DNA of 21,281 nucleotides from a virus (Duplodnaviria; Heunggongvirae; Uroviricota; Caudoviricetes), in IMG/VR virus record IMGVR_UViG_2671180673_000012, one strand, 5' to 3'. A model generated the notes under the pieces. It worked only from the letters and a program-made list of their open reading frames with translations, searched no databases and was not told where the DNA came from. How positions within the stretch are numbered: the first letter of the stretch is position 1; every line of letters begins with the position of its first letter. The translations under genes were made by a program, and so were the position numbers. Shown here piece by piece: positions 1 to 21,281 of the stretch.

Positions 1-1131
1 TCAAATGACCAGTTTTTTCCATTCCTTACCGCGTGCGTCGTTGTAAATATCGGTCATTTTTTGATTCGAATGGCCCAGCAAAATTTTGGTATCAACCCCC
101 TGCTCTCTGAACAATCGCTCTGATAAAGATCTCTGCTCATGGAAAGAGGGTGGGGTGCCATTAGCACGCCAGTTGTAATCCACAGAATCCCGGGCTTTTT
201 TAAATGCAACGGTTAATGTTGCTGGCTTAACCATCCCGCCGCGCTTAGCTGTCCCTTTCGCGTGATGGTGGTGCAATAGCCACGGACTAAGAACGCAATC
301 GCGGCAGGATGACACTACATCATCCAGGGTGAGATTTAATTTATCGCAACGCAGAGCCAGAGGGATGGCAATCCGGGTTCCTGTTTTTTGCTGTTCGACA
401 TGAAGATAACCATCCCGGATATCCGAAAATTGCATTTTGCAAATATCTGAAAGGCGCTGGCCTGTCATCAGTGCCAGCAGCATACCGCGCTGTAAAAAGT
501 AACCATCCTTTTCCGCTGCGTTATAAATCATCATCCACTCATCAAAAGTCAGTCGCTGTCTTGATATCCGCACCTGCGGTTTTTTTGCCGATTCTGCAGG
601 GTTAAAGCCTGGCGGGACATCGCCCGTTTGCTGAGCTTCCCGGAAAACATCGATCAGTACTTTCCTGAAAATTTGTCCCATTCTGTTATGTCCTCTGGCC
701 TTGTACTCTTCCAGTACTGATACCACATCTTTTACGGTTATGGCATCTAACGGTCTGGTGCCAAAACGTTCATCAAATACCCTGAGAGGGGCCGCTTTCT
801 GTTTCAGCGTGTTGAGTTTGATCTCGCCGTTTTCATATCTTTCCTGTTGAATTTTTCTGTAATTATTCAGAAAAATGGTAACGGTTGATGAACCGCCGGT
901 ATCACTAATAATTTTCTCCTGCAGACTGAGCATTTGTTCCATTTGCTGCCGGGCAAGACGGCTGTTCGCTTCTGCTGCAATAGTTTCTGCCAGTTTCTGG
1001 TCAATACTGCCGAGACCGTGATTTTTGCCTGTTATGGGATGCCTGTAACGCCAGTAAACTTTGTTATTTCTTTTGTCAAAATACGGAGATAATCCCGGAA
1101 CATCGGTTTTATATTTTCGCGGGCGCGCCAT
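1..1131 (-). CDS. int: Tyrosine-type site-specific integrase (phage integrase)
   Basis: 376-aa ORF; C-terminal region has R...HxxR...Y-type catalytic residues (HEQRSLSERL ... LLGHSNQKMTDIY); start overlaps the upstream small basic gene as in int-xis pairs. Confidence 0.9.
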   Translation of the reverse strand: MARPRKYKTDVPGLSPYFDKRNNKVYWRYRHPITGKNHGLGSIDQKLAETIAAEANSRLARQQMEQMLSLQEKIISDTGGSSTVTIFLNNYRKIQQERYENGEIKLNTLKQKAAPLRVFDERFGTRPLDAITVKDVVSVLEEYKARGHNRMGQIFRKVLIDVFREAQQTGDVPPGFNPAESAKKPQVRISRQRLTFDEWMMIYNAAEKDGYFLQRGMLLALMTGQRLSDICKMQFSDIRDGYLHVEQQKTGTRIAIPLALRCDKLNLTLDDVVSSCRDCVLSPWLLHHHHAKGTAKRGGMVKPATLTVAFKKARDSVDYNWRANGTPPSFHEQRSLSERLFREQGVDTKILLGHSNQKMTDIYNDARGKEWKKLVI

Positions 1132-1357
1132 CTTCCAGTATCCTCTTCAAAGCAGGGTGATCTGTGGCGATCACCTCCGGCTTGTTTACCATTCCGACAA
1201 AGCGAGCTTGCGGATCCACTCGCCAGCGTCTTCCAACTTTTTTGGGGAGAGGAAATATCATTCCGGCTTTAGCGTATTTACTTAACGTACTCGGAGTTGG
1301 GACCGGTTCACTGAATTCCTCTTTTGCCCACTCAGTGAGCAGAATAAGTCTTGCCAT
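1109..1357 (-). CDS. xis: Excisionase-like small DNA-binding protein
   Basis: 82-aa basic protein immediately upstream of int, with its 3' end overlapping the int start by 23 nt; classic xis position. Confidence 0.65.
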   Translation of the reverse strand: MARLILLTEWAKEEFSEPVPTPSTLSKYAKAGMIFPLPKKVGRRWRVDPQARFVGMVNKPEVIATDHPALKRILEDGAPAKI

Positions 1358-1421
1358 GGGCGTCGTTCGCTAATCATGGTCGCCGCCACTATAGTTGGTG
1401 GGCAACGACCGGGGTTGAACA

Positions 1422-3896
1422 TTAAAAATCAGCCTGACTCGGGATCAGTTTTTGCCAGATAACTGAAACGTATTTTGCCTGGTAACGGGCGTCATCAAGT
1501 GCATTATGGCGCTCACCTTCGAATGGAATAGCCGTTCTGGNATCGAAGTCTATGGCTTTCCCCAGCTCAACGATTGTGCGTACATCGCGATCGTTGTAGT
1601 AACGCCACGGGCAGGGGATCCCCTGCCGTTCGTATGAACGGCGCAAAATCGTGTTGTCGAAGTTGGCTCCATTTCCCCAAACCTGAACAAAAAATTCACC
1701 GGAGTTTTCGTCGATAAATTCNCGCAATTGTAACAGTGCATCATCTAACGGGATTTCATCGGTCATAATGGCAGATTGCGCTTCGCGTGATTGCTTAAGC
1801 CACCATTTAATGGTGTCCCGATCAATGACTCCGCCAGCAGTTTCCAGATCGATAGTCTTACTAAATTCCGGTCCCATATCTCCGGTTTGCGGATCGAAAA
1901 ATATTGCACCTATTGAGATGATCGGGGCATCAGGATTTTTTCCCATGGTTTCAAGGTCGATCATTAGATGGTCACACGTCCTGCTGGTGGATGTGATTTC
2001 NTGATGACCGTTCACCTTAATTGNGTGATCTGCCGTCTCGCCAGTTTCATTATCGCTATNGTGATGCTGATTGCCGNCAGTGTTCTCCTTGTGTGGATGT
2101 TCAGCGCCTTCCATTTCCTCCGGATCATCTTCCTGAACTTCAACCTGATACTCTTCATCGAATGTTTCNTGGTATGTTGCGTCGCCCATCACCGCGCCAC
2201 AATCAGGGCAGTTGCCGCCGCCGGTCTGACCGCAGGCGGTGCAGACTTTTTCCACTTCCTGTTGCGCCACTGGTTCAGGCTGTTTCGTTTCTGGCTCGTT
2301 TTGTAACGCATTTGGGCTGTTTTGTTCCGCTTTCTGGCCGTTCTGTTCCGTTTCTTGCTGGTTCTGATTCACTGAATCGCGGGTTTCAATCCCCTTCACC
2401 CATTTCGGATCATTCGGGTCGCTAATCCCTGCAACAAATTCACCACGTGATACAGCAAGCAACTTATTGGCGTCAGGCTGGCTGATATTGGCTGCCTGCA
2501 TAATTTTGTTTACTTCGTCAGCGGTAACTTTTACCGGCTCTGGTTGTGCGATCGTGTCAGATGCACCAGTATTTTGTTGTGAACCTGAGTACGTGCCGTT
2601 TTTACGTGCGAAGTATTCCTCTTTTGTGATTTCCGTAGCTCCCAGGGCCAGTGCTTTTTCCAGACCAGAAAGTTTGTTTGCGCGACCGTATTTTTCGCCG
2701 TCCTTATCGGTGAAAAGGAAGTAGAACGGTCCCTCACGCTCTACAGATGGTTCGTCTTCCACTTCGCATTCGTTTTTTTCGTTGTCCGGCATTGCCGTTT
2801 CCACTGCATCAGTTTCTGGTACTGGTGACGGGAGAGTACCAGCTGTGCCCTGATTTGTTCCTTCGTCATCTTCAAACACGCCCTTGGTAGTCAGGTATTC
2901 AGTGATGTATTTGTTCAGTGCTACGGGATCTTTGTGAATGTCGATCGGACGCTCACGGACAAGGCCAAAAATAGTCTGACGGTCGTAGCGAACGGCATCG
3001 GGTTGTTTGCGCATTGATGCGGAAATGCGCTTCCAGTCTTCGCGATCTTTGTCGATAACTTCATTTTTTGCCCAGCGATGGATGCTGCCGTCAATGTTTC
3101 CGGTATCAATATCGCCAGGCCAGAGAGCGTAGGCCAGTTCTTCATCCAGCGTTTTCCATGTCTGCTTGTATTCGCGACAAATGGCGGCAGTGACTGGGTT
3201 GATTTTTCCTGCTGAGTTTTCAGTGTTCTGTTGATTGACTCTGGCGCTGGCGAGATCAACAACAGACGTGTATTTTCCAGTCTCTTTGCGCTCTGCGTCC
3301 TGCCGTTTTTTCCAGTTACGTAATTCAGCCTGAATTTCGGGCCATTTGGCACCCGGATTACATTTGTGTTTAACCCATCCGATAGCGAACAGTTTGCGTT
3401 CCGGATACATAGCGTTAATTTCAGGCGTTTTCATCAGTGCTTCAACGATATGCCCGTCAAAGGTAGCAACGTCTTCCTGCAGTAATTCCTGCGCGTCAAT
3501 CGCCATATCAACGGTGATGTTTTCACATGTACCGAACTTAACCAGGACCGCGTTCTGTACTTCAAGGGACAGCTTGTCAAAATTGACGTTCATCGGATCG
3601 GATTCTGGTTCGACCGGAATAAAGGAAGCGGATTCCTCATCCCAGCGGTTTTCCTGCATATATTCAGCATCCCAGGAATCGAGGGCAGGGCGGGGTATAC
3701 CGGGTTTATCCTCGCAGACAAGAAATTTATAAGCGCAGTCCTGAGCAGCCGGATAATGTTCCAGGAATTGCCAGTGAAATTTTGCGCGGGCGCGACGTTC
3801 ATCACCGGCTTCAATGGCAGTGGCTACAGCGACGGCACCTTCTTCCTTTATTGCCTGTTCGTCCGGAATGGCGGCGCAAATAAAGACTTTACTCAT
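1422..3896 (-). CDS. Large early protein with C-terminal DnaQ-like (DEDDh) 3'-5' exonuclease domain and central Cys4 zinc ribbon
   Basis: 824-aa ORF; exonuclease motifs near the C-terminus (MIDLETMG ... WGNGANFD ... HNALDDA); [16 protein letters not shown] zinc ribbon; GAGG RBS 9 nt upstream of ATG at 3896; several n-derived X residues. Confidence 0.8.
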
Positions 3897-3975
3897 TTTG
3901 TTTTACCTCATTACAGATTTAAGGGTGAACAAATCCCTGCCATTGCTGGCATATAAAAATGAAACTGGATATTAA

Positions 3976-4179
3976 TTACGGCGCTGTTTTTAATCCTGCC
4001 GGGATTTCGTTATTGTCCATGTGAATAACTTTATCGACCGGATAACAGTTGCCGGGAATTTTCTGTTCCGCTGCGGCAGCCATGCATTCTTTCATTGAGT
4101 TGTACATGCCGGTGATTGCATCAAGCGACTCACCAGTATTGAGATGTACAGTCAGAATGAGTACGAATAATGTGTTCAT
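3976..4179 (-). CDS. Small hypothetical protein with hydrophobic signal-peptide-like N-terminus
   Basis: ORF-track entry 3976..4185 trimmed to the ATG at 4179, which has a GGAGAG RBS 6 nt upstream; N-terminus MNTLFVLILTVHL; ATGA overlap with upstream gene stop. Confidence 0.5.
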   Translation of the reverse strand: MNTLFVLILTVHLNTGESLDAITGMYNSMKECMAAAAEQKIPGNCYPVDKVIHMDNNEIPAGLKTAP

Positions 4180-4364
4180 CGCCACTCTCCGAAAATACCG
4201 AGTTTAAGAAGGGCAATTCTGGAGAGTATGGAATTGTCATTCAGCAGGTAGGGTTCATATTTTCTCATATTGATTGCATCCTCGGTGAAATCCCTGTTAC
4301 TGAGCAGAACACCAATATTAAAGCACCCGTCAGACGTATTAACGTTTGGTAGTGACGTTTCCAT
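4176..4364 (-). CDS. Hypothetical small protein (62 aa)
   Basis: ATG at 4364 with GAGGA RBS 8 nt upstream; starts 10 nt after the Rha stop; stop overlaps next start (ATGA). Confidence 0.5.
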   Translation of the reverse strand: METSLPNVNTSDGCFNIGVLLSNRDFTEDAINMRKYEPYLLNDNSILSRIALLKLGIFGEWR

Positions 4365-4374
4365 TATCGCGTCC

Positions 4375-4932
4375 TCAACAATGAATTTTTAGCAATTGCT
4401 CCACAGTCATATTTTTAATTGCGCTCCGGTTTACAAGAGTCCATCCTTGTTTCTCCAGATAAAACCGGAAGGTATCCAGGGTGCAGACCATTGCGCCGTC
4501 AGGAACGGTTTCAGTGAATTTGATATTGCCGTGTTCGTCGAGACGGATAACCAGGGTGCGTCCGTCCCCGTGAATCATTTTGTCGGGAGACGGGGCGTTA
4601 TTCTGGCGCAGTTCTGCTTCCATGCGGTCGAACTCAGCAATGTATGCCTCTTTAAATGCAGCGGCTTTTTTGCCAGTGAAGCCCATCACCAGGAAAACGA
4701 AGCCGTTTTTGGTGATTTGGTACATTGGGAGTTTGCGCCCGGTTGAGTCGGTGTATTCGCTCGACACAAAATTGTGCTCAGTGAATTTTGCTGAACAGTC
4801 CAGATTGCGAATTTTATCCAACACTCGTTCGTGGCGTTTGCCAAAGAACTCGGCGATCGCAACAGACGTAGTGACAGCGCGACCATTTTCGATGGTTACG
4901 TCAGGGTGAGAAAGGGTAAGGATAGTAGCCAT
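4375..4932 (-). CDS. rha: Rha-family phage regulatory protein (antirepressor-like)
   Basis: Sequence matches the Phage_pRha pattern (AEFFGKRHERVLDKIRNLD ... FVFLVMGFTGKKAAAFKEAYIAEFDRME). The supplied ORF extends to 5229, but the internal ATG at 4932 has a GGAGG RBS 8 nt upstream and the extension runs through a terminator hairpin. Confidence 0.8.
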   Translation of the reverse strand: MATILTLSHPDVTIENGRAVTTSVAIAEFFGKRHERVLDKIRNLDCSAKFTEHNFVSSEYTDSTGRKLPMYQITKNGFVFLVMGFTGKKAAAFKEAYIAEFDRMEAELRQNNAPSPDKMIHGDGRTLVIRLDEHGNIKFTETVPDGAMVCTLDTFRFYLEKQGWTLVNRSAIKNMTVEQLLKIHC

Positions 4933-5099
4933 GATGGCAGCCTCCGCGATGAATTTGATTAACTCACCACCGAGGTTTTCCACGACCATAAGGGTGGTGA
5001 GACGTACAGGGGTGGAAATACCGGTCATCACGGAACCCGGCCAGCCTTGCGGCTGCCCTGCACGCCCCACCATAATGCGAATGTGGCTGTGCTTAACGC

Positions 5100-5124
5100 A
5101 TAAAAAAACCGCCTGAGCGCGGTT
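5100..5124 (-). terminator. Rho-independent terminator, leftward transcription
   Basis: On the minus strand: 6-bp stem AACCGC/GCGGTT, 6-nt loop, then a run of T; located upstream of the Rha RBS. Confidence 0.5.
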
Positions 5125-5775
5125 ATGCGCCGTGAATGATTTCGGGTTTCCACGCCCGGCACCCGTTTTATGAGGTGCAGGTGCACTATAATTCCACCCG
5201 TTCTGGTTTTCAATAGCTACATTCAACATTTTCTCTACCTTTCATCACCGAAGTGAACTTTGTTGATGCGGTGCCTGGTGCCTCCAGGTGACGTTAACCA
5301 GTTAACAATTAACGTCGGATACAGAGCATTCCCGTTACGCCCGTAAAAGACCGCTTGTTTTAACTGTTCCGCGTGCGCTGAGCCGCATTCACCGCATCAC
5401 AAAATTCACTTTAAAAAGGGCGGCAGAGCAGTCACGGAGTAGAACTGATACCGCCAAAAGTCACCAGAAAATTGATAACAGAGGGCGTTGCAGCGGAGTT
5501 GTCACTTAAGCGTATGGTCAACCTGACAACCCGGTGTCCTCAACGGGGGAAGGAATAACCCCGCCATACTTACCGCCGCGCCATTTCGCGGATTGCCACA
5601 ACCGGAAGCGCACGATCGAATTAAATTTAACGACGACCTATACAGAGAGACTAACTTCTCCGGGCGCTTTCGTGTTATGCCCTGACTTTTCAGGGATATA
5701 TCCTTTTCAGTAAACTGTCAGTGCCGGATTCTTATCCGTGTCCGGCGCACGCACTCTACCTCACCTGTGAATAAA

Positions 5776-6162
5776 TTAATGATTAATTGATATTTTGTTG
5801 TTTGATTCAACTTTCCCATCGGATGTGTGATGCTTTAAATCACAGGAATTAATACTGCTCGCTGTAAAATGATTTTCAAGGGGAGCTATTCGAATCCCTT
5901 TCTTTTTCATTAACAAGCCAAATCCTTTATTAATGATGTCCATTAATTCCAGGAAGTATTTTTCATGTAAATCCTGGTTATCAGAGAGCTGCTTCTCTTC
6001 GTACAGACCGATAAAGGCACGACGCACGTTACCGGATATAGTATCGATGGTTTCTTTTTCTACGGTACTCAGGTCAAGAGTCGCCAGTTGAGAGCGAACC
6101 ACATTCGATGCCATTTCCTGGAATGGTACTGGTAAATCTTTAAATTCCATCGTCAACCTCAT
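5776..6162 (-). CDS. Hypothetical protein, AT-rich gene of the early left operon
   Basis: 128-aa ORF; ATG at 6162 overlaps the upstream small-ORF stop (TGATG); alternative ATG at 6150 has a GAGG RBS 6 nt upstream; no domain recognised. Confidence 0.6.
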   Translation of the reverse strand: MRLTMEFKDLPVPFQEMASNVVRSQLATLDLSTVEKETIDTISGNVRRAFIGLYEEKQLSDNQDLHEKYFLELMDIINKGFGLLMKKKGIRIAPLENHFTASSINSCDLKHHTSDGKVESNNKISINH

Positions 6163-6314
6163 CAGTCAGTGTTTCTGGTTAACCAGCGACGCGCGCCAGC
6201 TTCAGTTTTAAACGTTTTGCTTCTGGTATACGTCATCGCGGTGAATGTGCCGTCCTGGTTGGGAAACACGCCGTACACCAGAGATTCGTTGTTGCCAAGC
6301 TCGATAGTATCCAT
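6162..6314 (-). CDS. Small hypothetical protein (50 aa), first ORF downstream of the leftward early promoter
   Basis: Hand-translated minus-strand ORF MDTIELGNNESLVYGVFPNQDGTFTAMTYTRSKTFKTEAGARRWLTRNTD; GAGG RBS 5 nt upstream of ATG at 6314; below the ORF-track length cutoff. Confidence 0.35.
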   Translation of the reverse strand: MDTIELGNNESLVYGVFPNQDGTFTAMTYTRSKTFKTEAGARRWLTRNTD

Positions 6315-6385
6315 GCTGACCTCATTTCCCCTTAACGCCGGGTGGCGGAACTAAAACCTACAGCGCCGTGCTGTTCTTGATAGAA

Positions 6386-6414
6386 ATATTAGTAACGCGG
6401 ATATTTTAAGTCAA
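6386..6414 (-). promoter_or_regulatory. Candidate leftward early promoter (pL-like)
   Basis: Minus-strand TTGACT, 17-nt spacer, TAATAT; lies between the repressor-gene terminator and the first leftward ORF. Confidence 0.45.
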
Positions 6415-6511
6415 CAGTATGGCGTATGATATTTTTGATTTGGTAACTATGTAAATGTTTTTTCAAGGGAAAAATATTAGTTATACAGCTGATTTGCAGA
6501 AGTTATGGCAC

Positions 6512-6541
6512 AAAAAAACCGACTAAGACGTCGGTTTTTTT
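6512..6541. terminator. Bidirectional rho-independent terminator downstream of the repressor gene
   Basis: 7-bp stem AACCGAC/GTCGGTT flanked by an A-tract on one side and a T-tract on the other. Confidence 0.6.
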
Positions 6542-6567
6542 GTTGTGGATGGGGTAGTGAGCGGTGG

Positions 6568-7029
6568 CTACTGGTTACGTTTCTTTAGTGCCAGCATGTT
6601 CTCGAAGGCTTCCTCGTAGAGCTTGTTTAGTCCACGTAGCTGGTTAAGGAGTTTGGCTTTTTCTGACGCAGGTAGAATCTCGAAGAGGTTAAGTAACTCT
6701 GCCTGTTCTTCATTGACCAGCCTCCATCCTTTGCCTGAAAAGTTATCATCATAAGTATCTGATGATCTTACATAATTCATTAAGTCTTTAAGGTCTTCTC
6801 GAATGTCCTCTGGTTTTACCTTTAACAGAGCCGCAAATTTTAGCGCAGCGTCGGTATTTACCGGTATCTTGCCGTTCAGATACTGGCTAACGGTGCCTTG
6901 AGATTCGAATCCCAACAACTCAGCCGCCAGCTCTTGAGTCAGCTTCAGCTCTTTTTTTCTTGCATTCCATGCGGCTTTTAAATTCTTGCTCGCTTCTGGA
7001 GTTGCAATCACTTCGCGTGTTTTTTTCAT
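6568..7029 (-). CDS. DicA-like XRE-family HTH repressor (prophage immunity repressor)
   Basis: 153 aa; N-terminal HTH (LTQELAAELLGFESQGTVSQYLNG); C-terminal region resembles DicA as recalled from memory (LPASEKAKLLNQLRGLNKLYEE); transcribed divergently from the Cro-like gene; no S24 peptidase domain. Confidence 0.8.
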   Translation of the reverse strand: MKKTREVIATPEASKNLKAAWNARKKELKLTQELAAELLGFESQGTVSQYLNGKIPVNTDAALKFAALLKVKPEDIREDLKDLMNYVRSSDTYDDNFSGKGWRLVNEEQAELLNLFEILPASEKAKLLNQLRGLNKLYEEAFENMLALKKRNQ

Positions 7030-7035
7030 ACATAG

Positions 7036-7063
7036 AGTTTATTTGTTTTACCAATATTATCAA
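7036..7063 (-). promoter_or_regulatory. Candidate repressor maintenance promoter (pRM-like), predicted leaderless transcript
   Basis: Minus-strand TTGATA, 16-nt spacer, TAAACT; predicted start site falls at or next to the repressor ATG at 7029. Confidence 0.35.
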
Positions 7064-7077
7064 AGATAGTCTGGCTG

Positions 7078-7106
7078 TTGATCTTTAAAATTAGCGGGGC
7101 TAATAT
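7078..7106 (+). promoter_or_regulatory. Candidate rightward early promoter (pR-like)
   Basis: TTGATC, 17-nt spacer, TAATAT, about 30 nt upstream of the Cro-like gene. Confidence 0.4.
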
Positions 7107-7136
7107 TTGCTCGAGGCATAACGTAGAAGGTTGGCT

Positions 7137-7412
7137 ATGAACTTAAGAGACTATTTAAAAGAGAAACATATCACCCAGCTACAGTTTGGGAAGCTAACGG
7201 GTTTATCTCAGGTGCATGTAAGTCGAGTGCTGGGGGGCTATGAAAGATTCAGCCCTGAAAAAGCATTACGTGTTGCTGAAGTAACGAATTTCGAGGTTAC
7301 ACCTCATGAACTCCGGCCTGATATTTACCCGAATCCAACCGACGGCTTACCTGTTGGATTCAAGGCTAACACACCAAATGCATCGGAGTTGATTCATGAA
7401 AATCAGGCATGA
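7137..7412 (+). CDS. Cro-like / YdaS-DicC-type HTH regulator
   Basis: ORF-track entry starts at a TTG at 7131; ATG at 7137 has a GAAGG RBS 6 nt upstream; HTH segment ITQLQFGKLTGLSQVHVSRV; first rightward gene opposite the repressor. Confidence 0.7.
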   Translation: MNLRDYLKEKHITQLQFGKLTGLSQVHVSRVLGGYERFSPEKALRVAEVTNFEVTPHELRPDIYPNPTDGLPVGFKANTPNASELIHENQA

Positions 7413-7821
7413 GCACATCCGCATGGCGATGAATGCCTGGGCGCATCCGGACGGTGAAAAAGTTCCGGCAGCTGAAATAACCCGGGCTTATTTTGAGCTT
7501 GGTATGACGTTCCCGGAATTATATGACGACAGCCATCCGGAAGCCCTGGCTCGCAATACCCAGAAAATTTTCCGCTGGGTGGAGAAAGACACTCCTGATG
7601 CGGTTAAAAAAATTCAGGCGTTGTTACCAGCGATCGAAAAAGCAATGCCGCCTCTGCTGGTGGCCCGAATGCGCAGCCACAGTTCAGCTTATTTTCGGGA
7701 GCTGGTGGAGACGCGGGAACGACTGGTGAGAGACGCTGATGATTTTGTCGCAGTGGCGATCGCTGGTTTCAACCAGATGAATCGTGGTGGCCCTGCAGGA
7801 AATATTGTGGCCGTGCATTGA
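7396..7821 (+). CDS. YdaT-like regulatory protein (possible CII-position regulator)
   Basis: 141 aa starting MKIRHEHI; GGAG RBS 7 nt upstream; overlaps Cro-like gene end by 17 nt; assignment to the YdaT family is from recalled similarity. Confidence 0.55.
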   Translation: MKIRHEHIRMAMNAWAHPDGEKVPAAEITRAYFELGMTFPELYDDSHPEALARNTQKIFRWVEKDTPDAVKKIQALLPAIEKAMPPLLVARMRSHSSAYFRELVETRERLVRDADDFVAVAIAGFNQMNRGGPAGNIVAVH

Positions 7822-7892
7822 CTCGCAATATTCATACCGGATCACTTCCGGCAATTTGTGAGTAAAAAGATTCGGTATCAGAAGAGGTGAGT

Positions 7893-8933
7893 ATGGCTAA
7901 CGCCTGGCTCAGATTATGGCATGACATGCCAAATGACCCTAAGTGGCGAACAATTGCCAGGGTGTCAGGGCAGCCAATTGCAACAGTGATGGCAGTGTAT
8001 ATCCACCTTCTGGTGAGCGCGTCACGAAATGTCACGACATGTCACGGCGTGTCACTACGTGGTCACATTGATGTCACGACGGAAGATTTAGCAAGTGCGC
8101 TTGATGTGACGGAAGAAGTAATTGATTCAATTTTACAGGCAATGCAGGGGCGGGTACTTGATGGAGATTTAATCACCGGATGGGAAAAACGCCAGGTACT
8201 GAAAGAGGACAATGGCAACGTTTCACAAACCGCGAAATCCCCGGCAGAGCGCAAGAGAGCGCAGCGCGAGAGGGAAAAATTACGAAAACAGAATGAGGGG
8301 TGTCACGACGAGTCACGCATATGTCACGACATGTCACGACGAGTCACGACAGATAAAGATACAGATAAAGAATTAAACCCCACACATAACGCGCACGTGC
8401 GCGAGAGTGCTCCGACCAGTGAGTCGAGTGGTACGCCGTTGCAGGCAGCAGAACCTGCATCCCTGGATGGACTGAGCGAACCCATCGGGAAATTTCCGAT
8501 GGTCGATGACTGGCATCCGTCGCCGGATTTTCGACGACGGGCTGCGTTGTGGGGGATGGCTTTGCCGGAGCCGGAATTTACACCTGCTGAACTTGCCGCT
8601 TTCCGGGACTACTGGGCAGCGGAGGGGAAAGTTTTCACGCAGGTTCAGTGGGAGCAGAAATTCGCCCGTCACGTAAATCACGTCAGGGCGCAGGTTAAGC
8701 CAGTCAGCAAGGGGGTAAACCATGCAGCAGCACCAGGTGGCACCGCATCACGGGCAGTTCAGGAAATTCGGGCAGCACGTGAGCAGTGGGAACGTGAAAA
8801 CGGATTTATCAGCGACGGAAACGGTCTGGAAGCTGTGGGAACTCATGGGGGAGGTTTATTCGAACCGCTGGACCCAGAAGAACGGGGCCGCACCTTCGAA
8901 GCTCTGGATTGCCCAGATTGGCGCGATGACTGA
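7893..8933 (+). CDS. Replication initiation protein (O-like position) with DnaT-like C-terminal region; contains iterons
   Basis: ORF-track entry starts at GTG 7887; ATG at 7893 has an AGAGG RBS 5 nt upstream; two clusters of 10-11-bp GTCACGAC repeats lie inside the coding sequence. Confidence 0.75.
   Translation: MANAWLRLWHDMPNDPKWRTIARVSGQPIATVMAVYIHLLVSASRNVTTCHGVSLRGHIDVTTEDLASALDVTEEVIDSILQAMQGRVLDGDLITGWEKRQVLKEDNGNVSQTAKSPAERKRAQREREKLRKQNEGCHDESRICHDMSRRVTTDKDTDKELNPTHNAHVRESAPTSESSGTPLQAAEPASLDGLSEPIGKFPMVDDWHPSPDFRRRAALWGMALPEPEFTPAELAAFRDYWAAEGKVFTQVQWEQKFARHVNHVRAQVKPVSKGVNHAAAPGGTASRAVQEIRAAREQWERENGFISDGNGLEAVGTHGGGLFEPLDPEERGRTFEALDCPDWRDD
8021..8080. repeat. Iteron cluster 1: six direct repeats of (T)GTCACGNC at 10-11 bp spacing
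   Basis: GTCAC(G) cores start at 8021, 8031, 8041, 8051, 8062 and 8073. Confidence 0.6.
8302..8370. repeat. Iteron cluster 2: five GTCACGAC repeats followed by an AT-rich AGATAAAG doublet
   Basis: GTCACG cores at 8302, 8312, 8323, 8333 and 8343; AGATAAAG at 8351 and 8363. Confidence 0.6.
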
Positions 8934-9387
8934 ACAGCAAATCCGGCTGGTCTGCCGTCAGTGCATGGACCGCTGCCGGGCGGGTGAAACGTGGCCCCCG
9001 GACCTAGCTGAGTTTGTTGCACTGATTTCGGAGAGTGGGGCAAATCCATTTGGTCTTACGGTGGATGCAGTGATGGAAGAGTACCGGCGCTGGCGCAATG
9101 AATCCTGGCGATACGACGGGAGTGATAAATACCCGTGGCCACAGCCTGTGCTGTACCACATCTGCCTCGAAATGCGTACCAGAGGGATTGAGCGCCAGAT
9201 GACGCAGGGTGAGTTAAAACGACTTGCAGAACGGCAACTGACGAAATGGGCAAAGCATGTTGGTAACGGGATGAGTGTTCCGCCAGTGCGACGACAACTG
9301 GAAGGGGCGAAACACCCGCAAGGGCCAACGCCAATTGAACGGCTGAAACAGGAATACGAACGCCGGAAGGCAGCTGGTTTTATTTGA
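8722..9387 (+). CDS. Replication protein P-like (DnaB helicase loader family)
   Basis: Resembles lambda P as recalled (WIAQIGAMTEQQIRLVCRQ ... WPPDLAEFVALISE ... KYPWPQP); GGGGG RBS 6 nt upstream of ATG at 8722; start uncertain (alternatives at 8845 and 8926) because the ORF overlaps the upstream gene by 212 nt. Confidence 0.65.
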   Translation: MQQHQVAPHHGQFRKFGQHVSSGNVKTDLSATETVWKLWELMGEVYSNRWTQKNGAAPSKLWIAQIGAMTEQQIRLVCRQCMDRCRAGETWPPDLAEFVALISESGANPFGLTVDAVMEEYRRWRNESWRYDGSDKYPWPQPVLYHICLEMRTRGIERQMTQGELKRLAERQLTKWAKHVGNGMSVPPVRRQLEGAKHPQGPTPIERLKQEYERRKAAGFI

Positions 9388-9420
9388 ATCTGAGAAACGA
9401 TTTTGTCGGAGGAAATTTTA

Positions 9421-10146
9421 ATGGAAACCGTATTTGACGTACTGAAAGCACTGAAAAGAGCCTCTTCACAGGTAGTGGCGGCCCGCCTTGGAATCAGCCG
9501 TAAAGATGCGATCAACGAACTGTGGAAACTGAAGCGCCGCGGTGAAGCGGATAACAAGGGTTCGATGTGGTGGCTGATTCAGGCTGGTGAAAGTGAACCG
9601 GTGTCACCGGTACCGAAAGTGACAGCGCAAATGCTGACTGAGGCGATTGAACAACATGGCCCACAAACGGCGGATGAGCTGGCACTGATGTTCGGGATTA
9701 CCTCCCGCCGGGCGAATTCATCGCTGGCCATGGCAATCAGCAAAGGGCGTCTGATTCGCGTGAATCAGGGCGGTAAATTTCGTTACTGCATACCGGGCGC
9801 TGATTTACCGGCAGAGCCGGAAGCTGCATCCGTAGCGGAAACCGATGGTAAAGCCTTTCCTCAGCCAGCAGGTGTTGCGTTACCAGTTCGGGAAGCAGAA
9901 ACACAGGAAGAAATAAAAACGGAAAGTGTGGCGGTCACAGTGCAGTCACAGCCGTCGTTCACCAGAAAACATCCGGATGGTCTGATTTTACCATCGCTGT
10001 ATGTGACTAACCGTGAGCTGCGCCGGGCAAAAGGTCAGGTTCAGAAGTGGGAGCGAGTCTGCGCCGCGCTGCGGGAGCTGAATAAACACCGGGATATTTT
10101 CAGTTCGATTGCTGATATTCCGGTTCATTCACCGACAACAAAGTGA
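9421..10146 (+). CDS. Hypothetical protein with two winged-helix-like repeats
   Basis: ORF-track entry starts at TTG 9403; ATG at 9421 has a GGAGG RBS 8 nt upstream; internal repeat of a (V/L)xxxLxxxxxxxxxELAxxxGISRKDA-type segment. Confidence 0.6.
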
Positions 10147-10161
10147 TCTCCGGAGGTGCTT

Positions 10162-10584
10162 ATGACAAGAGCATTTACACCAGAAGAGCGGGAAAAAATT
10201 AAGGGGCTGATCGTGGAATTCGTACGCCTTAACGGACGAGGCACGATTCGGCAGTTATCGGATGAAATTGGTGTCAGTCATGCGTCTGTCGGTCGTTTAT
10301 GCATGGAGCTGGCCGCCAGTGGTGATGTTTACAATTCCGGTTACGGAGTATTCCCGTCTGAGCAGGCGCGCAAGGACTGGCAAAACGCCCGCAAAAAACT
10401 CTCAAGGGCAAAGCTGAAGAAACCATCTGTGGTTGATCCGGACCTTATCTGGCTATTACCAGACGGCGAAATACGCCGCTACGACAGGCGCCTAAACATA
10501 ATCTGTCGCGAGTGCCGGAAGAGTGAAGCTATGCAGCGTGTACTGGCTTTCTATCAGGGTAATTTTCAGGAGACGGTACTGTGA
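10162..10584 (+). CDS. Hypothetical protein (winged-helix-like N-terminus)
   Basis: ATG at 10162 with GGAGG RBS 5 nt upstream (ORF-track entry starts at GTG 10156). Confidence 0.6.
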   Translation: MTRAFTPEEREKIKGLIVEFVRLNGRGTIRQLSDEIGVSHASVGRLCMELAASGDVYNSGYGVFPSEQARKDWQNARKKLSRAKLKKPSVVDPDLIWLLPDGEIRRYDRRLNIICRECRKSEAMQRVLAFYQGNFQETVL

Positions 10585-10641
10585 GTGAAATTAGCTATCA
10601 GGCTTCAATTACCGCTGGCATTCGCATCAAAGGAGAGGAGC

Positions 10642-10941
10642 ATGGAAATAAAACCAGAGGATGAGTTAAGCAATATCGTTTTATTTCCGGTAAAAGAGGA
10701 TGACCCTCGTAATCAGGTTAATTTTCTTTATGAGCCATCGGAAAGACCATATTGTCATCACGCCTCTGTTCGGGTTGACGAAAAAGAGCGTCAGGTCCGC
10801 TGTAAAATCTGCGGTGCAGTTGTGGAGCCGTTTGACTGGATGCTCTCTGTGGCGAAAAGAGAAACCAGACTGGCAGATGATGTAAGGCTATTGCGCCAGG
10901 AGGAACAGGAAAGGCGGAAAAATATAGAAAAGTTAATTTAG
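10642..10941 (+). CDS. Small hypothetical protein with putative zinc-binding C/H cluster
   Basis: ATG at 10642 preceded by GGAGAGGAG; CHH ... CKICG motif; ORF-track entry begins at an upstream GTG. Confidence 0.5.
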   Translation: MEIKPEDELSNIVLFPVKEDDPRNQVNFLYEPSERPYCHHASVRVDEKERQVRCKICGAVVEPFDWMLSVAKRETRLADDVRLLRQEEQERRKNIEKLI

Positions 10942-11093
10942 ATTGAGCGTAACGCGAAAGCGCGGATATGCAGGGCGACAAAATCCAGAACTGAATAATT
11001 AAATTTAGCACTGTAAATAAAATCAAATCCTTAACCGGAGGGATTTCTGCACCCTCAGAACATCAGGAGGCCGTCCGAAAGGGCGGTAGTGAA

Positions 11094-11276
11094 ATGCGAA
11101 AATTCAAAATAATTATTGAAACGGGAATAGCCGGTGGAGATTTCGAGGATGAATTCGAAGTGGATGATGATGCAACACCAGATGAAATACAGGATGAAGC
11201 TAAAGATATTTTCTTTAACTACTGCAATTACTCATACCACGAAATAAAAGACGAAGAGGAAGAACAAAATGGCTGA
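11094..11276 (+). CDS. Small acidic hypothetical protein
   Basis: 60-aa ORF rich in D/E; GGAGG lies 23 nt upstream but is separated from the ATG by a GAAA-tetraloop hairpin. Confidence 0.4.
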   Translation: MRKFKIIIETGIAGGDFEDEFEVDDDATPDEIQDEAKDIFFNYCNYSYHEIKDEEEEQNG

Positions 11277-11445
11277 TTTTGGTTCAACTAAATATAACGC
11301 CAGTTTTGAAGAATGGCATGAACTGTTAATGGATTATGCAGAGTTACGCGGTGGAAGTGCCGCTGATGCTGAAGCATGGCGTGATGATTATGAAGCAGGG
11401 AAAACACCGGTCGAAGCATATTGTGATGAGTGGGGCGATGAATGA
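11269..11445 (+). CDS. Small hypothetical protein (58 aa)
   Basis: Hand-translated ORF MADFGSTKYNASFEEWHELLMDYAELRGGSAADAEAWRDDYEAGKTPVEAYCDEWGDE; GAGGAAG RBS; start and stop both overlap neighbours; below the ORF-track cutoff. Confidence 0.45.
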   Translation: MADFGSTKYNASFEEWHELLMDYAELRGGSAADAEAWRDDYEAGKTPVEAYCDEWGDE

Positions 11446-11801
11446 GCGAGATTAATTATCAGGAAGGGCATGAAAAGGTAGGGCAGGCAAAACCAGTGGC
11501 ATGGCGATATCGCTACGTGAAAAAAGGCGTTACAGACTTTCAGGGGAAGCAGTGGGTTGGTGACTGGAAATATGTCCCGACAAAAGAGGATTGTAACGAC
11601 AGACCAAACTATGAAATTCAGGCGTTATTCACGGCCCCGCCAGCTTCGGTGACATCAGAAGGACTGGTTAAAGCTGTGCGCTTTTATGAACAGGTACGGC
11701 GTGAGGATCCGCCAGTTGAAACCGGAGCATGGAAAGACGCTATTGACTGGGTACTCAAGGAGGCCTGCCTGGTTGTAAACACGGGCATCAAAGGAGGCTG
11801 A
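11442..11801 (+). CDS. Hypothetical phage protein (119 aa)
   Basis: ATG overlaps upstream stop (ATGA); continuous ORF in the coupled gene run. Confidence 0.6.
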   Translation: MSEINYQEGHEKVGQAKPVAWRYRYVKKGVTDFQGKQWVGDWKYVPTKEDCNDRPNYEIQALFTAPPASVTSEGLVKAVRFYEQVRREDPPVETGAWKDAIDWVLKEACLVVNTGIKGG

Positions 11802-12017
11802 ATGGGTATTGCCGCAAGTTATACCATGCATCTCTATTGTGATTGCCGCCAGTGTACGGATGGCAAATATCAGTCGCCAGATTTTGGTGAGTATATCGGT
11901 ACGTCATGGGCTGGCTGTGCAAAAGAGGCACGTAAAGATGGGTGGCGAATAAGTGCCGACAAAACGCGTGCTTTTGCGCCAGGGCATAAAATTTTGAGGA
12001 GCAACAAAGGAGAGTGA
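11802..12017 (+). CDS. Small Cys-rich hypothetical protein
   Basis: AAGGAGG RBS 4 nt upstream; start immediately follows the previous stop; CDCRQC motif. Confidence 0.55.
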   Translation: MGIAASYTMHLYCDCRQCTDGKYQSPDFGEYIGTSWAGCAKEARKDGWRISADKTRAFAPGHKILRSNKGE

Positions 12018-12018
12018 T

Positions 12019-12237
12019 GTGCCTACATTATTCAGAAAAGAATATCCGCGAAAAAGTAGAGCGACAGAATTTTTGTTTCTCATTCTGTTTATCGTGTTGA
12101 TGATACCGATATCCCCGTTAATTCTGGTATGGGGAATCGGAAAAATAATTGAGCCAGTTATTGAATTGTATAACGACGTGGTATGGACTCCGTTCAACAC
12201 ACTGCACAATAAAATTAATCCGTATAAGGAAAACTGA
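12019..12237 (+). CDS. Small predicted membrane protein
   Basis: GTG start with AGGAG RBS 6 nt upstream; hydrophobic segment FLFLILFIVLMIPISPLILVWGIG. Confidence 0.45.
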   Translation: MPTLFRKEYPRKSRATEFLFLILFIVLMIPISPLILVWGIGKIIEPVIELYNDVVWTPFNTLHNKINPYKEN

Positions 12238-12238
12238 T

Positions 12239-12502
12239 ATGGCAACTTTGACAAAAAAAGAACAGGCATGGTTGAACGAATTACAGGACGTTCTTGATCG
12301 CTGTCCATCACCGAAAAAAATTGGTTTTTACACCATTGGCGATAAAAGCATTTACCTGTATGACCTGCGCCGCATGGATGAAATCATGGAGGCTCTTGAT
12401 AATCGTTCGTCAATGGATTGGTGTGTTGCTGTCCATGATATGAATGCAGGGTTTGATGAAAAGATTTTGTTCCCGTCATCAGTTGAAAGCACTGCGGGTT
12501 AA
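12239..12502 (+). CDS. Hypothetical protein (87 aa)
   Basis: ATG at 12239 with AAGGA RBS 8 nt upstream; the ORF-track entry 12149..12502 is an upstream in-frame extension overlapping the previous gene. Confidence 0.55.
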   Translation: MATLTKKEQAWLNELQDVLDRCPSPKKIGFYTIGDKSIYLYDLRRMDEIMEALDNRSSMDWCVAVHDMNAGFDEKILFPSSVESTAG

Positions 12503-12512
12503 GGAGTAACAC

Positions 12513-12680
12513 ATGACCACTATTACCAAAGAACGTATTGAATTGTTCATTAAAAACCCGCTTGAAAACGGGCTTACCCGTGGTGAACAAATGGAACTGG
12601 CACGGATTGCGCTGGCATCGCTGGAAGCAGAGCCGGTTGTGTTCTGGTTTGAAAAATATCAAGAAGGGGCTACGGCATGA
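12513..12680 (+). CDS. Small hypothetical protein (55 aa), paralogous to the next gene
   Basis: Hand-translated [58 protein letters not shown]; AAGGAG RBS 6 nt upstream; stop overlaps next start (ATGA). Confidence 0.45.
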
Positions 12681-13021
12681 CGACTTTTACCAGAGAGCAG
12701 TTAATAGCTCACGCAGAGGAGACTATTGAAGCACAGAGACTGTGCATACCGGGCACAATCGACCATGACATCATCCGCACATATAAGATGGATATTGCTG
12801 TTCTGGAAATCGCACTGGTATCGCTGGCAGCAGAGCCAGCCGGTAAATTGCATGAATACAAACCAGTGGGATATCAGCGTCTGGTCGATGAGTTAACCAT
12901 GCTGGTAAAGCAGTTAACCTGGCAACTGAGGAAAGCGAAGCCAGACTGCAAATTACCGGATAAGGCGATGAGTTATCTGGAGCGGAACGGACTGATAAGC
13001 GTGGAGGATATTTTACGATGA
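12677..13021 (+). CDS. Hypothetical protein (114 aa), paralogous N-terminus to the preceding gene
   Basis: Starts [18 protein letters not shown] ... [15 protein letters not shown], sharing the MTT and L(A/V)SL(E/A)AEP motifs with the upstream small ORF. Confidence 0.55.
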
Positions 13022-13101
13022 CCTGGCCTGAAGCATTAACAACGGTAGGAATTGCGATGGCGGTGGCGCTGGTGGTGTATTCGATTTGCCGCTGGGGATA
13101 A
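13018..13101 (+). CDS. Possible 27-aa hydrophobic micro-protein
   Basis: ATGA-coupled [30 protein letters not shown]; no independent RBS; speculative. Confidence 0.3.
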
Positions 13102-13107
13102 AAACGG

Positions 13108-13136
13108 TTTGCGGGAAAAGGAGAGTTAAGTAGAAT
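13108..13136 (+). promoter_or_regulatory. Candidate hok mRNA promoter
   Basis: TTTGCG, 17-nt spacer, TAGAAT; predicted start just upstream of a GCUUGAGGCU-like leader resembling the 5' end of hok-family mRNAs. Confidence 0.35.
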
Positions 13137-13194
13137 TGCAGCGGGTGCTTGAGGCTATCTGTCTCAGGCATGAACACCAAAAGGCAGATAGAGA

Positions 13195-13265
13195 AAAGCC
13201 CCAGTTAACATTACGCGTCCGGCAAGACGCTTAACATTAATCTGAGGCCATATCTATGCTCTACA
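13195..13265 (-). ncRNA. Putative Sok-like antisense RNA region (approximate)
   Basis: Inferred only from hok/sok architecture, where the antisense RNA overlaps the mok-like start region of the leader; boundaries not determinable from sequence. Confidence 0.3.
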
Positions 13266-13312
13266 CACGTAGGTTAGCCTCTTACGTGCCGAAAGGCAAG
13301 GAGAAGCAGGCT

Positions 13313-13468
13313 ATGAAGCAGCAAAAGGCGATGCTAATCGCCCTGATCGTCATCTGTTTAACCGTCATTGTGACGGCACTGGTAACGAGGAAAGACCTCT
13401 GCGAGGTACGAATCCGAACCGGCCAGACGGAGGTCGCTGTCTTCACAGCTTACGAACCTGAGGAGTAA
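13313..13468 (+). CDS. hokD: Hok/Gef-family type I toxin (51 aa)
   Basis: MKQQKAMLIALIVICLTVIVTALVTRKDLCEVRIRTGQTEVAVFTAYEPEE: single transmembrane helix plus conserved RK(D/S)LCE(V/I)R motif; AGGAG RBS 9 nt upstream; the ORF-track entry from 13256 is an in-frame mok-like extension. The hokD/relF assignment is from recalled sequence. Confidence 0.85.
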   Translation: MKQQKAMLIALIVICLTVIVTALVTRKDLCEVRIRTGQTEVAVFTAYEPEE

Positions 13469-13536
13469 GAGACCCGGCGGGGGAGTAATCTCCCGCCACC
13501 TCTGATGTGCCAGGCATCCTCAACGCACCCGCACTT

Positions 13537-13558
13537 AACCCGCTTCGGCGGGTTTTTG
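13537..13558 (+). terminator. Rho-independent terminator (copy 1 of duplicated terminator)
   Basis: ACCCGC-TTCG-GCGGGT hairpin followed by TTTTT. Confidence 0.7.
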
Positions 13559-13569
13559 CATTAGTCTGG

Positions 13570-13598
13570 TTGACAAAAATAGAAAAATGCGAAAATAT
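13570..13598 (+). promoter_or_regulatory. Candidate promoter of the AT-rich two-gene insert
   Basis: Perfect TTGACA -35, 17-nt spacer, weak AAATAT -10, about 35 nt upstream of the 13634 ATG. Confidence 0.35.
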
Positions 13599-13633
13599 GT
13601 GGTTTACGAATTCTAAAAAAAGCGAAACTTGAA

Positions 13634-14284
13634 ATGAATGAAAATCAGTTAGCTCCTTGTTGGGAATTTCAACCTTATCTTGCTGAAAACTATGTTCGCC
13701 ACTTGTTGGCGGAGATCGCTAACGTACTTGAGCAGCTGTACTATCATAAGCACGCATTAGACAGCAACTGGTCTGAAGGTGTAAGGGCTTATGATTGGGT
13801 CAGAAATCATCTTATTCAAAATGAAGATGCAATTCCTGGCCTTGAGATGATTTCCAAGGGGTTGGACTATGTAGTTGCTTTAAATAAAGTTCCGCTACAA
13901 TTTACCAAAGATTGCATTAATAACCCCAAAAAGAAACATCGTCTGCGTCGAAATAAAGTAGAGTATGAGCAGCTCTCATTGTTTGGTGATGTTGAGGCTG
14001 AGCAAGATATTACATGGCGAGTCATAGCTGAGCCTTTTTTATCCGAAGAGGGCGATGGTGAATTAGAGTCCACACTGCCTCGTTGGGAGGTAGCTCTTGT
14101 TGGATTTAATACTTATGGTGCTCAGATTAGTATAGTTTCTCATCAATCTACAGCATCGATGCCGCTTATGCCTCTTGATTATAACACACTCCCTGACGAA
14201 GCGGAGATTAATAAGGTGCCTCTTCGCCGGCGTACGAAGGATAAAGATTTGGATGTGAGCAGTGATGGAACATCAGGTGAATAA
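13634..14284 (+). CDS. Hypothetical protein (216 aa), first gene of the insert; candidate effector/toxin partner
   Basis: Continuous ORF; about 33% GC over the first 60 nt against about 50% in flanking phage genes; no domain recognised by eye; 3' end overlaps the downstream gene by 20 nt. Confidence 0.6.
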   Translation: MNENQLAPCWEFQPYLAENYVRHLLAEIANVLEQLYYHKHALDSNWSEGVRAYDWVRNHLIQNEDAIPGLEMISKGLDYVVALNKVPLQFTKDCINNPKKKHRLRRNKVEYEQLSLFGDVEAEQDITWRVIAEPFLSEEGDGELESTLPRWEVALVGFNTYGAQISIVSHQSTASMPLMPLDYNTLPDEAEINKVPLRRRTKDKDLDVSSDGTSGE

Positions 14285-15368
14285 CTTCACTGAGTATCGG
14301 GGTGATAAGCTCAAACTAGCGAGAATGGCTGTTGGGCTTTCTTGTGAAGAGTTAGCCGAAAAAATTGGCAAGACAAAGCAATTCGTTAGCAAACTGGAGA
14401 AGGGGTGCAGGCCATCGGAGCAATGTCTTGAGTTAATATCTTCAGCGCTTATGATTAAGTCCAGTTTTCTTTTTACTGAACGAAAATACGCTCTGGAAAG
14501 TGATGTCTGCCATTTTCGGAGTAAGAAGTCCAGGACTCAAACGCTGACTAATAGTGTATTGGCCAGGGCTGAGATTCTTAATATTATAATTTCTGCTGTT
14601 GAAGGTGAAATCGAATTTCCTGACGTTAACATACCGGAGCACCCAGGGGCTGAATTACTTACTCCGAATGATATTGAGCGAGTGGCAGAAGATTGTCGCC
14701 GTGCCTGGAATTTAGGTCTTGGCCCTATATCATCAATGGTTAAATTGGCGGAGAGTTTAGGGGTAATCGTTGCGCATGTTACGGGAGTCGATGATCGTGT
14801 TGATGCTTTTACTGTTCACAATAACAGGCCTGTTATCATCAGGAACAATGTTAAAAAAAGCATATGTAGATTTCGCTCTGATTTAGGTCATGAATTAGGG
14901 CATTTAGTAATGCATGAGGGCATAACGACAGGTGATAAACTTACGGAATCACAAGCCGATCACTTTTCGAGCGCCTTATTAGTTCCCAGGTTATCTTTCA
15001 TTAAAGAATTTCCACGAATACGAGGTAAGCAATTCGACTGGAATGCTCTGGTTGAATTTAAACTTAGATGGAAAATCAGCCTTAAAATGTGTATTTATCG
15101 AGCCAGCGCATTAGGCTTATTGACCCAGGAACAGGCAAGAACTGGCTATATGCATCTTAATTCCAGAGGGTATACGAGAGTTGAACCTGGTGATGAACTT
15201 TTGCGCCCTGAAGAACCCGGCATGCTGGCCGAGGCGATTGAAATGCTGGATGATGCAACCTGGCTAAGAATTCTTATGAAAACTGGCTTGAGCCAAGATT
15301 TAATTCGTGAGTTGTTCTCCATCAACAGACCTATTACAAATCCAAGAAATATTTTCCAGATTGTTTGA
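14265..15368 (+). CDS. Fused XRE-family HTH + ImmA/IrrE-family (COG2856, HEXXH) zinc metallopeptidase
   Basis: N-terminal HTH (LSCEELAEKIGKTKQFVSKLEKG); HEXXH motif DLGHELGHLVMHEG in the central region; ATG at 14265 (ORF-track entry starts at GTG 14262). Confidence 0.8.
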   Translation: MEHQVNNFTEYRGDKLKLARMAVGLSCEELAEKIGKTKQFVSKLEKGCRPSEQCLELISSALMIKSSFLFTERKYALESDVCHFRSKKSRTQTLTNSVLARAEILNIIISAVEGEIEFPDVNIPEHPGAELLTPNDIERVAEDCRRAWNLGLGPISSMVKLAESLGVIVAHVTGVDDRVDAFTVHNNRPVIIRNNVKKSICRFRSDLGHELGHLVMHEGITTGDKLTESQADHFSSALLVPRLSFIKEFPRIRGKQFDWNALVEFKLRWKISLKMCIYRASALGLLTQEQARTGYMHLNSRGYTRVEPGDELLRPEEPGMLAEAIEMLDDATWLRILMKTGLSQDLIRELFSINRPITNPRNIFQIV

Positions 15369-15372
15369 GTAT

Positions 15373-15393
15373 ACCCGCTTCGGCGGGTTTTTT
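15373..15393 (+). terminator. Rho-independent terminator (copy 2, same sequence as 13537-13558)
   Basis: ACCCGC-TTCG-GCGGGT hairpin followed by TTTTTT. Confidence 0.7.
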
Positions 15394-15412
15394 GTTTTTA
15401 TTTTCAACGTGT

Positions 15413-15442
15413 TTGAAGTTTTGGACGGTGCCAGAATAGAAT
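15413..15442 (+). promoter_or_regulatory. Candidate promoter for the downstream rightward genes
   Basis: TTGAAG, 18-nt spacer, TAGAAT. Confidence 0.4.
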
Positions 15443-15477
15443 CAAAAATACTTAAGTAGCGCGCAGGGAGAAGAGGG

Positions 15478-15699
15478 ATGGACCCCGAACAGGGGGAGTG
15501 CTATTTATCTGGAAGGATTCTGTTGATGAAAATCGAAGAATTACGTGAAATTTTTAGTGAAGATGGCCTCTATGCTGTGCGCGTTGAGAATGGGGGTATT
15601 ACCTACACAGCGTTAATTCCTGATGATCATGTAGTGTTATCTGTTGAGGCATTCATTGAATACTTGGAAAGACTCGGTTTCAAGGTAGTTCGGGAATAA
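15478..15699 (+). CDS. Small hypothetical protein
   Basis: ATG at 15478 preceded by GGGAG; alternative ATG at 15526 has a GGAAGGA RBS 8 nt upstream, giving a 57-aa product. Confidence 0.5.
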   Translation: MDPEQGECYLSGRILLMKIEELREIFSEDGLYAVRVENGGITYTALIPDDHVVLSVEAFIEYLERLGFKVVRE

Positions 15700-15758
15700 G
15701 TTATAATACGTGAGCCAGCCTGAACAACTGGCAACCTGCAGCGCCATTGGAGATGACA

Positions 15759-16031
15759 ATGGCGCATAATTTCAAATTTCGCAATTCTGATTCTGCCTTT
15801 GCCAGCAGGCACGGGTGGCGTTCTCACGCATTCAAATATGACTGGTATCAGCACGATCCCTGTACTGAAGAACAGGCCGAATGGCTGATTCATAACTACC
15901 GCAGACGTGGATATGAGTTTAGGAAAGCCCTCACCCTCGATTATCGTCACTGGATAATCTACGTCAGACTCCCTTATTCCGAACGCCCACCGCGTCCGTC
16001 CCGCACATTCCAGCAACGCATCTGGAGGTAA
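15759..16031 (+). CDS. Hypothetical protein (about 90 aa)
   Basis: ATG at 15759 with GGAG 6 nt upstream (ORF-track entry starts at TTG 15747); stop abuts the next gene. Confidence 0.5.
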   Translation: MAHNFKFRNSDSAFASRHGWRSHAFKYDWYQHDPCTEEQAEWLIHNYRRRGYEFRKALTLDYRHWIIYVRLPYSERPPRPSRTFQQRIWR

Positions 16032-16032
16032 C

Positions 16033-17079
16033 GTGCGGGTATTACTTCGACCTGTTCTGGTACCGGAACTCGGGCTGGTGATCGTTAAGCCGGGCCGTGA
16101 ATCCATGCCGGTATTCCACAATACCCGGGTACTGGTGGAGCCGGAACCGAAAAGCATGCGTAATCTGCCGTCCGGGGTCGTTCCTGCCGTTCGCCAGCCG
16201 CTGGCGGAGGATAAATCATTACTGCCATTTTTCAGCGACGAACGAGTGATTCGTGCTGCTGGTGGCGCTGGCGCATTGTCTGANTGGTTACTGCGCCATG
16301 TTAAATCCTGCCAGTGGCCACACGGCGATTATCACCACAGTGAAACCGTCATTCACCGTTATGGTACCGGCGCAATGGTGTTGTGCTGGCACTGCGACAA
16401 CCAGCTGCGCGACCAGACCTCCGAATCACTCGGGCAACTTGCTCACCAAAACCTGTNTGCATGGATGATTGACGTCATACGCCATGCAATGAATGGCTCG
16501 CAGGAACGGGAATTATCGCTGGCTGAATTATCCTGGTGGGCGGTCCGCAATCAGGTGGCGGACGCGCTACCGGAAGCGGTATTACGTCGTTCGCTGGGGT
16601 TGCGTGCGGAAAAAATCCGCTCAATGTACCGTGAAAGCGACATCGTACCGGGAGAGCAGACCGCCACCAGCATACTGAAGCAGCGCACAAAAAATCTTGC
16701 GCCGCTGCCTCACGCCCACCAGCAAAACCCGCCACAGGAAGAGACGGTGGTCAGCATTGCCGTTGATCCTGAGTCTCCGGAATCTTTCATGAAACGACCT
16801 AAACGTCGCCGCTGGGTTAACGAGAAATACACACGCTGGGTGAAGACACAGCCGTGTGCGTGTTGTGGTAAGCCAGCCGACGATCCCCATCACCTGATTG
16901 GTCATGGTCAGGGCGGAATGGGGACAAAATCTCACGATATTTTCACGCTACCGCTGTGTCGGGAGCATCACAACGAGCTTCATGCGGATCCTCTGGCGTT
17001 CGAAGAAAAACATGGTTCTCAGGTTGATTTAATTTTTCGTTTTCTTGATCACGCCTTTGCAACTGGCGTGCTTGGGTAA
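16033..17079 (+). CDS. DUF968/YdfU-like protein with C-terminal HNH-like Cys/His motif
   Basis: 348 aa; CACCGKPADDPHHLIGHGQGG ... CREHHNELH at the C-terminus; GTG start with GGAGG RBS 4 nt upstream; two n-derived X residues. Confidence 0.75.
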   Translation: MRVLLRPVLVPELGLVIVKPGRESMPVFHNTRVLVEPEPKSMRNLPSGVVPAVRQPLAEDKSLLPFFSDERVIRAAGGAGALSXWLLRHVKSCQWPHGDYHHSETVIHRYGTGAMVLCWHCDNQLRDQTSESLGQLAHQNLXAWMIDVIRHAMNGSQERELSLAELSWWAVRNQVADALPEAVLRRSLGLRAEKIRSMYRESDIVPGEQTATSILKQRTKNLAPLPHAHQQNPPQEETVVSIAVDPESPESFMKRPKRRRWVNEKYTRWVKTQPCACCGKPADDPHHLIGHGQGGMGTKSHDIFTLPLCREHHNELHADPLAFEEKHGSQVDLIFRFLDHAFATGVLG

Positions 17080-17091
17080 AAGAGGTGACTG

Positions 17092-17466
17092 ATGCTCATA
17101 GATTTGGTTTTACCTTACCCGCCGACGGTGAACACTTACTGGCGACGCCGTGGCAGCACATATTTTATCTCGGAGGAGGGAAAGCGTTATCGCCGGGCTG
17201 TGGCGCTTATTGTTCGCCAGCAGCGGCTGAAATTAAGCCTGTCCGGAAGGCTGGCGATAAAGGTGATTGCAGAGCCACCGGATAAGCGTCGTCGCGACCT
17301 GGACAATATCCTGAAAGCACCGCTGGATGCGCTGACGCATGCGGGAGTGTTAATGGACGATGAGCAGTTTGATGAAATCAATATCGTTCGTGGTCAGCCA
17401 GTATCTGGTGGACGTATGGGGGTGAAGATTTACCCCATAATGCATGAAGAGCAGGTCAAAAAATGA
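17092..17466 (+). CDS. rusA: RusA-family Holliday junction resolvase
   Basis: 124 aa; RusA-like motifs (PPTVNTYWRRRG ... KRRRDLDNILKAPLDALTHAGVLMDDEQ); GAGGTG RBS 5 nt upstream. Confidence 0.85.
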   Translation: MLIDLVLPYPPTVNTYWRRRGSTYFISEEGKRYRRAVALIVRQQRLKLSLSGRLAIKVIAEPPDKRRRDLDNILKAPLDALTHAGVLMDDEQFDEINIVRGQPVSGGRMGVKIYPIMHEEQVKK

Positions 17467-18284
17467 AACTGGAAGATTTACCGAAATACTACTCCCCAAA
17501 ATCCCCTGGCCTGACCGATGCATCGGCCTCAACGTCAAAAGATGCGCTGAGTATCACTGATGTGATGGCCGCGCAGGGCATGACACAGAATCGGGCTGAG
17601 ATGGGGTTTTCTGCGTTCCTGGGGAAAATGGGCATCAGTATGAATGACAGGGCGCGGGCAACAGAATTACTGGCAGATTATGCACTCAGTCGGTGCGATC
17701 GTGTGGCGGCGTTGAGAAAACTTCCGGCAGAAATAAAACCGGTAGTGATGCGCATTATGGCTTCGTATGCGTTTGAAGATTATGCCCGTAGCGCGGCGAG
17801 CAAAAAACAGTGCCCCTGCTGTCACGGAAAAAAATTTATTGAAAGCGAGGTTTTTACAAACAAGATCCAGTATCCGGATGGTAAGCCACCAGTGTGGGCA
17901 AAGTGCACAAAAGGCGTGTATCCGTCTTACTGGGAAGAATGGAAAAAAGTCAGGGAGGTGGTAAAAGTTGCCTGTCCGGAGTGTGGCGGAAAGGGTGAGG
18001 TTTCCACCGCCTGTAAGGATTGCCGTGGGCGTGGTGTCGCCATTCATCGTGAAGAGTCGGTAAAACGTGGTATGCCTGTTATCAGAGANTGCCAGCGTTG
18101 TGGTGGTCGTGGCTGTGAAAGNCTNCCATCAACGGAGGCATTTAATGCCATATGCAAAGTGACGAGTGCTATCACGCTTGATACGTGGAAAAAATCAGTG
18201 AAACGCTTTTACGATACGTTGGTGGTTCGGTTTGACATTGAAGAGGCATGGGCGGAGCGGCAGTTAAAGAGGGTAACGCGATAG
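17463..18284 (+). CDS. Late-gene antitermination protein Q
   Basis: 273 aa starting MKLEDLPKYYSPKSP; repeated CxxCxGxG zinc-finger motifs; ATGA coupling to rusA; immediately upstream of the late promoter and terminator. Confidence 0.85.
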   Translation: MKLEDLPKYYSPKSPGLTDASASTSKDALSITDVMAAQGMTQNRAEMGFSAFLGKMGISMNDRARATELLADYALSRCDRVAALRKLPAEIKPVVMRIMASYAFEDYARSAASKKQCPCCHGKKFIESEVFTNKIQYPDGKPPVWAKCTKGVYPSYWEEWKKVREVVKVACPECGGKGEVSTACKDCRGRGVAIHREESVKRGMPVIRXCQRCGGRGCEXXPSTEAFNAICKVTSAITLDTWKKSVKRFYDTLVVRFDIEEAWAERQLKRVTR

Positions 18285-18289
18285 TGTTG

Positions 18290-18317
18290 TTGATTTTTCC
18301 CGAATCTGTGGTAAATT
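18290..18317 (+). promoter_or_regulatory. Candidate late promoter (pR'-like) with extended -10
   Basis: TTGATT, 16-nt spacer, TGgTAAATT, directly downstream of Q. Confidence 0.5.
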
Positions 18318-18365
18318 TGCTCTAACGATGGGCGTTTTATGCCTGACGTTAGAAGATTTTTTACA

Positions 18366-18389
18366 CCCCGCCGCCTGGCGGGTTTTTTA
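18366..18389 (+). terminator. Rho-independent terminator (tR'-like), presumed target of Q antitermination
   Basis: CCCGCC-GCCT-GGCGGG hairpin followed by TTTTTT, about 50 nt downstream of the promoter -10. Confidence 0.6.
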
Positions 18390-18510
18390 TGACTGAAATC
18401 GCGTCAGTACAGTAAACGCGCTGGTGGCGGTGAATACCTGTCTTTCAGCTTGCTGGCTTTTTCGACAAGAGTTATTGGTGTGTCACGTTAACCGGAAAAG
18501 GGAAAAAGAC

Positions 18511-18708
18511 ATGCTAAAACAGCAGGATATGACAGAAACCGCCAGAGTNGTGTTTAATGAATTAAGCGTTACCGAACCGGCGACAGTCGGGGAGATNGCN
18601 CAGAATACTTACCTTTCACGCGAACGCTGCCAGTTAATACTGACCCAGCTGGTTATGGCGGGTCTGGCAGACTATCAGTTCGGTTGTTACAGACGCCTTC
18701 CGCAGTGA
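18511..18708 (+). CDS. Small hypothetical protein (65 aa)
   Basis: ATG at 18511 with AAGGGA upstream; the ORF-track entry from 18424 is an N-terminal extension; n-derived X residues present. Confidence 0.45.
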   Translation: MLKQQDMTETARXVFNELSVTEPATVGEXXQNTYLSRERCQLILTQLVMAGLADYQFGCYRRLPQ

Positions 18709-18718
18709 AGGCTTTTTT
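18695..18718 (+). terminator. Hairpin plus T-tract overlapping the small-ORF stop
   Basis: GCCTTC-CGCAGT-GAAGGC followed by TTTTTT. Confidence 0.5.
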
Positions 18719-18858
18719 ATTTGTGGTAAATGGGCGGCTGGTGGGTGTTAGGGGCACCCACCAGCCATCTGCTCATGCGTTGGGTTCACAAGCAAACCTC
18801 AGGCCCACTGCTTTGCGCAAAAGCAGAATGAGCCTATCAGAGACAGGCTTAATGATCC

Positions 18859-19908
18859 ATGCTTAATACTGTAAAAATATCCAGTTGTGAGTTAATCAAC
18901 GCCGACTGCCTGGAATTTATCCGGTCGTTACCCGAAAATTCTGTTGACCTGATAGTCACGGACCCGCCGTACTTTAAAGTGAAGCCTGAGGGCTGGGATA
19001 ACCAGTGGAAGGGCGACGATGATTACCTGAAGTGGCTGGACCAGTGTCTGGCGCAGTTCTGGCGGGTGCTGAAACCTGCCGGAAGTCTTTACCTGTTCTG
19101 TGGTCATCGCCTGGCATCTGATATCGAAATCATGATGCGTGAACGCTTCAGTGTGCTGAACCATATTATCTGGGCGAAGCCGTCCGGACGCTGGAACGGA
19201 TGCAACAAGGAAAGCCTGCGGGCGTATTTCCCCGCCACAGAGCGCATTCTGTTCGCGGAACATTATCAGGGGCCGTATCGTCCGAAAGATGCCGGGTATG
19301 CGGCGAAGGGCAGTGCACTGAAACAGCATGTGATGGCCCCGCTGATTTCTTACTTTCGTGATGCGCGCGCGGCCCTGGGGATAACGGCAAAACAGATTGC
19401 AGATGCCACAGGAAAGAAAAACATGGTGTCGCACTGGTTCAGTGCCAGTCAGTGGCAGCTACCGAACGAAAGCGATTATCTGAAATTACAGTCGCTGTTT
19501 GCCCGGGTGGCAGAAGAGAAACATCAGCGCGGTGAACTGGAAAAGCCCCACCACCAGCTGGTGGATACGTATACGTCACTGAACCGGCAGTATGTGGAGC
19601 TGCAGAGTGAATATAAGCATCTGCGGCGGTATTTTGGTGTGACGGCGCAGGTGCCGTACACGGATGTGTGGACACATAAACCGGTGCAGTTCTATCCCGG
19701 GAAACATCCGTGCGAAAAACCGGCAGAAATGCTGCAGCAGATAATCAGCGCAAGCAGTCGTCCGGGTGACCTGGTTGCAGATTTTTTTATGGGCTCAGGT
19801 TCAACGGTAAAAGCNGCACTGGCGCTCGGGCGTCGTGCGATTGGCGTTGAACTGGAGACCGGACGTTTTGAGCAGACAGTCAGGGAAGTTCAGGATTTAA
19901 TCGTTTGA
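18859..19908 (+). CDS. DNA N6-adenine/N4-cytosine-family methyltransferase (DPPY motif), orphan phage methyltransferase
   Basis: 349 aa; motif IV DPPY near the N-terminus (LIVTDPPYF) and AdoMet-binding FFMGSGST near the C-terminus (beta-class order); no adjacent restriction endonuclease gene. Confidence 0.85.
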   Translation: MLNTVKISSCELINADCLEFIRSLPENSVDLIVTDPPYFKVKPEGWDNQWKGDDDYLKWLDQCLAQFWRVLKPAGSLYLFCGHRLASDIEIMMRERFSVLNHIIWAKPSGRWNGCNKESLRAYFPATERILFAEHYQGPYRPKDAGYAAKGSALKQHVMAPLISYFRDARAALGITAKQIADATGKKNMVSHWFSASQWQLPNESDYLKLQSLFARVAEEKHQRGELEKPHHQLVDTYTSLNRQYVELQSEYKHLRRYFGVTAQVPYTDVWTHKPVQFYPGKHPCEKPAEMLQQIISASSRPGDLVADFFMGSGSTVKXALALGRRAIGVELETGRFEQTVREVQDLIV

Positions 19909-19957
19909 AACGGATGAGATTGCAGAATTAATTACGCACCATTATTATTCTGCTNCC

Positions 19958-20033
19958 GGCCCTTTAGCTCAGTGGTGAGAGCGAGCGACTCATAATCGCC
20001 AGGTCGCTGGTTCAAATCCAGCAAGGGCCACCA
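19958..20033 (+). tRNA. ileZ: tRNA with CAU anticodon, Ile2 (lysidine)-type by resemblance to ileX/ileY
   Basis: Manual cloverleaf: acceptor GGCCCTT/AAGGGCC, D-arm GCTC..GAGC, anticodon loop CTCATAA, T-loop TTCAAAT, encoded CCA. Confidence 0.85.
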
Positions 20034-20040
20034 TCACATA

Positions 20041-20117
20041 CCGCCATTAGCTCATCAGGAAAGAGCGCCAGCCTTCGAAGCTGGTTGCGCGGAGTTCGGG
20101 TCCCCGAAGGCGGTCCA
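20041..20117 (+). tRNA. argN: tRNA-Arg (anticodon UCG) with atypical T-loop and one acceptor-stem mismatch
   Basis: Manual fold: D-arm GCTC..GAGC, anticodon stem CCAGC/GCTGG, loop CTTCGAA, T-loop TTCGGGT, encoded CCA. Confidence 0.7.
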
Positions 20118-20130
20118 TTATCTGTATCCT

Positions 20131-20207
20131 GCGTTGTTAGCTCAGCCGGACAGAGCAATTGCCTTCTAAGCAATCGGTCACTGGTTCGAATCCAGTACAA
20201 CGCGCCA
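20131..20207 (+). tRNA. argO: tRNA-Arg (anticodon UCU)
   Basis: Manual fold: acceptor GCGTTGT/ACAACGC, anticodon stem ATTGC/GCAAT, loop CTTCTAA, T-loop TTCGAAT, encoded CCA. Confidence 0.85.
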
Positions 20208-20223
20208 CACTTATTTTCCCTGG

Positions 20224-20246
20224 CTCGCTTTTGCGGGCTTTTTTTT
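20224..20246 (+). terminator. Rho-independent terminator after the tRNA cluster
   Basis: GCTCGC-TTT-GCGGGC hairpin (one G-U pair) followed by eight T. Confidence 0.55.
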
Positions 20247-20443
20247 AAATGTCTCACAATTCAGGCGGTTGACTGTTGTCTGGTTTGCGGGGAGTTTGTT
20301 AAAAGAAACTGGCATGGTGAATCCCCCTGTGCGGAGGGGCAATCAGCGAGTAGGTATATGGGATAATCGCGGATTCAGGTGCTGGTACTGAATTCACCGG
20401 GAGGCACCCGGCACCATGCAATGGCACATAGCGCCACTCTCCA

Positions 20444-20465
20444 GCCCCTCTCCGGAGGGGCTTTT
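20444..20465 (+). terminator. Hairpin terminator-like element
   Basis: GCCCCTC-TCCG-GAGGGGC followed by TTTT. Confidence 0.4.
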
Positions 20466-20656
20466 CTGTGCCGGATACATCACAGTTTCTGGAACCTTAG
20501 GTACTACAGTATCAGTCAGGGTGCTATATTTTCAGATGTGATGAAAGCCTGTCAGCAGGCAGGGCGTATCGGAAATGACCCAGTAGAGAAAACGTTGACT
20601 CAGATACCGGTGCTGAGTTACCGGGAAACCGGCATCACATGACCGCTATCCTTCCA

Positions 20657-20683
20657 GGCCCATCCGCTCCGGTGGGCCTTTTT
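20657..20683 (+). terminator. Hairpin terminator-like element just upstream of the IS boundary
   Basis: GGCCCA ... TGGGCC stem followed by TTTTT. Confidence 0.4.
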
Positions 20684-20772
20684 ACTGCAGAAAACAGGTT
20701 CCCCGTTAAATGCTATGTTGAACCGCCCCGGGAATCCTGGAGACTAAACTTCCTGAGAAAGAGGTAAACAGG

Positions 20773-21099
20773 ATGACTAAAAATACTCGTTTTTCCCCCG
20801 AAGTCCGTCAACGGGCAGTCCGTATGGTTCTGGAAAGTCAGAGCGAATATGACTCACAATGGGCGACAATTTGTTCCATTGCTCCAAAGATTGGCTGTAC
20901 GCCGGAGACTCTGCGTGTCTGGGTTCGCCAGCATGAGCGGGATACCGGGGGCGGTGATGGAGGGCTCACCACCGCTGAACGTCAGCGTCTGAAAGAGCTG
21001 GAACGTGAAAATCGTGAACTGCGCCGCAGTAACGATATCCTTCGCCAGGCTTCCGCTTATTTTGCGAAGGCGGAGTTCGACCGCCTCTGGAAAAAATGA
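20773..21099 (+). CDS. IS629-like transposase OrfA (HTH, leucine-zipper region)
   Basis: 108 aa: [19 protein letters not shown] ... [31 protein letters not shown], an IS3-family OrfA pattern. Confidence 0.85.
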
Positions 21100-21281
21100 T
21101 GCCACTGCTGGATAAGCTGCGTGAGCAGTACGGGGTCGGACCGCTATGCAGCGAACTGCATATTGCCCCGTCAACGTATTACCACTGTCAGCAACAGCGA
21201 CATCATCCGGATAAACGCAGTGCCCGTGCGCAGCGCGATGACTGGCTGAAGAAAGAGATACAGCGCGTATACGATGAAAAT
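21096..21281 (+). CDS. IS629-like transposase OrfB, N-terminal fragment (partial, runs off window)
   Basis: -1 frame relative to OrfA, starting in the AAAAAATGATG overlap; reads [30 protein letters not shown]...; no stop before the window end. Confidence 0.8.

Follow-up and report, generated by a model that had tools for sequence, protein, structure and literature searches.

Between a cluster of tRNA genes and an insertion sequence (IS) in a lambdoid prophage lies a 511-bp segment, poor in open reading frames (ORFs) and rich in hairpins, which probably consists of three transcription units, each closed by its own terminator: the end of the tRNA operon, a canonical STnc100 small RNA (sRNA) gene (unit 1) and a divergent paralogue of that gene (unit 2), the RNAs of the two units being likely to act as Hfq-associated, base-pairing sRNAs. 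The segment (positions 20208-20718) belongs to a window of 21,281 nucleotides, which is the whole stretch of DNA analysed here and whose right edge falls within the IS. Most likely it represents the promoter-proximal 'moron' zone of an stx-negative lambdoid prophage, placed between the Q-type antiterminator and late promoter on one side and the lysis genes on the other. The initial annotation had read the same features as a sign that native content had been replaced or displaced by the insertion; what survives of that reading is that the IS cuts the locus, the segment itself being native sequence shared almost letter for letter with intact prophages.

Upstream of the segment the window carries a DUF968 gene (16033-17079), a RusA gene (17092-17466), a gene for a Q-type antiterminator of 273 aa (17463-18284) and a DNA methyltransferase gene (18859-19908). 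These are followed on the plus strand by a tRNA cluster (19958-20207), identified with ARAGORN and by comparison with RefSeq relatives and phage 933W, the end of which at 20207 bears out the earlier observation that tRNAs immediately precede the segment. The cluster comprises a tRNA with a CAU anticodon, tRNA-Arg(UCG) and tRNA-Arg(UCU); ARAGORN calls the first of these a Met tRNA, and because RefSeq relatives annotate it as tRNA-Ile the cluster is the ileZ-argN-argO set of Stx-type phages. A putative promoter for the tRNA operon can be read at 19920-19948 on the plus strand (TTGCAG, a 17-nt spacer and TATTAT). In the 933W locus used for comparison (L014) the pT promoter is annotated at 2083-2111, and the region around it aligns at 92% with the window from 19909 onwards; judging from its sequence, the corresponding element of the window would drive the tRNA operon. 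With RusA, antiterminator, methylase and tRNAs upstream and, in relatives, esterase, holin and lysozyme genes downstream, the setting fits the late-operon moron zone in which the STnc100/PasD family resides.

Three terminator-like hairpins had been described in the segment, and a terminator scan recovers all of them as plus-strand stem-loops with T-runs, displaced by 1-4 bases from their first placement. All three are oriented with late transcription, and the scan found no minus-strand terminator in 20208-20718. They rank first, second and fourth among the ten terminator-like sites in 17400-21281, a region whose shuffled versions yield 4.1 ± 2.0. The first (20222-20239, with a T-run at 20240-20246) has a 7-bp stem, GGCTCGC-TTTT-GCGGGCT, and is the intrinsic terminator of the tRNA operon; it is 92% homologous to an annotated possible rho-independent terminator in the argO-stx2A interval of 933W (L014 2386-2409). 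The second (20443-20462, 8-bp stem), found by both the scan and Rfam, is the terminator of unit 1. The third (20656-20679, 9-bp stem), found by the scan, is the terminator of the divergent middle unit, since the second unit of an uninterrupted triplet in E. coli 042 (L001) corresponds to window positions 20512-20685.

Unit 1 is a canonical STnc100 sRNA gene. Over 20283-20473 of the plus strand it matches the Rfam model RF02076 along its full length (model positions 1-206) with 136.3 bits and an E-value of 2.4e-30, above the curated gathering score of 47 bits, and the qPCR primers published for STnc100 have their sites at 20313-20332 and 20386-20405, which yields the published amplicon of 93 bp. 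Its RNA likely spans about 20312-20467, with an outer stem in which 20312-20319 pairs with 20413-20420 and a linker of sequence AAUGGCACAUAGCGCCACUCUCC; folded as a single sequence, the unit reaches -66.5 kcal/mol (z = -2.4). In front of it lies a leader (20253-20305, plus strand) that begins with the motif CTCACAATTCAG (20253-20264), a module start that is found again at the head of unit 3 in relatives and of the one unit that follows stx2B in 933W, and that further contains TTGACT (20269-20274) and a putative extended -10 element, TG-T-TAAAAG (20297-20305). The assignment of this element is made by analogy with PasD2, whose 5' end has been mapped to GCAUGGUG (PMC8550237), a position that corresponds to the start of the outer stem. 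Placement of the 5' end is uncertain, the Rfam model beginning 29 nt upstream of the PasD-type 5' end, and a sigma-70 consensus scan called no plus-strand promoter in the segment. The extended -10 elements proposed here for the two units are weak matches with poor -35 elements, and they are based on the PasD2 5'-end alignment and on conservation between alleles, not on the scan. RefSeq relatives carry no RNA feature across the units, the only annotation there being a minus-strand pseudo-ORF over unit 1.

Unit 2 (20512-20685, plus strand) is best described as a divergent relative of the STnc100 family and not as a member by the Rfam criterion. In a 5.3-kb search its identical copy in E. coli 042 scored 30.1 bits (E = 9e-4), short of the gathering score, and for that reason the unit is invisible to standard annotation; on a family covariance model built in this analysis it scores 129.6 bits. 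Its RNA likely spans about 20536-20685, with 20536-20543 pairing with 20633-20640 in the outer stem and a predicted single-stranded linker, GACCGCUAUCCUUCC (20641-20655, plus strand), as the candidate seed. Folded alone, unit 2 reaches -53.2 kcal/mol (z = -2.2) and adopts the same architecture as unit 1. Five nucleotides upstream of the start of the outer stem stands a putative extended -10 box, TG-C-TATATT (20522-20530, plus strand), which is kept in both alleles of the unit that are known while the sequence upstream of it diverges, and which, on this reading of the sequence, may function as the promoter of unit 2. The linker is rich in pyrimidines (UCCUUCC), which makes ribosome-binding sites plausible targets. 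A search of the window for a cis target of the linker returned only the linker itself as an exact match, and matches with three mismatches occurred at chance level.

The two units share a secondary structure. Each folds independently to an outer stem that encloses three hairpins, followed by a single-stranded linker and the terminator, which is the secondary structure shared across the STnc100/PasD family. When the three units of the array are aligned, the helices of units 1 and 3 are found to be retained in unit 2 with altered sequence: the outer stem changes from GCATGGTG/CACCATGC to ATGTGATG/CATCACAT, the first hairpin from CCCCC..GGGG to GCCTG..CAGGC and the second from ATTCAG..CTGAAT to ACTCAG..CTGAGT, and the third hairpin and the terminator are likewise kept. 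The same signal emerges from an alignment of nine sequences, comprising units 1, 2 and 3, three further variants, the second allele of unit 2, the 933W copy and PasD2, for which RNAalifold returns a consensus of 35 pairs that are 94.2% paired. Thirteen of these pairs are changed on both sides, compared with 5.3 ± 1.8 in column shuffles (none of 500 reaches 13) and with 1-4 in controls in which the 3' partner was slid.

Uninterrupted relatives reveal the array to which the segment belongs. Window positions 19900-20720 are 99.9% identical to many uninterrupted E. coli prophages, that of E. coli 042 among them, and in these intact relatives the segment is followed by a third STnc100 unit, a SASA/NanS-p esterase gene and genes for holin, lysozyme and Rz. 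The 975-bp spacer between tRNAs and esterase gene in E. coli 042 contains three tandem STnc100 matches, at 6384-6574 (136.3 bits), 6613-6786 (30.1 bits, below threshold) and 6852-7061 (165.4 bits), the first two of which are 100% identical to window 20283-20473 and 20512-20685; the linker of unit 3 in relatives reads GUGCAUGAUGAUACAGAUACGCGGCUUU. E. coli NU14, UM146 and ATCC 11775 also carry the intact array. By the family model, the order unit 1, unit 2, unit 3 recurs in L001, L002, L004, L006, L009, L010 and L012, a variant triplet is present in L005, L015, L016 and E. albertii, and single units are found in L007, L008, L011, L013, 933W and enteropathogenic E. coli (EPEC; PasD2). Wherever it was examined among these relatives (10 of 10), and at an eleventh locus in E. 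albertii, unit 2 is sandwiched by canonical units. Unit combinations differ among L001, L004 and L016, and from these sequences the array appears to have been built by modular recombination.

It could be supposed that only unit 1 works, and that unit 2 is a decaying duplicate whose terminator simply adds to a stack insulating the lysis genes. A score of 30 bits against a threshold of 47 would suit such a history, as would the lack in unit 2 of the CTCACAATTCAG/TTGAC leader common to units 1 and 3, the existence of only two known alleles, and the state of one of them, whose outer stem contains a C.A mismatch and whose minimum-energy fold partly departs from the consensus. Against this, compensatory change keeps every helix, whether unit 2 is compared with units 1 and 3 or its two alleles with each other, the first hairpin and the terminator of the alleles having been rebuilt by compensated base-pair changes. 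The alleles are only about 86% alike, yet they agree fully in the TGcTATATT box, the linker, the central A-rich stretch and hairpins 2 and 3. Furthermore, the unit persists in E. albertii, in five phage records and in 673 of the 5426 complete E. coli genomes; 348 records match the window at an identity of at least 95%, and another 327 at 80-90%. We consider decay an unlikely account of unit 2, and continue with the reading of both units as sRNA genes.

Function is the part of that reading that we infer from homologues studied elsewhere, namely EcOnc27/sRNA103 and PasD1/PasD2. The former, the STnc100 of Sp5 and 933W, lies 3' of stx2B, has been crosslinked to Hfq, is confirmed by Northern blot and overlaps an STnc100 prediction (PMC12711010; PMC7873438; PMC4104026). 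Unit 1 is a full-length, high-scoring member of the same kind. It shares the architecture and also the location, with Q, the late promoter and the tRNAs on its upstream side and the genes for the NanS-p esterase and lysis on its downstream side. At this locus 933W and Sp5 have a single unit, placed after stx2B and accompanied by the convergent anti-sRNA AsxR as its partner, whereas the window lacks stx, has its units in head-to-tail repetition and contains no convergent partner: neither RF02702 nor RF02703, the Rfam models for partners of the AsxR/AgvB type, matches in the window, and a candidate convergent terminator occurs only after unit 3 in relatives, with no Rfam match. The 933W copy shares 82% identity with unit 3 but only 72% with unit 1. 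Elsewhere in the family, EDL933 in ordinary culture transcribes 11 copies of STnc100, all lying far apart, and a Northern blot has confirmed one of them (PMC5331693). No STnc100 target has been demonstrated as direct, the reported effects on fimZ and espA stemming from overexpression.

PasD1 and PasD2 offer the second point of comparison. Both form chimeras with core and virulence mRNAs in Hfq RIL-seq, pairing through a seed that the linker carries immediately before the terminator; the published table shows no Hfq dependence of their RNA levels (PMC8550237). PasD and STnc100 have been reported as one family (bioRxiv 10.64898/2026.05.13.724894); in our searches PasD2 scores 41.4 bits against STnc100, belongs to the same structural family and occupies the same slot directly upstream of esterase or lysis genes. 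The PasD linker differs from those of the window in length and sequence. BLAST alignment is limited to about 60 nt, and a recent survey of Pas sRNAs reports PasD copies as distal and not tandem, whereas the units of the window are tandem. We rejected an identification of the units as PasD itself, the match being confined to 62 nt of the 5' domain at 76% identity, with no counterpart in the window of the PasD seed CCUUGUGAG. For the tandem arrangement the closest known parallels are OmrA/OmrB and PrrF1/PrrF2, which are also adjacent same-strand paralogues with their own terminators, a common scaffold and a diverged target-pairing part. Those pairs, however, belong to the core genome and have seeds that are almost the same, whereas the array described here comprises three units, carried by a prophage, whose linkers differ.

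The following model can be proposed for the locus. In the lysogen, units 1 and 2 would be transcribed as separate sRNA genes from the extended -10-type promoters TGtTAAAAG and TGcTATATT, each giving rise to an RNA of about 150 nt composed of a conserved 5' domain, a unit-specific linker and a terminator with a U-tail. By analogy with the homologues described above, these RNAs probably act in the lysogen as trans-acting, Hfq-associated, base-pairing sRNAs; both units possess the terminator with its U-tail and a predicted single-stranded linker. Each linker would serve as a seed on Hfq, and the paralogues would thus address different sets of mRNAs. As long as the prophage stays in the lysogenic state, the stacked terminators would also stop transcription of the tRNAs and sRNAs short of the lysis genes; once it is induced, RNA polymerase modified by Q would read through all three.

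Homologues of the 5' domain alone, with no terminator, also occur outside the moron zone. One lies in the window itself, directly after DicF on the minus strand (5241-5416; 36.1 bits on the family model and 35.6 on Rfam STnc100), and another in the dicF-dicB spacer of the K-12 Qin prophage (33.7 and 34.4 bits, respectively); the helices are compensated in both. Because terminator-less, compensated copies follow DicF in both places, the multi-helix 5' domain of STnc100 suggests itself as an autonomous, reusable RNA module that does something in its own right: it might bind a protein, direct an RNase or fend it off, or make an RNA more stable. To this suggestion we give only tentative weight, and it is, on balance, doubtful. 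If it were true, a module combined with interchangeable seeds and terminators would make for 'cassette' sRNA arrays at the moron site, with the middle unit as an unannotated third specificity, and, lacking a terminator, the module would form the leader that separates DicF from dicB (or ant) in the early-left operon, E. coli K-12 Qin included.

Another reading would make the 5' domain mainly a cis-acting module of long phage transcripts, concerned with processing, stability or protein binding, and would reduce the short RNAs to by-products of the lysogen. This is distinctly unlikely: the homologues after DicF, in an early-left operon of both the window and K-12 Qin, and the constant position of the family on the path of Q-antiterminated late transcription are what one would expect of such a module, but members of the family accumulate in enterohaemorrhagic E. 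coli (EHEC) and EPEC as discrete Hfq-associated sRNAs with trans targets, and every unit has its own terminator and a plausible promoter. Discrete, trans-acting sRNAs from separate units remain our preferred interpretation.

The window ends in the left 563 bp (20719-21281, plus strand) of an IS3-family element of the IS629/IS1203 type. Its left inverted repeat, TGAACCGCCCCGGG, begins at 20719, exactly where the start of the IS had been placed from the sequence alone, and homology to uninterrupted relatives stops at 20720, the TG at 20719-20720 being common to the IS end and the native sequence. The TG terminal repeat, orfA (20773-21099), the ALIL -1 frameshift pseudoknot (21054-21170, 120 bits) and relatives of 1310 bp assign the element to the IS629/IS1203 group; it is 99.5% identical to the IS of L002 and 96.6% identical to annotated IS1203 copies. 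The element is oriented with late transcription and is inserted exactly at the boundary between the unit 2 and unit 3 modules, before the motif that opens unit 3 in relatives. It thereby cuts units 1 and 2 off from what normally follows them, namely unit 3 and the genes for the esterase and for lysis.

Elements of this type are familiar from the Q-to-lysis intervals of EHEC prophages, where copies of IS629/IS1203 with the same orientation are found in an AraC-like moron gene, in the tRNA cluster and both within and beyond the esterase gene; the exact junction of the window occurs in none of the collections searched. A junction-spanning query had no match in 5426 complete E. coli genomes, an exact 40-mer across the junction had none in GTDB species representatives or metagenome contigs, and none of 10 related contexts obtained by a RusA look-up has an IS at this junction. 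Exact-protein look-ups with the antiterminator and the DUF968 protein of the window returned no record. What such an element does to its surroundings varies. An O111 prophage (L018) has its AraC-like gene split by the same IS type, apparently through simple insertion; in L002 the esterase gene is cut short and joined by the IS to tail-fibre remnants, with no target duplication; and L019 has two copies, one within the tRNA cluster and a second after the esterase gene, at a point where lysis genes are absent. Since both outcomes are seen with the same IS type in other prophages, a simple insertion, with a displacement of 1.3 kb, and an IS-linked deletion of downstream genes are both realistic for the window.

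These events lend some substance to the proposal that the IS replaced or displaced native cargo and left the hairpin-rich 500 bp behind as a leftover: the locus is indeed interrupted at 20719, and in L002 and L019 the same IS type is linked to deletions, of part of the esterase gene and of the lysis genes, respectively. As an account of the segment, however, the proposal is very improbable. The segment is 99.9-100% identical to uninterrupted prophages, which refutes the proposal for the segment itself, and all three hairpins can be assigned to identifiable genes. Alignment to related prophages shows the same sequence followed by unit 3, the esterase gene and the lysis genes, which is largely the situation that the initial annotation had named as telling against its own view, and the segment is no remnant of lost cargo.

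Comparison with the toxin-converting phage 933W leads to the same end. L014 2072-2409 aligns with window 19909-20245 and L014 from 3745 onwards with the window from 20250 onwards, and stx2A and stx2B of 933W (L014 2463-3703) lie between the homologues of window positions 20245 and 20250, homology resuming 41 bp after stx2B. Only about 6 bp of the window lie between the homologues of the 933W stx flanks, so that what we see is not an Stx cargo locus but an empty moron slot (about 20247-20252). This slot lies upstream of unit 1, with 470 bp separating it from the IS, and intact relatives have nothing in it either; the missing toxin genes are therefore unrelated to the IS.

That the segment encodes one or more small proteins, such as an 87-aa ORF at 20379-20642 or ORFs of 41-42 aa starting at an AUG in the outer stem, can safely be set aside as exceedingly improbable: mechanical ORFs are present, automatic phage annotations list hypothetical proteins and some EDL933 STnc100 copies carry ribosome footprints (PMC5331693), but the eight ORFs (40-93 aa, in keeping with the first description of the segment as ORF-poor) have no Pfam match at E ≤ 0.1, cross terminators and unit boundaries, and are broken by in-frame stops and frameshifting indels in diverged alleles and paralogues, and the pattern of substitution suits RNA helices and not codons. 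Protein coding was accordingly rejected.

Much of what the segment contains is known biology, unit 1, the tRNA terminator, the moron-site context and the IS all being of known kinds. The IS probably uncouples or removes the lysis module, an ordinary event that bears on the inducibility of the prophage, and the stx slot can now be placed within a few bases of the array, which aids the reading of stx-negative relatives of toxin phages. The middle paralogue and the head-to-tail triplet seem to be undescribed, and in this respect the finding is modestly new. Annotation by Rfam threshold overlooks a structurally conserved middle paralogue in about 12% of complete E. coli genomes, its carriers being mostly extraintestinal pathogenic lineages, and E. 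albertii carries it too. A locus that resembles junk or a deletion scar is thus explained as a compact battery of candidate regulatory RNA genes. STnc100-type sRNAs can form tandem arrays of three units with differing candidate seeds, and the array provides a natural system in which to study how the targets of prophage sRNAs diversify.

Among prophages that carry an identical RusA, the slot between the tRNA genes and the NanS-p-type esterase gene is highly mosaic, holding variously a DUF3927 mini-ORF, TerB and DUF3927 genes together, or, in opposite orientation, a gene resembling iraM/PmrD (comparison loci L007, L013 and L016); the variant stretches include L016 2456-2542 and L004 13290-13882. 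The same slot contains between one and three units of STnc100 type, a prophage sRNA family, in combinations that differ from one prophage to another. In E. coli 042 (L001), a third unit at 6852-7061 scores highly, at 165 bits, and is followed immediately on the opposite strand by a convergent, terminator-bearing element at 7062-7130 (GCCCGCGTCTCCCAGCGCGGGCTTTTTTT); together these two stretches represent the DNA expected after window position 20720. The convergent element recalls AsxR/AgvB, the partner RNA of the ‘sRNA dyads’ described by Tree et al. 2014, and an Rfam search at E<=1 returned no match to AgvB or AsxR.

Copies of IS629/IS1203 recur in the interval between Q and the lysis genes of other E. 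coli prophages, always oriented with late transcription: one in L018 (4001-5310), two in L019 (~4091-5400 and ~8024-9333) and one in L002 (7425-8734). The sites lie within an AraC-like moron gene, the tRNA cluster or the esterase gene, or 3' of the latter, and some copies are accompanied by missing lysis or morphogenesis genes. The L002 copy is flanked by ATT and CAC, and therefore lacks a target duplication.

Ambiguous bases (N) occur in the window at 19816, inside the methyltransferase gene, and at 19955, just 5' of the first tRNA. The exact antiterminator and DUF968 proteins of the window are absent from a collection of 15 billion proteins, in which close relatives abound. Taken together, these observations suggest that the source sequence is older or of lower quality, and lies outside the collections searched.

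In the early-left region, DicF (71.5 bits), isrK (67.7 bits) and C4 antisense RNA (81.9 bits) follow one another on the minus strand at 4990-5178 and 5418-5469, a row that constitutes a C4/IsrK antirepressor-control module of P1/Gifsy type adjoining a dic-type module. A mechanically called 284-aa ORF (4375-5229) overlaps both isrK and C4, and its real start is thus probably further downstream. Directly 3' of DicF, and upstream of the isrK/C4-ant module, both the Rfam STnc100 model and our own covariance model of the family detected a sequence that is homologous to the 5' multi-helix domain of STnc100 and lacks a terminator (5241-5416, minus strand), as they did in the Qin prophage of E. coli K-12 MG1655 (NC_000913.3; L020 1437-1600, genome ~1649436-1649599). 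Rfam scores were 35.6 bits in the window and 34.4 bits in K-12, both below the threshold of 47, and our own model gave 36.1 and 33.7 bits, respectively. Compensated changes are found in the outer stem and in hairpins 2 and 3 (CCUGG-AGGCA-CCAGG), and in K-12 Qin and the relatives L009-L012 the domain occupies the dicF-dicB spacer.

The window also carries a type I toxin-antitoxin locus, hok/sok, at 13143-13318 on the plus strand, where a sok RNA (117 bits) overlaps an ORF of 70 aa of the Hok/Gef family (13256-13468), in agreement with the hokW-sokW loci known from Stx prophages.
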